Shown one piece after another: positions 1 to 64,000 of a stretch of 64,000 bases of DNA. Positions within the stretch are counted from its first letter, which is position 1. Every line of letters begins with the position of its first letter. Below the pieces are notes generated by a model, which saw nothing but the letters and a program-made list of their open reading frames with translations, had not been told where the DNA came from and did no database searches. The DNA comes from Neoconidiobolus thromboides FSU 785. Lineage: Eukaryota; Fungi; Entomophthoromycota. The DNA lies in assembly GCA_025603075.1 (NCBI GenBank), contig MU626285.1:62001-126000 (forward strand), read 5' to 3'. The position numbers and the translations under genes are program-made.

Positions 1-743
1 GTAATATTTCTCAATAGAACTTAATAGTTAAATAATTGATCTGAAATAATTATAGTCTATTTTAGATATATTCTTAAGATTCTTTATTCTCAAAGTTTTA
101 TTACCAAAATAAAACTATAGATACACCAATGAAGAGGATCCATTAATTTGTTTTCAAATTTTCAAATTTTCAAGTTCTTATATTTCAAAAACATAACTAT
201 TACTCTGTTAAAATCCAAGTATGCTGTTTCTCACAAAATTTCTTCGACTGCTATTTGTTTGCTTGCTTTATCAAAATTTGCACTAAGTGCTTATTCTCAA
301 ATGGGGGATTTATATTTCATAATTGAACTTTAAAATTCATATTGTTATATTTAGGTGAATTATTCAGAAAAATGTTAAACTTTGTGAAAACCTTTCTTAC
401 TTTAGGTTTTTCCCAAGTAATCTCTATTTCTTGGGCAAAAAAATAAAAAGACTATTAACTGTAACACCAAATATTTTTTTATGTCTAAAGGCAAAATATT
501 TTTCGTGTAAAAAAATTTAACTGTAACAATTCTACACCTTTACTGGTGTGGGTTTTACCAAAGAGGAGCACTTTAGAGACAACTTAATATACTATAATAA
601 ATTTTGAAAGAATATCCATTAAGTTGAAGACTAACAAAGGGTCTATTTATTTGTAGAATAGAGCAGGAGAGAAAAAGAATAGAAATAAAGGACCGAGTTT
701 TATCGATTATTTTTAGAAAGATATCAAATCATAAATTGAATAT

Positions 744-839
744 GGGAGTGTTTTTGGCTTCATCGCTTTTTCCATCTTTTAAGCGCTATTTGAGTGGAAG
801 AATTGTTAGTAAGATTCTTAAACATAAAAATATATCCCT
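744..839 (-). mobile_element. ~98-bp MITE copy 1
   Basis: ATAT|GGGAGTGTTTTT...AAAAATATATCCCT|ATAT; reverse complement of the family consensus seen at 13095-13192. Confidence 0.85.
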
Positions 840-1474
840 ATATATTAAAAACTCAAATTAAAAAATTATTTAATATATTTATATCATTGAAACTTATAAA
901 AAGCAGAGACAGGTATTATCTATATACGAGGAAGTATAGAGGTTAATTTGACAAACGCAAAGCCTCTTTAAATTCAACTGCTAATAGCCGCAAATATATT
1001 TTTTCAGTAATAAGTTTTATATTTAAGAATTAATATCAAAATGAGAAGAACGGGAATGGTAGATATAAAGCGCTGATATTTAAGGTTCTATTTAATATAT
1101 GAAAAGCTGGTTTAAATATAAAGAATGACGGAAGATGAACTATTGAGTTAAATTTAAGCGTATTGTTATCAAACTTTATTTTATTTTTAGTTTTTAATTA
1201 ATTAATCTTTTAAAAATAAATTCAATATATTAAATCTTCTTTGTTGCTTTTTGTGTGGGTTTTGAGTGGCATTTTTCTAAAACCTAAAATGAATAAAAAA
1301 TAATTAAAAGCTGCAGTATTAATTAAACTAAGGGTTTACAATTCGATCAAAAAAAGTTAATAGTTACTTCTTTTATACATTAAAATTAGGTTTATTATTA
1401 ATTTTTTAATTAGAATATAAGAATTTATAACTCGTTTTAATAGCAATATTAAAACAACTTATAAAATGATATTT

Positions 1475-2119
1475 TTATAAATAGTTAAAACTTTGATGTT
1501 TGGGTAGCTGTTGGCATAAAGCCAAGAAATGGTTATTGGTAGCATTACGTCTACAACGTTTAGAAACTAAATGTCTTTTATAAATATCCGACCTATAGAA
1601 TGATTTATCACAGTCCTTGCAGTGATATGGCCTTAAATTAATATGTGTCAACACATGTCTTCTCATTGAATTTTTCCTTGAGAATTCCAACCCACACACT
1701 GGGCATTCGTGGCATCCTATCGATTTCATGCATCCTTCCTTTGTGCACCCAGTTTTCCCTCCGCATTCGCATTTATTAGTAGGACAGCGTTTGGCTTTCA
1801 ATGCCCTTGAGCTTGGAGTTTTATTAATTAAAGGTTCAATGGCATTAATATTGTTATTAATATCGGTAACATTGTTATTGTCTGAAATTTCTTTTGGGCT
1901 ACTTGGTAGAGATTCCCATTGGCTAAATTCAATACTTGTTGGTGATGAAAACGGAATTGGGTTTAAATATCTTAATACATCTCCAGTACTTGAATTATGA
2001 GGTATATTAGATGGTACAGTATAATTATTAGAATGCATTAAGTTGCTATTTACAAACAACGCATTTTGTTGATGATTGATTAAATTAGAGTTTATAGAGT
2101 AAAGATGATTGTAATCCAT
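1475..2119 (-). CDS. C2H2 zinc-finger transcription factor, 214 aa, single exon
   Basis: CPVCGLEFSRKNSMRRHVLTH, linker INLRPY, CKDCDKSFYRSDIYKRH; N/S-rich N-terminus. Confidence 0.9.
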   Translation of the reverse strand: MDYNHLYSINSNLINHQQNALFVNSNLMHSNNYTVPSNIPHNSSTGDVLRYLNPIPFSSPTSIEFSQWESLPSSPKEISDNNNVTDINNNINAIEPLINKTPSSRALKAKRCPTNKCECGGKTGCTKEGCMKSIGCHECPVCGLEFSRKNSMRRHVLTHINLRPYHCKDCDKSFYRSDIYKRHLVSKRCRRNATNNHFLALCQQLPKHQSFNYL

Positions 2120-5100
2120 TATTATTATTAATTAGCAAGGTAAAGAAACTGAAAAAAGTTATTGAATAAAATAATGCTATTAGGATAAAATTATTATAAT
2201 ATTTTTATGTTTTTTAATTTCTTTTTTACCCATATTTATACTATTCACTTTCACTTCTATTTTCTAATTTAATGCTTCTGTCTGTCGCTATATTCTTTTT
2301 TTCTACATTAAATAATGTGCTTTAACTTACCAAGTTTTAAAGGGATCCGAATCAATTAAAAACCCACATTTAATTTATATTCAACGTTAGTAAGACAAAA
2401 TATAGGAATAAATACTCTGAAGTGACCTCATTCTATCAAATATAATAGTAAGATTACAAATTGTCGGATTTTATTATGTCAAACAAACTACACTGTTTAT
2501 TTTCATAGTAATTTATAACAAATTTTTTCTCTTTTTTTATAAATTATGATTTAAACACCTCCTTCTATAATTTTCTAGTATTTTCAACAGTTAAAGCTTT
2601 AAGAATAAATTATAACTCTTGTGCTACTATATGGATAGTAATCCTTTTGAACCTTATCTATCTCATCTTGTTTTATGAATATTAATTTAATGTTAATTTA
2701 ATATAAGTATTTGTAGCTAAAATAGTTATAGAGCAATCTTCTGATTTAAATAATGCTTAAGATGACTATTGATATTTTTAGCCAATTAAAGTCACTTTTT
2801 TATCACTTACTTTATACAAAATAGTAAAAATAATTTAAACTACAAAATTATTTTAAATATTTAAAATTTTATACCTAATTATAAATAAGTAGAATTTAAT
2901 TAATTCAAAATTATAATACAAAAACTATTATACTATCTATATTTATAATAATTCTCATAATAAGCAGATAGCATTAACTCATAGACTGATATTAGTACGA
3001 AGAAGTGAAGAGGGGATGGGATCTGATTATAGATTAGCATTAATCCAATACCATAATAAATTTGTAGTTTAAAAATAGATTCGCAAATAAATTTCTATAT
3101 TCCTAAAAAATGAAATCTAATGAACAACTTTATCTCACCTTATAATACTGCTATGATTTTTTTTAAACTTATTATTGAAAAGAGAAACAATTCTTTAACA
3201 GGATGTATTTATTTTTTAAACTATAGTAATGATCTTTTTTTTAAAAAATGGGGTTCAGTTATAACAACTTGTTATTGAGTTAAGAATAACTCACAATTTA
3301 CCTTAATTTTATAAAACTATGGATATTTGTTCTATATAGTTTCATCCCATATTTATATCTAAAGTCGGTCTATTTATTAAGGTAAACATTTATCATAATA
3401 TACCATTATTATGAATTGTATATATGTTAACCTAATTGTTATAATATCTGTTTCTCATCGCTTACAGAATCATTTTGTCAAATTAATTGTACACAGCATT
3501 TATGAAAATGAACCGAATAAATACAAGTTTTGAAAACCTTTGATTTTACTTTGCGTTATCACATTTCTTCAATATAGAAAACAAGTGGTTTTATTATCTA
3601 TTTTTTATATGCAATTTTAATAATAATTATTTTATAATATTTATAATGTCATTATTTTGGTAATTATTTAAATGTTTTAAATCCACTAACATTTGTATTA
3701 AGGTTTTTGCTGCTTTAACTTACCTCAAAGATGCAGCTTTTGTTGAGTTGGTCTATAAAATAGCTTATGGAAATTAATATTTATAGTTTAAAAAAAATTG
3801 AACCTGTTTTTTGAAGCTAAATAAGTCTATCTTAAACAAAAATAGTATTACTATAATTTGCTCCCCTCTTTCTCTATTGCGCACTTTGAGAAAAAAATTT
3901 AATCTTTTAGCTTAATGGGTATTTGGAAAAAAATGTTAATCTCAAAACCTATTTATTGGGATTTATGTTTAAACCTTTTGTTAAATTTCCCCTAAATAAT
4001 AAGTTTGTCTATACCTAAATATGTTTTATAATTTTTGTTGGTACAAACCTACGCCCTCACAAACTTATATTTGCACAACTATTAACCTTTCTGCCTATAA
4101 AGTCCTAAAGAAATTAGCTTATATAATCTGTACACAGTATGATCTAGCTTAAACATTATAATTATTATAAAAAAGTAACCATCCGTCTATTCTTGTTTCA
4201 TTGTTTAATAAATGAATAGAATAACAAAGATGCCTAAATCTTTAGGTATTGATTTTAGTTAAAATATCAACTTTTGTGTTACTTATTGCAATCTAGATTT
4301 AAAAAGTGTTTAAACCAGTACTAGAAATACTTTTATGTCCAAAATTTTGATCGCTATTCATTTATGAAAAATTTCTAAAACTCTTAATATCAGACTTTAA
4401 ATAGTTGAAAGAATTAAAATTAAATCATTAAATAATATATTATTTAATTATGTTTGCTACAAATACATGTGAAATTGAATATTGTAAACTATACACATCT
4501 TTTTTTATATTTGACAAAATCCTAAATAGTTTTATTACTCAAAGTAAAAGTATATATTTTTAAAATAAATCAAATATTTGTTATATTCTATCTATCTATA
4601 TTTATTTATTATGTAATTTATTAATAAATGGATTGGACTTCTAAACGATGTTTGATTATTTAGATTTAAACTTAAAGTTCACTACCATAGTTTTAACTAC
4701 TTAAAACTATTATTATTTGATTACCATCTATTCTCAAAATTAATATCTAGTTACCTGTAACTACCGATATGTCTATATAAATTCATGTTTAAAGTTTTGT
4801 TATTTTTAAAAAAAAAAGAAGTGATTAGGTATGTTTAATTCCCAACATAGTGATTTGAATATTACCTTTTAAATATATTTTAATGCTTTTTGTTGTAAAT
4901 AGTTATAATAATATAGTAAAATTATTATTAAATCAGCGTGCTTCATGTTTTAGGGTATTTTAATATCACGAATATATTACAATATATGAAAAAAACTTGT
5001 TGCTTATAAGATTTTTTTATATATAAATTTAAAAGATAATAAAATTACAAAAGTAATAAATATTCCATTCATTATAATATTAATAATATGGAAATTAATT

Positions 5101-5379
5101 AAAAATTATAATAATAGATAATAATTTATTAATTCATTCATTAATTATAAGCGTACTTAAAAAGTCGTCGACCATAAGTTAGACTTGTTTATCAAATAAA
5201 CATTACTTTAGTATTAAATTAGATTTTTTCAATAAAAATAAGAGGTTTCTCAAGCTATTAAAGTCCTATGAATCAAATTAATAATATAGGGTACCAATTA
5301 ATAAAAAATAATCAAGGTAACTTTTAATATCAACATAAAAGCAACCCCAAAAATTTTAGACTTCAACAAAAAAGAAAGC

Positions 5380-5733
5380 ATGAATTATAAATTATTAGTA
5401 CTAACCACCATCTTCCTATTTCTAAAGCCCAGTTCTTCCTTGAGCATTCAACGTCGCCAAAACGTCAATAAAGTGACTAACCAGGATGGTAGTGTCACCA
5501 CAACCACTACTGATGCGGATGGAGGAGAAAGATGGATTACAGAAAGTCCAACTCGTTTGGGATCTGTATCTAGAAGTGGACCCATTCCATTACCCGGGGT
5601 ACGACAATTAGCTAACCTATTTGGGGTATCAAACCAACGCTTTGATCAATTGATCAACCAGGCTGCTCAACCCATTATGGAAGCAAGTGATAGGGATTTG
5701 AATAATAGAATCCAGGCAGCATTGGCTAATTAA
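5380..5733 (+). CDS. Small secreted protein of unknown function, 117 aa
   Basis: Signal-peptide-like MNYKLLVLTTIFLFLKPSSS, then dibasic RR; GC clearly above flanks. Confidence 0.75.
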   Translation: MNYKLLVLTTIFLFLKPSSSLSIQRRQNVNKVTNQDGSVTTTTTDADGGERWITESPTRLGSVSRSGPIPLPGVRQLANLFGVSNQRFDQLINQAAQPIMEASDRDLNNRIQAALAN

Positions 5734-6060
5734 TGGTGAAGTTGAATTTTACCACTTTTTTTATTAAATAAAGCAGAGCTAACCAATTATGAATTGTTTA
5801 TGTAGTTTGAGTTGAAGTGATTTACTAATTTTATTAATTTGATAATTAAATTTTAGTTTATTCTTTTCCGAGATTTTATGATTTATAAAAGTAAAATGAA
5901 AAACTGGTTTTATTTTTTAAAATTTCGAAAATTTAGTTAATAAATTTAAAACTCAAGGTAAGTGTTTAGTCCTAGTAGAAGGATAATAGATATAGAATTA
6001 TAGAAAGAGCAATAGAATAGCAGAGGGGCAAAATTGTAGAACAACAGTATAATTCTCCAA

Positions 6061-7395
6061 ATGTTTAATAACTTACCTGTATCCATTATTGAAGAGATAT
6101 TAACAAATTTTAATAAACATGAAAGGGATATATTAAAGAAGTTAAATAAGACCATCCATTTACTATGCGAACGTTTAAATGATCAAAGCACTATCCATAA
6201 TGAGCTTAATTATGTTAACAATCTAAAGCATATTCGATATTTATATATGAATAATAGTAGTAACTTAGATTATATTGATTTTGATCAAATTGATAATTTA
6301 CGTTGCCTGGAATATGATCATAATAGCTATAGTCTAGGATATAATAATAATAATAGAGATACCAATAGCGATAGTGAAAATAATGTAAACAATATAATCA
6401 AACTAATTGGGGTTAACAAGCTAAAGTCATTATCATTATTAAATATAAACAATAAAAAATCTATAAACAAAGTATTATCGAATATCATAAACATACGACA
6501 CTTAAAGATAGTTCAAAACAATAGCATAGAATTGACCAATTTCGAAACACAATTAAAGTATTTGGTCAAATTGGAATTAAATATTAAATTCACTTTTCCT
6601 ATATTAAAGTTATTATTTAATCTTCGATTCGAGTATTTAAATAAATTAAGTTTAGTATTTCAATCCCAACCTTTAATAGATTTAGTTGACTTGAACCCCT
6701 TCTTTAATTTGAAACTAGACCCTTTGTTGCTGCCAAAGTTAGAAGACTTAAGCTTAATCTCCGAACAATTGAATCAAGATTATTATGCTTATTTCAATAG
6801 TTATGTTAATAACAGTATCGAGTATAACACTATGAACAATGACAGTAGTTTGTTTTCGAAACTGAATATCACCTTGCCTATTAAGTCGCCATTTATCAAC
6901 TTAAAAAAAGTAAAGATAGAGCCATTGAACAGCAACAACTTCGTAGAATTAAAATATTATTTCCCAAAATGTGAGAGGATTGAGTTGTTACCATATGAAC
7001 ACAATGTAGTCAAACAGACCAATTTGTTAGAAAATATTAATCAATTTCAATATTTGAAGTATCTAAAGTTATATACCAAAAACAACGAATTTAGTGATGT
7101 TTTATTTCAAAATAGTCAATTGAAATTATCATCCTTGACCCAACTTGATGTAATTGGTTTTGATTTAATACAAGAGCATTTCTTTGACTTTTTATTCACT
7201 CATTCTCACGTTAGTCTACCAAAATTAAAGGTTTTAAACCTGTCTTTCGTTAGTTTCGATTTCAATAATACTATCGTTAAGTCCATTAATCTCCATACTT
7301 CTCTTAGACACTGTCATTGTTATGAATTTACCAATAAGGATATCATCCCTTATCTTTATCTGTTATTTCCAAAAGCTCGTTTTTTAATAGAATAA
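6061..7395 (+). CDS. F-box-like / LRR-like protein, 444 aa
   Basis: N-terminal LPVSIIEEIL F-box-like start, then repeated LxxLxL segments (LRCLEY, LKSLSL, LVKLEL, LEDLSL, LTQLDV, LKVLNL). Confidence 0.7.
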   Translation: MFNNLPVSIIEEILTNFNKHERDILKKLNKTIHLLCERLNDQSTIHNELNYVNNLKHIRYLYMNNSSNLDYIDFDQIDNLRCLEYDHNSYSLGYNNNNRDTNSDSENNVNNIIKLIGVNKLKSLSLLNINNKKSINKVLSNIINIRHLKIVQNNSIELTNFETQLKYLVKLELNIKFTFPILKLLFNLRFEYLNKLSLVFQSQPLIDLVDLNPFFNLKLDPLLLPKLEDLSLISEQLNQDYYAYFNSYVNNSIEYNTMNNDSSLFSKLNITLPIKSPFINLKKVKIEPLNSNNFVELKYYFPKCERIELLPYEHNVVKQTNLLENINQFQYLKYLKLYTKNNEFSDVLFQNSQLKLSSLTQLDVIGFDLIQEHFFDFLFTHSHVSLPKLKVLNLSFVSFDFNNTIVKSINLHTSLRHCHCYEFTNKDIIPYLYLLFPKARFLIE

Positions 7396-7876
7396 ATATT
7401 ATAATTTTACTCCTGTTTTATTTTTATTTTTTTATAAATTGCGAATTATAAGAGAATCGGAGGCATTAATTATTAACAATAATAAACAATGTACTATGGA
7501 TCTCTACCTTTTCTTTAAGGAAAAATTAGGGGAGAAAATTTTAAACACCAAATAAAACATTCAATGAGATAAAATTAGTTTAATATTGAGCTCATCTATT
7601 TTAAAAAATAGAAAGCTATTAAACCCAAAGTTGACTAATAAATCCTATAAAAAAGAAATAAAATTAAAAATAAGCTAATAAATATATAATATTAATTGAC
7701 TTATGGGATCTTTTAAAAATAGCAGAAAAACTATTATTCTTATTGGTAGAAAGTAATTTAATGAAGAATACAGGAAAAACAGATTAATTTTGTAATTCAA
7801 CAAATTGAATTCTTTAAAAGTTAGCTTAAATTAATTTTTTGATTGGAATTAATTTATAGTTTAGCTTTCACCATAT

Positions 7877-7972
7877 GGAAATGTATTTTTTTGTTTAAGA
7901 ACTTTACTAACAAACTTTCCACTCAAATAATGCTTAAAAATGGAAAAAGTAGTGGAACCGAAAAACATTCTC
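7877..7972 (+). mobile_element. MITE copy 2
   Basis: ATAT|GGAAATGTATTTTT...AAAAACATTCTC|ATAT with conserved core TTTCCACTCAAATAATGCTTAAAAATGGAAAA. Confidence 0.85.
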
Positions 7973-8061
7973 ATATTTTAAAATTAATTTAAGTTAATTT
8001 TAAGGAATTCAATTTGTTGAATCACAAAAAGTCAATCGATTGTTTTTGCTGTAGCCAAAAT

Positions 8062-8147
8062 GAGCATGTCTCTTTGTTAAAGAATTTCATCAAGTTTGTA
8101 CTTTAATGTTAAAAGTGGAAAAATAAATGAAGCCAAAAAAACGTCCT
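8062..8147 (+). mobile_element. MITE copy 3 (degenerate, internally deleted)
   Basis: AAAT|GAGCATGT...GGAAAAATAAATGAAGCCAAAAAAACGTCCT|AAAT; matching AAAT TSD. Confidence 0.6.
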
Positions 8148-8810
8148 AAATGTTTTTTACTTCTGAATTTTACGCTTTATAAAATATGAGAAATAATGGC
8201 AAGAAATGGCATTCCTTGTTTTTTTCGGCTTTTTGCAAAAGAAATATGTTGCGGTAACTTCAGGTGGTAACAAAGAATAAGAAAGAAACAAAAGGCATTA
8301 CAATCATTTAAATTAAATGAGTGGATAAATGAGCTAATTATAGTTTGATTCTTGAATTAGTAACTGGGCTATAATTTTTCAATTAATAATATTATATTAA
8401 ATTCATATTTCAGTATTAGAAAATATTGGAAGATATTTATAATAAATAAGGCATCAATATGGATTTTTTTATTTGTTCCAAATATAAACAACAAAAGGCA
8501 TATCAAATAGGTACTGATATATTAGATTCGTATTACAATTAAATTATAGTTACCATCTAGCTAGATAACGATTATCTAAACATCTAATCAATTAATTGAA
8601 ATGAATAATAATTAATTAAAGTGGTAAATTTCAAAAACGAAATCCAATCAAAACACATTAAAAATGTCCTTTATTACTTGATACAAAAATAAAATCAATA
8701 ATGACATAAAGTATATATAAAAGAAACATTACTCATTTTTTAACTTTACCTTTATTAAATTTAAAAAGTTTTGGCAGTGCCTTTATTTTCTAGCCTATAT
8801 ATTTGTTATA

Positions 8811-9512
8811 ATGTTTAAAATTTTATTCCCCTTAGCCATTCTTTCATCTAGCTTAGCCTTATCGACTGGGGCTAAGATGTGCTCAATTTCATCCCAGAAA
8901 ATAGCTGATGCTATGGGTGCTACAGATTCAGATTTAGGGTATGCCATTACAATCGACAAATCTATGGAATTGAATTCAGAAACTTCTCTTAAATTGAGTC
9001 TTTCTGGAAAAGATAAATACAAAGGTATTTTAATGTATGTAACAGATGGAGGTGAAGAGGAGCGTTATGGGAAGTTTAATACCCCAAGTGGATTTAAGGA
9101 ATGCTCTTCCAATTGTAAAGGAAAAGCTAGTGAGGGTTCAATGCTCACTCACAATTCTAAGGACTACAAAGATCCTAATATTACCTTTGAATGGACCGCT
9201 CCTAAACTTAGCGAATGTAAAAAGTTGAAGTTACGTGTTGCTATTGTCAAAGAAATGGAGTCATTCCAAGTTTTAAAGGATATTGATATCCCTTGTAGTA
9301 CAGCTAAACCTCCTACTTCTGCTACTTCCACTCAATCTGAGTCATTATCTACTCCAGTTAATACCACCACTCCTACTGAACAACCACAATCTTCTGTGTC
9401 ATCTTCAGCTACAATTATTACTGATCCATCTACTACATTCTCTTCTGTTGAAAGTACTGCTACTTCTCCTGCCACTACCTCAACTAAACCCAAATGCAAA
9501 AAGAGATATTAG
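8811..9512 (+). CDS. Secreted Reeler-domain protein with Ser/Thr-rich stalk, 233 aa
   Basis: Signal peptide; YKGILMY, GKF, LTHNSKDYK..ITFEWTAP Reeler-like motifs; S/T-rich tail ending KPKCKKRY. Confidence 0.8.
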   Translation: MFKILFPLAILSSSLALSTGAKMCSISSQKIADAMGATDSDLGYAITIDKSMELNSETSLKLSLSGKDKYKGILMYVTDGGEEERYGKFNTPSGFKECSSNCKGKASEGSMLTHNSKDYKDPNITFEWTAPKLSECKKLKLRVAIVKEMESFQVLKDIDIPCSTAKPPTSATSTQSESLSTPVNTTTPTEQPQSSVSSSATIITDPSTTFSSVESTATSPATTSTKPKCKKRY

Positions 9513-9793
9513 TTCCTTTAAATTTAGTTTAAAACCAAATAATATATAGCAAATAAATTTTTTATTTTTTATTCATTTGTTATTATCTTATTTGAACCAA
9601 ATAAATAAATAGTACAAACACTAAAGAATCTTATGTTAAATGTGTAATCTTTAATTAAATTAAATTACTTTAGCCATTATCATGATATTGTGTTTATTAT
9701 ATCAGTCAATTTTATGTAAATATTAAAATAACTAGATACTAAAGACGTATATTAAATTACAAATTGTAGCAAACTTAATTTAAAATGATTCAT

Positions 9794-11548
9794 TTATTTC
9801 TTAGGGACATAATTAATAATAGCGACTTTTCCCATAATAATATGAGCTGCCATATGACAATGCATAAACCAAGATCCTGGATTATCAGCCTTAAAACGAA
9901 TAGCATACCAACCACAAGGGAGATCATCGGGATTTAATGGTTTTTCGCCCAAACTTTCTAGACCAGAGAACATATCTATACTATCATTGATAGTCCCAAG
10001 CCTAGAATTGGTTTGATTTAAAGTTTGGCCAATTTCTGGGATATCGGTAATAAATTGAGTGTAAGTATCCCTTAATACTGGCATATTTTTAGTAGTCGCT
10101 AAGTAATTATCAATTTTTGGCCCATCCACTTTTGGATCATAAAATCCATCCCCATGACCAACAACGTAGAACGAATGTCCATGTAGATGCCATGGATGTA
10201 CTTCACAATGTTTACCAGTTGGCATCGTGTGTTGAACAATGATTTGAACATCATCGCCTTCATTGATTTCATAAATACCTTGGCTTGGTTTATAGTTTCC
10301 TGATTCCATATCGTTTACTAAAACGCTGCTCCTTGGTTTGGCTTCAATATCATTTATGAACCATCTAGAAAGACCTCCTGGTTTTCTTAAGGTAACAATC
10401 AAATTGATTTCTTTATTAACTTTTTTTGGTACAGGATAATAATGCTTGGATAAGCCTTTATTATACCATTGTGATGTGAATAGTTTTGATTCTACCCAAT
10501 GCGAATATTCATATTGTAACCCAGGCACTTGTTTTTCTTTACGTATCAATGAAGAGGTGCTTTTAGCACCATTATAATGAAGAATAGCAACTCCGTTTTT
10601 TGCTACTGGTACGCGTGCTTCTGGTCGATGTTCATCACTTACTTGGGTGTACATGTAGTAGTTATCTACTTTTTGATTTGTTTTTAGTAATACGGAATAG
10701 CGTTGACCACTGCTCAATTCTACTCTATCTACATCAATAGGGTCAACTAAGGTACCATCTGCTTCAATAATAGTTAGGTTATGGTTTTCAATATTGAAAG
10801 TGAATACAGAATAGCCATTTGCACCAATCAATCTAAGCCTATAAATTTTATTTTTGTTTACATTATTAACACTAAAGCCATGATTGAAAGTACGTGATTT
10901 TTTATCCTCCTCCAGATCATCTTGTTTATTTTCATTTGTATTCCACTTCTGATAAGTTTTACCATTAGTTAGTATACTTTGAGATTGGTTGCTAAACCTA
11001 AACGGAGCTGTAGTTAATCCATGTATTAGTTCCTCTGTTGATTTATGCCATCTTTCAGATAGTAAAATAGTTATTTCTTCATCATAACGATATTTCTCAT
11101 TAAATTTAACTATATCTTTCCAAATTTCTTTTTTATCTTTAATAATTAAAGGTCCATAAACATGTTCTGAATCCATATCAGTATGTGCATGATAAAAATA
11201 AGTACCACTCTGATCATATACATTAAACTTATAGGTATACTGTTGTCCAGGACGAATTGCGTCTTGAGTTACCATTGGTACGCCATCCGATTTACACGAC
11301 CCTTTTTGAGTAATCCCGTGCCAATGGATAGTTACATTCTTATGTAGCTTGTTGTTTACTTTAATTTCAATTGAATCTCCTGCTACAGCATCGATCTGTG
11401 GACCGGGAAAGCCGCCATTGATCAAGATACCTTCTGTTAAAAAATTATCAGGAGCAAAGTTTGCTTCAGTGAGTGTCCATGACTGACTTATCTTTTTGGA
11501 CAGTGTTAAATGGGCTAGACAACCAAATAATAATAGTTTCATTGTCAA
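9794..11548 (-). CDS. Secreted multicopper oxidase (laccase / ascorbate oxidase-like), 584 aa, intronless
   Basis: All four Cu-binding motifs: IHWHG, FYHAH, HPWHLHGH, HCHMAAH; signal peptide. Confidence 0.95.
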   Translation of the reverse strand: MTMKLLLFGCLAHLTLSKKISQSWTLTEANFAPDNFLTEGILINGGFPGPQIDAVAGDSIEIKVNNKLHKNVTIHWHGITQKGSCKSDGVPMVTQDAIRPGQQYTYKFNVYDQSGTYFYHAHTDMDSEHVYGPLIIKDKKEIWKDIVKFNEKYRYDEEITILLSERWHKSTEELIHGLTTAPFRFSNQSQSILTNGKTYQKWNTNENKQDDLEEDKKSRTFNHGFSVNNVNKNKIYRLRLIGANGYSVFTFNIENHNLTIIEADGTLVDPIDVDRVELSSGQRYSVLLKTNQKVDNYYMYTQVSDEHRPEARVPVAKNGVAILHYNGAKSTSSLIRKEKQVPGLQYEYSHWVESKLFTSQWYNKGLSKHYYPVPKKVNKEINLIVTLRKPGGLSRWFINDIEAKPRSSVLVNDMESGNYKPSQGIYEINEGDDVQIIVQHTMPTGKHCEVHPWHLHGHSFYVVGHGDGFYDPKVDGPKIDNYLATTKNMPVLRDTYTQFITDIPEIGQTLNQTNSRLGTINDSIDMFSGLESLGEKPLNPDDLPCGWYAIRFKADNPGSWFMHCHMAAHIIMGKVAIINYVPKK

Positions 11549-12578
11549 TTCTTTTTTTAATGGTTTTGCTATTTTTATTATTATTATATACTACTTCTAT
11601 TCCATTATTTTAATAAAATATATTAAATAAACATAAAATAATACATGCTAATTTATGCGAAATAGCGCATCTTATTATTATACAGGTTAGTATATAAACA
11701 AGTACATTAATTAATTAAAAAACTTCATTTACAAATATTAATATTTAAACCATTTGAATTACTATTTATAGGGAATAAAGCTTTAGCCTTAACTATTAGA
11801 ATTATACTTACTAATAATAAATATAAGTTTGGATAATTAAAAAACGCTATCAAATTTACTTTTATAATAATACAGTTGCTTTTTTAATCTTATTTATTAA
11901 TTAAACAATGTTTATGGTTATATGCGCTTTTTTAGTATTTACACTCGAGCTTTTTTATGCCTTTTAGTTGCTTTGTGGCTTTATGCCGACAGTATTATCA
12001 AATATAGTATTTAATAAGAATAAAATATGGGATAAATTATAAGTTTAATACGTTGATCAATTCAATATGAAAATTTACACGAACAACGATTTTAAAGGGC
12101 TGTCTAAAACCTTTATTGAGATTATATTAATCTAATGCTGTCAAGAATCTTCATCAAAGCAAAGGTTGGTGTTTTTTATTTCCAAATTAGGTGCATTTAA
12201 TACATTTTAAGCTCAGCTCATCTGATAATAGTAGTATAAAAATCTGGACTCTATTAATGAAGCGTAAAAAAAAGAATTTTCCGATTCATATTGTAAAAAA
12301 AACAATTTAAGCTAAAGTATTTTACTTATTAAAACAACAAATTTGGGAAATACGACTAGCTAAATTTAAAACTACACTATTTTTTTATTCCTTTTGATAT
12401 GAATATTAGCTTATTTTATGAATATTTCTATTATACCGAATCCTAATTTGGTTTGAAAAGTTGGAATAATGATATGAGTTATTTTTTTAATCTATTTTAA
12501 TAAATGCTAGCGGAATTAAAGTAGATATTGTTATTTGCAAATTTACATGAGGTTTAATATTGAATCATATTTATACAT

Positions 12579-12677
12579 GGGGATGTGCTTTTTTGCTTAA
12601 AAATTTTACTACCAATTTTTCTGCTCAAATAGCGCTTAAAAAATGGAAAAAGTAATGAAACTAAAAAAAACATTCCT
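12579..12677 (+). mobile_element. MITE copy 4
   Basis: GGGGATGTGCTTTTT...AAAAAAACATTCCT; conserved core; TSD degraded (ACAT/AGAT). Confidence 0.8.
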
Positions 12678-13094
12678 AGATATCATTTCAAAAATTCTAA
12701 ATAAAAAATATCTAGCTTTATAATATGTATTTATTACCTTTATAGTGTATACTAACTTGAACTAAAGTTGTAATATTTTTAAACATAGTTAATAAAATAT
12801 TTTAAAAGTGAAAATTTAGGTGTAAGGTGAAATACAAAAGCATAATATTTTTATCAACAGAGCGAGTATATAACTTCAATAATATTTTTTACAATCAATT
12901 TAAAACAATTATGGTATTTTATTGATAATTTATATATTATATTTTTTTTATAAATATTCATTTGGCTTAGTTAATGTTAATTTTTAAAATAAAATTAATT
13001 ACTTATTTCATAAAAATAGATATATTTATCATATTTATTCGATATTTGCTATACTAAAATTTAAAAACATATAATATTTAGTAGTCAAAGATAT

Positions 13095-13192
13095 GGGGAT
13101 GTATTTTTTCGTTTAAGAATTTTACTAGCAAATTTTCCACTCAAATAGCACTCAAAAAATGGAAAAGTAATAGAATCAAAAAAAACATCCCC
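13095..13192 (+). mobile_element. MITE copy 5 (near-consensus)
   Basis: ATAT|GGGGATGTATTTTTT...AAAAAAAACATCCCC|ATAT; intact TIRs and 4-bp TSD. Confidence 0.92.
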
Positions 13193-13582
13193 ATATAAAT
13201 TATTACAGTAGTTAAGTTAAAGTTATATTTAAAACTATGAATTTTGGGCAAACTCTTTTGTTGAGTTTTATTTATTATAATAAATTTAATACAGTATAAA
13301 GCCTCACAATTTATTTCAAAAGCTGTAGCTTTATTGTTAATTACTATACTTTAAAAGTTAATAAAATAATATTAATAACAATAAAAAGCAATATACTAAA
13401 AACGTCAATAATGTCCAAATTAGGCAAATTATGAGCTCAGAACTCGATCATATGATCTATTTTTAGATCCGATGATCTCATGTAAAGACTAAGCACCCAG
13501 GATCCCATAAGTAATGTCCCAAAAGACTTTAAAAAGAAGCTTTGAATGAAAAGGGAGAAACGGATTGTAACTTTTAAAAAAA

Positions 13583-14010
13583 ATGGATAACGAACAACAA
13601 CCAAAAGATGAAAAGAAAATCATTGAAGGCCAAGGCAGTGAAGAAGCCTCCAAAGAACATATCAATTTAAAAGTGGTTGGAAGTGTAAATATTTTTATTG
13701 AATTAAGATGTGAATTTTGAATGCTGATGATAATTTTTAGGATCAAAATGAAGTTCAGTTTAAAATTAAACGCAATACACCACTAAAGAAATTGATGGAC
13801 GCTTATTGTACCCGTGCTGGTAAAGATTCTACAACAGTTCGTTTCTTATATGATGGTGTGCGTATCCAAGGTACAAGTACACCAGTTGATGTAAGTTTTA
13901 AACCACTTTTTGATTGAGAATAATAAATATAACAACTTTAATATTAGCTTGAAATGGAGGATGGAGATACCATTGATGTTATGGTTGAGCAAATTGGTGG
14001 AAGTTTCTAA
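13583..14010 (+). CDS. SMT3: SUMO, 3 exons (introns 13685-13740 and 13891-13947)
   Basis: Spliced product ...[32 protein letters not shown]...RFLYDGVRI...LEMEDGDTIDVMVEQIGGSF*; GT-AG introns; diglycine motif. Missed by the ORF track. Confidence 0.95.
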
Positions 14011-16049
14011 TCTTGATTAAAAAGAGTATTGTTATTTGATTGTATAGCTTTTTCAAAGTTTAATAAACATAGCTGAGCTTAAATACAAAGTAAAAATGAA
14101 TTTATGTTGTAGCTTGAATAATTTCGAAATAAACATCGTATTATTGGATTGGGTTTCAAATCTTTGTAAATAAGTTGTAAGTTTTGGTTTTTATTTTTAT
14201 CCTATTTTCTGACATGGACATTTTATGTGCAGCAGAACTTTCAAATATAATTTTTAAACTTGTTTTATTTTACCTTTCTTACTATGTGGGTTAATTTCAT
14301 AATGTTGGCTATCGTATTGGATTGATTTGTGAATCTGTGATTAATAAATTGTAAATAGTAAGTTCTATTATTTGGTATAGGTATATCAATATGTTACACA
14401 CAACCTTTTAACATATTGTGTTACGAAATATAACTGTTATACTTTATATATGGTTTGATTCAGTTTTATATTATTAAATTATCATATTTAAAGACGGAGC
14501 TAATTTATGAAGTAATTATAATAAAATTCGAATTTTATTTCAAATTTTGTTTTTGCATTATATCTATTGAAAAAACATGGATTTCCTCAAAAGGATAAAA
14601 CAAATTAAACAGAAACTTTTGATTATTAAAGCAGATTTTAAACTAAAAGTGTAAAAAAAATATGAGCGTTTTAGAAACTCCTTAAATATTTTTAAACAGT
14701 TTTTAAAAAGAGCTGCTTCTTTTTGATAAAAAATATATTAGAAAATGATGTATTTCAATTTGAATTAAGGTTCGAAATTAAGCTATTTAAAATAATTGGT
14801 TTAAAACATTTTTAGTTTACTTTTAATTAAAGTCAATTGGAAATAGCATCTTTTAACTTGCTCTTTTGATTTATAATTTTTTCATGTTATGAGCTTTTAT
14901 ACTGTCTATTTTGTTATCAAAACATCCTACTTTTTCACTTTAGGTGTTACGCTTACCTCATGAAATAACTCATAGCATTTGATCATTTAATATAATAATA
15001 GAACTGTAAATTAATACATATAATTGATACTACCACTAGTCAGTTTAAACTTTACAATGATATTTTATTACTAATATTAAAAAGAATACTGTGGCTTATT
15101 TAATTCAGAAGTATAAAAATTATATAAAGTATATAAAATCAGTAAATTTACGATTCAACAGTCAATTCATCATCACCTAATTCAAATATAGCAATTACAA
15201 AAAATAATATAGTAATTCATTATTACCGATTTTAAAATATTAACAAAGATAACTATTATATATTTCTATCAAACAAACATTTATTTTTAAATGTTAATTA
15301 TTGTTATTTTTATTATTTAAAATTTTAAATCTAATAAATTTAAATAGAAAGTTATTAATAAACTGACTTATGATCTAATTTAATTTAAATAAATTCATCT
15401 GTGATTTATTCTAATTCCAAAGTAAATCAATTGTTATCAATACATCCTATACAGCCACAGTTTTATCAACAGAGATGTATTAAATACTTTCACAAAGCTT
15501 ACTTTATCATATAGTATCTTTAAGAGCAAGGATGTCAAATAAAACTATTCTTCTCTTTTTATGGTTTTAATTAAAGTTGTGATTTCTATTTTACCAATCA
15601 ATAGTAGAATTAAATCAAGTTAATCTACAAGTTTGACTTTAATTGGCTATTTTATGTCATAACTCAAATGAGGCCAAAAATTCAAAGCCAACTAAAAGGT
15701 TTTACTGGAAAAGTTGGAGATAAGAAACAATAATAAAATTGAAAGTTTCTTATTTTATTTTGACAATCGAACAGGCTCAATTGAATACAAAAATAATAGC
15801 CATCATACAAACACAAGCAAGATTTAAGAGGAAAAGATATATATACTTATAATTAGCTATTACTTACAAAAAATAAATCAAGCTTTTTAATTGGAATTTA
15901 TAGTCACTTAAGATATCTTTAAATTCCCTCAAAAAGGCTATCAAATCTTAATTTCAAAATTTTATGTTGATTGCCCTTCACTCTTATAATTATATCAGGT
16001 AATTTAACAAACAAACAAACGATTTTTGATTAATTATTAAAAATATAGG

Positions 16050-18965
16050 ATGATCCTGATATTTTGGCTATTTTTATTTGCTTTTTTAGCCACTGATTTT
16101 ACCTGGAAATGTCTTGCTGCTTATGCTCAAAACGTGAACAACGAGATAACTGAATTAATAGCTATTGATTCAAAATTGGATGATGATGATCCTGAGCATG
16201 CTATAGAATTTTTAAACACTCATCGAAAACCAATTAGTCCAAGTTTAAATAATTTATCTCGTAGAGATTATGTACCGGATACGGAGCATTTAAAATTTTC
16301 TAATAGTGGTTTGTTATTAGTAGCTACTGTGGATGGTGCTTTACATGGAGTTGAAGCATCTACAGGTACAATACTTTGGTCTCAAAAAGACCTTGGTATA
16401 CCTTTAGTCACTAGTGATTTTATATTTAAAAATCGAACCCTTGGCGATGCTCCATCTGAAGAAGAACTAAGTTTAGATGAAGAAGGAAGTTTTGATACTT
16501 TTGAAGAATTAGGAGGAAAACCATTAACAGATGATATCTATTATTTACCTGAACCTGGGGGTGATGGTAACTTATATTATACTAGTAAAAATAACCAACT
16601 TCGTCCATTGACTTTATCAATTAAAAAACTAGTTGAAGAAATGCCTTTTAGTGAATATGGTAGACGATATACAGCTAGCAAAAAATCTTCTTTTGTGACT
16701 ATTAATCCCATGAATGGAGCTATTTTAAATCATCCTAATTCAACTCCTTTGACTGATTCAGTCCCAAGTACTTATTTTTCTTATGGTATTAATTCTAATT
16801 CCGGTGCCCTTGTTGTTGGTTTAACCGATTACGAAGTTGAAGTTATTGATAGTTTAACAAATAACCTTATTTGGACTGTTACATTTAGGGAATTTATATC
16901 GGATAAAAAAGCAGATATAATTAAAGGAGGACCTAATGATGTACAAAAAGTAAAATCCATCCTTAATGTAAATGCATTTGCCTCTCCAGTAATTTACGCC
17001 TTTGATGTATTGATTGAAGAGAATATAGCTACACCCAAAGTCAAACATAGTACACTAGTAGCAAGATCATTGAATTTTTCAGAACTTGAAATACCTTCTG
17101 GTATATCTATTAATAGTCAAAATGGATCTGCTTTTCTTGGTAGACATCGAGGTTCCTTTTATGTATTATCATCAAAAGCCTTTCCTTATATGAGTTTATC
17201 TAAATTTAGTGAACTAAAAGTTAGTAAGGATAATGACAAACAGATGGTTATGGCTTATCCACATCATCTTTATCAATATGATCATGATGCTATTCATATA
17301 ATTTTACCAATTGATCAAGAAGAAAATGAAACCAATAATAACAATAATAATGAAAATGAAGAATCAAAATATAATTGGCGAAGAGTATTATGGTTTTCAG
17401 TAGGTACAATATTAGCTATCTGTGGTTATAAAGAGTTAGAAAATAATCAACTCTTTAAAAAAGTGGATGAATCTCGTAAAAAGGCCAAATCAAAAAATAA
17501 TAAAAAGAATAAAGAAGACAAAGATCATTTTAAAGTATCAGGTCCAGTTAAAGCACAATATAAAGAAGATGGTAGTACGATTATAAATACAATTACTGTA
17601 TTTCCTGAAGTATTAGGTTATGGTTCTCATGGTACTATTGTTTACAAAGGTCAATTTCAAGGTAGAGATGTAGCAGTTAAAAGAATGTTAAAAGATTTAG
17701 TACAAATAGCTGAACATGAAGTGAATACTTTAGAAGATAGTGATAGTCATCCTAATGTAGTTAGATATTATTGTATGGAAAGATGCGAACAATTCATGTA
17801 TTTAGCTCTAGAATTATGCCCTACTTCATTATATGGATTAATTCAAGATCCATCAAAATTATCTTTTAAATGTGCAATTACACCACAAGATATGCTATAT
17901 CAAATAATGGTTGGTTTACATCATTTACATAGTTTAAAAATAGTCCATCGGGATATTAAGCCTCATAATATTTTAATTGCGTGTAATAAAGATCGATTTG
18001 GTCAAGATCGTCCACCGAGGGTATTAATATCTGATTTTGGTTTGTGTAAGAAATTAGAAGAAGATCAAAGTTCATTTCATAATACATTGGCTTCGGGTGC
18101 AGCTGCAGGTACAATGGGATGGAGAGCACCTGAGATATTAATGAATTCAACTATTGCAAAAGAATTAAGTGATCCAGCTTTATTAAACGAGCATTCCTCT
18201 TCCTCTAATTTAGATTCTAGTTCCAGTTCAATTACATTACCCCCACCCTTAGGAGAAGAAAGTAAAAAGTCGAAAGGCAGAATTACTAGGGCAGTAGATA
18301 TCTTTTCAGCAGGCTGTGTATTTTATTATGTATTAACAAATGGTCAACATCCATTTGGTGGTAAATATGCTAGAGAATCTAGAGTTATTGAAGGCAAATC
18401 GGAATTGATTGAATTATTAAATAATACTGATATCGAATTTAAAGCAGAAGCACATGACCTTATTACTCAAATGATTCATCCCGATCCAGCACATCGACCT
18501 GATTCAGGTTCAGTATTAATCCACCCCTACTTTTGGGGAGCTAATAAAAAATTAGCATTTTTACAAGATATTTCTGACCAATTAGAAGCAGAAGCAAAAA
18601 CAGGATATCGTGGGGAAAGATTAGAAGATATTGAGATTGGAGCAGAATTAGTTATTGGAGAAGATTGGCAAAAAAGAATGGACAATAGAGTATTAAATGA
18701 TTTACATCGATATAGGGGATATGATGGTAGCAAACTTAAAGATTTATTGAGAGTTATTAGGAATAAAAAACACCATTATCAGGATTTACCTAATTTTGTT
18801 AAAAGAGCGTATGGACCATTACCAGAAGGATATTTAAATTATTTTTTAAACAGATATCCTAGATTATTACTACATGCTTATTATACTTTAGCTAAACATC
18901 CCACTTTATCAAAAGATCCAATCTTTAAAACTTATTTTCAATTAAACAATGGATTGAATAATTAA
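16050..18965 (+). CDS. IRE1: IRE1 ER-stress kinase/endoribonuclease, 971 aa, intronless
   Basis: Signal peptide; luminal VATVDGALHGV; TM segment; kinase LGYGSHGT, VAVKR, HRDIKPHNIL, DFG; KEN domain DLLRVIRNKKHHY. Confidence 0.97.
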   Translation: MILIFWLFLFAFLATDFTWKCLAAYAQNVNNEITELIAIDSKLDDDDPEHAIEFLNTHRKPISPSLNNLSRRDYVPDTEHLKFSNSGLLLVATVDGALHGVEASTGTILWSQKDLGIPLVTSDFIFKNRTLGDAPSEEELSLDEEGSFDTFEELGGKPLTDDIYYLPEPGGDGNLYYTSKNNQLRPLTLSIKKLVEEMPFSEYGRRYTASKKSSFVTINPMNGAILNHPNSTPLTDSVPSTYFSYGINSNSGALVVGLTDYEVEVIDSLTNNLIWTVTFREFISDKKADIIKGGPNDVQKVKSILNVNAFASPVIYAFDVLIEENIATPKVKHSTLVARSLNFSELEIPSGISINSQNGSAFLGRHRGSFYVLSSKAFPYMSLSKFSELKVSKDNDKQMVMAYPHHLYQYDHDAIHIILPIDQEENETNNNNNNENEESKYNWRRVLWFSVGTILAICGYKELENNQLFKKVDESRKKAKSKNNKKNKEDKDHFKVSGPVKAQYKEDGSTIINTITVFPEVLGYGSHGTIVYKGQFQGRDVAVKRMLKDLVQIAEHEVNTLEDSDSHPNVVRYYCMERCEQFMYLALELCPTSLYGLIQDPSKLSFKCAITPQDMLYQIMVGLHHLHSLKIVHRDIKPHNILIACNKDRFGQDRPPRVLISDFGLCKKLEEDQSSFHNTLASGAAAGTMGWRAPEILMNSTIAKELSDPALLNEHSSSSNLDSSSSSITLPPPLGEESKKSKGRITRAVDIFSAGCVFYYVLTNGQHPFGGKYARESRVIEGKSELIELLNNTDIEFKAEAHDLITQMIHPDPAHRPDSGSVLIHPYFWGANKKLAFLQDISDQLEAEAKTGYRGERLEDIEIGAELVIGEDWQKRMDNRVLNDLHRYRGYDGSKLKDLLRVIRNKKHHYQDLPNFVKRAYGPLPEGYLNYFLNRYPRLLLHAYYTLAKHPTLSKDPIFKTYFQLNNGLNN

Positions 18966-19291
18966 GTTAGTCTTTCTTTTAATGGCTTAATTTAAGTTAT
19001 AATGTTTGAATATGTTTAAAAAAATAGTTTAGTTGGATGTAAGTTCTGTTTGAAATGGATGTTGTTTGATATAATATTTATCTTGTTTTAATTCTAATTT
19101 TAATTTTTTATAAAAAAAAATACAGTATCTCATATAAAAACAGTATTTCTTTTTTACATTTTCAATTTTGTATTTCCTACTTTAATTTTTCTACCAATTT
19201 AAATTTATATTAAAATAGCATGATATATTTTATTAAAAATTCAATTTTATTTAAAAAAGAGAGTTCATAGCATTAAACACTAATAAAAAAA

Positions 19292-22200
19292 TTACAACAA
19301 ACCATCTTCTTCATCTTCATCAAAATTAATCTCCAAATTATTATTATCAATATTAATATTATTATCTGTTGTAGCACCCACAAAATCTTGATAATCATCC
19401 TCTTCTTCTTCATTCAATTCAATTTCTGCAGGTCCATCAATAAATTCATCATCTAATTCATAATCATAATCATATTGAGCTACTGGTTCATATTCATAAC
19501 CACGTCTATAACCACCACGATTACCAAATAATCGTTGTCTAAGACCATGGCTTCCTTGTCCATAAATTAATTCCACTATTAAAGCTGGTAAGAAACAGAG
19601 GTAAGGTGACAATACATAATAAATACGTTTCCTATTAATAAATACCATATAAGTATTAAACAGTAATAATATATAGTAACTTACCAATCCATTCCTCTAC
19701 GATTAGAACCTCGAATAATAAATCCATATAATAAAGCAATTAACCCAATCAAGGGTATTAATATAATAAAAAATATCCCCATACCTGATAATCCATGACC
19801 TAATTATTATATCATTAATTAGTTATATTCATTAACAGTATTTTGATTAAAATTCAATATTACCTGGACACCAAACTTCTTTAGGTAAACTTAAATCTTT
19901 ACCACCTTTACATTGAGACATAGCAATTTTACGATAACTATATAGAATTAATATATAATTCTTAAATATAAAATAATAATAAAATATACTTACCCAGAAG
20001 ATATATTATAAGAAGATATTCCATTTTCACATAAAGTTTTTGTTGCATCTTTACCGGAAATTAAAACACATCGTCCATTCTTATCTTTTTGGAAATTAAA
20101 ATCACTAAAATTAAAGTATAATTATTAATCTGCTGTTTTCAAAATAATATTTTTTATATAAAATATTTACCATTCATAATCTAAATCCGTACATTCACAT
20201 ACATTTTCTTCGGTAATAGGATCCATGAATTTACGTCCAATAAAACATTTTCGCTCTCTTTTACGGCGATAATAAGTTAACTAAAAAATAGATCATTAAA
20301 AATAATTTTAAAATTTAGGATTACTGAAATTACTTCATGCCCGAAAAAGCATTTAGTACCACGAACCGTAGATGGACTCCAAGTTTCAAAATCACTTTTA
20401 TTGCTATCATTATCTTCAATGCCTAATAACAGTTATTATCAATAAAATTATTGACAAAAAATTTCAAAACTTACACTTTCTATCCTGCAACCCAGAAAAA
20501 TCAACATGAGTAACCACAAACTGTTTCTTATTAGAATGGCCCAAAATCAAAAATTTTAGTGAAGTAGATTGTGGTTCAATACTCGTTTCCAATACCCTAA
20601 CTTTTTCAAAATCTTTTGGGAATTTTAAAGTTTGAAAGCTCAACCCCATATCTTTAGAATATAACAATTCATCAATAGCATCCCCATCTTTAACTAGCAT
20701 AATAACACCACCTGAATCACCAAACTCATGACGATGGGGGCCTTTGGCTATTTCACTCCAATGCTTACCTGCATTGTTCGTGAAAAAAGTATTCCCATTT
20801 GCATATTCTCCAAGTTCTTTCCCAAAATTACCAACACCTACCATCATACCTACAGCGGCTGGAATAGAAAAAATGTTTTCGGGATCCGATCTTTCAGTGA
20901 AACTATGTAAATGTAACCCACATTCTGGACCCTAAATAAAAAAAAAGAATTTTTATTTTATTTTGTACAAAGCAGTTAGAACTAATTTACTTACTTTGCA
21001 ATTAAAAACTTCCCCTTTACTATCTTTTCCTCTTACTGTTAATCTCTCCCAAGTAGCACCTAATCATTCATTTATCAATAATTTATTTAATTAATCCACA
21101 TAATAAAAATCCATTACCATTATTAAATGTAATCCTTGATTGAATTTTTTTAATTTTAGTCAATTTAACTTCTTCACTATTAAATACTTGATTCGCTAAA
21201 GCGACACCTTCAATACCAGCCATTTTTTCAAAATCAACAAAGCCATCGTCATCTCGATTTAAATTATCCAAACTTTTGGTAAATTGAGTACCATTACTAT
21301 CGGATATTAATAATGGACCATAGCCTTGACCAGGAGAAGTAATATGTAAAAATAAACTATGAGTGTTGGATTCTAATACAGTAAATCCATCCGAAGCTAT
21401 AGTAAGGTTTAATGGAAATCGACCATGTTCAAAATGCTCTACATCTTTAGAAACATTAAGGATCAAATTACCCTTAAAATCAGGATCACTTTCAGCAACT
21501 ACCATAAATTCATAAAAGAAAGAAAACCCAATGATATTCTCAAATAAGGTCTTTGAGGTTTCAAAATCATCATCCGAGTACTTAAGTAAAACTGGATTAC
21601 TAACAAACATACTTTGAGAACCTGATCTATCTTTATAAGTTTCGCATAAAATTCTTTCTTTGGGTACATTTGTTAAATGCTTGGTTTTAGCAAATTGACA
21701 ATTTCTTACATAATCTCCTAAACTTTTCCAAGTAGCTCCATTATCTTTCGTTAAATAAGCTTCAGCTCGACAACTATCTGAAGGGTTTTTATCACACCCT
21801 TTAGTTCCTGTAAAGATGGCCCAACTTGGTTCTTCTGGATGAAATGAAAAAAATGGAATACTAAAACCATTAGGTTCTGTAGGTGTTTTGAACGAATTAA
21901 TTGTTAATGTTTCATCATGAGTATAATAATGAGTATTAGATAAGGTAACAAAATAAGCTGTATTATCAATATAAGTATGATGCATAGCGGATATAATTTT
22001 ATCATGCTCTTTATCAATTAATTTATGAAAAGAATACCCTTCATTTTTAGAAATATGTACTTCACCATCATTTGTTCTAATAACAATAGTAAATGATTCT
22101 CTAAAATAAAAATTTTCTGCCATTTCACTATCAAATGTTGTTTGTTTCATATCAATTCCATTAAAATCTAAACATTCCTTTTCAATAGATTGACTTAAGT

Positions 22201-25200
22201 CTTTACCACCTTTACAATGACTAGTAGCAATTTTTCTATACCCTGATTTTGCTTTATATTTTTCTCCTCGTTTACAATCTTTTGGTCGATCAGGATCTTT
22301 ACCAAATAATAAACATTCTCCAAAGCCCATTTCACTACGCCAATAATTCACATCACATTCATAATCTTGTTCATTACATTCACAACTTTCCATATTTATT
22401 TCTTTACTATGACTATTTTCTCCAACATAACAATTGGTTCCTATCTTTTTACGCCATAGACTTAATTTACTTCCCAATAAACATTTGGACGTGGTTGCTT
22501 TATTATCTTTATAACTAACTATTCTCTCTGGTGTCCATTTTTCAAAATCTTTCCATTTAAGTTCATCAAATTCACCTAAAAATTTATTATGATTAACCTT
22601 ATTAAATTAAATTAATAAAAAAATTTACATTTACGTTCAAATAACTCTGAAAAGTCAACTGTAACAATTTGTGATTTATGACCAGCTGAAGCTTTTGAAT
22701 TATCATGTTCACTTGAAAATCCAATAATTAAAAATCTTAATGATTCTCCACTAGATGCTGTTAATAAATGTGTTGGTTTGATTGGATCATTTGAAAATAT
22801 ATATTTATTCCAATTTTTACCACCATCTAAACTATAAATTAAAGTATTTGTAGGCGCTTCATCATCTACTAATACTAAAATACTACCGCTATCACCAATA
22901 GCATATAATGACTCTGAAGCTTTAATTTCATTCCAAGTAATACCATTGTCTAATGTAAGATAAGTTTGACACTCTTCATAAGGCAATAAAGTTTGTCCAA
23001 CATTCCCAACAGCTATCATATGTCCTTTTGAATTTTGATTACCAAAGGAACCCAATTGTTGATGATTTTCATAAATAGTATGTAAATGTAAGGAACAACC
23101 AAGTTCTAAACAATCATACTCTTTACCATTAATACCTTTTTTGGGTGGCTGAATATAATTCCAAGTAGCTCCATTATCATATGATATTACTGTTTTTGCT
23201 ATTGGATTTTTGTTTTCATCCATACTAGTTACTTGATTGGCTAATATCATCCCTTGAATACCTAATACTTGTTCTAAATCAACAATTCCTTTGGAACTCA
23301 CTCTTAAATCAGGTAATGAAAGGGAATAAGCTGTACCATCAAAATTAGAAGTAAATAAAGAACCAATAGGTAGTTGAGAGATACCAAAAGTAGGTGTTGT
23401 TGTATTTTCAAAAGATACTTTAGAAAGTGTTAACATTATAGAACTTCCATCCGAATTTTCAGATTCATGAATAATAAAACCATCACTTGAAATTTCCATC
23501 ATCGGAGGAAATTTAGCATCGGAAAATTTAAGATTTGATTTAGCTACTTTAATTAATAATTGTTCTTTTTTATAAGAAGAAGCAATTAAATAAATACCCG
23601 ATATTGTAAATTGACCAATATCTTTTAATATAACATTCTTTTTAGTAATATCTTGACTATCAATAGTATATAAATCTAATGGATGATTGGGATCTTTAAC
23701 TAACTCCAATTTACTTTGATCAATATTAATATCCATATTATTATAAATTGAACAAAATATTAAATTTTTATTTTCTGGTGTAAATTCACTTGTTATACCA
23801 AATTCACAATTTCTAACATACTTACTAATTGATTTCCATGTTTTTCCATAATCATTGGATATAAATGCTTCACTATGACATTTTGGACATTCTGTACTAC
23901 CAATAAATAATATTGTTTCTTTCTTATTAGAATTAAATGATAATATTTGATTGGTATTAAAAGTACTCATTGATAATGGTAAACTAAATTTATCAAAAGT
24001 TTTACCTTGATCTTTAGTTAAATATATATTTTGATCTTTAGTAATAACAAATGCTGTCAATTTATCATATGGATGTCCAATAATTTTAATGACTTTTTCA
24101 TCAATTTTTTTTCGCCAACTAGTACCTTTATCTAAACTAGTCCATAATTCCCCATTAATTGTATAAATCATATAAACTTCTGATTTGGGAAATATATAAT
24201 AATTTAATATACTATGGCTAAATTCTTTCCTTTGATGACGTACTTTTCCATTGTTGGGAATGGTTATTGTATTATCAGTGATATTACATGACTTTTCTAT
24301 CTTTTGATTTAATTTAACTGCTCCCTTCGCTTTTTCATCACAATTATTTCCAGGTATTTTACGATATCCAGAACTTGCCATAAATTTATCACTCTTTTTT
24401 TTACATTCCCCTTTAGGTATAAGTATTTCTCCATGTAGTTCACATTTACCATCCTCATTAAGTATATAATTATAATCACATTCAAAATCAGATTCAGTAC
24501 ATGGACATTTCTCCTTACTTGATTTAAAAATTTTAAATTTTTCCCCAATATAACATTCTACTTCTGGTTTACGTCGAAAATATTTTAATTCACTACCCAT
24601 AATACACAATTTATCTTGTTTATTATTATTATTTCTAATTTTACTTTTTGGTTGCCAAACTTCAAAATCTTTTGAATCTTCTAATCTTTTTTCATCAAAT
24701 TTACATTTCCTGGGATGAGCTTTAGAAAAATCAAAATGATATAATACATAACTATCATCCTTTTTTTCACCTAATAAAATTACAGATTGAGATGATGATA
24801 ATTTTTCGGTTGTTAAATAAACGGGTGTTATTGCTGCATTTAATTTTTTTTCATTCCAATGCTGTCCTTGATCAAATGAATAGATAATTCTTTTCACTTC
24901 TTTTTTATCTTCAGCTAATACTAAGATACTTCCCATATCTCCTAATACATATTTATGTGGTCCTGGTCGTGCACATTTCCATGATAAGCCACCATCTTTA
25001 GAATAAAAGGTATCGCCATCTTCTCTATCTTTAAGATAAGGACCAACATTACCAACACCTAATAAGATACCTGGTGCTGATTGTCTAGAAAATACAGGAC
25101 CCATATTATTGATATTACTTACAGAATGTAAATGTAAGGAACATTGTTTTTTATCTTTGGATTTTAAACATGAATATTCTTCTCCTTTACAGTTCTTATT

Positions 25201-26674
25201 AGGTGGTATTAATGTATCCCATTGTCCACCATTATTAAATGTAATATAACTTGCTAGTTTTTTCTTTACTATTTTCAATCCTTTGGATACTTCTTTGGGA
25301 TTTTGTACAATGTTGCTTAATATTATATTTTCTACCCCTTTCACTCTTTCAAAATCAACAATACCAGTGGAATCTCGATTCACATTTAATAAAGATTGTG
25401 TAAAATAAGTACCATTAGAATTAGAAAAATATAAACCACCAACTTCATCATTGGAGGAAAATACTACATCTAATACAATGGAATTGGAAGTTGAATCAAG
25501 TAATGTAAAAGCCTAAAAAATATTGTAATCCTTAAATTAAATTAAATTAAATTAAAATACTTACATTTTGCTCTAAACTTTTATGCTTAGGTAAATAACC
25601 CTATATTAACAAATTAGATATCAATTCAATAATAATAATAATCTATTTTTCTACCTCTGCCCACACCTTTGCATCTTTAGAAACAAATAAACTTAATTTT
25701 TCTGATCCCACATCTCTTCTTACAGCAGCTACCATAAAACTTTGTAAAACGGTAAAACCAATAACACCACCATCGGGTACCCCATCAAAATCGAAATCGA
25801 CTAAATTTTTAGTATTAAAAAAATCAGTGGACCAAACCAATTTAGAAGCATCAATAGCTTCTTTTGCATCCGGTGCTTTTTTATCACTAGCTTTAATACA
25901 AACAACCATTTTCTCATCTATATCTTCCATTTCTTTTCCTTCACTTGATAAAACCCATTTACATGTGGAAATATTATCAAGTAATTTTTTTGGTGATGAT
26001 TTAAAAAAATTAGTAGTATAATAAGCACTATCTTTACATGTTTCCACGCTACCCAAAAAACCAGAGTGTTCACATTTGCTACCAAGATAGATTATATATT
26101 CTGGTTTTTTAGAATTAAATAAAAACGTGCTTGATTTTGAAGCTGGTAATACCGGTGCTTCAAACGATTTCCATGTCTTTCCTTGGTCTTGAGTAAGATA
26201 ATGTTCCTTTCCTGAAGTGGCTATGATCGCCTATAAAATTTATAAATAGATTTAAAAAAAATATTAATTAAGGGAAAAGTTTACTTTATCATTATCATAA
26301 GGATGTCTATATATAGTAGTTATCTCTTTTTTACTTATATCTTTTAATAAATTCCATGTCTTTCCTTCGTTATCAGAGCGATAAACATTATTACTTTCGG
26401 ACTCCAAGTATAAAATAACCTAAATAGAAAAAAAATAGTGGTTAAAATTAAGAATTTCTTTAATAAATTTTTATTTTATTTTAAATATAGTACTTACATC
26501 CGATTCCCTAAAATAAAATAAACTTTGAGGGGCCTCTTTAAATTCAGTTGTAGCAATTTCAATCTTTGCTTCCGCTTTAACATATTGTATATTCAAAAAT
26601 AACACCAATAATAACCAATATATTGGCCTCAGAAATATCTTTCGTTTCTTTCTTTCACTTTTATGTGATACCAT
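19292..26674 (-). CDS. VPS10: Vps10/sortilin vacuolar sorting receptor, multi-exon, three VPS10 modules
   Basis: BNR repeats (SxDxGxTW), three 10CC Cys-rich modules each with CxCxxxDxECD and GYRKI, TM GIFFIILIPLIGLIALLYGFII, acidic tail ending DEEDGLL*; ORF-track pieces join via GT-AG introns. Confidence 0.93.
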
Positions 26675-27765
26675 TTTATTATTTTTTATCTAAGTTAAAG
26701 AAACTATGAAGTTTGGAAATTTAATTATTGAAGCTTTAAATTTTTTTTCTTGGTGTCATCAGCATAAGCCAATGAAATCAGGGGTTTGAACTTTTTAGTG
26801 AAGCTTTAAAGTGGCTTAGATTTTAAAGGATCTGAACTATTTTAGCTTGGTTGTAGTGATTGTAACTCTTTTGCGACTTTTTTACCAATAAGTTTTATAG
26901 TTAAATTATTTATATAGTCAGTTTTTTTAGAGTCTTATCTTTTACTTTAGTTAATTTTAACATAGCTTTTTTTCTTAAATGAACAGTTAATTGAATTGGA
27001 GTTGCAACAACTGCATTGCTTTAGTTAATTTGATAAAAAATTTAATAGTTGGTAAGAAGGTTTATGGTAGAATCAGATACTTTTTATAATTGAGTTTAAT
27101 AATCAAATAGATGTGATTAGATGATATATTATTTTCAAAGTATTAAGAAAACCCTTTTTAGTGTTAAAGGGAAATTACCCTTAAAAAGTGAAATATAGAC
27201 TTTGAAAAGACTTTAATAAACTTAAAATTAAAATTAATAAATACTAATTGAATTGTATATTTCAATTATTTTTATTATATTTTATTATGTTTTATTATAT
27301 TTTATTAAAAGAATTAATTTTATATAAAATAACAATAAGTTAATGATATTATTAAAGTGAAATAATTATGCTAATTTGATGCTATTAAATATATTATAAT
27401 TTTTAAATAAATTTCAATGTTTATTATAGTTATAAAAAAAAGATCCAACTTTATATTATATAATAAATAAACACTTATTTCTATATTTGAATTATTTTTA
27501 CTCATTTTCAATTATTTGAATATTCTTGTTTTATAAAATCAAATTTTTAAATTATTTATTATAGATAATCTGAAACATTAAAATATAAATAGTAACCTTA
27601 ATTACAAAAAATACTCTAAGATTTAGAATTCAAATCAACCAATCTGTGGCACAAATTCAAGACTTCATTCAAATAATTAAATTGGAACAAAAAATAAAAA
27701 TTTATAAAATTAAATTTTAGTTTTATATTTTTTAAATTTAATCAAAAGGCTAATAATTCTATTCA

Positions 27766-30700
27766 ATGAGTTTTTTTAAAGATAATCAAGGAAGCTCTGG
27801 ATGGGGCGGCTTCTTAAAACAAGCAATTAACAATATGGAATCTCAATTAGATAAAGTTTTAGATTTTCCAGATGAGGAAACAAACAAATTAAAACCACAA
27901 ATACAACAAAGTAAGTTTATAAAGAAAATTATTCAAATATTGTTTTATATTTTACATTGTATTATAAACTATCATGGTTTTATTATTTTAATAATATTAA
28001 CTGATTTTCCATAGAATCCCATAAACCTAAACCCATAAAAAAAATACATTCTAATGGGGTATCAGGATCCGATCCTTTAGGTGCTAATATTCAAGAAATT
28101 GAAAAGGAGACCAAATTAAATCCAAATCCAAATCCATTAACATCACCTAATAGCTTAAAAGAAGAAATATTACTAAAAGAAGAACCATTATTAAAGGAAG
28201 AATTAAAAGTAATGAAGAATAAAGAAGAGAAAGTAATTGAGAAACAGACTAATGGACAAGATAATAAAAAATTAAATAAAAAAGAACACAAAAAGAGAGT
28301 GGACGACAAGAAAATGGATGAAAAGAAGGAAGAGATAGGTTTTGATAAAATTCAAGATGAAGATAATATAGATTACAAAAAAATAGCTGAACAGAGAGAG
28401 ATACAGTTGATGAATGCGATTAATAACACTTCGGCACTTAATGAAACGATATCTAATTTAGAATTTAATTTATCAAAATTGCAAAAAGAAAAAGAAGATT
28501 CAGAAAAGAGATGGTTAGCTAGGGTGAATGGATTAGAAAATAAATTGTTAAATAAAACGGAGGTAAAGAAAAGTTTAATATCTTTTAATCATAATATGTT
28601 GATGATGGCATAATTAGGAAATTGATACAAATTTACCGGATGATTTAGATAAATTAAAAAGTATGATTACTGGTTTGAAAACTCAATTGGAGGGCAAAGA
28701 TGAACAAATTAGTGGATTAATGCAAGAAGGTAAGGAAGTTATTATTATATATTATTATATATTATTATTATATAGAACTATTTTGTTAAACATATATTAA
28801 TAATTCTATTAATTTATAGGTGAAGCATTAACAAAAAAAGAATTAAAAATGAGTACAATCTTACAAAAAGTAAGAAATAAAGAAAATGAAAATGAAAGAG
28901 TATTAGTAGAATGTCAAAAAAAATTAGGACAAGTTGTTAAAGAAAATTCAGATTTAAAATCAAGAGTTTCAGGTTTAATTACTTCAGAGAAAAAAGCTAA
29001 CGGTAGATAATTTATTTTTAATAATTTCTTAGGATGAGGTATTTATTTTATTTTATTTATTAGACATAATTCGAGCATTAAAACAAAACAATGATCAAAT
29101 TCGAAAAGAAAAAGAAGAATCAGATAATAAATGCAAAAGATTAACGGATAATGAAGTTAATTTAAAGGTAATTTCAATAATAACAAGTTCAATTATTTTA
29201 TATTTTGTTATTTATTATTATTAGATATCATTAGAAAAAAGTCAATTAGAAGTAAGAAATTTACAAAAAGAAATTCAAAAATCAATAAATCAAAATTTAA
29301 AAATTCAAAAAGAAAAAGAAGTAAATATCATTAGTTTTATATATTATTTATTAAATGAATAATTAAATTTATATAGACGAAAGATAAAGGTATATTAGCA
29401 GATGAAGCTATTGCTTTAAAACTACAAATGGAAGAAATCGAAAAGGAATCTCAAACAATTGTAATTTATATATTAAATATTGATTAATAATCGATATTTA
29501 TTTTAATTACTTTTTAGGTACAAAATTTACGTCAAGAATTAATAAAAACACAAGATAAATTGTCAGCAAAAGAAGAAGAATTTCAAAACGAATTGATGGT
29601 AATCTTTTAATTTTTTAATTATTAAGAAATTTTTTTAAATTAAATTAAAATAGATATTAAAATCAACGAATAAGATAATAAATAATAATAATAATAATGA
29701 TAATGAGGATGTTGATAATATAAATAAAGTAGATGATGATGATGTTAATACAGTTATTGAATTAGCTACTCAACCTTTATTAAATCAAATTCAAACTTTA
29801 AAATTGGAAATATACAATTTAACAAGTAAAGTTAAAGAATATGAAAAAAAGTAGTTTAAATTTAAATTTAAATTTATTGATATTAATTTATAATTAATTT
29901 TTTATTTTAGTTTAAAGATTTCTAAAGAAAATAATTTGGAATTAACTATTAAACTTGAAACTACAGAAAAAACATTGAAAGACAATTTAGAAATTAATGT
30001 AATTTTATTTATTCTATCAAATGTTAATAAACTATTAATTAATCTTTTCTATTTAGGACAAATCCATTGAAACTTTAGAGTTATCATATAAAACAATGGT
30101 AGAAGAATTACAAATCATTAAGCAAAACAATCAAGTAATTAAATTAATTACAAATTAAGTTAAACTCAATTAAATTATTAATATTTATTTTATCATAGAT
30201 ATTATTATCAGACAAAGAAACATTAGAATTCAAAGTCAATGAATTACAAGAAACAATTAATTCATTAAAACAATCCCATTTACTTGAAATGGAACAATTA
30301 AGAAAACTATATGAAGTAATTAGTTTATTATAACTTACAATTAATAATTAATAATTAATAATTAATTAATCTATTTTATTTAATTTTAATTTTAATTTTA
30401 ATTTTATTTAATTAGTTTAAAGAACCGAGCATAATTTCTCCACGTTCTTCATCAGTCTCCCCAAGTCCACCTGCAAGTAGTTATCATGAAGAACAAAATT
30501 CACGACCTATTAATAATCCTCATGAATTTAATGATTCAATAATTAATACTTATCCATATACAAATCGAACAAGAAATTCAAGTTTATTACCCGAAGTAAG
30601 TAATCTATTTCATTAACTCAATATTAAAATAGATAGAAGTTTATAAAAAATAACATTTAATATTTAATATTTAATATTATTTATTATTAGCATACAACGA

Positions 30701-31304
30701 TAGGTCCAATGATTCAACCTAATAGAACAAGAAGTTCAAGATCAAGTATTGATTTTAGAGTTGAAAATAGAAATATATCACCTACATCGGGGTTAACTGG
30801 AATGAATAATTTATCGAATGATAATAAAATTAGAACTTTACAAATTCAATTAAAAGCAGCATTGGAATCAAAAGGTAAGTTCCAAAGTTCAATTGTTTTC
30901 AGAGAAAGTTCAATTAATATTGATTTTTTTTAGATCAATTATCTAATGAATTAGTCCAATTGAGTTGTAAATTTAAAGAATAGTAAGTTGGAATTAATAC
31001 TATTTTTAATATTTAATATAGAATTCATATTTTATTTTTATAGTGAAGCTACTATTAATAAAATTAATAATATGGAATTAGAACATCAAGAATTGGTTAA
31101 AAAGTAAATGAAAATTAAATTCCAAATGTAATTGAAATTGAAATTAATTACTAATATTATTTTTTGTTTAGACATGAAATTGTATTAGAGTTATTAGGTG
31201 AAAAATCGGAACAACTTGAAGATGTTAAAGCTGATTTACAAGAAGCTAAATTACAATATAAGAAACAATTAACGGAACTTATTTCTAAGATACCTACTTC
31301 TTAA
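27766..31304 (+). CDS. TMF1: TMF1/Sgm1 golgin (TATA element modulatory factor), many short introns
   Basis: N-term WGGFLKQAINNMESQLDKVLD; long coiled coil; C-term LELLGEKSEQLEDVKADL..Y..Q. Confidence 0.85.
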
Positions 31305-31935
31305 ATTACATTTGGTTGTTATGATTTTATGAAGATTGTTGTTAATGATTACTAATTTGAAGTTGATAAACGAGGAATTTTTTTAAGTTGAATATTTTTA
31401 TTTTGTGTATGTGTTTCTTAGTGTAATAAAATTTCAAGTTTTATTAAATGGGTCTTTTAATGCTTTGCTTATTATTAGTTATGTCTAATACTAAGACAGT
31501 ATAATTCTATTAAAGCTAATATTAATATTAATATTATGTTAATTTACTTATTTTAAATTAATAATAACAATTAATTAATTAACATTGATCTTTTTATTTA
31601 TCAAATGTCCTTATCATTTAGTAATAAAAATCCACCCTAAAAATGAAGTGGATGATAATCGAGAATAAGATAAACTTCTAATGGAGATAAAAAGGAGGAG
31701 GATTTAAAAGGAATATAAATATATTTTGATTTTAAAAGAATTAGGAGTTTATTTATTAAGATTAATCGGTATTCAGCTTCCCAAAAAGATTTTAATTCTC
31801 CTTTTTAGTTAAGACTTCTAAATTAATATAAGCTATTTTCTATTTCAATAAGAGACTAATTGATGTTTATTATTATAAATTATTGATTATTAATACAATT
31901 TTTAAATTTTAAAAATTCTAAAAAATAGATAATAA

Positions 31936-32033
31936 GGTGAGATATTTTTTTAGTTAAGAATTTTGCTAACAATCTCCGCTTAAATAGTGCTTAAAAAAAT
32001 GAAAAAAGTGATCAAATCAAGAAAAATATCCCT
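31936..32033 (+). mobile_element. MITE copy 6 (degenerate)
   Basis: TTAAGAATTTTGCTAACAATCTCCGCTTAAATAGTGCTTAAAAAAATGAAAAAAGTGATC...AAAAATATCCCT. Confidence 0.7.
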
Positions 32034-32280
32034 GTTATCTTCTGTGGAATCAAAAGACTGATTAAAATGTTGATAGTGTTAAAGTCCTTTTAAGATGAGC
32101 TCTTATCTATCTTGTTAACTTATTTTAATATTGAAAGACATCTTTATTTGAGTTTGAAATTTCAAAAAAATAAAAAAATAAAAATGGCATTATTCTATAA
32201 TTCTACTAATATAATTAATCATACTAATAAATTGTAAAATAGTAAAATGAATTCATTGTCTATAAAGTTTTCAATTATAT

Positions 32281-32373
32281 CCAGGTGTTTTTTTGACTTC
32301 ATCACTTTTCTCATTTAAGCGCTATTTAAGTGGAAAGGTTATTAGTAAAATTCTTAAAACAAAGTGCATCCTC
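32281..32373 (-). mobile_element. MITE copy 7
   Basis: ATAT|..GTGTTTTTTTGACTTCATCACTTTTC..AGCGCTATTTAAGTGGAAA..GCATCCTC|ATAT. Confidence 0.75.
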
Positions 32374-35149
32374 ATATTGTTTGAATTAACCATTATTAAA
32401 GCAAGCTTATACTAAAAAATCAAATTTAGTATTATTAAATTAATATAACATTTATAAAACATTGCTTGATGTTTAAATGGTAACTACTATATCAAAAATG
32501 ATAATTGGAAAAAAGTCAATATTATAAATTAAAGCAATTATTTTAATTTTAATATAACCACTACTAATAATAATAATAAATGAACAAAAGAGGGTTGGAA
32601 ACAGAACGATAAATAAGCTCAATTTAGCTAGAATCCGATGAAACCCTTACTACTTTATAAAAAATCGAATATATATTCTATTGAATTATATCTTCTTTTA
32701 TTATAAAGTTTATGAATCTTTATAGAAAAAATAACTAAAATCAAAAAGAATTGGTGTTTTAATATAGTAATCATCGAATTCGTAATAAAATAAAGTGACT
32801 AAACTGAAACAAAATAATCTTACGATATGAATTTAGAACAATTTTATGTGTCACCAGCATTACAATTAATGATAATAAATTTATCTTACTATTATTGAGG
32901 CTTTTCAGTTTTAACAAAAAAGATCGATGAAGAAGGTATGGTTTCTTTTAGTTACTATTATTTATATAGAAGTATATGCAGGTTGTAATATTTAATTTGT
33001 TTTTTTGTTAGGTTAATTAATAGAAAAAGGTAAAAGAAGAAGTGTTCAAATTTTATAGTAAAATAGATGACCAATTAAGTCAATATTAAACGAAAACGTT
33101 AAATAATAAAACATCTTGAAATCTTATATATTAAATTTAATATAAAATTATTAAGGTTATATGAATATCAAAAATTATAAGCTTGACTATCTTGTCCTTT
33201 AATCCCCGGTTATATTCATTTTACTTTGCTAATCAATATCTCAATTTTAATATTAGTTTATTTTTATGCACTTTTAAAATTTTATTAAATTTAATATTTG
33301 CATAATATGTTAGATTAGTTTCTCTTTTTTAAATGATAAGGCTTTTAAACTAGTTGAAAAAGGTAAAACACAAGTTAAATATTTCTATATATTGGAAAAA
33401 TAGATATTAAATAAAATAAATTTTAATATAAAAAAGATAGTAACTTTAAAGTTTGGTAATTATATTATTAAATGTTTAATATAATATTGATATATAGTTG
33501 TAAAGTATATGTTAAATAAAGTAAATTAAAGTTTAAAAGAGAGCAATTATTTAAATATAAATTGGACTGATTACTTAATACTAGCTTAAGAAGATTCAAT
33601 GTATTAAAAATACCATAAAGCAGATCGTCTGAATGGGGCAGCTTTTTATAAACGGAATATGAACGAATTAAAGAAGTATTTATTTCTTTTACAGGTAATG
33701 AAAGGTTATTTATTTTATACATTTGATATCATTACCCTATTTAATAGATAAAAGAGTTATAAGCTGTTACTTAAAAATAACTCTATAATTTTTATTAAAA
33801 TTATTATTTTTCAATGTGACTTTAATGTATAATTTTTTATTTAGATGTTATTAATTAATAGTGACACTATAAAAACATTGCATTTTTTAATATTTTAAAA
33901 AATATTAAAGAAGATGTTTCGGAAATATAAAAAAATTATGAAATAGTCAAGCTAAAAAAAAGCTGATGAAAACAGAGATGAAAACATTCAAGATAAAAAC
34001 TAAAAGTTTAAACTGACATTAAATTTTTAAGAATAAAACTAGAATAAAAGTTATGACAGAAGAATTCAAAAAACTGATAAATTAACTATTAATTATTCTT
34101 ATATATTACTATTAATGTTTAAATCTACTATAGTTAAAGTTGATAATAAAGGGTTTATTGTTATAATTACCAAACACCTTGCATATTTACCTTTATTTTT
34201 GGATTACTATTACTGAATTCATCCACTTTTTATTAACACATCTTAAAATATAGTACACCTTACTTTATTATTATAGAATCATTAGAGTTTTTTTAATTTA
34301 ATCAGTATTCTAAATAAATATTTAAAAAAACGTTGAAAATTTATCACTTAATCTAATAAAATAAAAAAGATAAATTATATATTAGTATAACATTAAATAA
34401 CAATAATTCTATATAGCAAATTACCAACTACGCCAAGAAGAACACCATTTTTGAATGCTAAATACAGTTATGATCAAAACACACAATCCAATCTTGTGGT
34501 ATAAAGTGCTGTAAATAATATCAAATAAATCACTGTGAAAAGTAACAAAATTAATCCTTTTAGATAGATTGGTTAGAAATTAGAAATTTAATAATTAGAT
34601 TAAAAGTCATCTGCCAATTTTAGTAATCCGCGGCCAAATTTTAAACCTTTTGTTCTTTAACAAATTCACAATAAAGCATATCTAATACATGGGTATGTTA
34701 TAAGATGTAAGGATAATACAAAAAGAGCTGGTAACCTTATTTGATACAACTTTTGTTATAAAAATGGTACGTCAATTTATTGAACTGTGAGACTTGTAAT
34801 ATTCAACAAAATGACTCCATTCTATAACTATATAATAGAAGATGACAAAAAGGGGGATATTATTTTTCTTACTGCGTGAAGTTTATATAACACAGGAATA
34901 AGAATTTAAAGTTCCATAAATTAAATAATGCGAGACCTTAGATAAAAAGTTAGCTTTTATTGATAAATCCTTTATTTATTTTATTGTGTTTAAGATGATA
35001 AACAAGTTCTTTATGCATTCTTAATCTAAGCCTTAATATGTTGATTAACAGGGCTTTAACATGGAACTTCAGTTACTATTTCAAGTCAATATGTAAAACC
35101 ATGCTCTTGAATTTGTTTGCGAATTATTTGTTAATTTGAAATCCTTGCG

Positions 35150-35800
35150 TAAAATGAAATCATGTCATTCGTCCATTGCTAATTTTAGCAATAGTTATAT
35201 TTACATTGAAATTAAGCCCTAAAAAGTAAGGTAACTGCAAAAGGATATTTGAGAATCCAAATCCGATAGTTGCAAAAAGTCCAAAAGGTATAAATAGAGA
35301 GGAAAAGTTGAGTTTAAGCTTTAAAAAATTTTCAATAAAGTTCAAATTTAAAGTCCAATTATTATTATGAGTTGTTTATTTGATTCCGATTCCATCTTTT
35401 CCATCCAAGAACAAGATAATATTACCTTAGGATGTGAGCAAAGATATCTATCACCAAAATCTTCTATCAGCGATTTAGAAGCTGCTTATCTTGATGAAGA
35501 AGACGATTATTTAGTTCATATTGACCAATCCAGTTTAAAAGGCTCCGCTTTTCAAGTTTGGGAAAAATGTATGGACTCATTTATTGATTCTTTAGATAAA
35601 CCTACCTTTAAAAATATCAACCACCATGCTATAGCAAGGATATAAGCTAGTGTATCGTTTATAACCAAGAAAACTCCAATTATCATTATTCATCCTTTCC
35701 CCTTTGTAGCATCATAACTCTAACTAACAAATAGCTCCCTATATACACCGCTTCTTTCTTCATAGTCATCTGTGGTTGAAAATGAATATACACTGTACTG
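35150..35800 (+). pseudogene. Decayed coding relic containing the 92-aa ORF 35367-35645
   Basis: The same frame runs up- and downstream of the ORF through scattered TAA/TGA/TAG; GC above flanks; no recognisable domain. Confidence 0.3.
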
Positions 35801-36565
35801 TATTTAAAAATAAATAATTTATTGTCTAGACTTTTAATTGATATTTTTATAGTTTAATTTTTATTTCTATCGTTATCCTGTAATAGGATTAGCGGGGAAT
35901 CTGGGTTTACGCCAATAATAATTGTTTTATGTTCTTGTAGACTCTAATTTTAACTTTCACTCAGTCAATGAGATAGCCAATTGAATGGATTTATGATAAG
36001 TAAATTGATAGTAGTGATTTCAATGATAATTTATTTACTATGAAATTATAGTTAAACTAATAGATGAGCTTAAAATTATAACAATATTTCAAAAGACTAC
36101 ATAAATATAAGAGTATTAAAATAGGCGGCAATAATAAAATAATGAATAGCGAAAATTGGGGATAATTATTATCAACTTACTGCATTTGGTATGTTAAGAT
36201 TTTTAGTTACCATTGTTACTAAAAACTTAGGGATTAAGTGGAGCTTATTTACATAGTTAATTATTGAAATTTAACCCCATCTTTTATTATTAGATTATCC
36301 TTAGTTCTAGATTGAGTATTATTATTAAGAACTGTGAAATATAGATGAAATAATAGTAGATGAGTTATTTTTTTTACTAACTATATTTGTAATTTAGTAT
36401 TTTATTCTCCCCTTAAAATTTGCTGCCCAATCTTTTTGTCAATGGATTGAGACTCCGGTTATGACCTTAATTGTTTATATGGAAAAATATCAAGTTTTTT
36501 AAATAATGATTTAACGATTAGTTTTGCCAATGAAATAATTCTGAAAAAACATTTGTTTACTATAT

Positions 36566-36663
36566 GGCGACGTTTTTTGCGTTTAAGAATTTTATTAACG
36601 ATTTTTTCGCTCAAATAGTGCTTAAAAGATGGAAAAAATAATGAAGCCAAAAAAAACACCCCC
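36566..36663 (+). mobile_element. MITE copy 8
   Basis: ATAT|GGCGACGTTTTTT...AAAAAAAACACCCCC|ATAT. Confidence 0.85.
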
Positions 36664-37048
36664 ATATGATTTTTATAATAAAATTATAGTTAAGGATCTG
36701 AATCATTGTGACTACCACCTAAACAATCCTTTATAAACTTAATATAATTTTCTAAGATCTAAAAATCTGTTAATATTTATTACAATACTTAAAACAGCAA
36801 ACTTACTAAATCTTTTTTTTAATGTCATTATGTACTACAAAATAAAACTTACAAATCAAGTTTTAAGATAATATGAAATACTTATGCCTATGTCTACAAT
36901 CCTCAATATAATCTACCTTTAAATTATTAATTCTATCACACTATTCCAATTTTGCTGCGAATGATTTGAACTCAGATAGAGTAACAATTGGATCTTCTAA
37001 GCCTTGTAATAAATAAACATTCTTATAATGGTTTTGTAATCTTTATAT

Positions 37049-37146
37049 GAAGATGCCTTTTTTGACTTGATCACTTTTTCTATCTTTTAACCGCTACTTA
37101 AGTGGGGAGATTGTTAGTAAAATTCTTAAACAAAAAAGACATCCCT
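37049..37146 (-). mobile_element. MITE copy 9
   Basis: ATAT|GAAGATGCCTTTTT...AAAAAGACATCCCT|ATAT. Confidence 0.8.
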
Positions 37147-37199
37147 ATATAATAAATTTCCCCCAGTAGAGATAAGGAAAAGCTAAAAATGAAATAATT

Positions 37200-37900
37200 A
37201 ACTAAATGAGTACAAAGAGGATATGAATTGGCTCACTCATTCATAGCTCTGCTTCTCCGTTTACTTATAAATCCTTGGTATATCTTCCTACTTCTTCGCC
37301 TTTAAAGATAAAATAAAAGTCTAAAAAAGGATTAATAATGTAACAAATTAGTGTAATTTAGCAAAAAAGTCCTACCAACCCTCTATTTGATTATAAATCT
37401 TGGAAGCAAGTAAACCAATAAGGCAATAAGAGCTTAAATATAGGTCCTGATGACCAGGGTTCACTTAACTTAATCCTTGGTGCTAATAGCCATGTTAATA
37501 CCTTTCAAATAAAATTTCTTAGAATTTTGTTACAAGCCACAATAACTTCTTCAATTAAGTTAACTTTTGATTTTGCCAAATTGAAACGATGGCGTCAACC
37601 TTTTAAATACTAAGTAAAAATTATATAAGCGGATTTCCAAAAGTTTACCCAGCTATGGCCAAAAAGAAACAAAAGTAATTGATACGATCTTTCTTGATTT
37701 ACAAGATCTTGTCAAATAGTTAAACATTTATATAATCTATTTTCTCTTGCATAGGTATTTTGACTAGCCTTTGATGTGTTACCATGGGCTAATCGATCAT
37801 ATTCTAGAATTTTAATACCCTGATTAGTCCAGTTTGGTAGAAAAATTATGATATCGATTGATGTTCTCACATTATCCATGGGCTGTTATCAATATTGCTT
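37200..37900 (-). pseudogene. Decayed coding relic, possibly TE-derived
   Basis: Protein-like segments (PNWTNQGIKILEYDRLAHGNTSKASQNTYAREIDY; VLTWLLAPRIKLSEPWSSGPIF) broken by stops and frameshifts. Confidence 0.3.
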
Positions 37901-38785
37901 CAACTAGCTTGTTTTTTTGGTTAATTTGAGGTTTGATTAGTATAGAATTTTGATTTTAGGGTAAAATAGGATTTATCGGCCATTCTTTAAGGTAGATTTT
38001 ATCGCCATCACCAGATATATAATATCTTTCATTTGTATCACAGCTATTAAATGTCATATTTTTATACTCAGATGTACTCTAAGAATAATTGATCAGCTAT
38101 TGTTTTATTTCTATCATATATTTTTTTATAGTTGCAGTTTATTTAACCATCTTTTAAATAATGATTTCTAAACCTTTTTATCATTAGCTACATTTATAGG
38201 CTATCCTTAAGTTTTTAAATAACTAAATACAGGTAACTAAATTCATATCATTATCACTTCAAAATTTTACAGCACTAGCTATCACTATCTGAAAATGATC
38301 CAAATCTCTTTTTGCTTATATCTTAATTTTTTTCTTCTATTTTAAATAGTCGATTCTATATAAAATTAAATAAAATCAACTTTCTAAATTGAATTAATTC
38401 CTACATAATATATTTGGCTTTATTTTCGAGTTAATAAAACAATAATAGAAAAGTTTATTTTATATTGTAAGTTAACAATGTTCTTATTTTTATAAAAGCA
38501 TTATCTTATTCTATTTTTTAATGATCTGAGTAAATTGTTATTAATCATTTCTATTTTTGAAATTAAAATCAACAGCTATTTTTAAGTTTTCTTTAAAAAT
38601 ATAATTTAAAAATACATTTCGAAATAGATAAGTTCCTAATAAGAATAGTAAAATACTATATTTCTATATACGTTAATATAGTTTGAACAAAAACCCAAAT
38701 ACTTGGAGTTATTTTTAGCTAAAAATATATATCTAGCTCAAATGTTTTTAAATTTAAATTATTTATTTACTGAAAAAAATTATAT

Positions 38786-38877
38786 AAAGATATATATTTT
38801 TGTTTAATTTCACTAATAGCCTTTCCACTTAAATAGTACTTTAAAACGGAAAAAGTGATGAAACCAAAAGCACCCTC
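38786..38877 (+). mobile_element. MITE copy 10 (degenerate)
   Basis: Core CTTTCCACTTAAATAGTACTTTAAAACGGAAAAAGTGATGAAACCAAAAGCACCCTC. Confidence 0.65.
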
Positions 38878-38974
38878 GTACGTTATGAAAAACAGTCATT
38901 AGAGTTTTTCGAAACAAACTTTTAACATTCTGAGATAAAGAGGACTTATATCTCATTTGTATAATTTTTTTACT

Positions 38975-38981
38975 AAAAAAA
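38975..38981 (-). terminator. Pol III oligo-dT terminator of tRNA-Ser
   Basis: T7 run on the minus strand 8 nt past the tRNA 3' end. Confidence 0.7.
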
Positions 38982-38989
38982 GTCTAGCT

Positions 38990-39071
38990 CGACAGCTACA
39001 GGATTTGAACCTGTGCGGGCAGAGCCCATCACATTTCGAGTGTGACTCCTTAACCACTCGGACAAACTGCC
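38990..39071 (-). tRNA. tRNA-Ser(CGA), 82 nt, no intron
   Basis: GGCAGTT/AGCTGTC acceptor stem, D-arm TCCGAGTGGTTAAGGA, anticodon arm TCACA-CTCGAAA-TGTGA, long variable arm GGGCTCTGCCC, T-loop GGTTCAAATCC, discriminator G. Confidence 0.95.
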
Positions 39072-39741
39072 AATAACAATCTAATTGGAATAATTTATTA
39101 TATAAAACTTGGATTTTTATTATTAAATAAATTAAACTAATGCTTAATGATTGTAATGTTTGCTTTATATTAGGTTGATCATAAGATAATCTTATAGTTT
39201 CAGGGAAATAAAAAACTTGTAAAAGTAAATAATTATAATACCATAAAAAATTTACATGGCAAAATTTATTTTTAGAGTTAAAAAATATTACAATTCCAGC
39301 TAACAGATTACTTTTTTTACACGATTGAATTCTAAGACTATGTTACAACTGATCTAATAGTCCATACTTCCTGATGAATTTACTCGAGTAATTATAAACA
39401 AATATTTACCTAAATAAACAATTAATAATAACCATTGGTGTAAAGGGATGTAAACTTTATCAATTTCCATTAAATCGGTTTTTTAAAATGGTCATATTTA
39501 TATATACAAATAACTAAATTAAAAACTAAACGAATTAAATGATTTAATCAATAAAATATTGCTAAGTGTTTAAAAGTAACAATGAACATATCTAAATATT
39601 GCTATAAAATGCCTACTAAATTAACATACTAATCCAACAAAAACTCAGTTAAATCACTAACTACAAAAATTTATTAATAATAAAATAAATAAATAATGAT
39701 ATAGTATTTAATTCAGATAAGTAAACATTAGTAGGCATTGT

Positions 39742-41325
39742 TTAGTCATTTTTTCTAGAAATATCATCTAATCTAGTTTGAATTTCATCCAAATCACTAT
39801 TAAGCTTAACCAATATAGCTTCAAAACGAGCCTAAATGATATTAATTAATGTTATATAGAACTAAACTATTATTTATAGAGTTACCCTAATAATAGGATT
39901 GGTAGCTGTTTTATATTCCGCCGTCCTCTTAGCAATCATTGCTATTGTATCTTTCTTAGCTTCTTTTAATGTTGACTTTTCTTTAGCAGTTTCTTCATCG
40001 TCTAAAATAAAATTAACAATCTTAGTATAGATATATAGACTAATAATATTACCATCAGATTCGGATTCAGTTTCGTCACTATCACCAGACTCAGTTTCAT
40101 CATCATCATCACCTGAACCGCTTTCATCATTATTATCTGATTCTCTTTCATCTTCATCTTCATCATCTTCATCGTCATCAGAAACTTTTGCTTTGTCTTT
40201 ATTAAATCCATTTTCAATTTTTATCACACTACTACTTTCGTCTACTTTTTCAAGATCTAAGTAACCTCCTTCATTATCATAATCAATCTCTGTGTTGGTT
40301 TCTTCTTCTGCTCCAGGCGTCAATGCTTCTGTTCCAGCTCTTGAAATGTTGTCTTCAACATTTAATTCTTTTCCTGAATTATCAGAATCATTTCCATCCG
40401 ATGCATCAGCTAATTCTATTTATTTTTAGTAAAATCATATCAACTATTATTATTTTTCATTACCGTAGATGACATCATCGGCCTTTACATCTTCAGTTAA
40501 TAACCTCTCAAGCTCATTTTCAACAATTTCAATTGTCTAAATACTAATAAGCGCTATTATATAACTATAAACCTTTTACCTGTCTTGAAACTCTTTTCCT
40601 AAATCTTCTTTTTCTAACATTTTTAAGCGGTGGGGTTATTCCATCACTCCAAATATAAGGATCTTTTTTATTTGGTCTTGAAGGTTTGAGTGTTGGATCG
40701 TCAACTACAATCATCTTCATACAAATTAAGCTTCATATTCAAATAAAATATAAAATGTTATTACCTGAGAGATATCTGCAATTTTAACCATTTGTTTATT
40801 ATTGAATATTTTTTGAGACTCAATAAGCGTTGGTAAATCAACCAATTTAACGGGGTATCCTTTATTTTTTATTTTAATCGCCCCTTCTCTTGGTTCTAGT
40901 TTAATAATTTAATAGCCATTAATAAAAAATTACGATTTCAAATTACGTGAAAAGGTGAGCCCAATAGATTGTGCACCCTCTTTTGTTTTTATAAGCTCCC
41001 TAATTCTATCAGCTAAAAAAATAGGCACTCTTAAGATGGTATGCTCTTCCAAAAAGTCTTCTTCTTCGCCCAAACCCCCCGCATCATCTCCTGAATCTTC
41101 TTCCTCTTCTTCTGCACTTTTCTTCCTCTTTCTACCGTTACTTTTTGTTTTATTATTATTTCCCATCCTTAACGCTTCCACTGTAAGCCTTATTTTAATA
41201 TCCCCATTGGACTTACTGTTTGATTTACTATTGTTTCCTGATCTTACTACATCCTTTCTACGATCTTGTCCATTGCTCTTACTTCTCTTCTTTGGCTTGT
41301 TGAAAAAGCTTCCTGACCTATACAT
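39742..41325 (-). CDS. TAF7: TFIID subunit TAF7, multi-exon
   Basis: LEEHTILRVP, PVKLVDLPTLIESQK, DGITPPLKNVRKRRFRKR; acidic region; C-terminal coiled coil with NPII. Confidence 0.92.
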
Positions 41326-41932
41326 TATTTAAAAATAGCAGCTAAAAATTAATAGGATAAAAATAAATTTCAAGTAATCTTTAAAAATTATAGAACTCAA
41401 ACCATGAAATTTGATTGGGTCTACATTTACTAAAAGTGTATCAGCTAATTTATTATAAAGTTAAGCTGGAATTTATAATATAATTGATAATAGTATGATA
41501 AAATAGAAATGGGATATATATTATCTATTTTGGGTACTTCAAAAAAAATAAGAAAAAGGTAGTTTAGCTAACAATCACTTGGAACTTTATTAAAAATTAA
41601 AAAAGGGGATAAAAAATTGTTCAAAACAACATTTTGAAAATAGCCTATCCTAAGTAAAGATGCTAATTTACCATTACAATAATGATTATTTATAAGCACA
41701 TGAGAATAAAAAAATTATACAATAAAATATTGAATATATATTAATACATTAAGAATGGGAAAGTATAAGCTTTTAGATAAAATGTTTAATCTTATATTAA
41801 ATATAGTTATACCTGAGTTTTAGAAAATATCTCTGATTATTCTACCGCATGTTTTTTATTCAACATTACTTGTTTCATGGTTTATTAAGTGAATAAAATA
41901 GTAAACAAATGACAGACTTATTTAATAGAAAT

Positions 41933-42804
41933 TTATTCTTTATCATAAGGCAATATATGACAACTAAAAAAGCGATTATTAAAATAGTAATAAATAAATA
42001 GTAACAATTACCCTAGTAAACTTGAGTTTACTTCATCTCCCCAGTTTTTAGTAGGTGTCAAAGTTAACACCATAGGTCTACGGATAGCTTTATAACTACC
42101 TCTCAAAATATGTATTTGGATTTTTTTCTATTTTATCTCCCATTAATACGTATTAAAGACAACAGTTAATTCAATTACCTCTTCATTTTCTTTTAAAACA
42201 CCTGGTAGCTGCTGAAGCGGTTTATCGTCGGTTTTAACAACAGTGTGGAATTTAGTTATTAAATCCCCACTTCTTAGTCCCTAAGGCAGTTGAACATTTT
42301 CTTAAAATAAGAATTAGATTGAAACTTACTGCTTTATATCCTGGGCTATTGACACTCACTTTATTGACCTCAGCAAATGGGCTTAATTCTCTAAACTATA
42401 AACTTATTTTTTTCTTGAATTCTAAAATTTATTCACTTATTAACCGATTCTTCCTTTATGTCGCTACTTTCCTTATGATAATCCACTAATGCTTTTTCAA
42501 TCTCATCCATGATCTCTTTTAAATCATTTCTACCACCTAATACTTTCAATAAATGCTAATATTTAAATAATTTACTTACGAATGATTTTAACTCGAGTAT
42601 TTCTTACTGTTGGAATATCAATATCTGCTCTTGGAAATCCTTCTATATCTACTAAGGAACCTTCTAATCCAACTTTGTTCTATTACAGTTATAGTATTAA
42701 ATAGTAACTTAATTTTTGTTTACTTCTCTTAATATGGCTTCATATCCTTTTAACTCATTTTCTAAGCTCTCCTTTTTCTTGATTAATAAATTCAACTTTT
42801 CCAT
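41933..42804 (-). CDS. NAS2: Proteasome regulatory-particle chaperone Nas2/PSMD9, multi-exon
   Basis: Spliced VGLEGSLVDIEGFPRADIDIPTVRNTRVKII (Nas2_N), PDZ-like PFAEVNKVSVNSPG, C-term LTPTKNW...LLGCHILP. Not in the ORF track. Confidence 0.9.
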
Positions 42805-42998
42805 GACGTTTAAAATTGTAAATAAAAAATGAGTTTTTGTAAATCAAGTTTAAAATTTATAAACAACTTTTAGTTCTAAAGGATAGCTTCATATAATATG
42901 TGTAATTTTTCTTATTTTTATTAAACTTTAAAAAACCGAACTTAAATTAACTAATAAAAAATAATGATAATTTAAAATAATTATTAATATTAATAAAC

Positions 42999-45900
42999 TT
43001 AAGATTCTAATAGTTGCTCCATAAGGGATTTTAAAGCTTGGCTATAGGCAGAGATATCGGAGGTATTAGAGACAATATTTAACCTTAATTTAGAAAAAGA
43101 TTTAGGTCTAGTGTGGCATTCCAATGACAAGCTTAAAAACATAGTATTTAAAAATTTCAATACAATGGTAGCATCATCAGAATCTTTGACTTTAAGCCTA
43201 AGCGCATGATTATAAAACGAAAGTGAAAATGTTTTTAATCTTTCATGAAGGGTAGGGGCTTCTAATCCGAGCACATTAAAATTAAACTTGACCCCGGAAA
43301 TTAATAAAAATTGATAGACCTTCCAAAAATCTTCAGTTAAAAATAAGTTCGATTGATCTGTACTGGAACAAAGTTTGGAGCAATAATCGTCTAATTTCGT
43401 ATTAAATTTACTGACTACATTCTGCTGTGATAATTGGACAACTAACTTATTCAAATCACTATTATTAAATGCTTTATCTAACAGCGTGCTATAAATTAAA
43501 AATTCTTCGTATCTCTTAAGTTGTATCATCGCATTCAAAAATAATTTAATAGCTCCTGAGCTGATTGTGACACTTTGGGGACTAATATTTTGAATATCTG
43601 TTACTCCAATTCTTTTAATAAAGGCAGCAATAATTAAAGATCCTGCTTTTTCTGTATCCGAACCTGAAGATACAGCGATATTTTGTATTTCACTAATAAA
43701 GTATAAATAAAAATTAAAAAAATATGAAATATCCTTACATTTCCAATTGTAGCATTGGTAAAATATCTTTAAAGTGATTGAGCAGTAGCTCAGATATCCT
43801 ACTTTGCGCAAAAACTGGAGATCCCGAGTTTGATCTTTTTAATGTGGATTTATTACGTTGTAACGTAGATCCTGACCTATCTAGAGACTTTATGGGGATG
43901 TCTTCAGGTGACAACACATTTCTTCTCGAAGCTGATCTCATAGGTCTAGCTGGAGGACTTTGCTTAATAGAACCTTGACGAGTAAGACCTGAAGGATTTG
44001 TAGCTTCCATATCATAAACAGTTGGATAAAACAATGAGTAAATTAATGGTGTTAATAAAGAATAATCATGCTGTGACTGATTTAAATTTAGTAGCTTCTT
44101 CAACATATTAAATGTTAACTCCAAGGCTTGGGAACAATATTTAGACAATATGTTTTTAATGATTTCCTGTAAATCAAAGTTATTATAAAAACAAATAAGC
44201 TGAAATATTTTTACCGTAACCAAATCAACAATTGGAGCGGAGTAACTGTATGCTAGTAAATTGACAATTTCCCTAAAACAGTCAATAAAGCAAAATGTTT
44301 CAAATAAAAGAACTTACTCTTCCAAGCCCAAAAGTTCCTTTAAGGCCTTGTTTTCAATAAGGTATCTTAATCTTCTAGGGAAAGTATTACTTGAAGCGTT
44401 AGCGAAATTTGAATTTATAGTGGAAACTGAAAGTGGCTGAATCCTCGAAAAATTAAAGGGTACAGAATAAGCAAATTTCTCAACATCTGATTTAAACTTT
44501 AATTGTGGATCTACTACTACTTCTTCCTTCTTTTCTTCCAATTTAAAATCTTTCAAACTTTGAATTTCTTTATCATTAGGATACCCTTGAATGGATTCGC
44601 ATAATAAATCTAAAGCTGTTTGACTTACCCCTGAGCTATTCTGTATCAATTCCATCAATCTTTCACTAGCTTCTTTTAAATTTCTTGTATATATTAAATC
44701 TTCACAACGATATAAATCTTTTTGTTGTTTAGGTATACGATGTGGAATAGCATTAATTAAAACATCGTTTAAATAATCATAATAGCCCAACTCTCCAATA
44801 TCAGATACTACATAAAATCTATTTACTTTGGAATTGGATCTAGTTATTGCTGTTATTGGACTAGTATAACCTTGTTTGTCAGCAACAACCAAGCCCATAT
44901 TATTCTCTTGATTTAAAGAATACAAATAAGTTCTATAATCATAAGATGCTGCCATAATTTGATCTGAATGAGAATTAGACCAATCGACCTTAAAATAACA
45001 TTAATTAAATATAAAGTTATAGCATTTATAGCTTACTGAACTAAGAGAATTAATGGCTCTACCCATTTTCATAACAGGCGAATTCGAGTATCTTATATCC
45101 CATACAGAAAGAATACCATCATTACCTGGTCATAATATTTAGAATAAAATAATATATTATACAGATTAGTTAATACCTGCAGATGCTAACCAATAAGGTA
45201 CAAATGGGGACCATTTTAAAGAGTTAATAGAATTCCAATGACGAAAAGATGCGGAGTTGAAAGCAAATCTATTTGACCTTACATCGATTATTTTCATGCT
45301 CCCTTTATTATCACCAACAGCAATCATACCTGGCATCGATTGATAATTCGGACACCAGTTGCTTGCTTGGGCCTCATTTTCTCCTAAAGGTTGAACGAAA
45401 ATAGGAGTTTTTGAGTTCATAACATCCCAATAAAATAGATGGCCACCATATAATGAATGAAACTTATCAGTACTTGGTAATACTGGATAATTATAGGGGG
45501 TTGGACTGAACTCTAAGTTTAAAATTCTAGAATTTTTAACTTTGGTTTCTAGCTTATGATGGTATTGCGTTTTAATCAACAGTCGAGTTTCTTTATTATC
45601 TGGGTCTTCTGGATCGTTTAGGAAATCTAAAGGTGGTTTTAATAGACTTATACAACCATCCCAATGTCCTGATAATATATATGAACCACTCCATGATAAT
45701 GAGTAAATTGGTGTTGGAGTAGTAAAAGTTGAGCGCCACTGTTTCAAAATTTAGAAATATATTAAATATAAAATGAAAATATCATTACGCTTATTTCTTC
45801 CCCTTCATCAATAGATAAAAATAAGTTATTTCTTTTTGAACCTGCTCCAACTGCAATGAAGTGACTATTCTAATCAAATATGAGTTTTTCCATTTGGTTT

Positions 45901-46154
45901 ATATATTTTATTTATTACATCACTTTTAGCCATACATGTTATAAATTTATCTTTTTCTTGTACTAAATGGACCTTTTTAGTTTTGAGCTTGCTTTAAATT
46001 TTAAGGTTTAAATTTAAAAATATTATATAGTTAACTGTTACTTAAAATTTTTAAACGATGGCTCCTGTCTCCACTGACCCAAACTATGTATAAATCCGTG
46101 GCCTAGTTCATTCCCTCCTCCTTTTCGATTGATGTTCTCTTTTAATAACTCCAT
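42999..46154 (-). CDS. WD40-repeat protein with C-terminal helical region, multi-exon
   Basis: WD motifs IYSLSW, GHWDGCISL, GDNKGSMKIIDVR, HWNSINSLKWSPFVPYWLASAG, DGILSVWDIR; ORF-track pieces join by GT-AG introns; start codon tentative. Confidence 0.75.
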
Positions 46155-47026
46155 TCTATCTGTTAGTAAAATTGATCCTTTTTGTTTTTTGATGGCTTAT
46201 TTTAGTCACTGTTACTTGAGTTTGATTGGCTCCAAGGTATTAAATTAATTTTCTTCAATTTATTAGGTAATCAGTAAACATTAAAAGACACTTGTAATAT
46301 GAAAGTTGAGTAGTTAAGAAATTTATTAAAGTTGAGAAATGTATAATCTATAGATGATAAAGTATTATATTAAAAAAATTATCTTTTTCAGTGAAAAATA
46401 CCAAGTTAATTTGCTCATTTGAAATTTTAAAAATATTTTGAAATTAATTTTAAAAACAAAAATATGATTATACAATTACTAGAAGCTTAAAAAACTCATA
46501 GGGGTTATTCATCTAACATATAACCAAAGTAATACGTTGAATATGTAAATTTCCTTTAAAAAACATTACAAAGCAATAGTAATATTTAGTATATAATAAT
46601 GTGTAAAAAAATGAAATACCACAAGTTAAAGAATAGATTCATAACTGAAAGAAAAAGAGCAGTTAAATGTTCCAATTAGGGGATTCAATTCCTTTTACAA
46701 GAAGGTACTTATTGAGCCTCCCTAAACAATCAAGTTGAAATTTTTGGAAGCGTTTATACGTTTAACTATAACTACTTTTATAACTCAAACTAAGATACTA
46801 AACTAGAATTTGATAAAAAAGTAAATAGAAATGGCAACTTTATTTCAAGCATTAAGAGTAAGAAAATGGATATTGAAAATAAAAACTTGTATCAAAATCT
46901 TATTTGGATAGGGGTATATATTACACGTTACTGATAACCAATAAATTTAAACTAAGAGGATAGTCCTGAAAAATGGCTTTATATAAATTAGATTAAATAA
47001 TACACGGCTTGCATAAATAAATTAAT

Positions 47027-48692
47027 TTAATTCCGCCCAAATTTAGCCTCAATAGTTATTACATCCGGAATACCAAGTTCAGGCTAAAAAGACATTAGAT
47101 ATTTGATACGTAAAATTAAATTTAATGTTACTTTATCGCTATTCAAACTAATTTCGTTATGGCTTAATTCATTCAACAAAACTGGAAGTGATTGGCATTG
47201 GTAAAAGCCACATTTCTAAATTATTAGTTTGATTTAAAATGAAATTAAAACTGAATTACCTCTGACCATGCGGATAAACAAATCCAACAGAAGCGATGTC
47301 CACAATAAAGGCAGTCTACTTTATTACATCCATCGTCTCTATTTATTAAAATACGACAATGTGGGCAGCTTTTACTATAATTAAAGTTAATACATATTTA
47401 TTATGGTTCATAGCCTTAAATTACCTATTCTTTAGTGTCCAACTTATGTTTTTAAGCTGTTCTTCGGATTCTGCTCCAATTTCTACTTTTCTTTTCATAT
47501 ATTCTAAGCATGAGATTCCATAATGATGGTCATTGGAACCACAAAGTAAACATAAAACGCTGCTGCATTTATGACTAAATATAAAGTTAAGTCATGTCAT
47601 TTCCAATAGCAATTGTAAATTTACCATAATGTTTGTGGAAATCTAGAAATATGTTCAAATTGTAATTCTTTCCATACTTCAGGCTTTAATTCTATCGCAA
47701 TTAACCGAGATGAAATTTCAGATGCTCGAATCATCAATTTATTACACATTAGCTCATTTGCACCAAAAGTTCTAAAAAATATTATTATTTTAAAAAGTAG
47801 TGTTAAAATATTTTTACTCTGGTAAAAGTTGAATCAAATGATCGGCTGTTTTTCTATATATTTCACTTCCCCCAGAAACTCTACCTTCTAAAAAGTAACT
47901 ATAATCATATTTGAGGCTACCTAAAAATCTCTTTATTGAATCTGCGTCCACATTTGCATTTATAAGCAAAGAAAGACAATCCTTTTCAAGACTTTCAATG
48001 TATCTAATTATTATTAGAAAAAACAAATAATGGGTTTTAGTGAAATAGTTACTTTCTTTTACCACTATCGTTGAGTTCTAACTCAACCTTTGCAGCAAAA
48101 ACTTCTTCTCCACATTCGCCACAAGAACGGCTCATAGAACGATAAGGTTTGTTATATATTTTATATTGACTTAAGGTTTTTGAGTCCACATACTAAAATC
48201 GTTAGAATTTATTGATTTCTATCAAATTATTATGGTTACCCTGCTCCATTCTGAAATAGGTAAGACATCTTGGCATACTGGGCATTTTATTTTTGTAACG
48301 TTTAATCCCCATGAATTGTTTACAACTTCTTTAACGTAACGGTTAAAACAATCTCTGCAAAATTGATCTCTGCACCTGTTGAGACATAGTTCTTGATTTT
48401 TATCAAAACATATAGAGCATCGGCATAGCCAGTATTCTATATCGTTGGACGATGCCCCAGAAAGAGAATCATGCCCTTTCTTTTGATATAATGATTTGGG
48501 ACCACCAGATACTATTGATAAGATTGAATAGATCACCTTTATTAAAATCATTGGTACAAATATAGCAGGAAATAGCAAATAGAACAAAGGTACTGAATAA
48601 TGATTCATAAATTGAAAAAAGCTTGAGGATGAGCTTAAGGAAGAGTTTATCACTCCAATGCCATTGTCTTCAATTAAGCTACTCATTGTCAA
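47027..48692 (-). CDS. RBR (RING-IBR-RING) E3 ubiquitin ligase with N-terminal TM segment
   Basis: RING1 CSICFD..CRDQFCRDC..CPVC; RING2 CPHCRILINRDDGCNKVDCLYCGHRFCWIC with catalytic Cys; hydrophobic N-terminal helix. Confidence 0.88.
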
Positions 48693-50041
48693 TAAACTGA
48701 TTGCTGTTAGATTGTGTACAGATAAAAATCAAATAGGTGAATTGGACAATATATATTGAAACTTATAGGGAAAGGGCAATGTTAATATAAAGATAAAATG
48801 GCTAAAGTGATGCAGAAAAAAATGAAAAAAAGATAATTTTAATAGCCGTCAATGCTTTATTTTAAACAACTCAAATAGAATTTATCAAATGATTTTATGT
48901 AAATTCAACCCACCTTATTTGACAAATATGATCTAATTTTTAAATTAAGGTAAGGAATTGGTGACTGTTCATTTGCTATTTTCTATATTTGGTCATTCAG
49001 TTGTTTAAGAAATTTAAAATGAATAACTCATTATAAAACAGTTCTAATGCATTTATTAGGCTGATTTGATACATGTTTAATGCGATAAAAAAAGTCAAAA
49101 TTTGAGGTGAAGCAACAGACAATAAAACTTATAAAATACATAAAAAACATGATATTATTATAGTTTATAAAGCGACTTAACTATTAACAAAAAGTATACG
49201 AAATAGAATGAAGCGATCAATTCAACGACAATTTCAAGTGCTGTTAAAACTGAACCAATCGAATTAAATGGAAATTTTATATTTAATTTTAGATTCATTT
49301 GATTCTATTTTAGTCATAAGTAATTGAGCTTCCACCCAATAACCTACATAATAGGGCTTAGTAGTTTCAGAACTGATAAATTTAGTGTAAAAGCTTACAA
49401 ATTATTGAGGGATGATTTCTAACATTGATAGAAAACGATTTTATGGCGAATCATCAAAGCTAATAAATTCAATAAACAGATTAATTTATATAGCTTTTAA
49501 TTTCCATTCATTTATAATTATGAAAACTATTAATATTCGGAATATTTTATAATCATTAGTTATTGTTTTATGTCATCGCTATAATAAAGTGCTTTATTTT
49601 TTTAAAATCATTAATATTGTTTAAATAAATTCTATTATGATGACACTGATTTACATAACATTTAATAAGTTTATTAAATATTTTTAAAGCAACTTTAAAG
49701 ATAAAACTATATAAAATTAATGCTTGAATTTTTATCTTTAAATATAATATTTATATGCATGTGTTATTTTTGATCTATTTTATTATATTGTTTAATAATC
49801 GGCCATTTTATTAAGATTCACATAATTTAGAATATTCAGTGATATATAATATAAATAAAACTTACTTTGACTATTTTTGGGCTTAGAATTTAATAAAATA
49901 TTATTCTAAAACATTGAGTAAATTATTTATTAGGTTGCTTCAAATTTTTTAAACTTTTTTGGGCGAATCCAAAGTGGTAAAAGTAGATTTGAAATGGTAA
50001 GCATTTTGATGTAAAATAGTTTTTGCTTAACCTAAAAAATT

Positions 50042-50133
50042 AAAGATGTATTTCTGTTTGGGAATTTTACTAACAATTTTTCCACTTAAATAGTACTTAA
50101 AAATGAAAAAATAATGAAACCAAGAAATAGCCT
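50042..50133 (+). mobile_element. MITE copy 11 (degenerate)
   Basis: AAAGATGTATTTC..TTTTCCACTTAAATAGTACTTAAAAATGAAAAAATAATGAAACC. Confidence 0.7.
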
Positions 50134-50664
50134 AAGTTGTATGGTGATGGTATAGGTGTATTAATAACAATATCATATTGAATTTTTTGCTAAAATGATT
50201 TTATAGAGTGAGATAAAGATCAATAACAAAATTTAGTTAAATTCAAAATGCTAATTTTATTTATTTATTTATACAACCGAGTGTTAAATAACAGGTACAT
50301 TTAACTTTTTTAAATTAAATTAACACTAAAAAGTTAAAATATTAAATGAAAGTATTTTTTATTAAAAAATTTACTGCTAAATATTAAGTTGTAATAAAGA
50401 TAAATATAATTAAAAATAAATGTTTGCTTAACATTTAACTGCAAATTTCTTCATTTATTAAAAGTGCATTTTGTTTAATATTTAAAGTTTTTAGCATAAA
50501 CTTATTAATTTATATAATTTTAAAAAAATCAAAATTAAATACAGCTATTTTATAAAATGAACTTAATCTATTAACTATGCTTCAGTTATATATGTCTATT
50601 TACTATTAAAGAAAAATAAAGAATCTAGTTAAAAATAATGCATTTTTTTATAATTATAAGATAA

Positions 50665-50759
50665 GGGGATAATTTTTTTGGGTTCATTACTTTTTCATCT
50701 TTTAAGTACTATTTGAACGAAAAAATTACTAGTAAAATTATTAAGCAAAAAATACATCC
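50665..50759 (-). mobile_element. MITE copy 12
   Basis: GGGGATAATTTTTTTGGGTTCATTACTTTTTC...AAAAAATACATCC|ATAT. Confidence 0.75.
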
Positions 50760-51535
50760 ATATAATTTGTGGTAATTTGTTTTTTTTGGCACAAGTGGCA
50801 TAAGTAATTAACTGCAACTATAAAATCATTTTGGACTAATCAAAAGTATATAACATTATATTATTGGTGATTATGGAATATAAATAATTACTTGATTTAT
50901 AATGGAAGTAACATTAAAAGCTTTCAGGTAAAAAACAACTATTAGAAATTTTAAAAAACGAAATGGCTATTGCAGAGCTTACAGCCTATTTTTTGTATAA
51001 GTCAAAAATATTGTTATAAATTAGTTTATAAAGTAGATTTTGGACTAAATGTTCACTTTTTTATTAAAACTAAAACCTAAATTTTACTCTTTCTGATTAA
51101 AACTAACACTAAATAAATTACCTTAAATGAAGCTACTGTGAAGATGTTATAACTTTACATGAAATATAGCCTTTTGTTTATAAAATAAGAAGCCTTTAAG
51201 AGCAAAATATTGTTTAAAGGATGAGTCAAACAAAAAACTGGTCGCTTTTTGAGCTCTAATTTACGCTTTGAAAAAGTAAATAGCAATTTGATGATTGTTT
51301 TTATGAAAATAATTGATGATAAAAAGCCTATACCTAATAAATATCCACCTTATCTTCCTTAATCAGTGAGTAACGATGCTCTCAAGACTCTTAGTTTAAG
51401 TATTTTCGTTCGAAAGTTAATTGGCAGGAAAGCGAAAAATGTCCTTGATTTAACCAATCAACAAATTTTAACAATTTTATAAAAGTAACCTATTTAAAAA
51501 TATAATAACTTTCATTATTTTTAAAAAGCAAAAAA

Positions 51536-52226
51536 ATGTCTACAGAAAGAGCAATCGAAGAATTAGAGAACAATATCAACGAGTTTGAGAAAGCAGTAGA
51601 CATGATATTAGATCCAGAGTTTGCAGAAAACGTAAACAACTTAGATACAATAGACAAATGTCAACTTGAAGTATTATTATGTTATGCAATTAACAATAAT
51701 CTTTGGTGTAAGTCTATTTTTTTAAAAACAAAAAAATATACCACTAACTTTTCTTAAGCATATATGATGCTGAAAGGAATTGATATGAAAGACCATCCTA
51801 TATTGAGAGAATTAGTAAAGTTATTTAAGATAATAAAATATAGATTTAAGACTAGAATTAGGCAAGATCAAGAGAATACATTAAGAAAATCAAAGAGCTT
51901 CAAGGAAGAGGAGGACGTAATAATATATTATATGTTAAGATTAAAAGTTATTAACTTGATAATAGCAAGTACGAGAGTAAACATTCCAGCAGCTCAAAGG
52001 GTTATAAAACATTCGCTAGCAGAGAATGAAGAAACTCAAGGTAAAAAACATTTTACTATATAGATAAACTAATAAAATCAGAAGAAGAAAAGGAAGACAA
52101 CGGAAATAAAGAAGTAAATAAAAAAGAAACTAGAAATAACAAGATAAAGAAAAACAATAAGAAAGGTAATTTTTAGTATATTATAATTAATAAAATTCTA
52201 AAAATTGATAAGGTGGCAAAAAATAG
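51536..52226 (+). CDS. C1D: Nuclear exosome cofactor C1D/Rrp47 (Sas10/Utp3/C1D domain), multi-exon
   Basis: KCQLEVLLCYAINNNLW..MLKGIDMKDHPILREL; RVNIPAAQRVIKHSL; basic tail. Confidence 0.85.
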
Positions 52227-52704
52227 ATATTTCGTAAAGATTGAATAAGGAGGATAAATTAAATATAAATTTTATAGATCATTATTATTATTAAATTTAT
52301 TTTAAATAATATGTTATTTTCAATTCGAATATTTATAATTTATACTTTGTAATTTTTGTATTGACAATTGAAAGCATTTTAATATAAATAACCATGATAA
52401 TGATCAAAGATTATTACAAATAACTGTATAAATTAAATGTATAATCCTTTTTGATTATATTGTATGCGGATTAATAGTTAGATATAATTTTATGTTTTGA
52501 TACTTTTATTAGCTAAATTAGTTATATAATAAGCGAAATTAAATGAATACCTAATTTATTTTAATAAATAGTATCAGTTGAATACTATAATATTATGATA
52601 TAATAATGTCCGATTTCTTGAGCGTTTTTAAATCAAAATTTGCAAAGTAAAATAACAGCTGTCATATTTTCTCATATAAGTTTTTTTTATTCGAATTTTA
52701 GCAG

Positions 52705-54254
52705 ATGGAACAGATTAATGAAACAAATGCAGTAGCTCAAGCACCCAAAGCAGTTTACTTTGATTCTAATGGAAAAGAGAATAGCTTTGATGTAAAATTA
52801 GATCAGATGACGAATAACTGGTACTATATTGATCCAAAAGATCAAGTGAAATATGAGTTTGATTCTAATACAAATGCTTGGTTTCCAATGGTATAGGAAA
52901 ATTATTGTATTCTTCATCTATATTTTATTCTTAAACTTACCTATTTAGTTCGATCAAGACTTAGTTTTGGCCCAACAGTCGATTTATGATGTCGATGAAC
53001 CACAAGTAAGCCACTTAAAAATAAAATAGTAGAGCAATAAGAGTATTTACGATAACAAGATTAATAAGGAAGAAAAGTCTCCTGTTCGAAAGGGAGTTAA
53101 GGTATTTTAAATACCTTTAAATATAAATATCCTTAATATTAGGTAGAATAAAAAGAAGAATAATGATGTAGAGAATAAACCTAAAGAAAGAATCAATTCT
53201 TCAGTTTATGTTACTGGATTGCCACCTGACGCTACTTTTGAAGAGCTTAAAGAAACTTTTTCGAAATGTGGATTGTTTATGGAAGATTTAGCTACTGGTA
53301 AGAATAAATTCACTGAAACTATCTAGTAATAATAAATTTTCAGGAAAGCCTAAAATAAAATTATATAAAGATGAGAATGGGCAATGTAAAGGAGATGCTC
53401 TTATAACGTTTTTTAAAGAAGAATCAGTGCAACTTGCCACTAGTCTTTTAGATGAGGCCCCTTTCAGACCTCCCAAACCCGACCTTATTTACGTACAAAA
53501 AGTAATCAACTAAACACAGCAATATGAAAATGATACTAATGTAATTCAAACTAGGCTGATTTCTCCAAAAAAGAACATGCAGATAGTAATAATGAAGTTA
53601 AAAAAAATAAGGTTGACCCAAAAATATTAAAAAAGCGCAGACAAAATATGGAAAGGTAAATAAAACTGTAACAGAGATCAAAAAAATGACTGATTATTAT
53701 TAAGGAAATTAGATTGGTATGAGAAAGAAGAAAAGAGCAATAAAGAAAAGTTTCGAAAAACGGTTTTGCTAAAGCATATGTTTAGTCTTCAAGAATTGGA
53801 AGTAAGTTAGGATATAAAAGTATCACTTAACTTACTTTAATTTTAAGGATGATCCAGCGCTTATTTTAGATTTGAAAGAAGATATTCGTGAAGAATGCTC
53901 TAAGATTGGAGAAGTCACTAATGTGATATTGTATGATGTAACATAGTATTGAATAATAATGAATTGTAATATTAATTAAATTAGAAATCTGAAGAAGGAG
54001 CCTGTACTGTTCGATTTAGAGAAGTGTTGTCTGCGGATGCGTGTATTAAAGTAAGACTAATAAATTTAATTGTCTGCTTATTTACTTATTTACTTATATT
54101 TAAGTTAATGAACAACCGATTTTTTGGTGGAAGAAGAATTGAAGCTTCTATTTATGATGGAGCTAAATATCAAAGAAGTGATAATAGAACTATGGATGAC
54201 GAAGAAGAAAAGGCCAGATTAGATCAATTTGGTGAATGGCTTGAAAAGAAATAA
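52705..54254 (+). CDS. CUS2: U2 snRNP-associated splicing factor Cus2/Tat-SF1, multi-exon
   Basis: RRM SVYVTGLPPD..KPKIKLYKDENGQCKGDALITFFKEESV; UHM VLLKHMF..DLKEDIREECSKIGEVTNV..MNNRFFGGRRIEA. Confidence 0.92.
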
Positions 54255-54461
54255 GAAATTTCGCTTTATTTTTGCCAAACTTCTAATAAATAAATTTCAT
54301 TTTTTGCTGAAAACATATTATTAATTTATATTACTTTAGACTTTTTGCTAAATACAATCAAATATAAGTTTTATTAGAATTATAAAGTACATCAATTTAT
54401 TTATTCATAGCTAGCAGATTATTAAATTGTATAAAATGGACATAAAAACCAAATGACTATT

Positions 54462-54938
54462 TTAATTGAGCTTATTAATATAAGATATAAACATATCTCT
54501 TTTAGACTTCTTTGGTTGTGATTCTACGCCATCGAGGTGGTCAAGGAGTTTCTTAAATCTAGTTTCAATTACTTTTTTAAGCTCAGGATCCTTTCCGGCC
54601 TTTTCGATTATTTTAAATAAGAAAGGTTCGGTAGCAGCATAAAAATTATCAAAGATAATTGATGGTTTGAGGGCTTGTTCTTTAGCGTATTTAAGGGCTT
54701 CACCTTTAACCTTTTCTTTTCCTTTATTGATTAAGTCGTCGGTAAATGAGCCATTGCTTCCTTCAGGCTTGTTTACTACAGATTTATTTTCTTCAGGTTT
54801 AATTTCTGTTGGTCCATTTTTACCCTGCTCTACAGGGTTGTTGGCTCTTGTACCAAGTTCGGAGATTAGTTCAGTAACAGAGAAGGCAGAAGCAGTCGTG
54901 GCAAAGGCGACAATAGTCAAAATCGAGGAAAATTTCAT
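54462..54938 (-). CDS. Small secreted protein of unknown function, 158 aa
   Basis: Signal peptide MKFSSILTIVAFATTASA; helical K/E-rich body; KR near C-terminus. Confidence 0.8.
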   Translation of the reverse strand: MKFSSILTIVAFATTASAFSVTELISELGTRANNPVEQGKNGPTEIKPEENKSVVNKPEGSNGSFTDDLINKGKEKVKGEALKYAKEQALKPSIIFDNFYAATEPFLFKIIEKAGKDPELKKVIETRFKKLLDHLDGVESQPKKSKRDMFISYINKLN

Positions 54939-55951
54939 TATTAAACTAATTAAAAAGATAAAAGAATAAATTCCAATAACTATGTTTTTATAGCCAAATT
55001 AATTTATTTAATTATTCTGATATTTACTATATTTGGTAATTTTAGCTATTAATATAACTTTTAATTAATTGTCACTTATTTTTTTGTAAGTTATTAAGCA
55101 TTTGAATATTTTATGACTTAATTTGAGTTCTTTTAAAGGCTTGAGGAGTTATATAACATATTAAAATATACAAAAGGATATATGTTATCTTGTAATTGGG
55201 CGTTGAAAGCCAGTACTATAATGTAAATAATAATAACGCTAGCTAATTTATTTGTATTGACCAAGCAACCTGTTACAAAATCAATAGGGTTATAGTTATT
55301 ACTTAAGGCTAAATCAGTAGCTTAGAATATCAATATAATTAGAATAGCAATTCACCTATAGTAGCAGATGAAGACTTTCCTTATGATACTAAATATTCTA
55401 CTCGCTTTGACAAATAAAATACTAGCACTATTTGACTTATGAGAGTAATAGATTTATGGAAATTTATGACAAAAAAACATAATTCATAAAATTATGGAAG
55501 TTATAGAGTTATTTATAACTCCTATTTAACTTATTTCAATAACTATTGATTGTTTTTTGAATTAATTAATATAATAAAAACCATACTTGAACTTATTATC
55601 ATTTAACTTTAGTTGGATATTTATTAGATAAACTTACTTTAAAGCTATGTATTTTTATATATTAAACTAGTAAAGCAAATTCAATATTTTGCTTTAATTG
55701 AGAGAAATTTATAATAAATATTTTTAAGATGGGCAAAAATGAATTAAAATTCAATCAAGCGATTTTATTTAGCGTAGTTTAAAATTAGTACTATCCAACG
55801 GTTAACTATGACGCATTCTTTTTAGACAGTAATTTATATAATATTGAAACTTTTTAGCAAATCATCTCTCAGGATATAGTTATCCAAAAAAAGCAAATGA
55901 TGGTTGTTTAGAATCAGACTTTTTGTTTTCATTTTTTATTCTTTCATTCAA

Positions 55952-58800
55952 ATGGAACCAAGCCAATTTCAAGCTAAAAATCTTAATTTATCGGAGGAAA
56001 TCGAAGAGATTAAGGAGGATAAATTTGATTTTGACAGCGGCGTCTTGAGCAGAGAAGAAAAAATGGAATCTGTGCTGTTTGAAGAAGGTTAGGATAGTAA
56101 CCTTATTGTGCAATTATTATCAATTAATATTAAAATAGGATGGGAATACTTAATTATTTATGAGCTAGAAAAGAACTATAAATATAAAATAGTAGATATA
56201 CTTAGAGATTTTGAAGTAGATAAACATTACTCATTGGAAATAAAGTAATTTTCTTCTTTTCAATAGCACCAACCTGATAATTTTTTCTAATAAATGTTAG
56301 TATGTTAAATTTGGTACAAAATAATAGTAAATTGGGGAATTTGATTTTAAACTATCCTTTGAAATTAATACCAATTATGGAAAAAGCAGTAAACAGTCTT
56401 CAATATAGCTTATTAAGTTTCAGTACTCATGATGATCCATTATCACATAAAAGAAACGTGCACATTAGATTGAATAAGTAATTAAATATATATTTATTGT
56501 TTTATAATAACTAGTTTGTAGTTTGCCAAATGTAAATGTATATAATAAAATGGGAATGCCAAACAATGATGATATTGGAAAACTTATATCAGTCCAAGGG
56601 ACAATATTAAGGTAATTTATAGAACTATTAAAAATTATAGTAATAATGTTTTAAAAGGACGGGGGAAACCAAAATAATTACCAATACCGCAATTGCAGAG
56701 TGTACCAAATGCAAAGGAATATTCAATTTAACTAGTAATCTGGATAAGCACTCTACTATCAAACCGCCGGTTGTTTGTTTAAATGACGAAAAACCAAACT
56801 GTTTGAATAGTAGATTTAATATTACTAAAACTAATGGTAAATAGCATAACAAAAATCACCCTGATCGGTAAAATCATACTTTATTAGATAGGCATCATTT
56901 TAGACAATATCAAGAGATCAAAATTCAACAAAATATGTCTAATTTATCTATCGGTTCAATATCCTTTTTTTTTTAATTCAAATAGGACATGTTAATTTTT
57001 TTATTCCTTAACTTTTTTTACATGCCAAAAACAGTAGTAGCGATATTAGAAGATGACCTAGTTGATCAAGTAAAAAGTGGCGATAAAGTGAAGATAATGT
57101 AAATATTGAATTAAGATTTGCATAAAAGTAGTATTAAAAATATATAAAAAATATAGTGGGTGTCTACGAAGAAGATGGAAAGAAGTTAACGCTGGGCAAC
57201 GATGTATTGTAGAAATGTACTTCCATGTTAACAACGTTATTATTAAAAGCGACTTGACAATTTTTAATAACACTGTTGTAAATTCATTTACTCAATTTTG
57301 GTCAATTCATAAAGATAGACCGTTGTTAGGTAATTAAAACCAAATTTATTTATTTTATAGTTTCATTCAAATTGACAAGTTTAGCTAGGTAATAATAAAA
57401 CAATAAGTAATCTTATTTATTAAATAAGGTAAAAAGAGATAAAATTGTAAATTCATTTTGTCCAAAAGTATATGGCTTGCACTTAGTTAAACTTTGCTGC
57501 TTATTAACTATTATTGGCGGTGTTTCAAAATCATCCGAAAGTGGACATAAAGTTCGTGGCGAGCCACATTTACTATTGGTTGGTGATCCTGGTACTGCAA
57601 AGTCACAGTTTTTAAAGTTTTCCAATAAATTAGTTCAAAGATCGATTTTGACCACCGGTATTGGAACCAGTTCGTGAGTCATTGTGCAATATTGTCATAG
57701 ATTAGGTTACTAACGTTGATTTATTTAGGGTCGGACTTACTGTTGCTGCAACAAAAGTAACTTTGATGTTTCATAAGTATTTTACACATGACTAATATTA
57801 ATCAAAAGGATAAAGGAGGGTTTGTGCTTGAGCCAGGTGCATTGGTGTTAGCTGATGGAGGGTTATGCTGTATCGATGAATTTAATAGTATTCAAGAAAG
57901 AGATAAAACATCTGTATATGAAGGTAATTATAAATCATTAATATATCTGAATGTCTTTCAACTATTTCTCTAGCTATGGAGCAGCAAAGAATATCGATTG
58001 CCAAAGCAGGTAAAACAATTTGAAATTAAACATCAAATATAATCTAATTGATAATAGGCATAGTGTGTACATTAAATACAAGATGCTCCGTATTAGCAGC
58101 AACAAATCCAAAAGGTAATTACGATCCCAATCAAAGTCTGAGTACAAATTTAGCACTAGCGGGACCGTTGTTATCACGTTTTGATATGATTTTGATAATA
58201 TTAGATGATAAAGATTCAGAGTGGGATGAGTAATATTTAAATAATTTTATTTAATTTAATAGATAATAATAGACATATAGTAAAATTGCCGATTACATAT
58301 TAATGAGAGAATTAGATGGAATTAAAAACGATGAAAATAACACTGAGTTTAATATCGAGCAATTGAGGGATTACATTAATTATGTACAAAATGAATATCA
58401 ACCAAGGATTAGCAAAGAAGTAGATCTAATATTTACTAAATATTATCATTTAGTAAGAATGAAAGAGCAGGATAAATCTAGGACCACAGTAAGGTTTTTA
58501 GAAGCGTTGATTCGTTTAGCTCAAGCACATGCAAGGTTGTGCTTCAAAAATCAAGTTGATTACATAGACGCATGTCAAATTATCCTCTTGATGGAAATTG
58601 CGACTGCTGGCAATTTTTTTATACCTAGGTTAGTTAGCAATCCTGTGAAATTAATCAAATCTACATTCTTTGAAAACCCTGATGAAGAAGCAAAAGAACA
58701 AGGTAATTTTTTCTCCTAGTTTTGCCTTTTATTTTTAATTGTTATTTTAGCTGGTATTATACTTGGTGCCTTGGGCCTTTCTAACATTCTTCTAGAATAA
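55952..58800 (+). CDS. MCM9: MCM9 helicase, multi-exon, short C-terminus
   Basis: [22 protein letters not shown] (MCM9-type Walker A), [44 protein letters not shown]; Zn finger CTKC..C..C. Confidence 0.9.
56959..57021 (+). other. U12-type (minor spliceosome) AT-AC intron, 63 nt, phase 0
   Basis: 5' ATATCCTTT, branch TTCCTTAAC (57004-57012), 3' AC; removal gives [17 protein letters not shown]|[15 protein letters not shown]. Confidence 0.92.
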
Positions 58801-59732
58801 TAGTCTACAAGTTTTCAAAATTTTGATTAGATTGAGTTTATATTGCTATTTTAAGAAATTATAAATATAACTGTTCTTTATTATTTTATAAGTTTATTAT
58901 TTTTTTCAAAAACAAATGTTTATTAATTCAATAAAAATGATAATGAGAAAAAAGGAGCTAATGAAAAGCATTTTAATACAATTGATGAGTATTGAGATAA
59001 ACTTTTTATGTTTTATTAATGGAAAATCTTTTTTTAATGAACTCCAATGAACAGCTGTTTAAGCTAAATAGGATTGAAAAAGTATGAGTAATTCGATTTT
59101 CTTAAAGTTATTTCCTGTCTAATTTACTAAATATATTATTAGCCAATAAATACTGTTCTTGTATAAATTTTCATAAATCAGCTTAAAAAATATGTAAAAA
59201 TAATGAAAATAAAATAATTTTTCCCATACGTATATTTATTTAATGGTTTGGAAAATAAAGAGCAAACACTACACAAATACAATTCATCTAGATTATGATT
59301 ATGCTAGTACAAATAATAATAGCATAAAATTGTTACTTTTTAGCCCTACTTCTCTGGCTTAATTTATTTGATTTTATTTGGCAACAAGTCAGAGTGTTTT
59401 GCTTTTTCATAATTATATGAAAATAAAAAGCAGCAAAAACCCTAAGTAAGCAAAAATTTTTTCAGGCTTTTAAACTACCATTCTTTTGATTTTTATAGTA
59501 AATTAAGGTTTAACTCTAAATTAGTTTGGCTGGCCTCAACAACTATGAGGATTATTGTATATTGACTGAAACTAATCAAAGCTGTAAACAATAACTTAAG
59601 CTTAGCTATAACAGTTTAATTTTGAATTACTCATGAAGTTTTATATGATATTGAGCCATGGGCTTTTTTACTGACAAAGAGCTCATAAGTCTTTATTTTA
59701 TATCGAATACGTTGAATACCTAATCGCCATAT

Positions 59733-59830
59733 AGGAGTGTTTTTTTGACTTCATTATTTTTTCCATTTTTCAAGCGCTATTTAAGCGGAAAATTTGTTAG
59801 TAAAGTTCTTAAACACAAAAATACATCCCC
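59733..59830 (-). mobile_element. MITE copy 13
   Basis: ATAT|AGGAGTGTTTTTTTG...AAAAATACATCCCC|ATAT. Confidence 0.88.
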
Positions 59831-61354
59831 ATATACTTACAAATGAAATAAAGGTTGGCTTCCTTATCAAATTCTAATTTCATCGCTTTTTTATCATACT
59901 GAAATTCATCATTGCTTTAATTATCTCATGCTTAGGTACTTACTTATACCCTTGAGTTAAAATGCAGGTGTTTTAGTATCTATTATATTGGTACCAACCA
60001 GGCTATAAATAAATCATAGTTTTTAGATGGTAATAGGTTTTGTATAATTTTTCATATGGTTAATTACATTCAGATTTCATGGTAATATGAACAAAATGCA
60101 CCAGATTTTTATCTGAGCATAAAAGATACATTTACTTAAACTCAATCTAGTTATAATCATAAAATAAATTGCTTGATAAGTTATAAAAATAAACAAAGAC
60201 TCTGTTCAAACAATAATGTACTTTAATCAAAACTTTAAATGTCATTATATTATTATTTCCATGCCTTAAACTATTGTTAGTGTCCTAATATTAGTTCTTG
60301 AAGGCATCCAATTGTCCAAATTTCTAAAATAATGTATTTCAACAACTTAGATTAAGCTATCAATTGTATATCACTATAAGTTTCTTATATATTTAAAAAA
60401 TTGGAAAAAACAATTTATGATAAAGAATGACACCTTACGTAGATATAAATCTATTTAAATACCTGTTTATAGCGTAAATGTATCTATTATTTGTATTGTT
60501 TCCATCCTAAATATAATAAACTTTTTTTTATTAGGTAGAGATTGATCACAAATAAATGTATACAATATAAATTCATCAATATAAAAAGTAAAGTTTATTA
60601 AAGAACTTTCTATAAAAAAGAATATTAAAGATGTCCGAGTTTGTTTCAGAATTTACTTAGAAATTAATCCAAATTTTGTTTTGAATTTGTAAGTCTTTAA
60701 TGTGATTGTTTGAATCTAAAAAGCCTAAAATTAAATTTCTTTATTTGAAAAACTTGTTTTAATTGTTTCTTTTTCTTAAATAGCTAATTTTTCTAGCCAT
60801 ATGTTTTATGTTATTTCTGTTAAATATTTAATAGATATATAATGTATAACTATATAATTATATGGATAGAGTTATTTGACTTTATTTTTTGTTAAAATAA
60901 AAATAAAATGCAAACTTTTATAGCTAAACTTTGAAATGGGATTTTTGAAAATTTTGTTTTATTTTATCATAAAATTCCATAAACCTTGGGTTATTATAAG
61001 TAGCTCTTAAAATTGATGTAAATGAATTACAATGTTTATATTATGTGCTTCTTCTCATTTTATGTTAAAGAAAAGATATATTATCAAAGTTTACTATCGA
61101 TAACAATAAACTTAATCAAGCGAGGTATAAAATTAGTGCTTTAAGGAAAACAGGAAATAAAAATCACCAACTAGCGTTATTATCAGCTATAGCTTCAGTA
61201 TATTCTTTTGATGAATGTAAAAGCTTTGGGTTTAATATAAATAGAAATCAATATGATTATTCAAAAATAAGTAATAACAATAAAATATCAATATTACAAC
61301 CTATTATTAAAAATACAAAAGAAATTAAAGATGACCAAATTGAAACTATTATAT

Positions 61355-61452
61355 GGGGCTGTTTTTTTTAGTTTCATTATTTTTCCATTTTTTAAGCGCT
61401 ATCTATGTGGAAAAACTGTCAGTAAAATTCTTAAATACAAAAATACATCCCC
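61355..61452 (-). mobile_element. MITE copy 14, inserted in the transposase relic
   Basis: ATAT|GGGGCTGTTTTTTT...AAAAATACATCCCC|ATAT. Confidence 0.92.
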
Positions 61453-62693
61453 ATATAATATTTACTAAATGATTCAACTATTTCATCAAGATTTAATAAA
61501 AAATAATGATAGTAAATATTCATCAGATCATATATATATTAAATGAAAGTAAAAGAATAATATATAGTAAATATTTTAGTAATTCAAAAGATAAAGCAGT
61601 AGCTAGGTCAACATTTTTTAAATATATACCAAGTAATCTTAATGCAGCAAGAAAAACGGATTTATGTAATACATATACCCAGTATACAATTAGAAAAAAG
61701 CTATTTGAGAATAAAATAAATACAGCAATAAAAAATAAATCAAGGATAGAAGAGATTTTTAATGAAGAAGAGAAATTATACAAATTACACAAATTTTGTG
61801 TCGATACTCAAAAAAACACATTTAATGAAACTATTAAAAAATCAAATAATAAAAGTTTTATAATAATTTTAAATTTTAAACAAAATATGGAAACAGGAAT
61901 AAGACCAGATTCAATAAATTTAGATCATTATAACAAACAAGCTATATTAATATTAGGATTTAGTGTTTCATGTTTAAAAGATGATAAAACAATAGGCAAA
62001 GTTTACTTTGATTATTTATCTGAAATACTAAATCGTGATTCAGTATATGCAGGAGATTGTTTAATCGATTTAATCTCTACAGAGCTTTTATTTAAAAGGT
62101 TTACAAAAATTAATATATGGGTAGATACAGGAAATCATTTTAAATCCCAAGAGCTCCTATGTTACGTGTTTAAAGAAATTCATAAAATAAATAGTGGTTT
62201 AAATATTGATCTTAATTTTTTTGCTGACCATCATGGAAAAAGTATAGTTGATGGACATTTTGGAAACCTTTCAAAATGTAAAAGTAATTTTGAAGCATTA
62301 AGTAAAATAGAAGATATCAATCAACTTTCAAGATTTGAGGCTTTTATTTGCGAGCATAATAAAATCAATAACTCGACTGTTAATAATGGGAAAACAGATA
62401 TAATTTTTAAAAAGTATAAAAGAAACAAAAGTACAAAAAGAATAATAGAGATGCAGGGCATTAAGAAGTATTTACACTTTATTAAACATAACAATAAACT
62501 ACATTGTTATCCAGTATCTGATACATCAAAAAAAAGTGATATAGTTCGAATTAGAGTTGTAGAGTCTATAGAAAATAGAAAAATTAAAAGATCGACTCGA
62601 GCTTATCTTACAAAAATAACAGAGAATTTAAAACTTTCGATATTTACTAAGCAAGTAAGTGGTTTGTTAAGTGATAGAAATAAACTATTAAAT

Positions 62694-62792
62694 GGGGATG
62701 TGTTTTTGTATTTAAGAATTTTACTAGCAATTTTTCCACTCAAATAGCGCTTAAAAGGTGGAAAAAGTAATGAAGCCAAAAAAAACATCCCC
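62694..62792 (+). mobile_element. MITE copy 15, inserted near the transposase 3' end
   Basis: AAAT|GGGGATGTGTTTTT...AAAAAAAACATCCCC|AAAT; removal restores KLLN|ANTIRVNKQSKSK*. Confidence 0.93.
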
Positions 62793-63341
62793 AAATGCTA
62801 ATACTATTCGAGTTAATAAGCAATCAAAAAGCAAGTAATTGTAATAATAAGTAAGAAGTATCGTTATACTACTTGTATTACATATGGGTAGCTAATTATA
62901 GTTTTGAGGCTAACTACTCCCTCCCATGTAGCTATTTATTAGTTTAACGATATATTAATAATGTAATTATAACATTAGAATGATTTATTTATTTGATAGA
63001 AAATCTGCAATATTGGTTGTAAAGAAGTCGATAATAAATATTTCTCAATAAAGTTTTATAAGAGTATATATTTATCTACATACTGTAACTTTAATTATTA
63101 TTAGTATATATCTATTATATTAGTAAAGGTCTTGTTAATCTGGGAATTTTTATTAGATCTAGTAGAAATTCAGCTAGCTTACAATGTAAGCTATAATATA
63201 ATAAGTTAAAACTGTGTTGAGTACTTTTGTTTTTTAATAAAAAGAATGAAACTAATTTTGACATCTCCATATCATTTAATGTATATTGAACAAAATCTCC
63301 GACTTTGACTTATTAATAATTAAAAATAACAAAAGGCTAAT

Positions 63342-63918
63342 TCAATAGCCAGGACTGACCATTTGAGGAAGATTGTACCACCTTGGGTTAGTATAAGCAT
63401 TATGGGTTTGATATAAGCTTTGAGGAGCATTTGGGTTTAAGGGAATAATAACTTTATCTCTTTGTTCAATTATACGAAATCTGGCTACTGCATTTTTGTT
63501 CCTTTTAATGTAAGTATTCGTATCTTTGATGCTTTTCACAAAATGAATGTAACCCTAAAATAAATATAATTAGATATTAATTACAAAATAGGTTATAACT
63601 TACATAAATCTCATGAGCTAAAAATGAAAAGATAACAAGAGAAACTAAAACAGCATACGCTAACAGAGAAGGTTTTGCAAAAAAATAGAGGATAACTCCT
63701 ATAGCTATGAATATCACACTTAATAAAGCTATGAGTGCAATCCGATAATTGTAGGTTTTTTTCACGATTGAAGGTAACTGTGCTTTATTTTTATCTGTTC
63801 CAAATAACATTATTTCGGTGATGCTGTGTTGTATATTTAGATCAAACAAATAGTGTGGTTTGATTTGGATATCTTTAATATGAGAATTTTTTGTCAATGC
63901 TGACTGATTGAGGTCCAT
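63342..63918 (-). CDS. Two-exon small membrane protein (2 TM), unknown function
   Basis: Two hydrophobic helices (IALIALLSVIFIAIGVILYFF; LLAYAVLVSLVIFSFLA); GTAAGT...TTTTAG intron joins ORFs 63577-63918 and 63342-63539 in frame. Confidence 0.7.
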
Positions 63919-64000
63919 TGCAATAACTGTTAATAAGGCTAAATTTTTATTTTAAATTGTTTCAAATCTTTTTTCAATATATACTTTTTATCCCCTAAAA

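What the first reader, a model, noticed from the sequence alone, without database searches (positions are those of the whole stretch)
56959..57021. Textbook AT-AC minor (U12) intron in MCM9, implying a working minor spliceosome
Seen: TCA|ATATCCTTT...TTCCTTAAC-TTTTTTT-AC|ATG. No GT-AG solution keeps the frame here, and excision restores the conserved MCM9 stretch QEIKIQ..LSIGS|MPK...LEDDLVD. All other introns I read in the window look like GT-AG U2-type. Established: these are U12 consensus signals; minor splicing was lost in Dikarya and is known only from some early-diverging fungi. Inference: this very AT-rich compact-intron genome retains U11/U12/U4atac/U6atac, and minor splicing may rate-limit MCM9. 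Standard gene predictors would mis-model this junction.
Basis: partly seen in the sequence, partly recalled or inferred. Interest (0 to 1): 0.78.

Follow-up and report, generated by a model that had tools for sequence, protein, structure and literature searches.

The report
U12-type AT-AC intron in fungal MCM9
The 63-base stretch is a genuine-looking "minor spliceosome" (U12-type, AT-AC) intron in the MCM9 helicase gene of the fungus Neoconidiobolus thromboides, but the public gene model already splices it this way and such introns are already known from this branch of fungi, so it is a solid, ordinary example.

Summary
Window 56959-57021 is a 63-nt AT-AC intron. It has a perfect U12 donor (ATATCCTTT) and a perfect branch site (TTCCTTAAC) whose branch A lies 10 nt from the terminal AC. 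The composite signal occurs once in the window and in 0 of 100 shuffles.

Removing it joins LSIGS to MPKT with no gap against human MCM9 (residues 215|216). The deposited protein KAI9297119.1 of Neoconidiobolus thromboides FSU 785 contains exactly this junction. The gene's 11 other resolved introns are GT-AG, 44-58 nt.

The genome holds single candidates for U11, U12, U4atac and U6atac. U4atac and U6atac pair with each other through compensatory changes. It also holds about a dozen more consensus AT-AC introns, and several of these flank recognisable exons.

- In-frame GT-AG solutions do exist, but they have a poor donor (GTTCAA) and delete at least six conserved residues.
- The public model is not mis-spliced at this junction.
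- "Rate-limits MCM9" is untested.

Among 10 orthologues, only Rozella has an intron at this position, and there it is GT-AG. I found no transcript and no minor-spliceosome protein. The scan had already found U12-type introns in other genes of this genome. Minor introns are published for Zoopagomycota. This is a new member of a known kind, of low interest.

The parts
56959..57021 (+). 63-nt U12-type AT-AC intron (intron 4 of the public MCM9 model)
   Evidence: Sequence. Composite pattern found once in the window against 0 of 100 shuffles. Boundaries match the public protein P0001.
56959..56967 (+). 5' splice site ATATCCTTT (U12 consensus, pairs with the U11 5' end AAAAAGGGC)
   Evidence: U11 x 5'ss duplex -6.1 kcal/mol; 17 of 500 shuffles do as well.
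57004..57012 (+). Branch-site box TTCCTTAAC. The presumed branch A at 57011 is 10 nt from the last intron base.
   Evidence: It pairs with GUAAGGA of the U12 candidate with one bulged A.
57020..57021 (+). 3' terminal AC
56888..56958 (+). Upstream exon (..[24 protein letters not shown]), phase 0 at its 3' end
   Evidence: PDB matches to MCM9 only, ending at residue 215. Mapping of P0001.
57022..57098 (+). Downstream exon ([25 protein letters not shown] + 2 nt), followed by GT-AG intron 57099-57156
   Evidence: PDB matches to the MCM OB-fold; MCM9 residues 217-238 align to query residues 2-23..
56302..58800 (+). MCM9 orthologue as in the public model KAI9297119.1 (13 mapped exon blocks; the true start is probably further upstream)
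   Evidence: Pfam MCM_N, MCM P-loop and MCM_lid on single exons. Best PDB matches are MCM9..

Best explanation
This is a U12-dependent (minor-spliceosome) AT-AC intron in the MCM9 gene of Neoconidiobolus thromboides. Inferred mechanism, by analogy with the characterised system: the 5' end of U11 snRNA pairs with ATATCCTTT, and U12 snRNA pairs with TTCCTTAAC, bulging the branch adenosine 10 nt from the 3' end. The U4atac/U6atac.U5 tri-snRNP then joins, and the 63 nt are removed in phase 0, joining ...LSIGS to MPKT.... Without removal the reading frame stops after five codons inside the OB-fold domain, so a functional MCM9 needs this splice. Shown here: the signals, the frame logic, the homology across the junction, the agreement with the public protein, and the snRNA gene candidates. 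Inferred: actual removal in RNA and dependence on the minor spliceosome.
For: The donor and branch site match the consensus perfectly, with correct spacing, and the composite is absent from 100 shuffles. Exon A aligns to human MCM9 196-215, exon B to 217-238 from its second residue (so it starts at 216), and exon C to 242-302, so the junction is gap-free. The public protein KAI9297119.1 (P0001) contains LSIGSMPKT, and its exon blocks end at 56958 and start at 57022. Eleven other introns of the gene are GT-AG of 44-58 nt with GTAA/GTGA donors. Own-genome candidates: U11 65.4 bits, U6atac 33.6 bits, U4atac 40.9 bits, U12 34.7 bits, all full length with Sm sites, the U11 AAAAAGGGC box and the U12 GUAAGGA box. 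U4atac x U6atac stem II is -26.7 kcal/mol (0 of 500 shuffles reach it) and stem I is -10.8 (4 of 500), with compensated changes. Exact-pattern searches of the genome give 8 hits against 1 control, 5 against 1, and 13 against 1. At least three of the other hits flank exons with Pfam domains: GTP_EFTU, IPK and an alpha/beta hydrolase. Minor introns and minor snRNAs are published for Zoopagomycota and other non-Dikarya fungi (PMC10639083, PMC11347168, PMC2396436).
Against: I obtained no transcript evidence. The 90% cluster of P0001 has a single member, and a word search with the next exon found nothing. U12 and U4atac score below Rfam's gathering cut-offs. The U6atac candidate lacks the AAGGA box thought to pair with the 5' splice site, and its duplex with this donor is no better than shuffles (-2.7 kcal/mol). 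Variants of that box are known in other species (PMC2396436). Six-frame searches for PDCD7, the SNRNP25 Ubl domain and the U11-48K zinc finger found nothing. The intron position is not conserved in 9 of 10 orthologues examined.
Confidence: 0.9

Rival explanations
1. The major spliceosome removes a GT-AG intron here instead (donor GTTCAA at 56954, acceptor at 57034 or further downstream; 81-117 nt), and the U12-like signals are coincidental.
For: Seven such solutions are in frame and free of stops.
Against: They delete GSMPKT or more, removing the conserved G-[ST]-x-P-[KR] residues present in all ten orthologues and in human MCM9. The donor GTTCAA has T at +3, whereas all 11 other donors of the gene start GTAA or GTGA. 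The public protein does not use it. The composite U12 signal is not expected by chance.
Confidence: 0.03
2. The AT-AC intron has these boundaries but is removed by the major (U2-type) spliceosome, as a few AT-AC introns are in other organisms.
For: Minor-spliceosome proteins were not found, and the U6atac candidate pairs poorly with the donor.
Against: From general knowledge, U2-type AT-AC introns carry U2-like donors (ATAAGT-like) and no TCCTTAAC box close to the 3' end. This intron has both U12 boxes in perfect form. All four minor snRNA candidates are present, and U4atac and U6atac co-vary.
Confidence: 0.04
3. The stretch is not removed at all: the gene is a pseudogene, or it makes a truncated product.
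For: No transcript was seen here.
Against: Retention gives a stop after five codons. All downstream exons remain open, with intact MCM P-loop and lid matches and 37-44% identity to full-length MCM9 orthologues over about 600 residues.
Confidence: 0.02

Closest known systems
U12-type (minor) AT-AC introns of animals and plants, removed by the U11/U12 and U4atac/U6atac.U5 snRNPs
   Same: Donor /ATATCCTTT, branch box TTCCTTAAC about 10 nt from the 3' end, terminal AT-AC, no need for a polypyrimidine tract, and a single such intron among many U2-type introns in the gene.
   Different: It is very short (63 nt) and sits in a compact, AT-rich fungal gene. The partner U6atac candidate has GUUGAGAGA in place of AAGGAGAGA and GGC in place of the AGC triad.
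Minor introns reported in early-diverging fungi: Basidiobolus meristosporus (Zoopagomycota, n=249) and Rhizophagus irregularis (n=205) in PMC10639083; minor snRNAs in Zygomycota and Chytridiomycota in PMC2396436
   Same: The same phylum-level lineage (Zoopagomycota), the same kind of intron, and the same set of snRNAs.
   Different: Neither Neoconidiobolus nor Conidiobolus is named in the main text of those papers, nor in the one supplement held. This particular MCM9 intron is not described anywhere I could search.
Rozella allomycis MCM9 (RKP17880.1), intron at L008:926-953
   Same: An intron at exactly the homologous position and phase (EIGT|MPKA against SIGS|MPKT). The two flanking intron positions also coincide.
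   Different: In Rozella it is a 28-nt GT-AG intron with donor GTAACA and no U12 boxes.

Membership tests
U12-type (minor spliceosomal) intron | 5' splice site matching /[AG]TATCCTT | tested here: met
   ATATCCTTT at 56959-56967.
U12-type (minor spliceosomal) intron | Branch-site box TCCTTRAY lying roughly 10-15 nt from the 3' splice site | tested here: met
   TTCCTTAAC at 57004-57012; the branch A at 57011 is 10 nt from 57021. The composite pattern was absent from 100 shuffles.
U12-type (minor spliceosomal) intron | Terminal dinucleotides AT-AC or GT-AG, with excision restoring the reading frame and the homology | tested here: met
   AT..AC. Only these boundaries give recognised termini among the four protein-equivalent solutions. 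The junction is gap-free against MCM9.
U12-type (minor spliceosomal) intron | The host genome encodes U11, U12, U4atac and U6atac snRNAs | tested here: met
   One candidate for each. U11 and U6atac are above Rfam's cut-off; U12 and U4atac are below it but full length with Sm sites and functional boxes. U4atac/U6atac stems are -26.7 and -10.8 kcal/mol.
U12-type (minor spliceosomal) intron | The host genome encodes minor-spliceosome-specific proteins (65K, 59K/PDCD7, 48K, 35K, 31K, 25K, 20K) | tested here: inconclusive
   Six-frame searches with PF16021, PF18036 and PF05253 gave no hit. Exon-by-exon search of short, intron-rich genes is insensitive, and two of the three controls rang nowhere.
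U12-type (minor spliceosomal) intron | Removal from RNA at these boundaries, dependent on the minor spliceosome | not testable with these tools
   No transcript-derived copy exists in the collections. The only indirect support is that the public CDS uses the junction.
MCM9 (MCM8/9 branch of the MCM helicases) | MCM OB-fold, P-loop ATPase and lid domains | tested here: met
   PF14551, PF00493 and PF17855 on single exons. Precomputed Pfam for P0001 includes MCM_OB and MCM9_N.
MCM9 (MCM8/9 branch of the MCM helicases) | Closer to MCM9 than to MCM2-8 | tested here: met
   The lid exon scores E 2e-13 to MCM9 against 2.5e-7 to MCM4 and 6e-7 to MCM8. Exons A and C hit MCM9 only. The best full-length relatives are named MCM9.

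The most novel reading that the evidence does not exclude
The position is an old fungal intron caught in two states: U12-type in Neoconidiobolus and U2-type GT-AG in Rozella, at the identical codon boundary and with both neighbouring introns also shared. That would be a natural example of conversion between intron types. It would sit in a genome whose minor spliceosome is itself unusual: the U6atac candidate has GGC for the AGC triad and a third variant of the 5'-splice-site box, compensated in U4atac and apparently in U12.
Probability: 0.3. Interest if true: 0.3.

Novelty: new member of a known kind. Interest (0 to 1): 0.15.

Why it matters
It adds one well-supported minor intron, in a DNA-repair helicase gene, to the small catalogue for Zoopagomycota. 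It also confirms that N. thromboides keeps the four minor snRNAs. For annotation, this junction in the public model is right. It opens no new question. The only mildly interesting points are the position shared with a GT-AG intron in Rozella and the divergent U6atac candidate.

Tried and rejected
- **Transcript evidence.** A word search with the next exon (57158-57331) gave no candidate. A look-up of the public protein's contigs was withheld for the window's own genome. Its 90% cluster has one member. So I could not get direct RNA evidence.
- **Minor-spliceosome proteins.** PF16021 (PDCD7), PF18036 (SNRNP25 Ubl) and PF05253 (U11-48K zinc finger) gave no hits. I treat this as uninformative.
- **A more canonical U6atac.** Two pattern searches for AAGGAGAGA..RGCA found one site each. 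Neither is a U6atac by cmscan.
- **Conservation of the intron.** There is no intron at this position in Mortierella, Coemansia (intronless gene), Smittium (assembly gap nearby), Gonapodya, Penaeus, Riccia or Gossypium. Clydaea has a GT-AG intron nine bases upstream.
- **Other U12-like sites in the window.** The relaxed scan listed several, for example 37224-37166 on the minus strand. That one has no evident coding context.
- **Literature on MCM9.** Two papers mention both MCM9 and minor introns, but neither calls MCM9 a minor-intron gene.
- The joined (spliced) model was never assembled or searched; exons were searched one by one by reference. No human contig was fetched; human MCM9 entered only as PDB chain matches.

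Full report
**What is there.** The window is about 26% G+C. At 56959-57021 on the + strand the sequence reads TCA|ATATCCTTTTTTTTTTAATTC...TTATTCCTTAACTTTTTTTAC|ATG. The donor ATATCCTTT and the branch box TTCCTTAAC (57004-57012) are perfect U12-type consensus elements. The presumed branch adenosine (57011) lies 10 nt from the last intron base. The terminal dinucleotides are AT and AC, and the length is 63 nt.

**Is it more than chance?** Each box alone is at chance frequency in this AT-rich window: ATATCCTT occurs 10 times against 7.1 expected, and TCCTTAAC 4 times against 2.2. The composite ATATCCTT-N20-50-TCCTTAAC-N4-12-AC occurs once and in none of 100 dinucleotide-preserving shuffles.

**The gene.**
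- Single exons searched by reference match Pfam MCM_N, the MCM P-loop domain (three exons) and MCM_lid.
- Against solved structures, the lid exon matches MCM9 best (E 2e-13; MCM4 2.5e-7, MCM8 6e-7).
- The exon after the finding (57158-57331) and the exon before it (56890-56958) match MCM9 chains only.
- The exhaustive protein search with the 138-aa lid exon returned one near-identical protein, P0001, 609 aa. It is KAI9297119.1, [quoted passage not shown]. This names the organism, an entomophthoralean fungus of the Zoopagomycota.
- Its best full-length relatives are proteins named MCM9 from animals, plants and early-diverging fungi, at 37-44% identity over about 600 residues.

**The junction.**
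- The upstream exon ends ...[16 protein letters not shown], aligned to human MCM9 residues 196-215.
- The downstream exon begins [15 protein letters not shown]. Its second residue aligns to MCM9 residue 217, so its first is 216.
- The next exon begins at residue 242. Excision of exactly 56959-57021 therefore gives a gap-free alignment.
- P0001 contains [20 protein letters not shown]. Mapping it onto the window puts the exon blocks at ...56958 and 57022....
- Four boundary pairs give the same protein (AA..TA, AT..AC, TA..CA, AT..AT). Only AT..AC is a recognised pair.
- Retention gives ISFFF and then a stop.
- Of the other 12 gaps in the model, 11 have a GT-AG solution of 44-58 nt with donors starting GTAA or GTGA. 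One gap, 57323-57434, involves a micro-exon and I did not resolve it.

- The statement that no GT-AG solution keeps the frame is not strictly right. Seven in-frame, stop-free GT-AG solutions exist, all from GTTCAA at 56954, with lengths 81-117 nt.
- Those solutions delete GSMPKT or more. That includes the G-[ST]-x-P-[KR] residues present in every orthologue I aligned. Their donor is unlike any other donor in the gene, and the public protein does not use them.
- The statement that standard predictors would mis-model this junction is not borne out, because the deposited model has it right. How the annotators obtained an AT-AC junction I cannot tell. Use of transcript data is a reasonable guess, not a result.

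**Is there a minor spliceosome?** Rfam models searched over the window's own genome (24.6 Mb, 799 contigs) gave one candidate each:

| snRNA | Place | Bits | Rfam cut-off |
|---|---|---|---|
| U11 | C14:11757-11880 | 65.4 | 39 |
| U6atac | C1:41699-41843 | 33.6 | 33 |
| U4atac | C25:43214-43362 | 40.9 | 53 |
| U12 | C12:151736-151892 | 34.7 | 53 |

- All four cover their model end to end.
- U11 starts AAAAAGGGC, the 5'-splice-site box, and has an Sm site.
- U12 has GUAAGGA, the branch-site box, which pairs with UCCUUAAC leaving one A bulged.
- U4atac has the AAUGAA...UGA kink-turn stem and AAUUUUUGG.
- U6atac has the 5' stem, GAGAGA and a terminal U run.
- U4atac and U6atac pair with each other. 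Stem II is -26.7 kcal/mol (0 of 500 shuffles reach it) and stem I is -10.8 (4 of 500).
- In stem I, U6atac AUUGGCA faces U4atac UGCCAAU, where human has GUUAGCA facing UGCUAAC (human sequences from my own knowledge). Two differences are thus compensated on both strands.
- By my reading of the printed sequences, U6atac UAAUU-GGC can also pair with U12 GUC-UU-AAUUA (helix I). The short duplex energy alone is not distinctive (-5.6 kcal/mol; 54 of 500 shuffles reach it).

I take these as the real genes.

**Two oddities of U6atac remain.**
- It has GGC where the AGC triad is expected.
- It has GUUGAGAGA where most species have AAGGAGAGA, so it pairs poorly with the donor (-2.7 kcal/mol, no better than shuffles).

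PMC2396436 describes a different variant of this same box ([GU]CCGA) in several lineages that clearly have minor splicing. A divergent box is therefore not evidence against function. Two pattern searches found no more canonical U6atac copy.

**Proteins.** Six-frame searches for PDCD7, the SNRNP25 Ubl domain and the U11-48K zinc finger gave nothing. Given exon-by-exon matching in an intron-rich genome, this is inconclusive.

**Other minor introns in the genome.** Exact-pattern searches, each compared with the reversed-pattern control, gave:

| Pattern | Hits | Control |
|---|---|---|
| RTATCCTT..TCCTTRAC..A[CG], short spacing | 8 | 1 |
| Same, longer spacing | 5 | 1 |
| ATATCCTT..CCTTRAY..AC | 13 (11 distinct) | 1 |

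- Several hits lie between open exons in compatible phase. Exons beside three of them match Pfam GTP_EFTU, inositol polyphosphate kinase and an alpha/beta hydrolase.
- The GTP_EFTU site is the HBS1 intron that an earlier agent of this scan reported.
- Earlier notes of the scan list U12-type AT-AC introns in at least seven other genes of this genome. Several of those notes claim RNA support. I did not test those claims.

**Conservation of the position.** I fetched the genes of ten MCM9 orthologues and mapped their public proteins onto the DNA.
- Only Rozella allomycis has an intron at the same codon boundary and phase (EIGT|MPKA). It is a 28-nt GT-AG intron with donor GTAACA.
- The neighbouring intron positions on both sides also coincide between Rozella and Neoconidiobolus.
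- The downstream intron position is also shared with Gonapodya, Mortierella and the shrimp Penaeus.
- Clydaea has what reads as a GT-AG intron nine bases upstream.
- Mortierella, Smittium, Gonapodya, Penaeus, Riccia and Gossypium have none at the position, and the Coemansia gene has no introns.
- So this is not one of the deeply conserved animal-plant minor introns. It may be an old fungal intron that differs in type between two lineages, or a parallel gain. I cannot tell which.

**What is known.** Minor introns and minor snRNAs in non-Dikarya fungi have been published since 2008 (PMC2396436; PMC2846911 is a 2010 paper on repeated U12 intron loss that I did not open). [quoted passage not shown] Neoconidiobolus and Conidiobolus are not named in the text I could search. 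PMC10639083 also reports no cell-cycle-linked minor splicing in the fungus it studied. This gives no support to the idea that the intron rate-limits MCM9, and that idea remains untested.

**Limits.**
- I obtained no transcript.
- The spliced model was not assembled or searched as a whole. Exons were searched separately by reference, and the public protein P0001 stood in for the joined product.
- No human contig was fetched. Human MCM9 appears only as PDB chain matches.

**Verdict.** This is a real U12-type AT-AC intron (confidence about 0.9), correctly represented in the public protein. It is an ordinary new member of a known kind.

Noticed in passing
L002:1501-1645 (G000:C1:41699-41843, +), with L004:1501-1649 (-) and L001:1501-1657 (+): The only U6atac candidate has GGC where the near-universal AGC triad is expected. 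It also has GUUGAGAGA instead of AAGGAGAGA, which matches neither the usual box nor the published CC variant. The GGC is matched by UGCCAAU in the U4atac candidate and, by my reading, by GUC in the U12 candidate.
   Followed up: partly
L008:926-953 (Rozella allomycis MCM9, RKP17880.1): A 28-nt GT-AG intron sits at exactly the codon boundary of the Neoconidiobolus AT-AC intron, and the introns on either side are also at shared positions. This could be a change of intron type at one old position.
   Followed up: partly
window 56108-56248 (+) and 56302: The public MCM9 model starts at the ATG at 56302, which aligns to about residue 49 of orthologues. An upstream open stretch ending ...DKHYSLEIK resembles the HYPLxVD motif of the MCM9 N-terminus, so the model is probably truncated at its 5' end. 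Pfam gave no hit for that stretch.
   Followed up: no
window 57323-57434 (+): Three residues of the public protein (FLA) fall between exon blocks, and no simple two-exon GT-AG solution exists. A micro-exon of a few bases around ...TTTAGCTAG... seems to be needed. Another reader of the scan flagged the same spot.
   Followed up: no
L007, about 1346-1405 (Clydaea vesicula MCM9, KAJ3209946.1): The public model skips the conserved residues KLAV. A GT-AG intron starting at GTAAAATG would give QEHVGKLAVGTIPRS, which fits the family better.
   Followed up: no
window 37224-37166 (-): A 59-nt AT-AC-like stretch (ATATCCTCT ... TTTCCTTATCTCTAC). The flanks show stops in all frames just upstream, so it is probably chance.
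   Followed up: partly
window 38990-39071 (-): A tRNA gene (Rfam 55.3 bits). It is the only Rfam match in the window at gathering score.
   Followed up: no
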